Below, one piece after another: positions 1 through 64,000 of a stretch of 64,000 bases of DNA; the first letter of the stretch is position 1, and every line of letters begins with the position of its first letter. Origin of the DNA: Mytilus californianus. Lineage: Eukaryota. The notes beneath the pieces are model-generated. The model did not search any database and had not been told where the DNA came from. It worked only from the letters and a program-made list of their open reading frames with translations. The DNA lies in the NCBI RefSeq assembly GCF_021869535.1, contig NW_026262679.1, positions 99,944,001-100,008,000 on the forward strand, read 5' to 3'. The translations under genes and the position numbers were made by a program.

Positions 1-195
1 TGTTATTTTTGTAAACGGTCTGAAAAATGTCCAACCGTATGCAAAATAAGTATATTTCGGGTTTGCGCATTTATACCGTGAAATTGAAAAAGCTGAGAGA
101 AAAAATATTTATTATATTTGAAAGTTTTTTTACTTTTCTCCTGGTTCATGATATTTTTTGCCGGAAACCATGCGTATAGTTTCTATTGCAATGAC

Positions 196-424
196 TTCAA
201 AAAGTATAGCCATCTTGTCCCAACGAAAAAAACGCTGTATTTTCTTTAAAATTGAGGTTTTAACCAGCTGTCTATCAGATAAGCATAGTTAGATCATAAA
301 AAATAAAACTTGGCGGTAAAGGTTTTTCTGTTTTTCTTCTTAAACAATATAGTGTTTAATATTTTTTCGTTAGGCAACAAGGTTTTTAGATCGTTTCAAA
401 AAGTATAGCCGTTTTGTCCCAACG
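196..424. repeat. Pair of 30-bp direct repeats (196-225, 395-424), probably inside a DNA-transposon relic that runs off the window start
   Basis: TTCAAAAAGTATAGCCATCTTGTCCCAACG vs TTCAAAAAGTATAGCCGTTTTGTCCCAACG, 28/30 identical. Confidence 0.6.
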
Positions 425-1285
425 TTCGCAAAACGTAATTGATGTCATGCTCTGGTTTTTAATTTTATATCGTAATTATTTGTTTCCAGTTTAATTCGAG
501 TGAAAATAAAAATACACGTATAAATTAAAATACAACCAATGTAAGTTTTAATTCAAATGTTGACCAAATGAGATCGATATAAAAAAAATATCGGGATCTT
601 AGGTTTTTTTTTTTATAGCATATTTGTTTTATATAAGGAACATTGTCTATCTGCAAGTTTTAAATCGTCAAAAGTAACATGTGTATTTTTTTTGCTAATA
701 AAATAAAATAGAGAAAACCCATTGCTGGCAATTATAACAAACAAAGGATATGCCACAAAAATACGGGAATGAGAAAATTTAAAACATGAGTCCCGAATGT
801 TTAACTTCCTAAATATTTTGCGACAAAGAAAGCATCGGGAAATGATAAAATATAGAAAGGAAACGAAAACGGTAAGAAATGCAATAAAAGGAATAAATAT
901 GCAAAAAATAGGAGAAAATGAATTCAAAATCTAATTTATATTAAAAATAGATCTGTGTAAATTTGGACATTATTGTATCGGATTCATTAATGCGAACTGC
1001 TGCCGAAAGGAAAATTATCAATTATGGCCTGGAAAGACTGACAACTCCTGTAAATGAATTTCATTAAAAAAATATCTATACGGCCACTTTGAGTTTTATT
1101 TGTAAATTTATGCATTATTTCAGACAAACCGAAATCGGTTACCAAATTCACAACAGTAAATTGACATCATCAATAATATGCTTGAACGCCTGAAACTTTC
1201 TTTGAAATCGTCGAAATCGCCTTATTTTGAGGAACGTCGTGAAACGCTAAGTAGTACCAACATCGTGCGCAACGTCATTACTGTC

Positions 1286-1570
1286 AGAAATAACAAACTC
1301 TGTTTCTACTATTTCATTGTTACTATCTGTTTTGTCAGTCCAAACCACATTTTTGTTCCCTTTACCGTCTGTTATATAAATAACTTCTGCAATGACTGTA
1401 ATCCATGCATGAATTCTACTGTTAGATGTGATGAAACAGGCACAGTTTGCATTGGGTTTGTATAATATTAAATCAATTTCTTCAAATGGAATTACTTTTC
1501 CTGAACAAGTTTTCTGTTTTGATTTAAAAGTGTCATTGATTGGGTAATTATTCTTCATTTTTTTCTAAAC
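1286..1570 (-). CDS. Possible internal exon of an unidentified host gene
   Basis: Open frame with ordinary composition (NYPINDTFKSKQKTCSGKVIPFEEIDLILYKPNANCACF...TEFVISD), AG upstream and GTAATG downstream on the minus strand. No domain recognised. Confidence 0.2.
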
Positions 1571-2877
1571 CTATATCAACAACATCATTATCTGGTATAC
1601 TCATATTTACGATTTATTTGGGTGATTGGCTGTATCATATAGGTAAGAACGATTAAATGTAAATTAAACAATATGCCGTAATCAATTTCACCTCCCCCTG
1701 AACATGATGATTGTTGTTCAAAGTTTCATTGTCTATGGGTTGAAAATATTCAGTAAATATGCTTAAATAACGTTGTTTTGTGGTAAGAAATCTTACCGCT
1801 TTTCACTTCTTCAAACCGGAAGTATGAGTTACGAGTTTCTATTTTTAGACTAAAATGTTCCCATTTCAGCAATGTCATTCAGACTCTCTCTGGACTTTAC
1901 TTATGACATGAGATAAGATCAGATAACTCCGAGAAACATATATTTTTAGCAATAGACCTTCCCATAAAATTTGACCAATCGGGAACCGAGATATATAAAG
2001 AGAGTGAAAAGATACCTTTTACTGCTTGTGTTATATTTCCAATCGAGTGTTGGTAGACGAAATGATTACTAATATATTACGGTTAAGGTATATAGGAAAT
2101 TTTTTTCTGAGACAAGTGCCTGTGGTTAGACGCTATTACATATCAACTTATTGTTCCCTTGAAATCAAGTTATGAACGATATTAAAAACTCCTTCAGATG
2201 GTCACTAAGTTAAATTTATAGCATTTGAAGAAAAACTACAAAAATATAAAAACAAATTTACATCTTCTCATTAAGTTTTGTAAAACCATTAATAAATAAA
2301 ATTACAATAGACAAAATGTCTTTTACAAAAATGCTTATGTACGTCAAATGTCTTCAGTTTTGGTAAGGTAGAACTCATTTTATATTTTACCCATATCCTT
2401 TTGTAAACTAATATTTTTCTTTAGTCTGTAAATGTTATCTCAGAATTATACTTGTTAATACTTTTATACCGTTTGCATTAAGAATAAATCGGATGATTTT
2501 CAGTTTGATTTTGCCTTTATGTGTGTTATTGTTTTCATTGCATATTTTAATGGTTGTTTTCGTAGTCTATTCCACTTCCCGGGAAGATATATATCGTTCA
2601 GTTTTCAGTTATGAAGATTTATTTGAATTGTTAGCATGAGGAATCGAATTGGCGATCGTAAAGTCGATCCTGGAGATATGGTTGTGGTCAATGTCATAGG
2701 GGATAATTTAGTCAACATCATTGTTATTATGTTACTTTGCATAGAACTAATGCGTGCTTTTAGATATAGCAAATGAATAAGGTCTTTTGAGTTTTTGATT
2801 TCAGGAATTAAATAAATTAACTTGCCATGATTGAATGATTTTGTATTTTGTATATATATATATATATATATATGTGC

Positions 2878-3689
2878 TTTCCAAAAGACCAAAAAAGTGA
2901 AAAGGTATATTTTAACAAAACGCATTTGACTTAACAGGTCGAACAACAAATGTTCTTAAGCCCTGCTGACTGCCGTTGGCGATTGCCAAATAAACGGATC
3001 ACCGATGTAATAAATGGATCTTAATTTTAAATTTAATACTAAACAGAAAACAATAAACTTGCGGAAAAGATAATATTCCGCAAACAAAAGGTGCAAAGGT
3101 TTTTTTTACACCATATCCGGATTCGACAAATAATGTCTCTTCAGTGATGTTAGGAATCGAAACGGTATTTGGAAAGCCCAACAATTTACCTCAACTTAGG
3201 ATAGACTCTTAAATTTTGAGGAGTCAAAATAGGATGAACGGATCATATAAACCCTAAGGCAAATATAATACAAGCCCAAACGAAAAAATATAAACAAGTC
3301 TAAATTGAAAACAACGTTCAAACCTATGATTGCGTTGGATAAAAACCGCTATTTTTATACTTGTGCATGCAAAACAAAATTCTTGTTAGAGGGGTCTAAA
3401 TACAGCACAAACAACATTTTCCAAAAGACCAAAAAAGTGAAAAGGTATATTTTAACAAAACGCATTTGACTAACAGGTCGAACAACAAATGTTCTTGTTG
3501 TTCGACCTGTTAGTCAAATGCGTTTTGTTAAAATATACCTTTTCACTTTTTTGGTCTTTTGGAAAATGTTGTTTGTGCTGTATTTAGACCCCTCTAACAA
3601 GAATTTTGTTTTGCATGCACAAGTATAAAAATAGCGGTTTTTATCCAACGCAATCATAGGTTTGAACGTTGTTTTCAATTTAGACTTGT
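2878..3689 (-). mobile_element. Penelope-like element terminal (pseudo-LTR) fragment in partial-tandem plus inverted arrangement, inserted in (TA)n
   Basis: Direct repeat 2878-2957 ~ 3418-3496; perfect inverted repeat 3294-3488 / 3495-3689; (TA)n on both sides (2851-2872, 3689-3699); hammerhead motif inside. Confidence 0.7.
3108..3150 (-). ncRNA. Minimal type-I hammerhead ribozyme, one core A missing
   Basis: ACAUCA-CUGAAGA-GAC(auuauuu)GUC-GAA-U-CCGG-AUA-UGGUGU: 6-bp stem I, 3-bp stem II, palindromic CCGG loop; GAA instead of GAAA. Confidence 0.65.
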
Positions 3690-4480
3690 ATATATATATG
3701 TCTATATAAGTGAACTAATAAAAATGTTAAAAGATTTATGAATTTAAATATAATCCTTTTGTTTGTCTACAAACAAAACAATCTAAAAAAATTCTGAATA
3801 CTTCCGAGTGCTAAATAATTTTGAAAAAAAGTACTACGAGCGGACAGACTGTCAAACTTTTTACATATGTTTATACATTTTCCTGAGCGTTCTTAAAAAA
3901 TAGAAAAGAATATCACAGGTTGTTCATTTTGGAATGATATAGACTAAATGGTGTGGGTTTCCAGGGAGAGAATGTACAACAACAAACACGCATACATCGC
4001 ACTTTTGCATAACCTTGATACAATGCAACACAAATATTTGGACTGGATGGAATCTGTGATGGTCAAAATATTGTCTTGTTGGTCATTTTTTTTCCAAACA
4101 GAGTTTTTGTCTAACAATGTATATTCATGAAGATTATAGACAAAAAAGAAAAAGGAAGAGATAAATTTGAGATTAATGGGCAACAACAATTTGTTATTTA
4201 GAGGCAACAACACCTGCATAAAGTGGATTGACGATTCCAATCTTTTTTACAATGACCGAGGTGAGCCGATAAAAAATACTATTGTTCAATTTAATTCTGG
4301 TAACAATGTATGAGTACTTTACATAAATCTTGTACATGTACATGTACGTTTAACTACTGCTGTTCCTTTATTTATGCAAATAAAGATATAGATCAGATAC
4401 CAAAGTATGTATTTGAAAATCACAAGTCCAATTAAATACAGACAACACCAGTGCCAAAAATAAGTACATAAAATTGACAA

Positions 4481-4970
4481 ACTACAATAACAAAAAATTA
4501 TATAGAAACCAAAGATTGAACAACACGAACCCAACCAAAAACCGGGGCCGAACTGAATTTCACCCGAATGGTATGCAGTTCCTGCTCCAGATGTGACACC
4601 CGTCTTGTTGCTCACGCAAGAACAAATCCGGCGATGAGTCGCATTAAGTAATTTAACAATTGAGAAAAAGATGACAGGATGTGGTCCGACAAGTGGAACA
4701 TATCCGTGGTCATCTGTAACATAGATTTTCAATAACGGTTCATCAAATTATGATTGCACCGATAAAACTTTAGATGGGACGGCTGCGAACCCTTAGTTCA
4801 ATAGCTTCCTTCTAAGCATCAGCCCTCTTCCTGTAAGGAAAATATTTCTGATAGGAAACATTAGCTGTGGAACATTGTTTCAACTGGGATATATACTCAA
4901 TATGTAGGCGCTGATGGAATGGTCCTATACAGAAATGGAAAATTTACAAAGGGAAAATGAAAATCATCCT
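4481..4970 (-). mobile_element. Degenerate 3' end of a Penelope-like RT element (second family) with its tail
   Basis: Minus strand reads DDFHFPFVNFPFLYRTIPSAPTY (compare DDFxFPIVNxPFL...IPxAPAYG in other copies); tail resembles 51290-51620. Confidence 0.65.
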
Positions 4971-5019
4971 GAAATCACTAAGTATTAGTAATGAAGATGA
5001 CATTTTTACATAGATATAT

Positions 5020-5350
5020 AAGAAGATGTGGTATGAGTGCCAATGAGACAACTCTCCATCCAAGTCACAATTTGTAAAAGTAAACCATTATAGGTCAAAG
5101 TACGGCCTTCAACACGGAGCCTTGGCTCACACCAAACAGCAAGCTATAAAGGGCACCAAAAATTACTAGTGTAAAACCATTCAAACAGGAAAGCCAACGG
5201 TGTAATCTATATAAAAACGAGAAACACTTATGAACCAAATCAACAAACGACAACCACTGAACAACAAGGTCCTGACTTAGGACAGGTGTAAACAAATGCA
5301 GCGGGTTTAAACGTTTTAACAGGCGCCAACCTTCACCTTAACCTGAAACA
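5020..5350 (-). repeat. Short interspersed retroelement tail fragment
   Basis: Contains CCTGACTTAGGACAGG (reverse of the TGTCCCAAGTCAGG motif in the tails at 11370 and 62587) and ends GTTGTCTCATTGGCACTCATACCACATCTT on the minus strand; homologous to 36270-36565. Confidence 0.7.
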
Positions 5351-6039
5351 TGTACATTTAACTATAAAGGTTTTTACTTATTGGAGTTTTGAATGTCTGT
5401 TACCACACATTACATATTATTCGTCTGAACTTTAGGCCAACAGTGTTAGAAATTGTAGTTACCTGCGTTAAAGCAGACATACAAGCCAGATTTATTTTAA
5501 GATATTTATAATCAGCCTTTGTTATGAAATCGTTGAATTGTTTATTGGCTACATTTCCTACCGTGAGTTTTTTATGAGCGACTTTGTACATCTCCACAAG
5601 AACTCTTATACGTATGATTTTTTTCATGCAGATCCTACGCATTGCAACGTATTAAGTCCGATATTTTCGCCTACGTAGATAGACTTTTACTTGTCTATAA
5701 AAATCTAAAAATATCATAGCAAGACCCGGACAAGAAATTTCACTTTCATCGCGGCAGATTGAAATTCCCTACAAGAGCTGGATAAACTGTTATAGATTTT
5801 CCAGTGAAATTAAAGGAGAAGGATGTAACTTTAATGAAATAAAAATAAAAATAATAAAAATTATTTAACACGTATTGTTCAGAGAACAATTAAAAGTCCT
5901 ACCACCCAAATTCACTTAAGATAAGAAAATTTTGATAAAAAATAATATGTCTGGTTTAAGAAGATAACTTATCTCACATTGATTCTCAAAATTCAATGTT
6001 TAATGTGCTTTTCATATATTAAGGGAGATAATATTTCAT

Positions 6040-6800
6040 ATATAAGGGAGATAAGCCACTTCCGGTTAATCAAATTCATATCCGGTGTCAAAAAAAGTTT
6101 ATATTAGAAAAATATATGGTTACTTCACACAGGTTAAAAAAATATACGGTTTTAGGTATTTTCAAATGAAATCAGTGCAACAAATTGCTACTTCCGGTTT
6201 ATATAAGGCCATTTTGGCGGACCTTTTGAAGGTCATATGTCTAACAACATTATGCAAAAGACTCTATGGCTTTATCATGTATAAATATGAATTAAAAGCA
6301 AAGGTCAAAATGATCTAGAACGTCAAATTTACCTTTTACCTCGACCTCAATTTCAAGGTCTTTAAGCAAGGACCTCAAATCAAAAGACTTAAGATCTCCA
6401 CTATATATGGTAAATAAGTTAGATATATCACCATACAGCTAATTTTAAATATGACTGGAAAGAAAACTCCATTAAATGTCAACGTACCCTTTCAACCAAA
6501 ATTTAAAATGTTATCACATGTTGCAACTATCAATTTAGTCAAAAATGTTGTGTTGATATCGAACGGTTTTGGATGAGAAGCGTAAATAAGCCAAAATTGA
6601 GAACATGGACTTGACCTCAATTACTTGGTGGACTAAGGACCTGGAATCAAACGACTGTAGGTCTCTATCACTTTAATATGGTTTGCCCGTTACAAATACA
6701 TTTCACTTACATCAAATACACAAGGAGAAATAACTCTCATATGGAATCTCCGGATCGCTGCGGTCAAACTATTTTAGAATATGCTGATAAAACGAGCAAT
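6040..6800. repeat. Diverged copy of an interspersed repeat also present at 11636-12540
   Basis: Shared blocks GCTACTTCCGGTTTATA, AAAAGACTCTATG(G/A)CTTTATCAT, GACCTCAATTTCAAGGT, AAATAACTCTCATATGGA in the same order. Confidence 0.6.
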
Positions 6801-7200
6801 TTGGAAAATAAATATTGCAGGTTTCTTTTACAGTTGCGAAGGAGAAGCCTGAAAATGTGAGTTTTTTTTTTTGGGGGGGGGGGGGGGAGGAGGGGGGATA
6901 ACTATTACATTGAGAAGTATTCGGTTAAACAGGATTACTTTCAAAAGCGCAATAACTATTTGATATCATATACCAAATATCTAAGCAACAATCTGCGAAA
7001 CCAAAATTTAACGCAAGAAATTAAAGTGACTGAAATAAAGTAAGAATAATTTAAAACCGTTTTTTTCCACCCCAAATGCACATATTTTGATAGGAATGTA
7101 TCAAATTTTGGTTTAATGTCATTTCATGTGTCAGATAATAGTTTACTTCCCGCCGATTCCAAAAATATATGGTTTCTTATATACACGTCTCAATCTTCAA

Positions 7201-7717
7201 AATCGCTTATCTAAAAATACTACCATCGCTAAAATTTTTCGTGGTTACCCTTCTATCGATAAGTGTCATGCCAAAAAATGACTTACATGTCCCCGTCTTT
7301 CCACCAACAATACGGTTAGGTATACTATTAATTGTCGCACATTTTCTTTAAATTTTGAAACTGATATAACTTGAAAAACAAACAGTATTATTTATTTACT
7401 CACATTAAACAAACCGGGATGCGGTATTCAGTACGTAGGTGAAACTGGACGATATTTATCTAAACGCATTCATTAACACCTGTATTTTTTTAAAAGACCC
7501 AATAAATTCAAAAGTATCATTTATCAATATCTTAAAAAACACAATCATCCTATTAAATATTTAACAGTTCAACCTTTAGAAGTAGTAAATAAGCAGCCTG
7601 GTGAATCTCATTCAAAGTTTGTACGATCACGGAAAATAATTGAATTAAATTGGATTAAAAAATTACAGACAGTCTACCCTCTCGGTCTTAATGATAATAT
7701 CATGGGAATTGGTAATA
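7201..7717 (+). pseudogene. N-terminal Zn-binding region and GIY-YIG endonuclease of Naiad copy 1 (not in the ORF track because of internal stops)
   Basis: Single frame: ...KCHAKK*LTCPRL...DIT*KTNSIIYLLTLNKPGCGIQYVGETGRYLSKRIH*HLYFF...ELNWIKKLQTVYPLGLNDNIMGIGN; TGA at 7279 and 7372, TAA at 7474. Confidence 0.85.
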
Positions 7718-8659
7718 GAATCATGTGCAAAACAGTGTAGCCGAGACCATTGATTGGCGCGCTAAAATATCCCATTGACTGGGTCAGATTAGGTGAACGT
7801 TCGTCTGTAACGCCCACAACTCACGACGTATTTATTATAAACATTTAAACTGTGGGGTTGCCAAAGGGTCTCAGTATATATACGAACTACAGTGCACAGT
7901 ATATTATATACATATTTTATTTGCGATCATAAAATGTACGAAGTCGTCCATTACTATGTAAATTGGGTCGATTAAAAAAAAAGCTGAATATGTTTCTGTT
8001 GCCAAGGATTTTTCACAAGTATAGTAGTTAGCAGAAAAGTTCCCCAAACTATACATTTTACCTATTCAAAAACGTAAATGCAAATTTCACAAGGCTTGAT
8101 CCAAATAGTCTTTTTACTGTCTAATAACTTGCAAGTACGAAAAAGACAAGAAAGAAGTATATTTTGTCTATATGTTTTGTGTTTGCACACTTTTTAAAGT
8201 TGATCATGCATTCGCTCTAAAATAAAATTTTGACCAGATAAAAGTTAAAGGATGACATAATTGGACAACCGCAATTGTTAAATCGCTTTGACGTCCGAAA
8301 AAAAAGATAATAATCAACACATGCATTGTAACTTTTAAAGCCAGTTAAATCCTTTTTTTTTTTGCTGAAAGAACGTGCGATATCATTAAAATTGATTATC
8401 AAAACATAACGAAAACACAAGTAAAGAACGTTTAAGTATTCAATATAAATCAAAACACAAAGGTTATTCCTGATTAGTTTTTCGAATTATTTTATTTAGG
8501 CGTTGAGACCCTTTGGTGACCCCACAGTTTAAATGTCTATAATAAATACGTCGTGAGTTGTGGGCGTTACAGACGAACGTTCACCTAATCTGACCCAGTC
8601 AATGGGATATTTTAGCGCGCCAATCAATGGTCTCGGTTACACTGTTTTGCACATGATTC
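7718..8659. mobile_element. 942-bp MITE with 156-bp TIRs and TA target-site duplication (Tc1/mariner-like)
   Basis: 7718-7873 is nearly the reverse complement of 8504-8659; TA at 7716-7717 and 8660-8661; removing it restores the frame GIGN-IPRTDS...RSHGHRKK. Confidence 0.9.
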
Positions 8660-8661
8660 TA

Positions 8662-10990
8662 TACCAAGAACCGATTCTGTTATTATTTTGGATATAGTTT
8701 CTAAAACTGTTCGTAAAAACCGTTCTCATGGGCATAGAAAAAAATCGCAATCAAAGAAAATTTCGGACCAACCATACAAATATTTCGGACCTAATTTCTA
8801 TTTCAAAAAACAACGGCAGACATTATCTATTAACCAAGCTCTGTTCTTTACTTATAAATAAATTAAGAGGATTGCAACACAATTTCATATTGCAGTCCTA
8901 AGTATGAAATCGTTCAAATTATAATGACATATTGTTATTCTAAACTGTTTCCCAAAATTGATCGCCCTGAAGATCATAAAAAACATTTTATTAAAAAAAA
9001 GTATGTCAATAAAGGTTTTAATATTGCCGGTATTTTTAACGACCATTCTGTTAAAGAACAAATTCCTGGATATTTTGATAATACTGAACTCCCTCTTATT
9101 TGTTATATTTACAAGAAATCTACCCGAAAATTTGTGTTTAATTATAGCCAAGTCTGTAAAGATGTAAATATCAGTGAAAATACACCTCCGTCATGTAATT
9201 GTAGTAATTCCGAATACACTTATGGCCCCATTTCCCATGTTATAACAGGAGACCTTAACATCGTTCGCGACCGAGAGTTAAAATCATTCCTCAGTAAAGG
9301 ACCTAAATATCGTCCCCCGTCAATTATTAATTGGAATGAGTGTCGTAATATCATCCACGACTCACTTCGTGCTTACTGTTTGAAATGGATAAAATGGGAA
9401 AAAGCTGACAAAAAATCTTTGGATTCTTTTTTTAATTCAGTAATTAAGATAGTTGATATACGTATACAACATTTTAAAGAACATTTTACTCTTAACAACA
9501 ACCATAAAAATCCTATTTCTCGTATCAAACATAAACTAAAAGAACTAGCCAAGGAATTCGTTTTTGTCCCGGCTGATAAAGCTGCTAATAATATCATTAT
9601 AGTTTGACGTAAATTTTACATTGAGGTTCTGCAAAAGGAAATCACGAATTCACCAACATTCCAACTGACTTCATTTTCAGAAAACGACAAACAAACATAA
9701 ACTATTAGCTACTTCTTTACAAGCAGAACCAAATACAATGAAAGTCCCAACTATGTACTGGCTTCCGAAGCTACACAAATCACCTTACAAATATAGATTT
9801 ATTTCGTTTTCAAGTCATTGTTCCACTACTTAATTGTCTATTCTACTTACAAGTACACTTGGTACAATCAAAAACCTGATAATAAACTGTTCAAATAAGG
9901 CCTTTGAAAATAGTGGAATTAACTACTTTTGGAGTGTCAAAAACTCGTTGGAAGTACTTGATAAATTGCATGCATATATTGGTGATTTTGAATCTGTTCA
10001 AAGTTTTGATTTTTCTACCCTATATACCACTTTGCCTCATATTCTTATTAAGAAAAATCCACACATCTAATTAAATGGTCATTTAAAAAGTCGGAATGCG
10101 AATACATATGTTCAAACTCTTTTAGGTCATTTTTAGTAGCAACAAACAAAAGACCTATGTCAATTGGACATGCTTTGATACTATATCTGCCCTTGAAATT
10201 TTACTTGATAACATTTTTGTTCGCTTTGGAGATTCCGTATATCGTCAAGTTATCGGAATTCCAATGGGGACTAACTGTGCATCACTTTTTGCGGACCTGT
10301 TTTTGTATTGTTATGAGTTACAATTTATGCCTAAAATCAGCAAAGACCCATCGAAACAACATCTGATACAAAAATTTAACAATACTTTTAGATATTTGGA
10401 TGATATATTGGCTCTCAATAATGACGACTTCAGTGTGTATACTAAAGAAATTTATCCTGTTGAAATTACTTTAAATAAAGCTAATACTAACAATGACCAC
10501 TGTCCTTTCCTCGATCTTGATATCTATATCATTAAAGGGAAGCTTAATACAAAAATTTATGATAAAAGAGATGTCACCATCTTATGGTGTTTATATATAT
10601 CAACTTGTACGATTCGCTCGTGTATGTAACAACGTATTAGATTTTAGCGAGAGAAATTTATGTATTACTGAAAAATTATTACACCAGGGTTTTCGATATC
10701 ACAAACTGGTCAAAACATTTACTAAATTTTATCATCGGTATAAGGACATCATTCGTAAATATAACGCAACATGCAGACATCTTATACGTTCGGGTATTTC
10801 ACATCCAATCTTTTATGGTAATATTCTTTACAAAGCACAAAAATGTCAGTATTCACCTCAAAAGCTAACAAAACCTTTAAACAGACTTATTCGGAAAGGA
10901 TATAGTTACGATACTGTTGTCAGGTCATTAAAGATTGCATATTTTGGCTTTAATATTGATTCACTTATAGGGTCTTTGCATCGGAATTAA
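8662..10990 (+). pseudogene. Linker, CxC and reverse transcriptase of Naiad copy 1
   Basis: ORF pieces 8924-9607, 9738-10070, 10264-10575, 10575-10990 join into one RT; in-frame TGA at 9605, TAA at 9831, frameshifts, and a ~50-bp deletion near 10572 relative to copy 2. Confidence 0.9.
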
Positions 10991-11030
10991 ACATATTTAT
11001 TCTAAAACCAGTTGTTGGCATGACACGGGT

Positions 11031-11117
11031 TATGTTCTTCTCATATATTTTATGATGGTATAATACTAAACCCATAACATGAGGGATTGTGCCTGATATT
11101 CATATGATGAAGACATA
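11031..11117 (+). promoter_or_regulatory. Eukaryotic SECIS element (form 2) in the 3' UTR of Naiad copy 1
   Basis: AUGAU-GGUAUAAU-ACU-AAA-CCC-(9 nt)-GGG-AUUGUGCC-UGAU; 8/8 pairs in helix II; AUGA-N12-AA-N25-GA spacing; long helix I (UAUGUUCUUCUCAUAU / AUAUGAUGAAGACAUA). Confidence 0.85.
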
Positions 11118-11635
11118 ATCTTTCAATCAGTTTAATTGAGGTCTGGAGCTGGCATGTCAGTAACTGCTAGTAGTCTGTTGTTATTTATGTATTATTGTCA
11201 TTTTGTTTATTTTCTTTTGTTTCCTATTCTGACATCGGACTCGGACTTCTCTTAAACTGAGTTTTACTGTGCGTACTGTTGTACGTTTGTTTTTTCTACA
11301 TTGGCTAGAGGTATAGAAGAAAGGGTTGAGATCTCAAAAAACATGTTTAACCCCGCCGCATTTTTGCTCCTGTCCCAAGTCAGGAGCCTCTGTCCTTTGT
11401 TAGTCTTGTATCATTTTTAATTTTAGTTTCTTGTGTATAATTTGGAGTTTAGTCATTATCACTGAACTAGTATACATATTTGTTTAGGGGCCAGCTGAAG
11501 GACGCCTCCGGGTGCGGGAGTTTCTCGCTGCACTGAAGACCCATTGGTGGCCTTCGTCTGTTGTCTGCTCTATTGTCGGGTTGTTGTCTCTTTGACACAT
11601 TTCCCATTTCCATTCTCAATTTTATTTTGCTTAAA

Positions 11636-12540
11636 ATAAGGGAGATAAGTTGTTATTTCTGTTTTGAAATTTTTTCACATCCGATCTTAATAATATATAT
11701 GTTATTTGACACTGATTTCAAAAATATATGGTCCTAGTGACTTTTACAAGAAAATACTGCAGAAATAGCTACTTCCGGTTTATAAAAGGTTGCTCTCCAG
11801 TTGACTCTCATTAAGGTCATAGGTCTGTAACCCAATACAAAAGACTCTATGACTTTATCATTTACCAAAAAGAACTTACAACAAAGGTAAAAATTTAGAA
11901 GGTCAAATTAAACTTTGATCTTGACCTCAATTTCAAGGTTATAATACAAGAACCTCAAATTAAAACACCCTAGGTGTCTTCTACATATGGTTAATGAGTC
12001 ATTTCACCATATAGCTAATTTTGAATATTAGACAAAACTCTCATTAAATGCCAAATAGATGCGAAAGATACCAAAGGGATATTCAAACTCATAAGTCGAA
12101 AACAAACAGACAATGTTAAAGCAAAAAACGAAATACGAAAAACAACACTACAAAAAACACGACATAGAAAATTAAAGATTAAGCAACACGAACCCCACCA
12201 AAAACAATCAATGTATGCTTGAACCAAAATTTATGTGTAATGAAATGTCGCAAATGACAATTAAGTAATAATGCTTTATCGATATCTTATATGGTTTCTG
12301 AGAAGCGATAAGTAAAAGTAAAGATTAGAACATGACCTTGACCTGTAACCCTGACTTAATTTTCTTTTAAGTGAATCAACATAAAATCAAAAGACCATAG
12401 GTCTCTCTCACTTATTGTTTGCCAGTTACAAAAACAAATCTTTTATATCAAATGCAAAAAGGGAAATAACTCTCATATGGAGTCTCCATATCCCTATAAA
12501 CATATATGAAATTAATACGAATTAAGTACAACATTTTTCT
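11636..12540. repeat. Second diverged copy of the 6040-6800 repeat, interrupted by a retroelement tail at ~12060-12210 (minus strand)
   Basis: Colinear shared blocks with 6040-6800; the insert has AAGATACCAAAGGG...CAACACGAACCCCACCAAAAAC tail motifs. Confidence 0.55.
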
Positions 12541-14189
12541 CCGGGACAGCTTATTCATTTTCAAATTCCTCCTGCCAGACACTATAATTAAATGATCGTA
12601 CCATACCCGTACCTTTACTTGTTTGGTCATTAACATAGATTCATTTTCTCATCGTAATCCCTTTCATGTTTGCTTACGTCTCGTTTACGTCTGTTCGGAA
12701 CATAAACTTTATAGATTTTAAGCTGTAAATATGAGACAGTTTCAAAGAAAATATAACTGACGTTTGACTACGGATAATCAACTTAAATTCTTCGATTAAA
12801 GTTGACATACAAGATTGGTTCTAATTAACTTCCTGAAAGATCAAAAGTGCAACCTTGATAAAAGAACCCGAAGCTCCTTATAACATTGATAATAATTATG
12901 ATCATACGAATCGACAAATCTCATTGATTACTCATGTTTTTTTTCAGACCGACGATTATGGTAAAATTGAAAGATACAGAATTAAATGAGAAAGCAAATA
13001 TAGCAGAGATAAGATGATCAAAGAAGAAATCAATCAAGTGATTGGTAGGGTTGAAGCAAGACTTACAGAAAAAAACTGTACACTATCACGTGGTCACTTT
13101 CACATGGGAACAGGAATTTACACGATACATTACTTTTATAAATCAAAATCTATAGAAAAAATGTCCTTTTTTAAAATAACACATATTTGTTGTAACGTAA
13201 ATGGATCTCCGACAGCCTTAATCGGGACTCTTACTCATGTAATTCACAATTGTCTGACGTCTGACGGCCTTTTTGGGGATTTACTGGGACCGTGGGACGT
13301 CAGAGCGCATCCCATATAGTACATGTAGTTAAGGAAATCGCCGACCCAGACTTCAGGCGGCAAGTTTATGACACGAAATCGTAGAAGGTCCATTGTCATA
13401 CGGATGAATAGTACACCATTCGTTTCCATATTCATTTTCTCCATGAATATGTACCTTATATTTAGGGGGTTGTTTATAAATATCAGTGGAACTCCGAAGC
13501 GCAGTCTATTTAGATAACATGTAAATTGTCGAAGTTTCTGTATCAAAATCGTAATAGATTCATTGTCAAGAAAATAAATCATACATACTTTGCTACCTTA
13601 TTAATTTTGTTCACGAATATGTATCTTTATTTAACCGATTATCTCCTGTAGCGTAATAGAAACATTATATTTCACAATTTGCAGCGGCATACTTTCTCTT
13701 TCGCTTACATTTTATGATCTCTCACACGGGAGTCCGCATACGATAGTTTGGTGATGGGGCAATATGGTTAATGCCATATATCAGGGTCATATGCATGAGT
13801 CTACCCCAAAAATTTGGACGGAATGAAATTGCCACAAGAAAATGAAAACAACACTTTATAAATGAAGAAAGAACCTAAATGTCTTGACAATGGATCTATT
13901 ACAATTTCGAAAGCAGCCCCAAGTCTAGGTCGACAATTTCCATGGTTTCTATGTAGACTGCGATCAGGCGTCCCATTAAAATTTATAAATAACCACTGCA
14001 AATGTCATAGATGCATAGAGGACACACACATGAAAGTAACGAATGAATTACATACAAAACTACTGAGTTGATTATACAAATTTAATCACTCATTTCCAAA
14101 CAAAGAACTTCACAAGCTTACAAACTACAAACACATCTGTTTATCGATGTATTTATAGGAAAACTTTACAATGGTCGTGGTTGCTCCGG

Positions 14190-15000
14190 AATGGTAAGTT
14201 ACACTTGTGGTAACCTCCTTAGTCTCGTATCAAGTAAATATCCAGAGATGTTATTAACAAGAAAAGGAGGACGATGCTGTGGCTTTGGCAAATGGAACAT
14301 ATACTTAATCAGCTATAAAATATATATTCCATATCGGTCAATCATGCCGGCGTCCAAAAAAAGCTTTGGGAGAGATGACTTCAACTTTATATTATAAAAA
14401 CCCCATAGTACAAAAGCTTCCTTGTAAGTAGAAAAACGCTTAATTAGGAAATCGTGATTTGAAACGCAAGCTCTGTGTATTCATATAGGTCAATCATAAC
14501 TTTCCGGCGTCCAAAAAAACTTTGGAAGGGATGACTTCAATTATTTATCATAAAAATCCCTAAGTTCAATAGCTTCCTAGAAAAACTCATAGTAAGGAAA
14601 CCCTGATTGGAAACGCAAGTTCTATCAACTGGGAGAGATATACCTCATATGTAGGTGCTGATGGAATGTTGATACGTAGAAATGGAAGGTTCATAATGTG
14701 AAAAATGAAGAAAAAAATGTTGTCGGAAAATTTAGATATAAACCAACCCTTACTGTCAATATCTAGATGTAAGTCAAAATGTAAAATTGTATATGTTGTA
14801 TCTTTTATTTCAAATTCAATAAACGTCAACATAGTCAACACACTTTGTATTACTTAATGAGAGAACCTCATCTTCAAAAGCAGAATTACGATTTTTTTTA
14901 GCCTTTTCCGTCTCATAAGAAACCTCTGTATGAATGTTTAACTCACAACATGCCCAAAAGAAGTTTCGCGTGATTTTATATAACTGTGAGATACAAGCTC
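14190..15000 (-). mobile_element. Degenerate Penelope-like RT fragment (second family) with an internal ~165-bp duplication
   Basis: Minus strand: SYE...DEVLSLSNTKCVDYVD, FEIKDTT...DLHLDIDSKG, IPSAPTYEVYLSQLI; CCGGCGTCCAAAAAAA..TTTGG.AG.GATGACTTCAA occurs twice (~14347, ~14504). Confidence 0.7.
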
Positions 15001-16879
15001 GCAAGCAAACACCATACAAGTGGAAAATGATGAAGATCACATCGAATGCAAAAGCACTGTTATTGCATCCACACAGCATGTAATTCGTTTCAATTTAGCT
15101 CTAAACCAACAATTAAACTTCTTTCCCTTTTAATACTCTACAGAATGTTTATCCTAGAACTGATAATAAAGGTCATGTCTGCGTGTCTGTCAGTGTCTTA
15201 AACTAATATACCATTTGACTTTATATTTTTTCTGAACATGGTTGTGGTCGTAATTAAGTTGGCATCGATGTAATTTTAGTGATTAAAGTTGACAGCCGCG
15301 ATATAGACTAATTGTATCCTTTGAGATCTAAGCCCAATAACCGTAAATCTCGGTTAAATGTTATGATTAGTTTTTACCAAACGACATTAAAGATTCCAAT
15401 TAGTGTAATCTCAAAAAATCAATTCAAATAAACTAAATGTTAATAATGAATTAGTACATTGTTCGTGCAATGCTTAGTTTGCTATTAAAAATGGCTGGAA
15501 AGTGGACAAAACAAGTTGATCCCTAAGAACCTTACAAAAATGTAGTAATTTTGTTTCTGAATACATGATTCTGCGAGGAGGATACAATATATACTTGTTT
15601 TAACCCAAATCCTTTCATTTATCCTTTGCTATGACGTCACTTAAAGTCAAACAGTCCAGTAGATTGTATATATATCATCAAATTATTTGAGAACATAATG
15701 CTCAAAGTTTGCTTCTTAAATCAACGTCAATTTGTACGTCGATGATTGAGCAGTTGTACTGACCGGCTTATTCAAACCTATAATGCAAAAAGCCAAAATG
15801 AAGAGACATGATTTTGTGTGTCGCCCTATGTCGTCCGGATATAATTAATCAATATCACCCCTACCCTAAATATGGTATGCAAACTGTAATTGTCCTCCCT
15901 AATGATTATCTAATTTGGGTTAGTTCGGGAATTATTCGGAAAAACAAAATGATTTCCGGATGTCCTTTCCGTCTAGTTATTTTTTTCTCATTCCGTTAGT
16001 ATTTAATGCCTACTACTTTCTTCTTCCACTTAAGGTATTACCACCAACACTGGAGCTCACACATGCACAATAAATGAATCAAAATTAAAATGCAATATAA
16101 AGAGCATCAGCCATCACAGTTGAGGAGACTACTATAACTTTTTGGGGTAGGTTAACATTTTCGTAAACGACCTTCATTTCATTTTGTGACTTATAACTTT
16201 TAACACTTAACAGGACTGTATAATCACAGCTCGATGCAATAGATTTCATACAAAAATACATTTGTCGTGAGCAAATCTGTAGCATGCAAAAAAACGAGGG
16301 CTGGGGTAAGTTACTCTTAAATTTTTTGACCGGGAAGAATTCCTACAAGTCAAGAAGGAGTTGTAGATAATATATAGGTGATGGGGGACGGGCATAGAGA
16401 ACACTACATAATCCCGCTATTGCTGAAGGTGCAATAAAATGAATCAGATGATGAATAATGATTAGAAATTTTTGTGCTTGTTATTTTTGGAACTTTTCAT
16501 TTTATGATTTATATAATTTTTATAGTAATATATTTTTTACTAATGCTGCCTAACATTTTGTTTTCAGGTATTGCACCACATAATATCTTTTGAAACACCT
16601 TAGCATATAAAATGTATATGGTAACGGGAACTTCTAAGATAAGATAAGAAAAAAAAAATTTTAATTCGGTATAAGTCAAATATACAACGCAAGCTCAAAG
16701 GAGCTTTGGACCGAATATAAAAACATATACATAACATAAACATTACCTCTTTAAAAGTTTGGATTCAAATATGGTTACTATATATATAAATAGTTTGCTC
16801 AGTTTATAAAAATCAGATACAAATGTTTTGAACTATAATATATGCTTCGAGATCTAGAAATTCCAAAGAACAAAATAAT

Positions 16880-17330
16880 TGATTACCCAATTTCTGGAAA
16901 GATGTAACAAAAAATAAAATTTGACATATATAAAATTTCATGCAGAAATACATCAAAACTAGTCCAAAACAACAAAAAGCAACATAATTAATAAACAGCT
17001 CAGCAAAAGAGTTATCTGAAAGCAGAACAGCGACATTCCAACCCGTTCCAGGACTGAATAAGACTTTTAAAATGTGAAAAACTATTTTCAGTCCTGAAAT
17101 TGTTTGGAAGGCCGTTCCATAATGTTGAGGCAGCAAATTTGAAAGATTTTTTTACCGTAACGGGTCGACTCTACCTGTGGCACATCCAGAACATTTACAT
17201 ACCTGAAAGAATATTTAGATTTTTTAACACTGATAAATTTTGTAAGCACACAGGATTTTTATTCCATGGAGAAAAGCGATATCCTCATTTTTTCATAATT
17301 TAGGATTTTAATATATTTTAGAGAGGAACA
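16880..17330 (-). mobile_element. 3' end of a CR1/L2-group LINE
   Basis: Minus strand: LDVPQVESTRYGKKSFKFAASTLWNGLPNNFRTENSFSHFKSLIQSWNGLECRCSAFR*, typical of the CR1-group ORF2 C-terminus. Confidence 0.65.
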
Positions 17331-18261
17331 ATGCAATGAAACCTCTTCTGTTAAGTATTAGATAACGCATTAAAGACAAATCATTTCAAGTTCAGACCTC
17401 AAACAGTATTGATTATTCAAAGCTTAAGTTTTACAGAAGTTTTTATAACTATATGGGTAGTTCATATGTGGATAATCAAAATAACAAGTCTAAGAGATCC
17501 ACATTTAGTGAAATCAGATTAAGAGTTCATATCCTGGCCATTAAGAAAAAAAATGACATCATTCTATTCCTATCAATAACACATAGCCAGAAATTAGTAG
17601 TACTTTTGCTTATTAATATTCATAATATGTAAATGAGAATTGTACCACATGATAATAGTTTGAACTGGACTGGCTTGATATCATTAAATCTTAAAAACAC
17701 GGATATTATAAGTTGCCCGTCACAGAGTCCTTGTTTATAATCACTCTGATATTTCCGTAAAGTTGACAGGCGGTCAAAATCAAAACAATGAACGCGAATT
17801 TAGTGAATTTTTCGTGTTTTCGTGAATTTATTCTTCTTGAAATAGGGGCATTTTAACTTTACGTGGGAACCTAGAGTTCAACGACTACACATACAAGGTT
17901 TGGACGTGCTTATTCTTTGGACATTCAAGTTTCAAGTTTCATCCCCGCAACTTGTTTTTGTAATGACCTTGTTAACCAATTTTCAACACGAAGTTTGCAA
18001 ATTTGACGTTTCAGCCATTTTAGCCTGTATTTTATACTGCAATGTTAAAAGCCTCTCGCTTCGATTTTAAAAATAGCTCAGGAACCTTGATTTTTGCAAC
18101 GACAGTCATTATGTTTCGTTTAAATAGTGTATATTGTTGTGTATATTTATTTTCTGTCTCCGCAACCTGTCTATCACTTAAATTAAAGTTAAAACAGACA
18201 TTTTTTTTCAAAATTCCCTATCATTTCAATATAATTTCCGTGACCCGTATCCGATTTCTTT

Positions 18262-18417
18262 TATAGGATTAAACTTCTTTTTAAAGGAATTTTTTGGTGT
18301 ATAAACTCGACCAATTCACTCACAAACAAATAAAAGGACTTTTATGATATGTTTGTGAGTGACTTGGTCCAGTTTATACACCAATAAATTCCTTTAAAAA
18401 GGCGTTTAATCCTTATA
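18262..18417. mobile_element. ~156-bp hairpin MITE (~67-bp arms, ~21-nt spacer) with TA ends
   Basis: 18262-18328 vs reverse complement of 18350-18417, only a handful of mismatches. Confidence 0.8.
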
Positions 18418-19280
18418 ATTCTTTAAAATTGGAGATAAGGAATTTTTTTTTCTACACTCGTAATTTCTTTCACATATATAAATTGTATACTGTGTCATTG
18501 AATTAGCCTCGCGCAAGAATATATTTGTTGGTTAACGCAAAAATATGTATTCCATGAAATTTGCTATCTGATAAAATATAAACTACAAAAACTCTTATTA
18601 TCATTCAAATGCATGTTTTGTGTTTATTATTTAATTTAAAGATTAACGCGAAGTGAAAATAAATGTGGTCAACGTCAAGCCGGATTGTGTTATTATCGCC
18701 GACATCTTGTTTACATTGGTTACGAAAAGAAGTTCGGTCAACGTCGTCTATCGAAAAATAAACAACGTCAAGAACAGCTTCCGGAAGTTCTCTCGACCAA
18801 TCTTATCAACGTATTCCCCAAAATGCAAATCATATAAGAATTATAGTATAATATTCAAATAAGCAAAGTGGCGTTGATTTCTGGATATGAGGAGTTGCAA
18901 TGTGTGAAAATCTGCGGATATGGGGGGTGGAAATCATGTTTCATTAATTGTAATGAATATTTTGACTTAAGATGAGTCTTTTTGAATAAGATTTGAAATA
19001 AAGTTCAAAGGAGTTAAATAAATACGAAAAAGACCAAATTGTGCCTGAACAGCAACTACTGATTAAATATCTTAAGAGTTACTTCCTCTTTCATTAGAGC
19101 ATAAAGTTAGAGCAATCTCAATTTAGGAGATAGAATGGATATGTATTGATTTGGTAAAAGGTTACCATGAGCTAAGGGCAAATGATATTTTTTTAACGAA
19201 CCAACACGTATCCATTGTGTCTTTTATTTAAACTATTGCTGTGACGTCTTTTCAAAATTACAGTTCTTTCATTAATTCAA

Positions 19281-19530
19281 CCAAATTTTTCATGAGCAAC
19301 ACGACAAGTACCACATATGCACCCGATCTGCTAACCACCTCCGGAGCACCTAAGATTTATCCAAGCTTTTGGTTTGGCTGGGTTCGTGTTGCTCAGCCCT
19401 TCGGTTCCTATGTATTGTTTGGTAGGCTGTTGTTAATTTTTTTTTTCGTTTTTTGTCTTTTTGCCATGGTTCTCGCGGTATTTCATCGACTTATGTGTTT
19501 TAATATTCTTTTTGGTATCTCCTGGTTTTT
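19281..19530 (+). repeat. Retroelement tail fragment (second family)
   Basis: CATGAGCAACACGAC...CCGGAGCACCT...GGGTTCGTGTTGCTCAG...CGACTTATG, matching 51429-51610. Confidence 0.7.
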
Positions 19531-19750
19531 TTCAGTGAGCTCAAATAACCACCTAATTATCTTGAATGATCCACTGGGAAAAAAAACAATGAAAGAAAAC
19601 ATGTAATTAGAAATGAAATATGTAGCGGATTGAAATTATACAAAATATTAAAACAACATTAGTAATGGAAATTCCATTTAATGATTATCAATCAGAAAAT
19701 CGTCCGCCATGTACAAAAAAAAAGAATAGTCACCCTATTTTTTTATTATA

Positions 19751-22316
19751 TTAAAATTGAGAATGGAAATGGGGAATATGTCAAAGAGACAACAACCCGA
19801 CAAAAGAGCACACAACAGCCGAAGGCCACCAATGGGTCTTCAATGCAGCGAGAAAATCCCGCACCCGGAGGTGGTTCTCAGCTGGCCCCTAAATAAAATT
19901 GTGTACTAGTTCAGTGAAAATGGACGTCACCATAAACTCCAAAACATATAAATGAACTAAAATTTAAAAACATACAAGACTAACAAAGGCCAGAGGCTCC
20001 TGACTTGGGACAGGCGCAACAATGCGGCGGGGTTAAACATGTTTTGTGAGATCTCAACCCTCTCCCTATACCTCTAGCCAATGTAGAATAAAGAAACACA
20101 TATCAATACGCACAGTAAAATTCAGTTTAAAAGAAGTCCGAGTCCGATGTCTGAATAGGTAACAAAAGAAACTAAGCAAAATGACAATGATACACAAATG
20201 AACAAAGGACTACTAGCAGTTACTGACATGCCAGCTCCAGACCTCAATTAAACTGATTGAAAGATTATAACTTCATCATACGAAAATCAAGTACAATCCC
20301 TCCCGTTAGGGGTTTAGTATCATACCATCATAAAATATATGAGAAGAACATAACCCGTATCATGCCAACAACTGGTTTTAGAATAAATGTGTTTATTTCC
20401 GATGAAAAGACCCTATGAGTGAATCAATATTAATACCAAAATATGCAATCCTTAATGACTTGACAACAGTATCGTAACTAAATCCTTTCCGAATAAGTCT
20501 GTTTAAAGGTTTTGTTAGCTTTTGAGGTGAATACTGACATTTTTGTGCTTTGTAAAGAATATTACCATAAAATATTGGATGTGAAATACCTGAACGTATA
20601 AGATGTCTGCATGTTGATTTATATTTACGAATGATGTCCTTATACCGATGATAAAATTTAGTAAATGTTTTGACCAGTTTGTGATATCGAAAACCCTGGT
20701 GTAATAATTTTTCAGTAATACAGAGTTTCTTTCGTTGAAATCAAATACGTTGTAACATAATCGAGCGAATCGAACAAGTTGAGATATATAAACACCATAA
20801 GATGGCGACAAGGGAACGTCACCATCTAAAAACGGATAATTAACAATAGGAAATGAAAAATCATCTCTTTTATCATAAATTTTGGTATTAAGCTTCCCGT
20901 TAATGATATAGATATCAAGATCGAGGAAAGGACAGTGGTCATTGTTAGTATTAGCTTTATTTAAAGTAAGTTCAACAGGATAAATTTCTTTAGTATACAC
21001 ACTGAAGTCGTCATTATTGAGAGCCAATATATCATCCAAATATCTAAAAGTATTGGTAAATTTTTGTATCAGATGTTGTTTCGATGGGTCTTTACTGATT
21101 TTAGTCATAAATTGTAACTCATAACAATACAAAAACAGGTCCGCAATAAGTGGTGCACAGTTAGTCCCCATTGGAATTCCGATAACTTGACGATATACGG
21201 AATCTCCAAAGCGAACAAAAATGTTATCAAGTAAAATTTCAAGGGCAGATATAGTATCAAAGCATGTCCAATTGACATAGCTCTTTTGTTTGTTGCTACT
21301 AAAAATGACATAAAAGAGTTTGAACATATGTATTCGCATTCCGACTTTTTAAATGACCATTTAATTAGGTGTGTGAATTTTTTCTTAATAAGAATATGAG
21401 GCAAAGTGGTATATAGGGTAGAAAAATCAAAACTTTGAACAGATTCAAAATCACCAATATATTCATGCAATTTATTAAGTACTTCCAACGAGTTTTTGAC
21501 ACTCCAAAAGTAGTTACTTCCACTATTTTCAAAGGCCTTATTTGAACAATTTATTATCAGGTTTTTGATTGTACCAAGTGTACTTGTAAGTAGAATAGAC
21601 AATTTAGTAGTGGAACAATGACTTGAAGACGAAATAAATCTATATTTGTAAGGTGATTTGTGTAGCTTCGGAAGCCAGTACATAGTTGGGACTTTCATTG
21701 TATTTGGTTCTGCTTGTAAAGAAGTAGCTAATAGTTTATGTTTGTTTATCGTTTTCTGAAAATGAAGTCAGCTGGAATGTTGGTGAATTCGTGATTTCCT
21801 TTTGCAGAACCTCAATGTAAAATTTACGTCAAACTATAATGATATTATTAGCAGCTTTATCAGCCGGGACAAAAACAAATTCCTTGGCTAGTTCTTTTAG
21901 TTAATGTTTGATACGAAAATAGGATTTTTATGGTTGTTGTTAAGAGTAAAATGTTCTTTAAAATGTTGTATACGTATATCGACTATCTTAATTACTGAAT
22001 TAAAAAAAGAGTCCAAAGATTTTTTGTCAGCTTTTTCTCGTTTTATCCATTTCAAACAGTTAGCACGAAGTGAGTCGTGGATGATATTACGACACTCATT
22101 CCAATTAATAATTGACGGAGGACGATATTTAGGTCCTTTACTGAGGAATGATTTTAACTCTCGGTCGCGAACGATGTTAAGGTCTCCTGTTATAACATGG
22201 GAAATGGGGCCATAAGTGTATTCTGAATTACTACAATTACATGACGGAGGTGTATTTTCACTGATATTTACATCTTTACACATTTCGCTGTAATTAAACA
22301 CATATTTCCGGGTCGA
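19751..22316 (-). mobile_element. Naiad-type element copy 2, 5'-truncated (CxC linker to tail)
   Basis: Highly similar to 9120-11625; ORFs 21897-22301, 21105-21698 and 20515-21339 give SCNCS, WLPKLHK, SFDFSTLYT, GIPMGTNCAP, FRYLDD; in-frame TGA at 21829-21831. Confidence 0.92.
20266..20352 (-). promoter_or_regulatory. SECIS element of Naiad copy 2
   Basis: AUGAU-GGUAUGAU-ACU-AAA-CCC-(9 nt)-GGG-AUUGUACU-UGAU; three helix-II substitutions vs copy 1, all still paired. Confidence 0.85.
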
Positions 22317-22858
22317 TTTATGTTACTGAAGTTTTAGAAAGAAACATAATTCAAACTATCGAATTGATTCAAACTTTTTAATTTGATTTATAACATACTT
22401 AAATTTTTACTAGAATTACAAAACTTTTATAGGAAACTAGTAAACAATGCATGAAATCGTAATAAAGTATTAGCATTTCGTGTGTAGTTTAGGAATAAAC
22501 CATCGAGCCTACTGATGGTCACGTGACCCGATACGTAAAGGTTGACAGACAAGCATGCGCATCAATATAAAATATAATGATGATTTTGCTATGTCTGTTT
22601 GATTTCAGGTCATATATCAAAAATTATTGGAGTCATCGTTTAAGCTTTATAAAAATGACTTTTTTTGTGGCCCGAATCAGTCAACACATAGTTCCTCCTG
22701 GTGTCTCCATTGTTTCATTTCAGTTTGATTTTTCATTGACGCTGAATGTGTTCTTGCATACGGACCCAAATGAGGTCGAATTATTGTCTTGTTAGACAAA
22801 ATATATCAGCGATGGTTTTGAGTTTATTTTAAAAAATTAATTTTTACAAAATTAAAAA

Positions 22859-23648
22859 CTGGGGCCGGTTTCACGAAGCTATCCTAAGACCTGTCATAAG
22901 ATATATCTTAGGACATGTCTTATGATCCTCTTATGACTATCCTAGGACATATCTCAGACCTCGCGTCGAAGCTGTCTTAGGATGATCTTAGCAAAGATAT
23001 CATAAACCTGTCGCAAGTTCTTTAGATTTTAAAATATTAACATTGATTTATGGAAAAATTTATGTAAATGTAGTATGTATTTCTCATAAATTACTAAGTG
23101 TATTGATAATTAGATAATTTGCAAAATCAATATAAAAAATTAGTGTAATTTATATAAATAATCTATTGATAATATACTAATATACATATGAACTTTAAAT
23201 ACAAAATCGAGAAAAAGGAATAAAATTATATTTTTATTTGTATAAGTGAGTTGAATTCAATTTGTCACTGTATCGGTTATAAGGGTTAAAGGATAAAATC
23301 GTGCATTCTTGATACCAATACATCGAATGTTTATTGTTGACAAATCATGACAATCCGTCAACCAAAAAAGATTTCGTTGTGAGCAGGAAAAGGAGAATGG
23401 ATAATTAGATAATAATAAGATAATTTACAAAATTAATATAAAAAATTAGTGTAATTTATATAAATAAACTTATGACTATCCTAAGACCATCATAAGACAC
23501 CTCTCATGTAGTCCTAACTTTATGACCAACTTTAAGAGGTGTCCTAATTTAGGACCACTTTGTGAAACCCACTTAGGACTAAGATATGTCGTAAGACCAT
23601 CCTAAGACATGTCTTAGTCCTAAGAAAGCTTCGTGAAACTGGCCCCAG
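22859..23648. mobile_element. ~790-bp MITE with 22-bp TIRs, PIF/Harbinger-like
   Basis: CTGGGGCCGGTTTCACGAAGCT ... AGCTTCGTGAAACTGGCCCCAG (21/22); subterminal CCTAAGAC/TTAGGAC repeats. TSD not resolved, so the superfamily call is tentative. Confidence 0.75.
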
Positions 23649-24502
23649 CTGGTTGCTAAGAGCGAATTAATATTTCAATATTCCGCTTTCATTCATGTTT
23701 GAAACAAACAAAAAAATAATCACCTTTTAATGTGTTTGTCTTCATCTTAGCTAATGTCCCTTTGTCATTGCATGGTCCTTAAATATTGTCTACAAAAGTT
23801 TGTCAATTTCCTATAGAAGATGTCATATCTTTAAATTGACGTAAATTAAAAGTTCTTGTTAAAAAATTTTAAAAATCTATAGATTCTTAATGGATTTATA
23901 TCATTTTCATAGATTCCTTCATTAATTTTCTTTTCCAGTTCATTTTCCAAAGACATTAATTTATCTTTTCTGAAAAGGAAGTCGTGAACACGACTATATC
24001 TTAATGGCCTGATTTTCGTAGATTCCTAAAATTACTGGTATTGTAATATTAATGTTTCGCTTTAAAAGGAGATCATAGAAAAATTCTCTGTATCTCTAGG
24101 GAAATGTTATTCAATAGTAGCAAAAAAGCAAAATGTTTAAATTTGTTAGTTTGCCTTTAACTCGTGAAAAGCTTTTAAGAGGGAGTAGAAGTTGCATGTT
24201 TTTTGCGGTCACGTGTTCATTCCGATTATTATCTTAAATTCTATATTACTCAGATGATGCAATATTAATTCCAATTTACAACTAAAGCTTTTACGAATAA
24301 AGTTGATGAATAGTTAAGTTTCATAAAAGAAATATGACACGAAATATAAGCTAATAAAGGCGAAATCATAACCGATTTAAATAACTCGCACGTGACCGAC
24401 ACATTCAGAAGTTGAAGAAGGAAAGACAAAATTATGACCAATAAAAAAAGACAAAATACAAACAAATTGGATATAAAATGAAAGTAACACTTAATAAATA
24501 GT

Positions 24503-24547
24503 GTGCGTCTGAAGCGCTTTTCTTTAGATAATACATCAGGAACGCTT
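24503..24547 (-). ncRNA. Decayed minimal hammerhead relic
   Basis: GCGUUC-CUGAUG(U)...GAAA-GCGC-UUC-AGACGC; stem II and core are damaged. Confidence 0.35.
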
Positions 24548-25335
24548 AACACAGAAACATTTGAAAGCCAGGAATGTTTAAATACGTATAGATACATCAG
24601 GAGCTAATTGACAAAAAGGGACAGAAAAACCAATAGCCATATTCATCTAAGGTAAACTTTTCCTGAGGGAGTTGAAACAATAGTTTTTTTTTATGATTTG
24701 TTAATTTATAAAAGGGGAAGTTTAAAAGAGTTGTAATAAATAATGCCAGTGCCGAATCACTGACCACTGAGCTGATTCATTAGCTACTGAATGATACTCC
24801 TCTGGGAGTGTCAACTCAGCGGAATAAATATAAACATACTAGTATCAGTGCGTATGCGTATGATAAATCTATAAGTGTAATAATTGTCATCAGATAATTT
24901 CAACACCAAAAGTTCAGGAAGCAAAATGCATGTAACATTTTCGGACAACAAAATAAAATAAGTCTCACGAAAGAGTTGTGTTTGTTCGTCTTTTGGTGTT
25001 TCGTTGATAGTATTCTTATTGACAATAAAACCAACTTTTCTTGTTTCATACAAAGATGGGCATTTAGGTAAATGACATATAATTGGGCGTATTTTAATGA
25101 AATTGCGTATGCATGTAGAACTCGTTGAACTGCATCTGAATATCGAAAAAAAAATATATATGCATCTTTTATACTTCAAGAGATACAGTCAATTCAAAAT
25201 TTAAAGCGGAGAAAGATATACGCATTTGCTTACTTTAAATTGCTCTTTCTCGAAAATCCTCCGTTGGAGTAGTTTTGTGTAAGGAACACACCCCTGTTAA
25301 TGAAGTGCGTATAGTGTGAACATGAACGAAGTAAC

Positions 25336-25565
25336 ATACTAATTGAGATATGTAAACGCCATTTGATGGAGCCGAGAATATGTTTCTGTTGGTAAATGGG
25401 AAGTTGACAATTGGAAAGTTCTAATCATCACGTCTGTCATAGATTTTAGTTTTAAATTGTCCATCTGTGTCAAAATCGAAGAAAATATTAAGATACGAAT
25501 CAGGCCTTCTTCTATAGTTTTGGTAGTTTCCTTAATCTCAAGTTCACTGGACTGGGGTATATGAG
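25336..25565 (-). mobile_element. Penelope-like RT C-terminal fragment
   Basis: Minus strand across frames: ELEIKETT...FKTKIYDRRDD*NFPIVNFPFTNRNI..PSNGVYISQL. Confidence 0.7.
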
Positions 25566-25595
25566 ATGAATGCACAATTTTTGTCTTCTATTCAA

Positions 25596-25639
25596 GCGTC
25601 ACTGATGAGTCTTTTTTAGACGAAATGCGCGTCTGACGT
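25596..25639 (+). ncRNA. Intact minimal type-I hammerhead ribozyme
   Basis: GCGUCA-CUGAUGA-GUCU(uuuuu)AGAC-GAAA-U-GCGC-GUC-UGACGU: 6-bp stem I, 4-bp stem II, 2-bp stem III with palindromic loop, GUC triplet; predicted cut after 25633. Confidence 0.85.
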
Positions 25640-26172
25640 ACACAATTTTAATCCTGGTACATGTATCTATGATGAGTTTATTCACTGAAATGTGGGTTGT
25701 TATGTGATAGGATATCATCAATATTTCTCAAAGCGAATTTAAAGAATTTCATCAAGATGCTTTCAAGTTGTTTTTTTGTTTATGAGAAAGTTCTGTATTA
25801 ATTCTGCTTCTTTTTGAGTACATAAACAAGTTGGCTAGGAGACTCCACAATTGGTTCCCATTGAAATAACCGCTGTCTGTTATCAATCCACCACACTCAA
25901 TAATAAGGTATTTATCAAAAAGTCAAGCATTTTGATATCATATTCGGGGTATTTGTTGTTTGAATCACTGTGGTTTAGAAATATTTTTGTTCAAGACCTA
26001 AAACAAGGAACTTGTGTCTGCGATTGGCTCTAACGTCGGAATATATCGCATTCAGCAGACAAGTTCAGTCCTAACCCCGCCTATATCCATGTGCATGTCG
26101 CACGGAATTAACCTCGACAGTGGTCCAAGAACTTTAATATGCAAGTGGTCGTATGTCCTAAAATCTATTTTG

Positions 26173-26492
26173 ATGGTTTTCTTTTGTTATTTGTAGAAAT
26201 TTGTGTTGGTTACAGACATTTACTTGCCTATTTGGTATAGACTGTATGATGACCTCTAAATTCGTTTGGTTTGTTTATGTCATTCGCTTGCTGTCTCATT
26301 GACGTAAACCACATGTCGTATGTCTTGTCTTTATGGTTTTCTTTTGTTATTTGTAGAATTTGGTGTTGATTACAGGCATTTACCTATCTATTTGTATAGA
26401 CTGTAATATGACCTCTATTACCAAATGCCGTTTGGTTTGTTTATGTCATTCGCTTGCTGTCTCATTGGCGTAAACCACATATCTTTTATTCA
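26173..26492 (+). repeat. Two tandem ~160-bp copies of a retroelement tail end
   Basis: ATGGTTTTCTTTTGTTATTTGTAGAA starts at 26173 and 26333; both units end GCTGTCTCATTG(A/G)CGTAAACCACAT. Confidence 0.75.
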
Positions 26493-28734
26493 TATTAACT
26501 ATGTATTGCATAAATAGTGATATATAGTATGTGATTAAAATGAGCAGTCAATTCGTGTTTTGCAAATTGTTCAATTGAGAATGTTTATATTGATGTAAGC
26601 AACGGTAACCGGATATCCCTAAATTGCATAGTCATTGTGACAATTATGTTTGCGCAGTTGCATTCGGATATTAAAGCACCAAAGTGTCATATGTTGTGTC
26701 TAGAACATGTAAACAAACAGCAATAATCTATTGAAGTATTGTTCCGTTAATAATGTCACATGACAAATTAAATTAGATCTGCTCCATGAAGTGGTCGATT
26801 AAGTGTTAACCACGTGGTGTAAACGGATTAGCATTTGCTATACTGGTTCCTCTAGGAAAACGAATCGATCATTAACAACAACAGGTCATTTTTACAGTTC
26901 TAAAACACATCAAAATGTGTTATTTTATTAGTTGCAACATTCCGAATTCCAGGAATTTAATTATTTTTCGGTTATGGGGTAAAACCTGATCTGCTACTTT
27001 TTCAATTTTGCTACAGTTACTGCTTCAAAAATTTTCGAATCATGGAAATTTGATTGGTTTACATTCCTCTCATTTTTCTGAAGGATATTTGAAATTAAAA
27101 AATAAAATGATCGAACGAAAGCTTCAAGCTGCAGATGAAATTGACGTATTTGTTTAAGTATATTTGCTGTAAAAGGAAGTACATACCCATTTTAATTAAA
27201 ATTAAAACAGTAAGATTACCAGACAGATTATGCAATTCTGACGTTACAGGAACATTTTTGTGCATGCTTTGTTGTACTTTTCATTTGCTTTGTTTTCATT
27301 TAATTTGTTTTGAAATCAAATTTGAAAGCAAACAAGTAAAATAACGTCTAGGTTGTCAATCAACACAAACCGATTTACTGAGCTTGGGAGAGAAAATTGT
27401 TTCTTTCATTATCAATCGAGGTTTGAAATTAAAATCTGCCGATGTTATTGAAAATCGAGAAGCAAAACAGACATGAAGGTCTTTAATTTGTAAAGGTCGT
27501 CATCAAAAGTCGTAGGAGACGACAAAATAGTTTCTTCTCGTTTTAAATTCACAATAACCCTGAACTCTGACCTTGAACTAAGCCTTGTATTTACTGCATG
27601 AGTTGATAATGACAGGAAGACGACAATGCACAAACTGTATTCGAGAATCAACAAAGACTGATCCACAACACACACACACACACACAAACATGAACCTTAA
27701 TATCTAATGCGTCAGAAAGATAATCACACACTGCTTCGTATGTGGCACCTGTAGAATTGGCTTTTGGCTGGTGGTCAGAATCGGATACGATTCGATAAGG
27801 TTCCATATCGGAAAACCAATGTGATGAAAAACATTAGATAACTTTAAGTAAACTTTATGATATGATTAAAACAGATTTTAAATCCGGAAAAAAAGAAATT
27901 AAACAATTTGAATTTGATGCTCATTTTGATTTCTTTGTGATATTCGTATGCAGACATCCTCTGCACACATTTCTTGTAATATTGATAACTAGAGAACTGA
28001 CATATATACAAACATGTTCATGCACTTTAACTTTTGTCCCATGGTGAATTGTTTCAAATATAATAGTAAGTCACATCAGAAAAAACTGCTCGCAAGATAT
28101 ATGATTTAAGATATCTGTACAAAGCGACATAATTCAATAATCACTTTCTAAAAATATCACATTGATAAATCAAAACAAACAAATGTCTTTCTTTATTGCC
28201 AATATTTTTTGCAATTCAATATCACATGGAATTGTCTGTGCATGAATGCATGAAACACGCCAGCTAAAAACCAGATACAGAAATTGTGAACTGTGACGTC
28301 ACCTGTTAGGTTGAGAAATTAAACTTAAGTTTGATGTTTAGATGTTTAAATGATAGAAAAATATGATATTTATCGAATTTCAAACCAAAATTTTTTTAAA
28401 TATCTTCTGATGATATAATACATGTTGAATTAGGAATAGAACTGTTACACCACGAAAACCTCCTGATAACAACTGATATCAATAGTGACAAGTATTTCGT
28501 AGAATATGTTTGCCTAATCTTGGGTACTATAGAACATTATTTTATCGGTGATTACACCATATTTATTTATTTTCATATGTTTTGTTCAAATCTGAACTTT
28601 AGGGAATTGAAGTACCACAAAAATATTTATGCAGTAATTTTAGTCTCACGATAATATAATATAAAGCTTTTAAATCCACAGATATTGTTAAAACCCGAAG
28701 TATTTTAAATAGCAATTTTCTTTAACCACCAACC

Positions 28735-31700
28735 AAGTTGCGGCACGCATAGTCTCATATTTTCTTGTAATTTTGTTTGTTGGTAATTATCGATAAACAT
28801 ACAAGAAATATGTTGACAAAAAATTTGTTTATGTCCCCGTTGCCTTGGTAACAGGTCCCTTGGATTTTGCCTCAAAAATGCATATTTTGGCGTTGAAACA
28901 TAACCAACTTTAAGCAGTTATCATGCCCACATTTCTTTTTTGATGAATATTTGGACATTTGTTCATTAAAATTTAGCACTTAATGAGTAAGAGAAAAGAT
29001 AAAAAATTATTTCTAATAAAAAGGAGAGAAGGGGGCAACACTGATTGAAGTAAGAGAGTTTTCATTGTATTCAAGAGGGCAAATTATAGGCATTTTGCAT
29101 GACATAGTTACACGCTTTTGCATCCAAACCAATTTATATTGAGGTTACTAATGTAATCTGTCACTGTTGCCTAGAAATAATTTCTAACTAAAGGTTTGGG
29201 ATTCAGGTTGCTAGGGTGGTTGCTATGGGAACCTAAAAGTGTAATTTCAATGACCTTAAGTTTGACTCAAAGGTCAAAGGTTATTGATGACCTTGACCTT
29301 TGACCTTGAGTCTTTTTATTAGATTAGGTCAAAATTTGTAACAAATAAGACCCATACAGTATATACAAAAAATATTCAGAATGATTATTGCTTTTATTTG
29401 GTAATAAAGCAAAATGCCAGAGGTTAAGGTCATGTCAAAAGTTCTTAGCAACGACCCTTACTTGATATAAAAGTACCTAGCAACCATACATATTTGGGTT
29501 CAGATTAAAATGAACTATGATAGAGATCCTAATTGAAGATAAGGGGTAAAAATTGTCACCATAGACTTTAAAGGCCATTCTCATATAGTTGGAAAATGCC
29601 TAGCAACCATCAAGGTTTTGGCAGAAATTTTGAAACTAAACTTGCAATTCCTTCTTCCAATTAGAATTTCGAATTCCTTTTAAAAACATAAATTGTGTTT
29701 CTTGACGTAAATAATTCACTGACATAATTTTACTCATGTTTATTTCAGTAAATCAGGAGCAACTTTGTCTCCTGTTCTGACTTGAATTACAAATGCTCTT
29801 TTTTTCCAGGCATATATATAGGTTCACAACAAGGGAGTAAGTGGTCAATATCGTCACAAAATTCTTTTGCAGCCATTCTCACATTGTGGAAAATGACTAG
29901 CAACAATCAATGATTGTGTTACCTGAGACAAAAGTTACAAAGAAATCTTTCTGATCATGATTCAAAGATCTTTCCTCGTGTGGTTCTTAAGAGCGTTTTT
30001 GAGGTTATACAAACACTGGGCGTTCGTCATTGTCATCATTTTGTACATTGTCCGTCTAAAATATTTCCCTTTGAAACTGCATAATCAAATGTTAGTGATA
30101 ATGCATAGCATATATTCTGTAAACGCCATTTATTCTGTTACTATCTGATAAAAATTATAGCTGGTACAAATAAAATAAAAACTGAAATTTTAACGATAGT
30201 TTTTGTCTTAATTTACAATAACTAAAGCAGTAAGAGCAAGACAGGAATGTTATGGTCAGTAGGTGTCGATCTATCGTAAAATTTTCAGAAGAACTGAACA
30301 ACATTAAATGTCAGCTTTGAGCAAATTTCGCAATTATTTTACTTCCAAACTTTTTTAAATAATAAAATTCAAAAAAGTTAAAATGACTTTAAAAGACGAT
30401 TTGTATCTTTTTTTATTTTGCGGGCCAAGCCTACAAGGAAAATTGAGCTCTTCTCATTTTTTATCGTCCGTCGTCGACATTTCTTGTTCTTTGAAATTAC
30501 AGGGCAAATTGCAACCAAAATATACTTTCTATTACTATTCTTATGATATATAGATAAAGAACATTTGTGGGGACATTAATACACTATAATATAAAATAAG
30601 GAACACGGCGGAATAATAATTTTGTTTTCGTTTTTGCTTGAAATGTTATTCTAATTTTATTGTATCAATTTTACGCAAAAATACCAGGTGAATCATGATA
30701 CAGCTTCCATGGGGCCTCCATGACGACTGTTACCCAAAATCGTCATTAAAGAGCAATAACTCTAATAAGGGGGGTCGTTAGACAAATTCAACCATGTTGA
30801 CTTATTTGTAATCTTGTCTTGCTGATAATTTTTGTAAGTTAAAGCTTCTTCCTATCTATTATGATATTTTTGAAACACACAATGTATTTTTTTTTAAGAA
30901 AGGGTTATTTTTTTAATTATCCACAGCATACAAATATAGCAATAGAGCGGATTCAGAGTAGTTGGGCCATTTTATATTTTGTGATGGGGATAAGGGATGC
31001 TAAATGAAATTAATGTGATGATGTCTAGAACTGAAAATCAATAATATTGCCCAAGACATGCTGAAATTGAATTTTCTGTACATTCAGATGCACATCAGCC
31101 ACATACGATTTGAAATAGGAAATAGGTGTGTACACAATGAAAAATATTTTTTTCGACGAAAAACAGAATGAAATAAGTAATCCAGCCTCAAAACGGGCGA
31201 AAATGATTATTCTGTCTACGATAACGTCTTGCCAAAAAGCCCCAACCAAAGAAATAAATTGGTCGTCCTCATAGCAGTTCTGTTTTGTTTGTCTATTATG
31301 TAGATTCAAAGGACTTGTCTTAAAATTAACATTTGGTCTCTTATGGAGAGTTATCTCATCGGTAATTATACCACATCTTTTTATTTTTGTATTTAAATTT
31401 GTAATCAATCCCTTGAAATTGAATTTGCCATATAAATTACTATTCTGGATTATACATGTGTTCTTTAAAGGAATTACTAATTTAAAGAAAATTGCATGTT
31501 TAATATTATTTTGTTTTCTGATTTTTGTCCCAAGGAAGCAGTTTTCCAATATAAATAAATGGTTGCTAGGCACTTTTCCAATATGAATAAATGGTTGCTA
31601 GGTACATTTCCACCATAAATGAATGATTGCTTAGGACTTATGTGTTGACATCTCCCCTCGACCTTTTATGTAAGGTCTATGTACTAGTTTATATAGTTCT

Positions 31701-32540
31701 GAATCAAAACATGTATGGTTACTAGGTACTTTTTTTGTCAAATAAGGGTGGTTGCTAAGCACTTTTGACATGACCTTGACTTCTTAATGTTTATCTGTTA
31801 ACCAAATAGTGGCTTTAAGCGTCCTGAACATTTTCCCCATGTATTGTATGCATCTTTCTATTATCTTTTCTTACAAAATTCAATTAATATACACACGGTC
31901 AAAGATCAGGGTCATGGATGACCTTTGACCTTTAGTCAAATTTATGGTCATTTAATTGCAAACAGTTTACACACCGTAGTCATTCAATAGTAAATACTTT
32001 TTGGGGATTATCTTAATTACATGGTCAAATTTCAGAGGTTAAAAGATAAAAATGACACATTTTTGTTTCCATAGCAACCATCCTAGCACCCTGAATCATA
32101 AACATTTTGTTATAATTTATTGACTAGGAACATTGATATTTTATACTTATAACCACAGCTTAAATGGAGGTGGATGCAAAAATGTATATTTTGTTCATGC
32201 AAAATGTGTACAATTTGCCTCCACAAATACAATGAAAAATGACCTCTGCTCCTGCGGTTGTGACAATATTCAGCAAAAATATTTTTATATATGACATTGC
32301 TGTTTTGTTTCTAAAAATTATTAACAAATATCATTAAATGAAATCTGTTATCGATGACTGCAAAGTTGTTGTTTTTTTCAATGCTAAATTCCCCAAAATG
32401 TACAGGAAAACTCATTGTCTTGGTTGCCATGGCAACTGTGGCCTAGCCACATTTTGGTGGGCATTTTTCTTACTTTTTTACCCAATTACATGTTAAGGCT
32501 AAGTTTCAGGAAAATCGGTGACTATGCGTGACGACCCTCC
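28735..32540. repeat. Long diverged inverted repeat (foldback-like element, or two opposed copies of one family)
   Basis: Mirror-image anchors: CACGCATAGTC 28744 / GACTATGCGTG 32520; GGTTGCTATGG ~29217 / CCATAGCAACC ~32069; clusters of CTAGCAACCAT at 29476-29905 vs GGTTGCTAG at 31561-31760. Confidence 0.55.
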
Positions 32541-33119
32541 TATATGAAATGGTTGGTGGTTACAGAGAATTGCTCTAAAAGTAAAATTAATCAGTAATAC
32601 ACTTCTATGACATTGTGTTCTTCTACCTGACAATTTCTTGTTGTTAAAAAAAGCGCACTGTTAACAGTGTGAACATTTTTTTTACTATATTAGGATAGAT
32701 TCCAAAAAGTAATATATTTTTTTTCGTTTGTTTTAGCACTACAATATAAATAAGAACCTGGCAAAACAGCAGACAACAATATAATTACTATGTTACGGTA
32801 AAATCAAAATGGGACTTTTTCACCCAGATATATGCAATTCTTTACACGACATTGTAATACGTTTAAATCGTACAAATAAAAAGTAGAAAAATACATGATG
32901 GACGATCTACACTCCTGTTTACACCAGCATTCGCTTAGTGTCTCAAAAGTAGATCCTCGATTATTATAATACGATCACATGACGGTATCAAAATTGTTGT
33001 ACGAGCAAATTTTTTCCCATTGTCTCAATTACCATAGTATATCGAATCAAAGAGTGATCCGATAAAAAAAATACTTATACTCGTTTTTGGCATAGTGATA
33101 TTCCCTTAAAAAGTAAAAT

Positions 33120-33360
33120 AATAAAATTACCGAACTTAACGGAAAATTCAAAACGGAAAGTCCCTTTTCAAATTGCAAAATCAAAAGCTCAAACACATCA
33201 AGCGAATGGAAAACAACTGTCATATTCCTGACTTGGTACAGGCATTTCCTTATGTAGAAAATGATGGATTGAACCTGTTTTTATAGCTAGCTAAACCTCT
33301 CACTTGTAAGACAGTCGCATAAGATTCCATTATATTGACAACAATGTGTGAACAAAATTT
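33120..33360 (-). repeat. Retroelement tail fragment (third tail type; related piece at ~43340-43480)
   Basis: ATTCCTGACTTGGTACAGGC motif; AAAATTCAAAACGGAAAGTCC shared with 43388-43410. Confidence 0.55.
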
Positions 33361-36269
33361 CTGAATTTCCGGGCAGCAACCGACCACAACGAAAAGGTAG
33401 ATATAAAATGCTTGAACATACAATTCTACATTTAATTCTTACATTATTAGAAAGTAACTTGTAAAATCATTGTAGAAGATACTTCGACCAAAATATTTTG
33501 ATGTTTTAGTGTATTTGACATAGTGATATATTCTTCTTGTCTCACTTTTAAACTAACAAATCGAAAAGGTGAAAATACACAAAAAATAAAAGCAAAAAGA
33601 CGAAAAGCGAAATTGAAAAGGCAAAAACGCGAAATGAAAACTTAGTCTAATTATGTTTTTCGCTTTGTCGCCTTTGAGTTTTGTGTATATCAATAGAAAG
33701 GCGAAAACCACCGCATCCGTCCACCATATATATTTTGTTTCTGTCACATTAATAAGTGACATTTTGATTTTTTGGCAAAATCCACATGTATCCAAATTTA
33801 ACATTTTTTTTAAAGATCCAACTCATTTTTAGGGGGAAAAATGGCGGTTTTGTAAACGCATAATCTCAAAATAAGATTCATAACTACATTTGTTGACTTT
33901 CTAAAGAGATCAACATAAAGTCTTAACCATTAGCATAGCGTATTTTTTTTACTGCATATGTTATATATGCTCCTTTTAAATCTACTGCTAAAAGAGTCAA
34001 ACGATTGTACAAAAACCTACAATATTTATTGCATAAGCGAAACAATGCTTTATTTGCGCATTGCTTTCACTATAATGTACTACTCACAAATCTAGCACGA
34101 TCATGTACTTGCATTATTAAACTGGTAAATATAGATATTGAAATAACATCGATTTTATAGTTAAAGTTATTTCCTTGGAAATTAAGTGACTGCTCAGCCT
34201 TTCGATGTCCGTACTTTTAGAATTAAACATATTTTTATCTCAATTTGGATTCTTCTACAGTTAATTTCATTTAATTCGAGGAAAATTTTAGAATGGCCGA
34301 TTTTTTGTCGATTAATTCATCATGTTGAATGTGGGCAGTATTTGGAAGACTGTGAAAAACTGCGTGTGTCGTTGCAGAATTGAGATTATTTACAACTTGT
34401 GAAGATACTGTTGTCTTTGACCGTGTATGCATCACAATACCCTTATTACGTTAAATCTGGTCTTTTATCATCAATTTGTTACATCTCGTTTGGAAATATA
34501 TCCGGTAATACCGTTGTCAAACCAAAATTACCGTCTTTACTTTTTAGTAATTTTTTTTCTGCAACAAGGCAATCTGAGAAGGATGTTTCTTTAACTTAAA
34601 TGCTTCAAGATTAAAGTACAACAATTAATTTAGCACTTAGTATTTTTTGCAGTAAACACCAAAATTGCCGTAAGATGTGCGACATTCAGATTGTGAATTT
34701 CATCCGGCCGCATGATTGACATCTAAAATTACCACCACTGAGGAAGAAAGTAATTGCTGAAAAACGTCTTACGGTCTTACAATACAGGACAGAACATTTA
34801 GGAATAGGATATGGGATAACAAAGGATACAAATCGTATGAAAGCAATCAGCTGGATCTACTGGACTGTAATTTTCAAAAAACTACGTTCTCCGATGGTCG
34901 GATGTCGTTTGCGAATTAAAGCGTAGATTAAAGGCAATATTAACATGCATGTCACGGACAACATGGATATACATGTAGTGGGAAAGTAACAGATTACCAA
35001 AAACGGAGAACTTAAGTACCCGTTTCTAGTGGGTTCGTGATGATCTATTATTTCAGGTGTACTGTATTGAGTATTATTTTTTTGTCTTTTCTTAATTTTT
35101 TGTCTTTTTTTCAGTGTTGTAACAATGCTTCTGTAACGTACAGAGAGTGTTGCTCTCTACATAGTTTGTTGTCACAATGTTACAGAAGCATGGGTTTTGA
35201 ATTCCGTTGCGAGAAGGAAAAAATTGCAACCGAGAATTAATTTGCATCAACTTTATATAGTTAAATTTCAGACGAAGTCTATTATAGACTCCCCCACAAC
35301 TGACAACGAAGATTGAGTTCACCAACAATAAACGAATAAATCTGCTACTTAGGAGAATATTTGACGTCATACATGCATGTTGTTCGCCTTTAAATATCTA
35401 TGACTCTAAAAAAGTTATGATTGTGAAATGTATAGCTTTTGTAATGTGTTGTTTTTATAGTTTGTTGTAGTGGCTTTTTACTGTATAACAATATCGTGAT
35501 TGAATTGTAAACTGTTGCTATGATATTACTTAATTTCATTTCATTGCAGTGTAGAATATAGAAAAATATATTTTGATCTATTGTGCATCTGTTCTGGTTT
35601 TATGTTTGTTTTATTTTATATTTTATGATTTTTTGGTCATATTCAAAATACAATTGAGTTAACTTTTTCACAGACAAGTGCATGTGAAATCGAGATGAAA
35701 TTAATTATTATATATACTGTGAAAATGTATCATAACATATAAAAACTCGAAAAATACGGATTTAGAAGGTAATAATGACCATTTCAATACCTCTATTGTA
35801 TTTGTCTGAGTGTTTACAGATTAAAGGTCGACTTTCCTTGTGTAGATTTTTCTATTTTGAATGAACATGTAGCAAACAATCTTTTTTCGTTGGTCTAAAT
35901 GTTTATGTTTATTTGAAAATACAAAATGAATGAGTGCGTTCCAGTAATGATAGACAATTGTAATTTGTTACTGGTATATATTTCCTATTCTAGTAAAAAA
36001 TCTACTTGTCAAACTTGTCTCATTGGCACTCATACCACATCTTCTTATATCTATTATATCTTAAAATTGTACCACTGTTATAAGATAAATTTTAGCTCTC
36101 TCTCTATATATATATATATATCTAAATGTTCACCTATTGTACTTCACGAAATATTAATAAAACCTATGTTCGAATACTAGTATCAACAATGGCATCATTG
36201 TCGTCCAAAAAGACAACAGATCGGCGGAAATACCCAAGCTGTTGCCATGTAGAAATTAGATGTGGTTTG

Positions 36270-36565
36270 ATTGCCTATGAGACAATTCTCCACCAAGGAC
36301 TAAATGACGTAGAAGTTCGCAACTATAGGTCAACGTATGGCCTCCAACAATGAGCAAGACCCCGGCATACCGCAAAGCAACTTTGAAGCTATAAACGGCC
36401 CTGAAATGACAAATGTAAAACAATTCAAACGAGAAAATTACGGTCTGATTTATGTACAAACAATGAACGAAAAACAAATATGATATACAGCAACAAACGA
36501 CAACCACTGAATTACAGATTCCTGACTTGGAACAGGCACATACAGAATGTGGCGGGGTTAAAGAC
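36270..36565 (-). repeat. Retroelement tail fragment homologous to 5020-5350
   Basis: AGATGTGG...GAGACAA...CAACAAACGACAACCACTGAA...CCTGACTTGGAACAGGC. Confidence 0.7.
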
Positions 36566-37534
36566 TACTCGCAGTTCTTGGAAGCTAGTTGAAATGATAA
36601 ATGGTCCATATTAGCCAACTTAAAATGTCAATCAGTACAACTCAAACGGATTTAGTGCACATACATCATATTAAGTAGTCTGAAAAAAAAAAGGATGACC
36701 GAGTTAATTGTATGTTATAACTTTGTGATTTTTAACCTAATAATTCCTACAATTTTTTTTTATAAATTCAATGTTATTTTTTGGTTTTTATATAGATCTT
36801 CAATTTTTTTCTTTGAGAAAACACTCAATTTTAACACCGCTGCAACTTATCGATCGACCTTTTGTTTGTCATGGTGTCACCGAAGCTCCCGCTGTGGGAA
36901 GAACACAAAAATTGCTAACATTGTTAGGCTAAATTTGAGACGAATCATATATATATTCATCCTGGAAATCAAGATCCAAGTTCATGCATTGTTAATAGCT
37001 TTCAAATTAAAGATTCTCTGTGTACGCGAAGCTTACTTTTTAACCCCTACTCTCTCCACAATTCCCAGATCACAATTTAATGATGTTGTAGTCATTGGTA
37101 TTCCCGACACCAGCTGTTAAAAGTACTATAACTAGTAAATGAATATATCAACGAACTTCATAACGTTGTCATTTAATACTCTGCTTAATTTATTGTCATT
37201 ACAAAACTTATATAGAATATGTCCAAATAGGAAGCAATTGACATTTTGTCCTTTCCACTCCGTTTCAGTTGCAAATCATTTTTATGAAGCAGACGTTCAT
37301 GACGTCATAAATCCGTCGGCCAACATGTTAATGACCAGCTAAGCTGATGTTTCTGATTGTTTGTGTCATAATGCTCGTAAGGAAGAATTGCATTTTTTTT
37401 CATATGAAAGAAATGTTCACCTTTTAGTGCTTACTATATTACTAATAATCATACTTGTGTAAATGAAGTGTTATTCCTAATGAAATAATGAGACAGCTGA
37501 TGATTAAAGATATAGCCTACACAATTCTTGTTAT

Positions 37535-38190
37535 CAACAATACAACAACAACAACAACAATACTTTATTTTAAGAGGGTTAATTACACAGTTAGCTATAT
37601 ATCTAATCTTCCCTGAGGCCCTCATCATAAAAAATAAAACAAAATGCAAACATATACATTGCATACATTAGTATAAAAAACAAGTATGATAATAATGTTC
37701 AATACAACTTGATAAAATGTTATGAAAAAATAAACGTGATGACATAATCAGTTTTCAATATTTTTTATACAGCTAGGTTGATTTCAATAAATTATCTGTT
37801 ATTTTGTATTTGAAAGAATTAACATTTGTAATATTTCTTAACGGTATTGGCAAATACCACAAGAATGGTCCAGAATACATAAAAGATTTTTTGAACAATT
37901 CTGTTTTTGGTTTAGGGAGTATGAGGTTTCTTTGAATAGCATTTCTCTAGGGGTATGGATTTCTGTCTGAAACATAATGAAACTTGTTAGTAAGATATGA
38001 TGGTGCGTCATTTTTGATGCACTTAAATGTCATCACAAACTTGTGATATTTTATTCTCTGTTCAACTGTCATCCAGTTTAAGTGTTTGAATAAGGGCTCG
38101 GAAGGAGCGAAAGGGTCTGTTTCTAGTATTAATCTAGCAGTTCTCTTTTGTAATTTTAATATCCTATTTAAACCCTCACTGCTACAACTA
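37535..38190 (-). mobile_element. CR1/L2-group LINE, 3' part (RT C-terminus, 3' UTR, (TTG)n tail)
   Basis: SCSSEGLNRILKLQKRTARLIL...LFKHLNWMTVEQRIKYHK; ends AAATAAAAGTATTGTTGTTGTTG on the minus strand. Confidence 0.8.
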
Positions 38191-38623
38191 ACGTAAATCG
38201 TCCCGAAGTCGTCATGGGTCCGCACTTTCTAATACAATGTAATGACATGACGACCTTAAGACGCAATGTAAATAGGTAATCATGCAGAAAAAATATTCAG
38301 GATTCGATATTTCTTTAGTATGAGGCCGTCAAACATTCGGAAATATGGTAATTTATCGTCTAAACTACACAGGGGAAAGCAAGACGACTTCCGGACGGTC
38401 ACGTCTGTAAGTCGTCACATATCACGTCCATTGGTCGTCATGTAATATTAGCCCGTCTTTAGGTCGTCAACTCATTTCTTTTTTGAAAAAAATAGTCAAC
38501 ACAAAATCAAATGAACTCTTATTATTGTTCATTATTCACAAACTAAGTTTTGCAGCAATTATTTCACAAAGTAAACACAATTTTCATGAAAAAGTACACT
38601 TTAAATCCAGTAAACATAGTTAA

Positions 38624-39014
38624 TTATGAAGCAATTATAGAAACGCACTGATGGGACTTGACTACTGTTCTAATTTCATCCTCACTATCGTCTTCTCCTT
38701 TAAAAGTAAGATGACACAGCTGCTGTGGCCCCGTTTTTTCTTGATTTAACTTCACTCGGCTCTAATGGTCTTATTACATAGCGCGACTTTGCCAGATTGC
38801 GTTTTATCACCGACGATATAGCTGCAGCATATTCTCTCTTTAAGTTTCCAACCTTTCTAGAGCCATGGTAAATTGCAACTGCATTTGAGTCATATTTGTT
38901 TAACGGCTCTGCCTCCAAATGATAATTACAACCAACCGAAACTTCCCGTCTACCGTAATGATGCATACCAACTGCCAACAATGGTCTGATTGTGAACTGT
39001 TTCATTTTGGTATC
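38624..39014 (-). pseudogene. Stand-alone HIRAN-domain ORF carried inside the transposon, one frameshift
   Basis: MKQFTIRPLLAVGMHHYGRREV...YHLEAEPLNKYDSNAVAIYHGSRKVGNLKREYAAAISSVI matches the HIRAN pattern (EPxNxYDxNA...KxG); removing one A from the run at ~38734-38739 extends it to GPQQLCHLTFK...IIAS* (stop 38624). Confidence 0.7.
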
Positions 39015-39059
39015 CTGGAATACAAAAAAAAAATCAAAAGTCTAAAGTCATTTGTATCA

Positions 39060-40898
39060 ATAATTTGAGTAATACACAGTTAATAGCAAAATGGACACGA
39101 TACAGTACTGAGTAGAGATATATGTTGGTATGCAATTTGCATGGAATACACAGCTGCAAAAACACACATAAACGCAACATTGGATTCGGTGACGATACGT
39201 AGTCACACAAAACATTGGAATACGTCACCGCATGTGTTTGATTTTTTCAATTGTTTCTCATTCTTTGCTGTTTTACTTTTAATTTGTTTCAGTCCTCTCA
39301 ATCTTTTCATTTGTTCCTGTTTAGCCTTTTTTGTTTCCTCCTCAATACTTTTCTCTGTTTTTCTTTTCTCTCGAAGCTCCTTTCGTTTCAACTTGTTTTT
39401 CTCGTCTTCCTTTTTCTTTTTTTTCCTTTGAGTCGAGCTCTTCCTGAATCTCTTTTGTTGATAAAATCCTCGCTTTTCCGTCGCCTTTCTTCCTTTTTGT
39501 TCTACCAATTACATCTTTTGTTTTTGGCAAGACCAAGACCGAAACCAGATCGTCTGGAATTAGTCCAGCTTTAACTAAAGGATGAGATGATGGTTCAGGA
39601 CAGTAGGATGCTTGTACATTGAGAGATGAGGACGACACTGAATTTATACTTTCATTCGCCACATTAATTGGCAAAGTAGAATCGCTTGACGAACTAGACA
39701 AAGTACATGAGATCTTCAGGTTTTTCCATGTATGAAATACAACGTCACCCTTTATCATCGTATTGCTGGAAAATGCATTCTCATATTTACGCTTCTTACG
39801 AGGTGTCAAAGCGAATTCAATTGCTGACAATGCTAGTTCTGGTGGACATGTAGTTGTTCTAGATGGCTCAATTTCGTTTGACGATTTTGTAGCCTCAGAG
39901 TTAGTGTGGATTATAGGAGATAAAATACCGTCGGAACCAACTTCTAGGTCCATGACGGTTGTTACGCCCGTGTTACTTGTAGATGGCATCGCTGGTACTA
40001 TGTTATCTGGCTCGTTTTTTTCTGTATTAGATGTGCTATTGTCCTCAATAGCTGACAGTTCGGGTTCGTTCGTTGGTTCGTCCTTTAAAGACAAATCAAG
40101 GTCATCCGGGTTGACATCATTGCCCCCTCTGAACAGCAAAGTCTTGTCAATCGCGTTGGGATCAAAAGGATATATGCCACACTTTTTGAATCCTTGTGTA
40201 ATGCAGGCCATAGTGAAACTTCTCTCAAATATTACTTTAAAGATTGAGCTAACGTTTTTCTTTGATACCCACAGGTCGGTTTTAAGCATTTTCGCATTAC
40301 TAACTTGTTTTGCGGTTTCAATTTTCATATTTTTGTATACTGCTACATCCAAAGGTTGCAAAATATGTGTTGTTTTAGACGGTAGGTAAAGAAGAATGAC
40401 GTCATTCTTAAGAGCACTATCAATGAGCATCGGGCTGATGTGAGAGATAGCACCATCTTGCAATAGCATAATCGGACGTTCCTTTACACAGTGCTACAAG
40501 AAGACTTTTTCAAACCACTGAAAATATGTTTCCTTGTCCATGAAACCGCTGTCTGTTGAAGCGTATGCGGCGTTGATGGGCCCGTTATTATGGTATGCTC
40601 CTCCCGGGTATCCACCACTTAAGATAGGCATAGGTGGTAAAGAGTGTCCTGTGGCATTGACGCAGCAATGTACCGATATATGCTCACTTGTTGCAATGCT
40701 TATGGAATGAGCATGCTGGAAACGTTTTGGTACAACGACACGTTGACCAGAGCTTTTGCTTAGACTAAGACCTGCTTCGTCGCAATTATATAACCGTTCA
40801 GGCTTGTCCTTTCGATCATTAATTTCAAGAGTTGATTTAAGGAGCTTACAATAGTATCTCATAGTTTCAACATCTCCCAAAATGGGGGGATATGCCAA
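39060..40898 (-). pseudogene. pogo/Fot-like DDE_1 transposase, with C-terminal K/E coiled coil and possible PHD relic
   Basis: YNCDEAG, LPPMPI, GFMD...WF, LLQDGAISH, LPSKTTHILQPLDVAVY; 35 residues between the second and third D; one in-frame TAG at 40494-40496; no N-terminal HTH found. Confidence 0.85.
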
Positions 40899-41943
40899 AG
40901 AAACAACACAACCAAGGAAATAAAACTAAAGGCAACGAAAAAAGCCCAATCATAGGGACAGTTTAGTTGGACGTTAACGACTTTAACAAAACAGTATGAC
41001 AGTTCAACGAAAATATCCGCCGAACAAATCAATAAAGAACTAAGTCTAATGATAAGCAAGACATAAACCGTTTTCCGGCATGTCTGGTGTTTGATATCGG
41101 CGCATGCGGCAAATATCATAAACACTAGACAATAGACAATATTTTTTTTACTCAAACTCATTTACAGTAAATGGTTAAGGCATGACGAACATTTTAATCA
41201 TCATATATTAATGTTTTGTTTGAACTGTTTTCGACTAAGATAATACAATACTATTTGGTAACGATTCTAAAAAATAACACATGGTAAAAACAGATCCTAA
41301 AACAAAGCCTGTTTCCGGCGTAGTAATAAAGTTCCTTTAATTTTTTGGGGAAAACAGGTTTAACAAATATTTCCTCTACAAGACGAACAGACGGACTGTT
41401 GACATAGGAAAAGCTTCTTAACGATAATGTGAAGTAAAAGACGTTATTTGACTATTTTCTTGTATATTTGTGACGAATTGTTGGACATAACTATTGGAAA
41501 TAATTGGCAGACTTTAAGTCGTCAGTATCGTCTTAAAGTCGTCACCTCAGTTTCAGTCTATTTTTGGCTTGTTTGATGAAGTTAGGGAATTCCGTTTTTT
41601 TTTTCTAATTCAAGACAAACTATTTTTGGATAGAATGAACTTGGAAGAATTACGTCACTTTTCAAAATGGCATCGTACGGTACCATCGCCTAAAACATAC
41701 AAAATTTCAGGAATGCGTCGCCCAGCATGCCATCAATACCATTTTACCAAGGCCCCAAACATCCGACAATGGAGGCTACATGAACCTTAATTCTAATAAA
41801 GCAATAATAAGGAATAAAAATAGATAATTACGGCTTCAAAATAAACCGCTTCTGAACTTTGCCTCGTGTTGTATTAAGCGAGAATAACGCGTGATTTCCG
41901 GACGACGACTTTAGGCCGGTGACGACATAGGGACGGTGTACGT

Positions 41944-42560
41944 TACTCTACACTATACAACAATAATCAATTAGTGGCAAGATATAACCATTATAGAATA
42001 ATTTTCTGCAGTCTAGATTTAGAAATTTCTTAATCTTTAATAGTAGATATAGCCTAGATGAAATTTTTTAGCAGATCTCATCAATTTGGTTTGTCCATGT
42101 GAGGGAAGGGTCAGTTTTCATGCCTAAGAGACTTTCACATGTGCAAGATTGTATCACTTGATTGTTAATAGTTAAACAACTCTCATTGTAATGTGGCATT
42201 GCTTTTTGCTTTGTTCCAATAATCATATATTTTGTTTTTTTTTTATCTGTAAGAAATGGTAGTATGAATATCTTTTTTGATATAAGTGGAATCTTTTTCT
42301 TTTCTAGTTAAACAAACTGGATAATGATCACTTATTGAGAATTTAGCAACATGTGATTCTAGTATCAAATCTTTATTGGTGACATAAGCATGATCAATTA
42401 GTGTACTAGAATCAGGTGTAACTCTTGTTGCTTCTTGAATTATCTAGTTGAGATTATAGGTTTCTAATAAACTTAGCCATTTTTGTTTATTAGGTTTCAA
42501 AAAATCTATATTAAAATCACCAACTAGAATAATAGAATAACTATCAAAGAACGTGCTGCT
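41944..42560 (-). mobile_element. CR1/L2-group LINE, upstream part (APE endonuclease plus RT piece, internally deleted)
   Basis: IILVGDFNIDFL...TRVTPDSSTLIDHAYV...SDHYPV; then KTKYMIIGT...LTWTNQID...RKLFYNGYILPLIDYCCIV, continuing into 38190. Confidence 0.8.
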
Positions 42561-43974
42561 AATCATAATAACACCATGCTTTTTCATATCATGAATGATA
42601 TAAACATATATCGGGTTTGCTACGTTGGAGCTTTTCCTGAAATAACCTCATCAGGACAACTAAAAGCTCCCCCCTTCCCCTCGCCCACAAAAAATGTAAA
42701 ACTGAAAAACTGAAAATTTTTATTATATGCTATTTTCCGATTATTTGGGTTATTACTGTATTGTTTAATTGTTTTGCCCCAAATTGTATGATAATTTGAT
42801 CAACAGAAAAATCAAAACAAAGCAATTAAAGTAAATTACATTTCTTAACAGAAAACATCAAATAATTTTTTTTATCGTAATGTTGAATAAATAAGTTACT
42901 ATGGAATAAATAAATTACTCTAGGAAGCCCATTGCAGAAATCAGTACTATTTATCTATACATGTAAGTCTATCATGCATGTGATTTATTGAAATACAAAA
43001 GGTAATTTCGAAAGAAAGTTGATATCCGTACGATCTTCAACGATGCAAATGGTATGCGATCAATATCGGAGTATAACATATTTGCCCAAAAGGTACTAAA
43101 TTGTGTATTTTGACTTTATCGAAAGTTCTTTAGGCCAGTAATGAGCATTTCCATTTGCGGAAACTGATATGAAGTGCCAGAACAGAACAAACCATTTCAT
43201 TTTATGTCTATATTTTAAGTGTTGGAAAACAAATGATTGTGTTTATTTTGTTTTCAAGAAGAAGAAAGAAAAACCATTTTTGCTTTGCTCAATTATTTTC
43301 TCCTTTAGGTTGTAAAATTAGATTAAATGTCACTAAATGTTCATTATCTTCGAAAAACAAAGTTGAACAAAAATACCAAACTCCAAGGCAAATTCAAAAA
43401 GGGGAAGTCCATAACAACTGACAAAATCAAACGCTGTCAATCAACGGAACAAGTTAAAAACAACTGCCATATTCCGATGTATAGTCGAGGCCATCATGAA
43501 CCTCTGATGTATGTTTTTGGCAACGAAGAAAATTTATATTTTTCAATTTCAATTTATAAAACAGATTTATAAAAAGATCAAAGTTCTGAAATAGCTTATT
43601 TCTAATTCAATACACAACAAACTTAATGTAACTGATGTGAAAAATACAAACCGTGATATCCGGTTAGTATTAGAAACAATAATGTCTGATGTATGTTGTG
43701 GTTTCTTTTTTCTGATGTTTTCTATATTTAAAATAAAATGTCACTTAGAAAACATATCCACATATATAACAATAACTTTGGTCAATCACCTTTTATGCAA
43801 TGCAGTTTGGCATCATGTGAACCTGAAATTATTGTGATTCCCAGATCGGTTATTAATGTCATCACTAAAGTTGAATAAATAGTTCGTTCAGCCTGGTTAG
43901 AATAAATAAACGTGAATACAAAAAGAGATATGGTTTATATGTAAACGATATAGCAATCGCGAATCGCACAAGAT

Positions 43975-45075
43975 CCATCTTGATACAATTTAACACTTAC
44001 CGTTACCTCAAAATGATAGTTTTGCTACAAATAATCAAGAATTCCATAATTATACTAAATTAACTCAATGGACCATACTTTAAATAAATCTAATATCAAC
44101 AGCAATAACTGTCCTTTTTTAGATTTGGATATCTCAGTTTCACACGGGAAAATCAAAACAAAAATTTAAAACAAAAGAGACGTTTTATTCGTCCCCTATA
44201 TTGTTAATTTCCCTTTTTTGGCGGTGGTGTTCCTTTAGTCCTTTTTTACCGGTGTGTATATTTTCCAACTCGTTCGCTATGCCGAGTTGTGTTTTTAGTG
44301 ACGTTTTAGATTTCAATGAACGTAATCTATGTTTAACTAGTAAGATCTCTGAATATTGTTTTTATCTGTACTAATATTGTTTTTGATAAATTAAAACACA
44401 ACTAAATATGTATTGCAATACATGAATAAAACTTGTGGTCCTACATCCTGCCGATATTATGTACTTATATTTTTTTGCATTGCTCAAGGTCATGCTTTTC
44501 TCAGACTGTTTCTGAAGTCTTACACTAAACCAATTTGGTGTGTACTGATTGATCATTTAGTATGGGAGAAAACGATTTATTGGCTTTGAACTAACTTTCA
44601 GTAACTGGTAGTACTCTTAGATCGGTACTATGTGTCTTTTGTCTTTGTGATAGTTGTTTTTGTGCTTTGATCCTATCTGATGAGTTAAATCATTTCAAAT
44701 TGATTTTTACAGTTTGTTCTCATGTTGTGCTGTTACGCCACTATACAAGGTTGTGGGGAATGGTTGAACGCTCACAAACATGTTTAACCCTGCGACATTA
44801 TCTGTATTTGCCTCTCTCAAGTCCGGAACCTCTAATTCAGTGGTTGTTGCTGGTTGTTGTCTGTCATATTTGCTTTTTGTTTATTTTTTTTTGTTATAGA
44901 TTATTCCGCTGGTTTTTCATTTGAATTATTTCATATTCGACATGTCTCTTATAGCTGACAATGCGGTATTGGGATTGCTTATTGTTGAAGGCCGTACTAT
45001 AACCGTAAATCCGCTTTATTTGTTCGATTATTGTCTCACTGGCAATCAATACCGCATCTCGTTATTTTATAATTA
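43975..45075 (+). mobile_element. Old Naiad-related fragment (RT C-terminus, 3' UTR, tail), a different subfamily from copies 1 and 2
   Basis: TLNKSNINSNNCPFLDLDISVSHGKIKTKI...VNFPF..GGVPL...QLVRYA; the UTR is colinear with 11020-11400. Confidence 0.7.
44496..44572 (+). promoter_or_regulatory. Degenerate SECIS homolog
   Basis: cUGAA-GUCUUACA-CU-AAA-CCA-AUU-UGG-UGUGUAC-UGAU with helix I UUUUCUC/GAGAAAA; same position and flanks as the other two SECIS; AUGA reads CUGA. Confidence 0.55.
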
Positions 45076-46890
45076 TATTTTGACAAAAGTCAGGATACAA
45101 CAGCAGTATTTAATAGATACGAAAACTCGTTAGCATTTTTTTCATTATGAAGTGCATAATATGGAGTTGTCTTGTATTTTAATACAAAAATAACCAGGAA
45201 ATTACTTGACAAACAATAAAAATAGTACCGTATTAGATGACTCCAGCTCTATTGCGCATGACCATATATGAACAGGTGTCTTACATTTGTACACCTGACT
45301 TTAAAATGGTCGAAATTCTATAGACATTTTTTTTTTAAATTAACCTTACACTACTGAATATATGTCATAAACTGAAGACTGTATGTAAGATTTCGTTTTG
45401 ATATTTGCGTTTGGTTGCTGTCTCATTGGCGTAAACATCACATCTCCTTTTATTCAGGGAAATGTTTTCTTTTTCTGCTTCTTCTCGACCGTCGAATTTG
45501 GCGACAAAATGACATGTTTAGGTGTGATATCTATGTAATTTAAACTACTCAAATAAAAATTTTAAAAAATCCTCTTATGGTCATCTTATATTCTTTTTAA
45601 TTTTTAAATGTGTTGTAATTTATTTGAGTACATTGTAGTGTTGACGTCGGACGTAGAAGTTCCTCACTTCCAATCCTAGACGTAAACGACATCGTGTCTT
45701 TGGATCTTGCTTCGTACTTGAGTACAAATCATAAAACTTCTGTCTAAAATGTCCATTTTCATTTAAAACGAACATTTCTCAGCTGAGAATGCGATCGGCA
45801 TTAATCACTTGCAAAAAAAAGCTGATATTGCAAAAGGAACTATTTATGATATAGGACAAACTTGTAATGAATCAACAGTTTAAGTACAGTAAACCTCTAG
45901 TGTCTGTAATTCATGACCTAACTTATTTTCTTAAAAAGAGCGACCGTTCATGTCTAATGCTTACTGTCATCATAAATATGGTAAATTCTATTTTACAGAA
46001 AATGCGTCAGCTAAACTACTTTATGCTTCTGTGAATGTTGTAGTATCTCACGTTTTGTAGTTGATATCCGAATTAAAGGTAGAAATGATTATCTACTTTC
46101 TACTCAGACAAACAAAACTCTGATTCTATCCACACAAGGGGATAAGTACAGCTTCTGGTGATATCTTTTCCCGATTATGTAAGCCCCAAATTGATATCTA
46201 AATATTTCAACCTTAATAACAGTGACATTTCCTATATTGATGCAGACTTTGCAGTCGAATTCTTTAGAAATAAATAAGCTGTTGGTTTGATAGAAAGTAC
46301 AATTGGTAATTATCTAAAACCCGGAAGTCAATTATTAATATGTGCATCGAAAGACATACGAGGAACCATATGATTGGCCGTTTTTATGACTGACTTACTC
46401 TGAAGAACCGCTACCACTAAAGCGGCTTCCGTTTGCAATTAATTGCTTATTGGAAAACAATGTTTAAAGGTTACATGTAATATATATGAAAACACATTTA
46501 CTATAGCAAAATGCATATGACATTTTACCTTATTATTTTTATTCTTAATTATTGATCTATAATTGTTCCATTTATTTGTTTCATCTGACAAATGTAGCAC
46601 AATCATATGATTTAATTGCCTTTGTTTCTTAGATGAGTTTTGTTATTTATTAAAGATATTGAGGACTTTGTGACAGCACTACCCGTATATTTTTCACTTT
46701 TGTAAACAATCTTATAAGTACATGTAGCCTGTTTACAACTCGTCCTTCAATCTCTGTTGGGTAAATGTCTTATTGATAATCATACTTCATCTCCTTATTT
46801 TTGTTATTTTTGATCATCTGGCTATACTGACAAACGAGATTCGTTTATCATGAAAGGAAGTCTAAAACGTTATATAGATGACTTTCCATT

Positions 46891-47089
46891 AGGGGGGGTA
46901 GGAGGGGTCCTGATCCCGAAATCCCGGGCTTAAAAACATGGAATCCCGAGGTCCCGAATTTAAAAAAATTTAAATCCCGACACCCCGAAATTCGAAAAAA
47001 GAATTCCCGGATCCCGAAAGGATCAATCCCGAAATCCCGAGCTTAAAAACACCGGATCCCGGAGTCCCGATAAAGGTCCTACCCTCCCT
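46891..47089. mobile_element. ~200-bp MITE-like element made of (A/G)TCCCGA repeats
   Basis: 13-bp TIRs AGGGGGGGTAGGA / TCCTACCCTCCCT (12/13); flanking 8-mers TTTCCATT / CTTCCATG may be an aged TSD (hAT-like, tentative). Confidence 0.6.
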
Positions 47090-48468
47090 CTTCCATGCAC
47101 ACATCCTTAAAGATAATTTGTTCAAGAACCTCAAAATTTTGGATCTGAAAGACAATAACTCTATATAGGTAAATAAATCAAAAGAACTCCGATTGGTTTA
47201 TTCGACTTTTAAAAAAGTACAACCAAACCACAATATGTGATTCTTATTCTAGCCTTGTAAGTTTAACATTAGGAAAAGTCGCTATATATCATTCGTCTAA
47301 ATGACAATACAATTGAAGATAATAAAAAATCTATCATACAATATCACGAGGGTACACTTCAAACGAAATGGAGTAAGACCAGGTCCGGCCAGCATCTCCA
47401 GCTACGTTTAATTCACATTGGGACTATCATTTTTAAGATTGTCTATAAATGATCCAAGAGTTGGTTTTTTTTTCGTTTTTTTTTTAATTACAAATGTTTT
47501 TGCATTCTGCATATGCACATAACTATGAAAAATATTTAGAGACGTCGCAAGATAATGGTGTCACTAACCGTAACACGCTTACCCCGTTTTATTTTTTAGT
47601 AACGTTAAGAACAGATTTTTTTTTTTATCATTGTGACTTTCTAAAGTGTCTAAACGTCATGATTCTGGTAAAAAAAATGTCATTGTTAGCTTTAATTTTG
47701 GAACAGATAAAAACAACAGATGCAGCAGGTATAATGACCGTTTTTATTTAAGGCAAACTCGTCAGTAAGCACGGAAACCAAAGAACAGACGGACACTCGG
47801 GATTTCAACGATGGAACTGCTACTTCTATTTGTTCATTTTCCGGATCAGCTTCATTGCTTACCGATCTTCCCATCGTATGAATACGAATTAAACAACTTT
47901 GAATTGATTTAAGCATATTCCGCTTTTGTTTTGACACAAACATCACACGTAAAACATGAAAATAGTCTAACAAGAGGAGTCACTGTTTTAATTTTCCTGA
48001 ATGTTTGGAAGTTTTATTGTAAGTCATTTATTTGTATTAAAACCAGTGCGTTGTGTATATCACGTATCTCGACGTTCAAAACGTTAAAAATGAGCTCGGG
48101 GGACATTGGATCGGACACAACTGTTTATAGATATATTTTCAAACCGGATGACCGTGAGGGCATTCCGGTGTATTGCTGTCGCCTAGATTTCCATTACGTA
48201 ACTTTCGATTTGGGATTGTCACCAATCTATAAACATGCTAAATACGCGGACATTATTGAGTACAAAATAACATTCCTTATTGCTTGTTATAAATTCATTT
48301 TTTTAATGGATACTCCTAAAAATATCTTTTTTAGAACATAAATTAATAATTTGAAAATGTTTTGTCGTTAGAAATATATATATATATAAGTAAAAAATCT
48401 TTAATATCTATGCACACGTACAGAAAATGTGTGTTAACGCATGCGGAAGAATATTCAAAGAACGTTTG

Positions 48469-48536
48469 CAATCTCCCATGCAGAGTTATCGATACTCGCT
48501 TTCTCTCAAGGACCGATAACTCTGCATGGGAGATTG
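48469..48536. other. Perfect 23-bp stem with a 22-nt loop
   Basis: CAATCTCCCATGCAGAGTTATCG ... CGATAACTCTGCATGGGAGATTG. Confidence 0.9.
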
Positions 48537-50834
48537 AAAGTTTGGCGGGAAAATATGAATGCCAACTCAAATCCAATCTATTAGAAAAATCGAATTATTA
48601 CACACGAGTGTCCACCATGCACTTGCACTGCACTATTATTAACATAGTAGAATAGAATGATATACAAATGGATGAAAATTATATATACATGTAACTGTAA
48701 TATACAAATATTAATATAATATATAACAACAAACCAGAGTATACTGATTTGTATCACTTCAATATTATATTTATTACGGTGAGGTTGAATTCCCTGTCGT
48801 TGATTTATCATCCACGCACGAACTTGTCTTAGAAAAAAAACTATATCTGTACATTAACCTCACTTTCAGGTATAGAGATGTGATTTTTTTTCTGAGACAA
48901 GTGCTTGTGGCCATCCAAAAGAACTTGCAGTCATCCGATGTTCAGTTCTTCAGTACTTTGATTTTGTTCTGTAGCGCACTTTCAACATACTTGTACCAAT
49001 ATGTACTTGAGCATTGGTACTTTTTAAATCTAATGCAAATTTGAATCATAAATCTTGTTGAATGCAAGTTTTCTAGCACTGTGAATACACATGTAATGCA
49101 TCAACTTTCATTTTGTGTTAGGGGGACAAATCTTTGGACATCTATATAGTTTTCATACAAATTTAGTAGCACGAATTTCGTTTGAATTTTCAAAGTGAGC
49201 AAAAGTACAGTAAATGTACATTTTTGTGGTATAAAAACGTTATACTTGCGATAATTTTCTGAATAACAATTTTACTTTTAAGTCTGATATACTAGTAACG
49301 TTAAATTCGCAACATTGTTGATACGGGACACACTTCATGCGTCATCTGATTCCCGTAATTTTCGACTCTAACCGCGTTTGAAGGGAAAGCGAATATTACC
49401 AAATGAAGGTGTTATGACGTCCACGAACCGGGAAACAAACTAAGCAATTTGGCAGAAAAAAGAATCCACTACACTGGTTTTATATCGAACAGCATCATGC
49501 AAAATGTTACGCGGGACAGGACACAAATTACAATTTTACGAGCTTTGTACTATTATTTCTCATTAATTTATCATCGCACTGCATAATTCTTGCAATATTT
49601 AAAAAGAAAATAGAATAAGCTTTCTTTTGAAATATATCGCATGCTAGAAGTACATTTCTATATTAATACTGAAACATGTTTTAGAATAGGTAGAGCACGT
49701 TTTTCGAAGTAACACCAGTATTTTGCGACGTCTCCAATGAATTTGTCTTTAAAATTACAGAAAATATAAGAGTTTTACCATGAATTTTTGTGTCAAGCCG
49801 CTTGTATGTCGAATTTCTGTTAACTTACATCGAATGAAGATTGTTTTTGTGTTAAGCTCAGTCTGTACGACACAATTAATGGCATTCACATATTTCTTTG
49901 AATATTAATTTAAATACAAGAAGACATAGTGTTATTCCTCAGTAAGTACCGGATTTCTTGTTTGCATTTTCAGCCGATATTTTATTGTTTTTTCAACAAG
50001 TACTCTTTATGCTGCTAACAATTTATGTTGAAACATTTGAATTGATCGACTATTTTCTATTCTGGAATTGCACTTGCAAATGAAAGGAGAAGAAAACGAT
50101 TAATTCCCAGTCAACGCGTCTCTAATGTAACCATTAAGGTTAACAAATTGTATTTCAAATGTTTAGGACGTTTCATTTTATTGTGTAATGTCATTACTCG
50201 ACAAACTATTGGATATATCCGTAGGAAGCTTTTGATGTGATTCGTTTCCGTTCCTAATCAGATACAGATATTTTTGCGCAATGTGACGTCACAAATATAC
50301 CAGGTCAATTGATGCTAGTACAAGATGTGTACATTATTATCCACAATAGATTGAACAATAGCTGAAATGTTCCCGACGTAGCCGAGTTTGGGGTCTATTT
50401 AATATGTTAAAACGAATTTATTATTACTAGAAGATTTTTTGAATGGTTTTATTGCTTTGCTTACAGTGGACTTGTGGGGATTAAAGGACACATAAATAAG
50501 AGATGTACAATGTATCCAAACATTTATTTAGACAAATACTTGGTGACTACCACTTGAAAAATATACTGTCTGAATGGCTAGAATGACCAGAATTGAAAAA
50601 TATACCAAGACACATTACTTCACTGACACCCCCAAATTATGTTTGCTTCACATATGGTACCGAACATATAGGATATTTCACATTAATAACTATCTTGTAC
50701 AGTTTCAGATAAAAATGAACTTTTCATATCGAACTGCTTCACATATTGTACAAATCGCTTCGAGCTATTTCACAGATGGCATCAATTAATTGTGTAGAAC
50801 TGCTCTACATATAACATCGTTGTATCTGCTTCAA

Positions 50835-51625
50835 ATGTTACAGGAACTTCTTAAGAAGAAACAAAAGAAGTTAGCAGTATCCTTTAACTTTACTTTCTGC
50901 TATATAGATGATGTTCTCTCACTAAATAATTCAAAATTTGGTGACAATGTTGAACGCATCTATCCCATCGAACTTGAGATAAAGGATACAACAGATACAA
51001 TTAAGTCTGACTCATATCTTGACTTACATCTAGAAATTGACAATGAAGGTCGGTTGAAAACAAAACTTTTTGACAAAAGAGATGATAGTGAACGTTCCAT
51101 TTCTTTATAGCAACATTCCAGCAGCGCCTGCATACGGAGTATGTATCTCCCAGTTGATACGATATTCCAGGGATTGTATTTCCTATCATGATTTCCTTGA
51201 TAGATTGTTGCTGCGCACAAGGAAGCTATTTAACCAAGAGTTCCTAGTGGTGAAGTTGAAATCATCCCTTCGTAAATTTTATGGACGCCAATTACGAGTT
51301 GGTTGACCTTTACGGAATATCCGTTTCACAGATGATAGCGGATATGTTCATAATGTCGTAACTACAATTTCGTCCCCTTTTCCCGAATGTGACCCACCGA
51401 ATAAGACTTATTACCGGGTTTGTACTAACATGAGCAACACTTCAGGAGCACCTGAGATCACCCCAGTTTTGGTTGGGTTCGTGTTGCTCAGTGTAAGTTT
51501 TCTATGTTGTGTTTTGTGTACTATTGTTTGTCTGTTTGTCTTTTTCTTTTTTAGCCATGGCGTTGTCTGTTTATTTTCGACTTATGAGTTTGAATGTCCC
51601 TCTTGTATCTTTCGCATCTCTTTTA
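50835..51625 (+). mobile_element. 5'-truncated Penelope-like RT copy (second family) with tail
   Basis: KKLAVSFNFTFCYIDDVLSLNNSKFGD...IYPIELEIKDTTD...SYLDLHLEIDNEGRLKTKLFDKRDD / SNIPAAPAYGVCISQLIRYSR...KLKSSLRKFYGR. Confidence 0.85.
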
Positions 51626-52289
51626 CACAATCATTTGAGAAATGCTTCCTCTTGATCCAAATCTTGTTTACTTGTTTAACTTATGACATCAGGTGATCTA
51701 TCGGGTAGATATGAACAAACGTCAATTAGAGAGCAACATAACAATAAAAATAACCAAAGACATACTTAGGTCAACACATAGTCTTCAACTGTAGATACGT
51801 GTTCATACAATAAATAAGGTTTTAAATTTCCTCGAGTTATAAACAAGATAAAAAAAATAAGACGGAAACTGTCATCAAACCAAATTCTTCAAATATTAAA
51901 ATACTTCCAAGACCTACCATCATACCAAAGTCTCTAATAACAACGTACTATATCAATATATACACTGCTGAAGTTCCTGCTGACTTTGGATAGGCACATG
52001 ATCTATTTTTTATTAGATCTCAAAACTGAAAATGCCAGAAGCACTTTGAATTTGTCACCACATCGTGTTAATATGGTTCACATGTAGCTCATATCGAATA
52101 TCCCATGACATTAATCGTTTCCGGCTTAACATATAGGACCCATCGTAGACGAGACAATAGACAATATTCAATATTTTATTAGCACAAACGCAATTATAAC
52201 AATTGGTAAAGGCTAGTTGTGAAATCAGGCGCTCCCTAACGATAATAGTTCCTTTTCAACTATTAACACTCGTCGCCTTAAAATCTTAT

Positions 52290-52750
52290 GCTGTTATTTC
52301 CAACCATTGGGTCGATGCCAATGCTGGTTGAGGTTTCCTCCCCGAGGGTGTCACCAGCCCAGTAGTCCGCGCTTTTGTGTTGACATGAATTATCATTGAT
52401 ATGGTCATTATTAGAAATTAACTGTCCACAAAACTTTAAATTTTTCGAAATACTAAGGATTTTCGAACCCAGGAATAGAATACCTTACCTGTATTTGACA
52501 TAACCTTTTGGAACTTTTGTTCTTCAAAGCTCTTTAAATTTCAACCCTGGTATCTATATATATATATATAGCCATGATGAGTTTATTTCATAGTTGGTCA
52601 GAAGGTATCATACAATATAGCTGATTGGTTGATGTCTATTGTCTAATCAGTAGACATTACCAAATTCATAGCGTCACTGATGAGTCTTATATAGACGAAA
52701 CGCGCACCAGGCGTATCAAATTATAAGCCTGGTATACCTTTGATAATCAT
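52290..52750 (+). mobile_element. Retrozyme-like / HHR-bearing repeat fragments inserted in duplicate A
   Basis: GC-rich structured block 52305-52365 and an HHR at 52671; both absent from duplicate B; HHR flanks match 25591-25660. Confidence 0.55.
52671..52714 (+). ncRNA. Minimal hammerhead with a mutated cleavage triplet
   Basis: GCGUCA-CUGAUGA-GUCU(uauau)AGAC-GAAA-C-GCGC-ACC-AGGCGU; ACC where the 25596 copy has GUC. Confidence 0.7.
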
Positions 52751-55700
52751 AAACTATCGGGACTGGTAAATTCTTTAATCTTTTAACATAATCGAATATG
52801 AGAGTTTGAAACGAAAAAACAAACAGATTTTAAGGACCAAATATTAACAAGTTCAAGACCATGACTGATAAAAACGAAATAATATTACGAAAGCAACACT
52901 ACCAGAAAATTATAGCGATAAAAGCGCAAATCCAAATAAGAAATCGGCGGAAGATTCAGCTGCCTTAGAATGTTAACAAGCCCTTGTTCAACTGGTGACA
53001 GTAGTTGTGTTCAACTCATGTGATATGTCACAATCGGTCATACACAAGGGAAAATGACGGGGTTGTGACTTCGCCAGGTCTATGATACCTACTTTACAAA
53101 AGGTTTGACAATTCGTAATCATCAGATTTACGATAGCCAACCTTTTTTTTAAAGTGATGAATTCATTAATCAAAGGTTAAAGCAGGAATATTGATTGATT
53201 AGCATTTTCAAAAATATCAACTATACTCAGTAATTAAAAACAACATATGAAGGAAAAGTATACAATATTGTCAGTACGTTGATTAATAAAACAACGATAC
53301 AAAAAGTAATAACTAACTGTCCTTTACATCTAACTAAGCAAATAAATTTCAAGATAAATACAATCGATAATCAATTAATTAACAACTTTTTTCATAAATT
53401 TTATACCATAATTACTAACTTCTTTATTTATTTAGTTATCTATGTATTTATTCACAGTAGACAAACAAGATCTTTGGGATTTGTCATTACAAAAGTTTAG
53501 AAGATATGCATACAGGAGGCCAATTTAAAATACATAGGTGCTTGAAAAATTCCTATCAACCATTTATAAGTAAATGAAAACAAGGATAACTACTTTTAGG
53601 TTTGTAATTCTGTCAGAACGGATATGTTGAAATTTAAAACGGATCTGTGCATAGATTGTCTGGTGCGAAGTATGAAACTTTGAGTTTGTGACATTTCGAA
53701 TAGTTCCATCAACCCTTGCACACATAATGTAATAGAACAAAAGACACAGCAGATAGGTATCGTTTAAGTCTTATGACTTGCTTAAATCATTACATCCTTG
53801 CTTTTACCAAGGGAAAAAACGAGTGTGACAAGTTTGATCCATTCAATTCCATATGATACGTTTTATATGATCATGGTACAATGATTTTTCATAATTAGTG
53901 GTATATTATTTGTTGCAACAAAACAAATCGATACTGTTTGTCAATTATATATATTGTGTGTGACTGTATAGTCTACTTCCTTTGTTAAAAAAGAGAATGT
54001 TTTGGGTTTTTTTTTTCTTGCCATCGGTAATAGATATATTCTGAAATCAGTAAGAAGTGTACATATTTCACAAAGCAGTCCGTGAAAGTTTGGTTACTTC
54101 TTCGTGACGTTGCCTATGCGACATTTCTTTTAACTGCTTTTAATGGCAAATGTCTTCGCCTCTATATATTTCTAATTTACAATAACTTGTCTTCACATTT
54201 TTTACTGTTTCGTTTCTCATATAAAGAATCTGTCAATACGCGTTTTATTCCTCGCGATAACTTTCCTCTCTCCAACATTTTCCTTCGAGGAACAACGTGC
54301 TACTGCGTAGTTAAGACTGCTGAATTATGGTCAATATAGGTCGTATGAATATGTACTCAAAATCATGATGAATTTGATGTTTATCTAAGTATGTTTCGAT
54401 GTAGTTGACCTAAAATATTAAAGTGTTCACTGTAATTTGGAATAGGGTCCACCATATGATTTAGATGTAGTCATCAACGGCTTTGATGTAGTCCATTATG
54501 ATTGTTTTAAAGTCCAAGATTATCGTGTTATTGTCCAACATGTTATGATAGGACCAATCTTGATTTCTATGTTGTTGGAAAAGGATTATAACGTGTGATT
54601 TTAGTTCGGTCAGACCTGAATTTGATTTTGGTATGCATACTTACAAATATTGTATCTGGCAAGTTACATCATTTATCTGTGTTAACAAGATAAATGCTTT
54701 CAATGTTATAAGATCACGATATTGCATATAAATTTGCAAAATTTCATTTATTTAACACCTACATGTTTCTCAAAAAGAAAACATTCCTCATTTTTGAGTA
54801 TCACATTTCGTCTACGGAATTAATAATAATCTCTATTCTATAGTTTGTAAATTCTCTCATATGATAAAACATGGTGATAGTAAAGAAATCCTAGAGATCG
54901 CTATAATGGGATTTACAAAAATATAACTTTTTTGGTATATTGCATAACTTGTATGACAAAAGGACAAAAGCAGTTACTGCACGATAGCATTAAGATATAT
55001 ACTTTTTTTCTTATGAAATATTATTTGTTACGCAACTGTTTATAGAAGTTGTTTTTCTTTAGTAAGTGTTAAATTAAACAGAAAATTTAATTCAACATCC
55101 TTATATATAACAATAATAATGTATACTAATGTTTACACAGCTGAGGTTCCTGACACTGGACAGCCAAATGATCCTTTGGTGGAGTTTAACTAGTTTTTAT
55201 TAGATCTAAACACTGAAAATGTCAAAACCACTTAACAGTTGTCACACATTGTGTTAATATGGTTCACATGTTGCTCATATCCCATATCTTATGATATTTA
55301 TCATGTCTTGCTTCACATATAGGACCCACCGTGTGTGAAATAAAGTGCTCTCGAAGGGTAGCAGTTCCTTTTCGACTATTTACACTCATCGTCTTACATC
55401 AATCAGATTATTTTTCATAGTTGATCAGAAAGGTATCATACACAATATAGCTGATTGGTGGATGTCTATATATTGTATAAAAAGTTAAGACATTATCAAA
55501 TTCATAAACTAACGGTATAACAAGTACATTTGTAAATTCTTTAATCCTTAAACATTACAGAAGATGAGAATTTGAATCGAAAATACAAATAGGTTTGTTG
55601 TCTGCTCTATGGTCGGGTTGTTGTCTCTTTGACACATTCCCCATTTCCATTCTCAATTTTATTAAAACAAAATATAGGCAAGACCATGACTGATAGTAAC

Positions 55701-58700
55701 AATTAAATAATTGAAAGTAAAATATTACTAGAGCAACACCACCAGAGAAGTATAGCAGCAAAAACAACGCCAAGCCAACTAAGAAATCGACGGTAAGTTT
55801 GGCTGCGTTAGAAGGATTTCAAGTTATTAGTCTACTACTGACATTCGTTGTGTTCAACTCAAGTGATAAGTCGCAATCGGACGAAGACGAAGAAAATAAA
55901 CGGGTATGTGACTTCGACAGGTATATAATACCTACTTTACAAAAAGTTGGATCTGTATTCGTAATCATCAGATTATTTACAATAGCCAACTTTTTTTTCA
56001 GGTGGTGAATTCATTAATCAAAAAATTAAAGCAGGAAAATTGCCTGAGAAGCATTTTCAAAAATATCGACCATACTCGGTGGTTAATAACAACATATGAA
56101 GGAAAGTATACAAGCAAGTTAATACTTTGATTAATAAAACTAAGATACAAAATATCAATAACTGAGTGTCCTTTTACACATAATTGAGCAAATTATTGTC
56201 AAGATTAACACAATAAATTATCAATTGATTCATTATATTTTCACTAATTTATACCATATTATTTACTTACTTTTTCGTTTATTTATCTATTTATTCACAG
56301 TAGACAAACAAGATCTTTGGGATTTGTCATTACAATAGATTAGATGAAAAACATCCAGTAGGCCAATTTGAAATACTTAGGTGCTTGAAAAATTCTCATC
56401 CACCATTTATAACTAAATAAAATACGGATAAACATTTTTTGGTTTGTAATTTCTGTCAGAAGGAATATGTTTATATATTCAAAACGGCTCTGTGTATAGA
56501 TACTCTGGTGCGAAGTAGGAAAACTTGAGTTTGTGACATTTCGAACAATTCCATCAACCCTTTGTTACAGAATATAATAGAATAAAACACACAGCAGACA
56601 AATATCATTTAAGTATTATGACCTGCTTAATTCATTACACCCTTGCTTTTACCAAGGGAAAATACGAGTGTGGCAAGTTTGATCTATTCAATTCCGCAAG
56701 ATACTTAACATGACCATGGTACAATGTATTCTCATAACTACTGATAAATTATTTGTTGCAACAAAAGAAATCGATACATTATGTCAATTGTTACATATAG
56801 ATTTTACTGCATATTAAAAAGTTCTTTGTTTAAAGAGAGAATGCTTTTGGTTCTTTTTCTTGCCATCGGTAATAAATATATTCTAGAATAAGTAGGAAGT
56901 GTAAACATTTCACACAGCAGTCCAACAAAAGTTTGGCTACTTCTTCCTGACATTGCCTGTGTTTCATTTTTTAACTGTTTTAATGGCAGATTTCTTCGTC
57001 GTTATCTTTTTTTAACTGACAATAACTTTCACATTTTTTGTACTGTTTCGTTTCTCACAGAATCTGTCAATACACGTTTTATTCCTCGCGATACTTTTCC
57101 TCTCTCTGACATTTTCCCTTCCAGGAACAACGTGCGACTGTGCAGTGACATTGATTTTGATGTAACTACTTATAAACCATGCTTTGATATAGTTGAACCA
57201 TGGTATTGACGTTGTCACTGTAATTTGGAATGGGGTCCTCCACATGATTATAATGTAATCAACAATAGAGTTGACGTGGTCCATGGTCACTATGCTTGTT
57301 TTAGGCACAAGAAGATCGTTTATGGTCCAACATGTTCTCATTGGATCATCTTGATTTCTATGTCGTTCTACAAGGATTATAATGTGGTCCACAGGGATTT
57401 TAGTTGGACCAAACATGAATTTGATTTGGATCTAGATATCTTATATTTGATACTTATAAATTTTTTATGTAGCAAGTAACATCATTTATCCATTTTAAAA
57501 AGATAAGTGCATTTGTGGTTAAAAGACCACGATATTTCGTATAAATTTGCAACATTATATTTATTTAACACCTACATATTTCTCAAAAAGAAAACATTCC
57601 GCAATTTTGAGTATGACATTTCGTCTACGGAATTAATAATAATCTCTATTCTATAGTTTGTAAATGCTCTCATATAATAAAACATCATATTAGTAATGAA
57701 ATTCTAGAGAACGATATAATGGGATAAACAAAAATAAAACATTTCTGGTATATTGCATGACATTAATGACAAAAGGACAACACAGTTACTGTATGGTACT
57801 CTGACACATTCTGGTAGCATTAAGATATGTACTTTCTTCTTATGAAATATTATTTGTTACGCAACTGTTTAAAGGCGTTTTAAGTTTGTTTGTATAGAAA
57901 AACTAAATTTAACATCCTCATATAGATTAAATTATATGCAGTTCCCATGAACATGTTTATATTTGACTTTCTAGATGACCATGACGCCACAAAGAAAGAG
58001 CACACCGGCATCTTTTCGTATGTCATTAAAAAAGAAACATAACGTTTGCCTACACATTTAGAGAAACAGATTCCACCACCAAATATTGTGTAATGCGATT
58101 CAAAACGCTCTGTAAGCCTCGCGTTTAAGTTTAACATTTTAACTGTCTCAAGTGGAAAAATATAGTGTAACACTCGATGCAGTTGTAGAATGTAATATCA
58201 TATTTCTCTAATTCTTACACGATTTATACTTTCTGCGACCGATTGATTATTCTTTATAATGAACATGTGGTTTGTTTGATTTCATAGATTAAAAATTCTA
58301 ATATGACGTAAAGTTGTCTTACTTTCATCTGAATTTGCTATAATACGGACGTCAAGATAAAGGCAACCATGCCTGACATGTCACATAGAAAGAACACATC
58401 TTTTTGCAGATCAATCACACTAGGGATTGTTTAGCGACCTACCCATGAGGGTCTCATACGGTCGGACATAATAAAAAATCAGTGAAAAAGAAAGATTCAG
58501 TTTGCCAACTGTTACATATCGACTACAATCAATAGGAAAGAAACAGATTCCACAACCGAATATGAATAAAATAAATTAAAAATTGACGCAGTTCTATTCC
58601 AGTTTTATGTATGCAACCGGAACTTTACCAAATATCGATTCCCTCCTCCTTTTACCGGACTTTAAACCGGCAGTTTATGTCTCTGCTTTTTAGCATACTA

Positions 58701-59477
58701 TGCTGTTCTTCAAATCTGCCTTTCTAGTTCTGTGATTTGTTTCATGTATGTGGTTAAATTCACAATCGAAAACAATGATATAGTACCCATTCGTATAAAA
58801 CTCAGCAGAACAAGACATCATCAAACATCTTCATCTTATCTCTCCATTTTTTATAATAAATGCCTAAGTTAATTTGTTTACTTGTTAAACAAAGATAGAT
58901 ATCACCCAATAAGACTAACCTTTCCTGGACACTAATGGTTGGCATCTTTTGGGGAAAAACTGATGTATTACTTATCAGCGAGTTTCGTTATAGAACATGT
59001 AACTAGAAAACGAATGAATGGTGTATAGGTAAATATGGCGCTATTACATCTGTTTATTGGTGCATTTAATACCACCAAAGAAATAGGAAGTGGTCGATTG
59101 TTATATTTTTTAATACGGTAATTGGCGCAAATCGATTCCGTCCACAATGTTGATGTATAACACCAGCGTTGTATTGTTAACACTGATTTAAAACTTCTTG
59201 CGATGTTGATTAATTCAAATCGCACTTTTGAGTAAATGAACACTTTAACCCGCTAATATAAAAAAAATGTTATAAACACTTTAACGTGCTAATATAAAAA
59301 AAATGTAAACTAATTATTATCGAAAGTACATAAATAAATAGGTTACAAGATTGATCCTTGTATTATAGTGTACATACAAAAAGGCGGAATATACCTTAGG
59401 GCATTAAACACTCGTAAGTCGATGAAAACTGACACGCCATGGAAACTTAAAACAGAAAGACGACGAAAAGACAAACC

Positions 59478-60288
59478 GGGGTGACAAAGCCCTACATAGA
59501 AAACTAAAGACTGAACAACACAAATCTCACCAATAAACCGGGGTGACAAAGCCCTACATAGAAAACTAAAGACTGAACAACACAAACCCCACCAATAAAC
59601 CGGGGTGACAAAGCCCTACATAGAAAAATAAAGACTGAACAACACAAATCCCACCAAAAAACCGGGATGACAAAGCCCTACATAGAAAACTAAAGACTGA
59701 ACAACACAAACCCAAACAATAAACCGGGGTGACAAAGCCCTACATAGAAAACTAAAGACTGAACAACACAAACCCCACCAATTAACTGGGTGACAAAGCC
59801 CTACATAGAAAACTAAAAACTGAACAACACAAACTCCACCAATAAACCGGGGTGACAAAGCCCTACATAGAAAACTAAAAACTGAACAACACAAACTCCA
59901 CCAATACACCGGGGTGACAAAGCCCTACATAGAAAACTAAAGACTGAACAACACAAACCCCACCAATTAACTGGGGTGACAAAGCCCTACATAGAAAACT
60001 AAAAACTGAACAACACAAACCCCACCAATTAACTGGGGTGACAAAGCCCTACATAGAAAACTAAAGACTGAACAACACAAACCCCACCAATTAACTGGGG
60101 TGACAAAGCCCTACATAGAAAACTAAAGACTGAACAACACAAACCCCACCAATAAACCGGGGTGACAAAGCCCTACATAGAAAACTAAAGACTGAATAAC
60201 ACAAACCCCACCAATAAACCGGGATGACAAAGCCCTACATAGAAAAATAAAGACTGAACAACACAAACCCCACCAATAAACCGGGGTG
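59478..60288 (-). repeat. 13 tandem copies of a 62-bp unit inside a retroelement tail (~59372-60460)
   Basis: GGGGTGACAAAGCCC recurs at 59478, 59540, 59602, 59664 ... 60283; flanks are the second-family tail. Confidence 0.9.
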
Positions 60289-60481
60289 AACACAGGTGTT
60301 CCAGAAGGGTACGCAGTTCTGCTCCACATGTGGCATCCGTCGTGTTACTTATGAAAGTACAAATCCGATGATAAGTCATTATTCGATAATGTCACAATGG
60401 AGGAAACGAGGGCGGGATTGTGGTTATGAAAATTTGAACACATCCGTTGTCATCCGTGATTCAAAATTATAAACACTTTAA

Positions 60482-60529
60482 GCATCACTGAAGAGACACA
60501 TATATATAGTCGGAATGCACATCTGGTGC
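60482..60529 (+). ncRNA. Minimal hammerhead, core A13 changed to G
   Basis: GCAUCA-CUGAAGA-GAC(11 nt)GUC-GGAA-U-GCAC-AUC-UGGUGC; 6-bp stem I. Confidence 0.6.
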
Positions 60530-61444
60530 AGTAAAATTGGTACCGTTTATGTTATTTTACCCCTTGTCGATAGACACATCCCGATGAGATGATACGGTAC
60601 TTCTCTATGATTCGTGTTTGAAATGTTTACATTTTGCATAAGATATACAAAAAGACATATTTCAATAACAATGTCACTAGGATCGACTTAATTTCTGGAT
60701 GACATAACTCTCATTATTGTTTTTATGATATAATTTCTCTTCCGTTTTGTTGATGCATATATAACTTGTCAGTTTGAAAATGAAAACCACGCAATCTTGT
60801 TACAAATTATGTCAATTCATGTATATGGAAATTGTTTTCCAGTTGAATAGTAAATCGTCAATTTCCATTGAGTCCTTGAGACATGCAAGCTTTATCCAAT
60901 TTAGTTTTGATACACACAGAACAATAATTAAATGCAATGACAATTTAGATGGTAATCTTTCTTTCAAATTTACATCGTTTGACTGAGAACCAATATATCT
61001 GTTAACATACTCAAATATCTGCATAAACTTGGCATAATGTATTTATAAACCAAAACATGATTTTTCATTTACTTATTAATTCACAGAAGAAATAAATCCG
61101 TGACTGTATGACGGTAAAATGTATCAAAAAAACTTATATTTCATCATAGACGAAACTATATGACACAGAAATATATATATAGCAATATAAACTATCGGCA
61201 CCGTTCTGTCGTTCGAAAATTTGACCCGATATGAAAAATGTGCATTCAGTTACAATCGAAAGCCATCCTTATCTTAACTGGTCGCTGATATACCTGATGT
61301 TAGTATAAAATTCACGACAAGAGTTTGTTTAATCTTGATTTTACTTGGCACAAGGCAAGCAATATATTTCAAAAACATATTTTAAAACGCATTTTAAAGG
61401 TCTTGTTTGTGTTGCTCAACCTTGTTTACTATATATTATTTTGT

Positions 61445-62395
61445 TGACTGTTTTTTTTCCCCTTTTGATCATGATATTGTCTGTTTTTTCCCTTTTGATC
61501 ATGATATTGTCTGTTTTTTTCCTTTGATCATGATATTGTAAGTTTTTTTTTCCCTTTTGATCATGATATTGTCTGTTTTTTTCCCCTTTTGATCATGATA
61601 TTGTCTGTTTTTTTTTCCCTTTTGATTATGATATTGTCTGTTTTTTCCTTTTTTTTCCTTTTGATCATGATATTGTCTGTTTTTTTCCCTTTTGATCATG
61701 ATATTGTCTGTTTTTTCCCCTTTTGATCATGATATTGTCTGTTTTTTTCCCTTTTGATTATGATATTGTCTGTTTTTTTCCCTTTTGATCATGATATTGT
61801 CTGTTTTTTTTCCCTTTTAATCATGATATTGTCTGTTTTTTCCCTTTTGATTATGATTTTGTCTGTTTTTCCCCTTTTGATCATGATATTGTCTGTTTTT
61901 TTCCCTTTTGATCATGATATTGTCTGTTTTTTTCCCTTTTAATCATGATATTGTCTGTTTTTTCCCCTTTGATTATGATTTTGTCTGTTTTTCCCCTTTT
62001 GATCATGATATTGTCTGTTTTTTTTCCCTTTTGATCATGATATTGTCTGGTTTTTTTCCCCTTTTGATCATGATATTGTCTGTTTTTCCCCTTTTGATCA
62101 TGATATTGACTGTTTTTTTCCCTTTTGATCATGATATTGTCTGTTTTTTTCCCTTTTAATCATGATATTGTCTGTTTTTTTCCCCTTTTGATCATGATAT
62201 TGACTGTTTTTTTCCCTTTTGATCATGATATTGTCTGTTTTCTTCCCTTTTGATCATTATATTGTCTGTTTTTTCCCTTTTGATCATGATATTGTCTGTT
62301 TTTTTCCCTTTTGATCATGATACTGTCTGTTTTTTCCCTTTTGATCATGATATTGTCTGTTTTTTCCCTTTTGATCATGATATTGTCTGTTTTTC
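61445..62395 (+). repeat. ~30 tandem copies of a 30-33-bp unit inside a retroelement tail (~61400-62440)
   Basis: GATCATGATATTGTCTG(T)nCCC(T)n; preceded by GTGTTGCTCAAC and followed by CGACTTATGG...CCCCTTTGGTA tail motifs. Confidence 0.9.
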
Positions 62396-62574
62396 ATCGA
62401 CTTATGGTTTTTCATTGCCCCTTTGGTACCTTTTTGTAATTATTTCTAACATTTTAAAATATGATAAAAAAAAATAGGAAAAGATTAAGGGTAGAAATAC
62501 ATTCTGCTGTTCTACCAATTTCCCTGGTTAGATATTGAGTTGGGAGGTCTCAAACATGTAGATCCGCGACATTC

Positions 62575-62825
62575 GATATGTGTCTGTCCCAAGTCAGGAG
62601 CCTGTAAGATCAGTGGTTATTGTTGGTCGTTGTCTATTCTATGTGTTTATCGTTTATTGTTTTGTACATAAATCTGTCCTTTGTTTTTTTTTTTCTCGTT
62701 TGATTTGTTTCACCTTTTGTCAAGTCTGGGCATTTTATAGAATACTATACAGTATGGGTTTGCTCATTGTTTTACCGTGACCGCTTGTCGCTTAAATCTA
62801 CATCATACCAAATCTTCTTATGTTT
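62575..62825 (+). repeat. Retroelement tail fragment
   Basis: TGTCCCAAGTCAGGAGCC ... CATACCAAATCTTCTT. Confidence 0.6.
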
Positions 62826-63305
62826 AGATATTGAAGTTATAGTCCGTCCGATAAGTGAAATCTGTTCTTTATTTTTCAACAATGAAGTAATACCCAGTTT
62901 ATGCTCTAAGATTATCAATTATAGTTTAGAGACATATTTACGCAAAATCTTAAGTCATATTCAAGTTTGCTAGTTCAAAGAAAATAACTGACCGACTTAA
63001 GGCAATGCAATTTGCACATATTCTGTAATTTACCACCATACGATGCAACTATACACATAGGCTGTATTTAAAAATATAAGAAAGTCTAACAAGAGATATC
63101 ATCAGTTTAATTCAGATATATGCTTCAAAAATATTCGACCTGACCAAAGACAAAGAAAGTTGCACAAAAATTTCTGTTAATACTTTAATGAAATATTTCA
63201 AATGTATGGCAGACAAACTAAAGGCAAAGCTGTTCACACACATGTAAAACTGATAGGTAAAACTCCAGAAATGACAACTGAACTATAAAGTAATTTCAAC
63301 TACAG

Positions 63306-64000
63306 AACTGGTTTCAGGGCGGTTGATATCTCCTTGACTTGAACTCCAACAGCAGCGGTACCGACCAAGTGGTTATTGAAGAAATGTTACTGGGTGGATA
63401 AAACCTCCTGGACTTCTACTCCAACAGCAGTAGTATCGACCTAGTGGTTACTACATAACTGGTTTCAGGGCGGGTGATATCTCCTTGACTTACACTTTAA
63501 CAGCAGCGGTACCGACCTAGTTGTTACTGAAGAACTGGTTATTAGGTAGAGTATACCTCCTGGACTTCTACTCCAACAGCAGCGATAAACCGACCCTGTG
63601 GTTACTACAGAACTGGTTACAGGGCGGATGATACCTCCTGGACTTATGCTCCAACATCAGCGGTACCGACCTAATGGTTACTAAAGAACTGGTTACAGGG
63701 CGGATGATACCTCCTGGACTTATGCTCCAACATCAGCGGTACCGACCTCATGGTTACTAAAGAACTGGTTACAGGGCGGATGATACCTCCTGGACTTATG
63801 CTCCAACATCAGCGGTACCGACCTAATGGTTACTAAAGAACTGGTTTCAGGGCAGATTATACCTCATAGACTTATGATTCAACAGCAGCGGTACCGACCT
63901 AGTAGTTACTAAAAAGCCGGTTTCAGGGAGGATGATACCTCCTCGAATTATATTTTAACAGCAGCAGCACCCACTCTGTGGTTACTGAGCGGATGATACC
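63306..64000. repeat. 76-bp minisatellite, about 9 units, running to the window end
   Basis: AACTGGTT unit starts at 63306, 63457, 63533, 63611, 63687, 63763, 63839; central units nearly identical. Confidence 0.9.

Follow-up and report, generated by a model that had tools for sequence, protein, structure and literature searches.

A conserved HIRAN gene within the terminal inverted repeats of a Mytilus pogo transposon: a putative accessory protein for DNA 3' ends

A 64,000-nucleotide stretch of the Mytilus californianus genome (contig NW_026262679.1, positions 99,944,001 to 100,008,000; hereafter the window) carries a short open reading frame (ORF) coding for a HIRAN domain beside the remains of a DDE transposase. 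The question raised by this locus is whether the HIRAN gene was picked up by chance or belongs to the transposon as a working part, and which role such a protein might have in transposition. The gene lies at the following position:

38624-39005, minus strand: stand-alone HIRAN gene of 126 codons, with a +1 frameshift in the A-run at 38734-38739

The gene starts at an ATG (39005-39003) and ends at a TAA stop (38626-38624). It is a second ORF downstream of the transposase and on the same strand, as the first-pass annotation had described, located 74 nt past the transposase stop (39080-39082) and within the terminal inverted repeats (TIRs) of the element. The first piece of the gene (ORF 38700-39005, 101 aa, carrying EPLNKYDSNAVAIY and KVGNLKREYA) clearly matched the Pfam HIRAN profile PF08797 (E 6.9e-11; 42.3 bits against a cut-off of 24.7), so that the identity proposed from the letters alone was confirmed by profile, and also by the HIRAN fold of the structural model presented below. 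A one-base slip of the frame follows the A-run (38734-38739), and ORF 38624-38755 encodes the remainder of the protein, the two pieces of the frameshifted gene being analysed separately. Read across the slip, the protein matches end to end the intact 126-aa protein P0001 of M. galloprovincialis, which shared 86% identity with the 101-aa window ORF over 91% of the query (BLASTP). The homopolymer slip assumed in the first-pass annotation was thus recovered, while the length that had been given as about 127 aa is corrected to 126 aa by the match to P0001. Since contigs from sequencing runs X18 (the best DNA holder of the window stretch) and X1 have one A fewer at 38734, which leaves the HIRAN frame open, the frameshift may be an allele, a difference between paralogues or copies, or a homopolymer assembly error.

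The limits of the transposon were established by comparison with related copies, among them those of M. galloprovincialis (locus L006) and M. edulis (locus L007), and comprise the following features:

38189..38190: TA target-site duplication, 3' side in the minus-strand reading (homology end, empty-site joint)
38191..38218, minus strand: imperfect 3' TIR of about 28 nt, aligning with the 5' end as ACGTA.A.CGTCCC.A.GTCGTCA..GG
38191..38480, minus strand: 3' subterminal region with six GACGAC/GTCGTC motifs (motif count)
40879..40880, minus strand: internal deletion junction, with about 469 bp gone (comparison with L006 4515-4983)
40880..41943, minus strand: 5' non-coding leader, including the 5' TIR and five GACGAC/GTCGTC motifs (91-95% identity to the 5' regions of L006 and L007)
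41916-41943, minus strand: 5' TIR (TIR alignment)
41944..41945: TA target-site duplication, 5' side (empty-site joint, homology end, TIR alignment)

The element was placed at 38191-41943 (3753 bp, minus strand), with imperfect TIRs and TA target-site duplications, on the evidence of the homology ends, the TIRs with their TA, the empty-site joints and the restored frame of the surrounding retroelement. Homology to L001, L003, L004, L006 and L007 stops at one position (38187-38189); the opposite end is reached by L006 and L007 alone, where homology breaks off at 41945-41948, and both copies have the same element ends at other loci. An empty-site joint (38188 to 41944, with 2 ambiguous bases) was found in contigs of runs X3 and X18, which are copies of the surrounding non-LTR retroelement without the insertion, and excising the element together with one TA in silico restored the reading frame of this retroelement. 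DNA identity between the window element and the M. galloprovincialis and M. edulis copies was 93-94%. The GACGAC/GTCGTC motif occurs six times in 38191-38480, five times in 41518-41926 and once in between, a distribution that makes these motifs candidate transposase-binding sites.

The flanks of the insertion (37947-38188 and 41946-42400, minus strand) belong to a very abundant non-LTR retroelement, specifically to its C-terminal reverse-transcriptase region (translated as ...IDYCCIV-stop and SSCSSEGLNRILKLQKRTARLI...), and the depth of the run X18 contig was about 100x higher on these flanks than on the transposon. In the leader, a segment of 313 nt (41040-41352) is absent in L007, and L006 has a different, AT-rich insert of about 265 nt at the same point, so this point seems to tolerate or attract indels.

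The window copy is dead, being an internal-deletion derivative nested in a non-LTR retroelement. Relative to the fuller M. galloprovincialis copy (L006), the deletion of about 469 bp removed a splice-acceptor-like motif, the ATG and the HTH_psq/HTH_Tnp_Tc5 domains of the transposase, and no HTH domain was found in the window by tblastn. In runs X1 and X3, loose ends at position 40879 lead on into the missing coding sequence (...DPLDRGRAA, translated by eye), and undeleted copies therefore exist in related mussels. What is left of the transposase consists of four parts:

40494..40898, minus strand: N-terminal half of the DDE_1 core with the first catalytic D, in YNCDEAGL (Pfam DDE_1, E 2.2e-5; comparison with L006)
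39342..40469, minus strand: C-terminal half of the DDE_1 core with the second and third catalytic D, and acidic linker (Pfam DDE_1, E 3.6e-8)
39203..39508, minus strand: Lys/Glu-rich, coiled-coil-like transposase segment (ORF list; reached only via a frameshift in an A-rich tract)
39080..39230, minus strand: remnant of the C-terminal Cys-rich (C4HC3, PHD-like) finger, ending CPFCY-TAA (alignment with L001-L004)

In addition to the lack of an ATG and of DNA-binding domains, a TAG stop parts the two DDE fragments from each other, and more stops and frameshifts follow downstream, including a TGA and a frameshift in the finger remnant. The fragment 39342..40469 shared 64% identity with the L002 transposase and has 35 residues between the second and third D (DD35D); a D-107-D-35-D arrangement was found in L006 and L009, and all three aspartate motifs are present in the window, the catalytic residues having been assigned by motif. 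The continuous C-terminal piece of L002 matched the window in two frames (tblastn). HTH_psq/HTH_Tnp_Tc5 domains were found in L002, L006, L007 and L009, and an intact PHD-like finger in L006 (6620-6774) and L007, the C4HC3 pattern being present also in L002 (2410-2528); the C-terminal finger pieces of L002 and L006 gave no match to Pfam, and Pfam PHD is present in several related pogo transposases, including those of the bivalves Pinctada and Mya. With its DDE_1 core, the HTH_psq/HTH_Tnp_Tc5 domains of its relatives, its TIRs and its TA, the element is a member of the pogo superfamily, an assignment based on domains, motifs and ends.

Transposase genes were broken or truncated in all five Mytilus copies examined. 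In four of them the frame breaks inside one A-rich, Lys-coding stretch of about 100 nt, each time at a different position (about 39390-39470 in the window, about 7700 in L001, about 6450 in L006 and about 6440 in L007), and L002 and L009 read through it; the tract looks like a hotspot of indels or sequencing errors. A programmed frameshift at this tract was rejected because the site of the break varies among the Mytilus copies and the frame is continuous in L002 and L009. Separately, the reading frame is interrupted in the same way in L006 (4920-4985) and L007 (4940-5003), two copies from different assemblies, at a point between HTH_Tnp_Tc5 and the DDE core (translated as ...WWRGFKKDNPKYHLEDRIH and a stop); this suggests either that their common master was defective before they arose or that they were moved by a transposase acting in trans.

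The HIRAN gene was present in the other copies of the family, where it lies beside the transposase. In the 12 of 12 loci with enough flank, including loci from M. galloprovincialis, M. edulis and Tegillarca granosa, this HIRAN family was adjoined by a pogo transposase on the same strand (window, L001, L002, L003, L004, L006, L007, L009, L010, L011, L012 and L013). A word-based protein search yielded five HIRAN relatives (44-91% identity), and the other loci with the HIRAN layout were reached via the transposase. L006 and L007 show HTH domains, DDE_1, the coiled-coil-like segment and the finger, followed by an intact 126-aa HIRAN ORF, and the L006 HIRAN protein is 91% identical to the first 90 residues of the window HIRAN. 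The Logan contig L002 is a nearly complete copy, with a HIRAN 56% identical to that of the window; L009 has an uninterrupted transposase ORF of 726 aa and, 43 nt later, the start of a called 141-aa HIRAN gene, the product of which is 41% identical to the L002 HIRAN. The remaining loci are more fragmentary: L001 and L003 are truncated copies keeping the end of the transposase and HIRAN (the latter also frameshifted in L003), L004, from a hydrothermal-vent metagenome, comprises the end of the finger and HIRAN, and in L010 and L013 HIRAN is preceded by remnants of the transposase.

Both gene orders occur, since HIRAN lies upstream of the same-strand transposase in L012 (T. granosa, GCA_029721355.1), where a stop and a spacer of about 150 nt separate the two genes, and in L011. 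Three proteins with an apparent N-terminal fusion of HIRAN to the transposase (P0147, P0205 and P0231) proved at the DNA level to be a deletion derivative (L011) and spliced gene models; for this reason, and given the stop and spacer of L012, they were taken as evidence of gene order and not of fusion. As a control, the 31 generic HIRAN loci recovered from metagenomes, in a scan with alignment A3 that also returned one true family member, were inspected, and none (0/31) had a pogo transposase. Conversely, no HIRAN gene accompanies L008, a related pogo transposase that bears a PHD finger (46% identity); this type of transposase can therefore exist without it.

An exhaustive profile search returned 284 cluster representatives (clusters at 50% identity) at E<=1e-3 and 123 at E<=1e-10. 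Among the 150 matches listed, nearly all were stand-alone proteins of 105-150 aa; the few longer ones were gene models or deletion derivatives joining HIRAN to parts of the transposase, together with one host-type protein that has three HIRAN domains and an SNF2 domain. The Pfam HIRAN profile matched 65 of 79 family members. A 322-aa protein of M. edulis (P0277, in the cluster of P0132; profile E 6e-25) represents a second, more divergent HIRAN subfamily in Mytilus. ESM Atlas clusters of HIRAN-only proteins of 121 aa and 145 aa were labelled mostly as Porifera and Cnidaria, a lead from which the transposon-linked HIRAN family may extend well beyond bivalves.

The HIRAN ORF has been kept across lineages down to 36-47% amino-acid identity. 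Between lineages dN ranged from 0.2 to 0.8, with dS of 2-3.8 or incalculable, and omega was 0.05-0.12 where computable, the exact values between distant lineages not being meaningful at such saturation of dS. This comparison of copies, which the first-pass annotation had put forward as a check, showed purifying selection on the HIRAN ORF between lineages. The nonsynonymous rate of the DDE core was about half that of HIRAN (L002, L006 and L009), and distances based on HIRAN and on the DDE core ranked these three lineages in the same way, as co-inheritance of HIRAN and transposase predicts.

These data bear on the reading in which a host HIRAN fragment was captured once and has been carried along without function. 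The frameshifts of the window and L003 HIRAN genes are in line with it, as are the dN/dS values within Mytilus (0.2-0.7, once 2.3, on very few changes). It is nevertheless contradicted by the conservation data, namely by an ORF conserved at saturated dS and at the low identities given above, by its retention in both gene orders, by pocket residues that are among the best conserved, and by the size of the family (284 cluster representatives), and we regard it as extremely improbable. Judged from these loci, the HIRAN gene is a component of the family and not a one-off capture: a stand-alone HIRAN with a conserved pocket sits within the TIRs, is under selection and is co-inherited with the transposase. 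The earlier suggestion of a two-component transposon is supported by the ORF shared among family copies and by purifying selection; the proposed linkage to the transposon likewise held, although "accessory gene" describes HIRAN better than the original label of "cargo".

What the protein might do was approached through its fold. The AlphaFold2 model of the 126-aa HIRAN of L006, the sister copy, was built on a 79-sequence alignment and reached a mean pLDDT of 97.1 and a pTM of 0.89. The predicted beta-barrel with two helices superposes on solved HIRAN structures: the top 12 Foldseek matches were HLTF HIRAN (TM 0.71-0.74, E 2e-7 to 3e-6, probability 1.00), and the next were the bacterial HIRAN-like protein lp_0118 of Lactobacillus and then, weaker, K. 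lactis Rad5. In the structural alignment, identity to HLTF HIRAN was 22%. Profile alignment to HLTF placed H15-H16-Y17 on R71-Y72-Y73, N36 on N91, Y38 on Y93 and D39 on D94, and F101 was matched by eye to F142; D94 and F142 are residues that we take to belong to the 3'-end pocket of HLTF. Within the 79 members, position 16 is H in 94%, position 36 is N in 92%, position 39 is D in 95%, position 38 is aromatic in 73% and position 101 is F in 80%, so that the equivalents of the pocket are among the best-conserved positions of the transposon HIRAN family, and the pocket looks preserved.

Compared with the HIRAN of human HLTF (PDB 4S0N, 4XZF, 4XZG, 5BNH and 6KCS) and of yeast Rad5, the transposon protein shares the Pfam family and, in the predicted structure, the fold, and it conserves the equivalents of N91, D94 and F142, with an aromatic residue at the Y93 position in most members. 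It differs in being a bare domain, without SNF2 motor or RING, in having its own GPQQ motif and GMHH instead of GLRYY, and in being encoded in a mobile element, whereas HLTF is a host repair gene. In HLTF, one single-stranded dinucleotide is held in a cavity flanked by Y72 and Y93 (PMC4666394), and the domain binds the 3'-OH of single-stranded DNA, an ability disabled in the N90A-N91A mutant (PMC11237066). The transposon family departs from this pocket at two points, a near-invariant His replacing Y72 and a variable residue standing at the N90 position, and since Y72 is His here and N90 is not conserved, binding of 3' ends is a prediction for this family. The conserved pocket is compatible with all three roles raised in the first-pass annotation, namely binding to transposon 3' ends, targeting to replication forks and gap repair.

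We consider it moderately probable that HIRAN is a selected accessory protein of a two-gene pogo transposon, binding the 3'-OH ends made in transposition. The proposed element would encode, on the one hand, a DD35D transposase with HTH_psq, HTH_Tnp_Tc5, DDE_1, a coiled-coil-like segment and a PHD-like finger, and, on the other, a separate 126-aa protein consisting of one HIRAN domain as its second gene product. Tc1/mariner transposases make a staggered cut of 2-3 nt that leaves short 3'-OH overhangs on the element and on its flanks, as established for Tc3 and Mos1; the cleavage geometry assumed here for the pogo lineage is taken from this group. On that model, staggered cleavage would give both the excised element and the donor flanks short 3' overhangs, the HIRAN protein would bind the single-stranded 3'-OH ends of these overhangs, and binding would either protect the ends or deliver them to integration or to repair of the gap. 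A dinucleotide-sized pocket for a free 3'-OH would fit such overhangs, and we consider it most likely that the protein captures or protects the ends while transposition is under way.

The same pocket admits other uses. With DDE transposases, integration proceeds by nucleophilic attack of the 3'-OH at the transposon end, and a 3'-OH-binding pocket could mask this group: HIRAN might then be a regulator of its own element, capping the transposon ends, inhibiting strand transfer and keeping copy number or autointegration in check. The window copy and other deletion derivatives, which retain HIRAN and lose the transposase, would suit such a function, but a short ORF kept in dead copies is also expected by chance, and this reading appears very unlikely.

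Tn7 TnsE directs insertion to 3'-recessed ends in replicating DNA, and as an accessory protein recognising 3' DNA ends it may be a functional analogue of the mussel protein, although no relation in sequence or fold is expected and target selection by the mussel protein is purely hypothetical. By this analogy HIRAN would recognise nascent-strand 3' ends at stalled or active forks and steer integration there, an idea in accordance with the conserved pocket residues of the transposon family and with HLTF itself, in which HIRAN directs the protein to the nascent-strand 3' end at forks (PMC11237066; PMC4666394). The sole insertion available here is, however, at an ordinary TA site in a retroelement, and we judge target selection of this kind unlikely.

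A further reading, also drawn from HLTF, is that of a decoy acting against the host, where free HIRAN would compete with HLTF/Rad5-type proteins for 3' ends and thereby shield transposition intermediates from being dismantled or processed by the host, or bias the repair of the donor gap. The isolated HLTF HIRAN (residues 1-180) is dominant negative in vitro, blocking HLTF-dependent Cas9 removal and end resection, with a much smaller effect of the N90A-N91A form (PMC11237066), and the transposon protein is likewise a bare HIRAN domain. Its low identity to HLTF HIRAN (the 22% of the structural alignment) speaks against this reading, and action in trans would serve any element, so that strict linkage to one transposase clade is less expected; we hold it to be quite unlikely.

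Such a two-gene element would have to express both proteins, and the sequence before the HIRAN start suggests how this may occur:

39015..39035, minus strand: polypyrimidine tract followed by CAG, resembling a 3' splice site, 9 nt upstream of the HIRAN ATG

The spacer from the transposase stop to the HIRAN ATG measured about 70-90 nt in aligned copies, and the stop itself is kept in 4/5 of them (lost in L001). Between lineages the one part of this spacer that can still be aligned is a polypyrimidine tract with a terminal YAG, which lies 2-9 nt before the HIRAN ATG. Under a strict rule, an acceptor motif preceded the HIRAN ATG in five of seven lineages, compared with 1.6% of all ATGs in the same sequences, and a like motif precedes the transposase ATG in Mytilus, L002 and Tegillarca. 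Because a polypyrimidine-YAG motif directly precedes each ORF start, the pattern suggests that one leader exon may be spliced to either of two acceptors, giving two mRNAs; a single transcription unit would then yield both proteins, depending on which of the two 3' splice sites is used. When the 5' leaders were scanned against the donor consensus, no convincing splice donor emerged and the candidates were all weak; one of these (GAG/GTGACG at 41545, the slash marking the putative junction) is common to three Mytilus copies. In run X21, the single raw run used as RNA-seq, no reads fell on the element in the portion covered (about 6% of the run); the runs other than X21 behave like DNA.

A fusion of transposase and HIRAN by splicing out the transposase stop was considered unlikely, because the distances from the acceptor AG to the ATG (9, 4, 4, 2, 2 and 5 nt) differ between lineages by non-multiples of 3, and because there is no donor upstream of the conserved transposase stop that spares the PHD-like finger, any such donor destroying it.

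Two-gene DNA transposons are already known: PIF/Harbinger elements encode a transposase and a Myb-like protein, and the CACTA element En/Spm of maize produces TnpA and TnpD by alternative splicing. The mussel element resembles them in carrying a second conserved protein within its TIRs and, possibly, in using one transcription unit with a choice of splice sites, but its partner has a predicted DNA-3'-end-binding domain, whereas theirs is a sequence-specific DNA-binding protein. With the pogo superfamily (Tigger, pogoR, Passer and others; PMC7386202) it shares HTH_psq, HTH_Tnp_Tc5 and DDE_1, the 35-residue D spacing, the TA and the TIRs, and what it has in addition is HIRAN, its conserved second gene, and a PHD-like finger at the C-terminus of the transposase; in the parts of the 2020 pogo survey reached by term search (Gao et al., PMC7386202), neither a second ORF nor a PHD finger is mentioned. 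The literature searched, which excluded Repbase and subscription journals, included no paper in which HIRAN and pogo both appear and none that connects HIRAN with a eukaryotic transposase, in agreement with the first-pass annotation, which knew of no HIRAN as a described pogo component.

Tc1/mariner-pogo elements are usually treated as one-protein machines, and here one of them has a conserved HIRAN partner, the module that lets HLTF find the nascent-strand 3' end. This suggests that some transposon lineages manage their own DNA ends or manipulate the fork and break processing of the host, and such elements may also be a vehicle for the spread of HIRAN domains from one genome to another. The family of 284 clusters, which has no functional annotation past the domain name in the databases searched, offers a compact, natural 126-aa predicted 3'-end binder and poses a concrete question for gene-delivery tools derived from transposons. 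Tentatively, and with more doubt than confidence, these elements could be a widespread and so far undescribed class of animal pogo transposons in which a dedicated 3'-end sensor, made from the transposase transcript by alternative choice of 3' splice sites, has a direct part in the transposition reaction, either by capturing the 2-3-nt overhangs or by TnsE-like steering to forks. If this were true, it would be the first eukaryotic cut-and-paste element known to have its own DNA-end-recognition factor.
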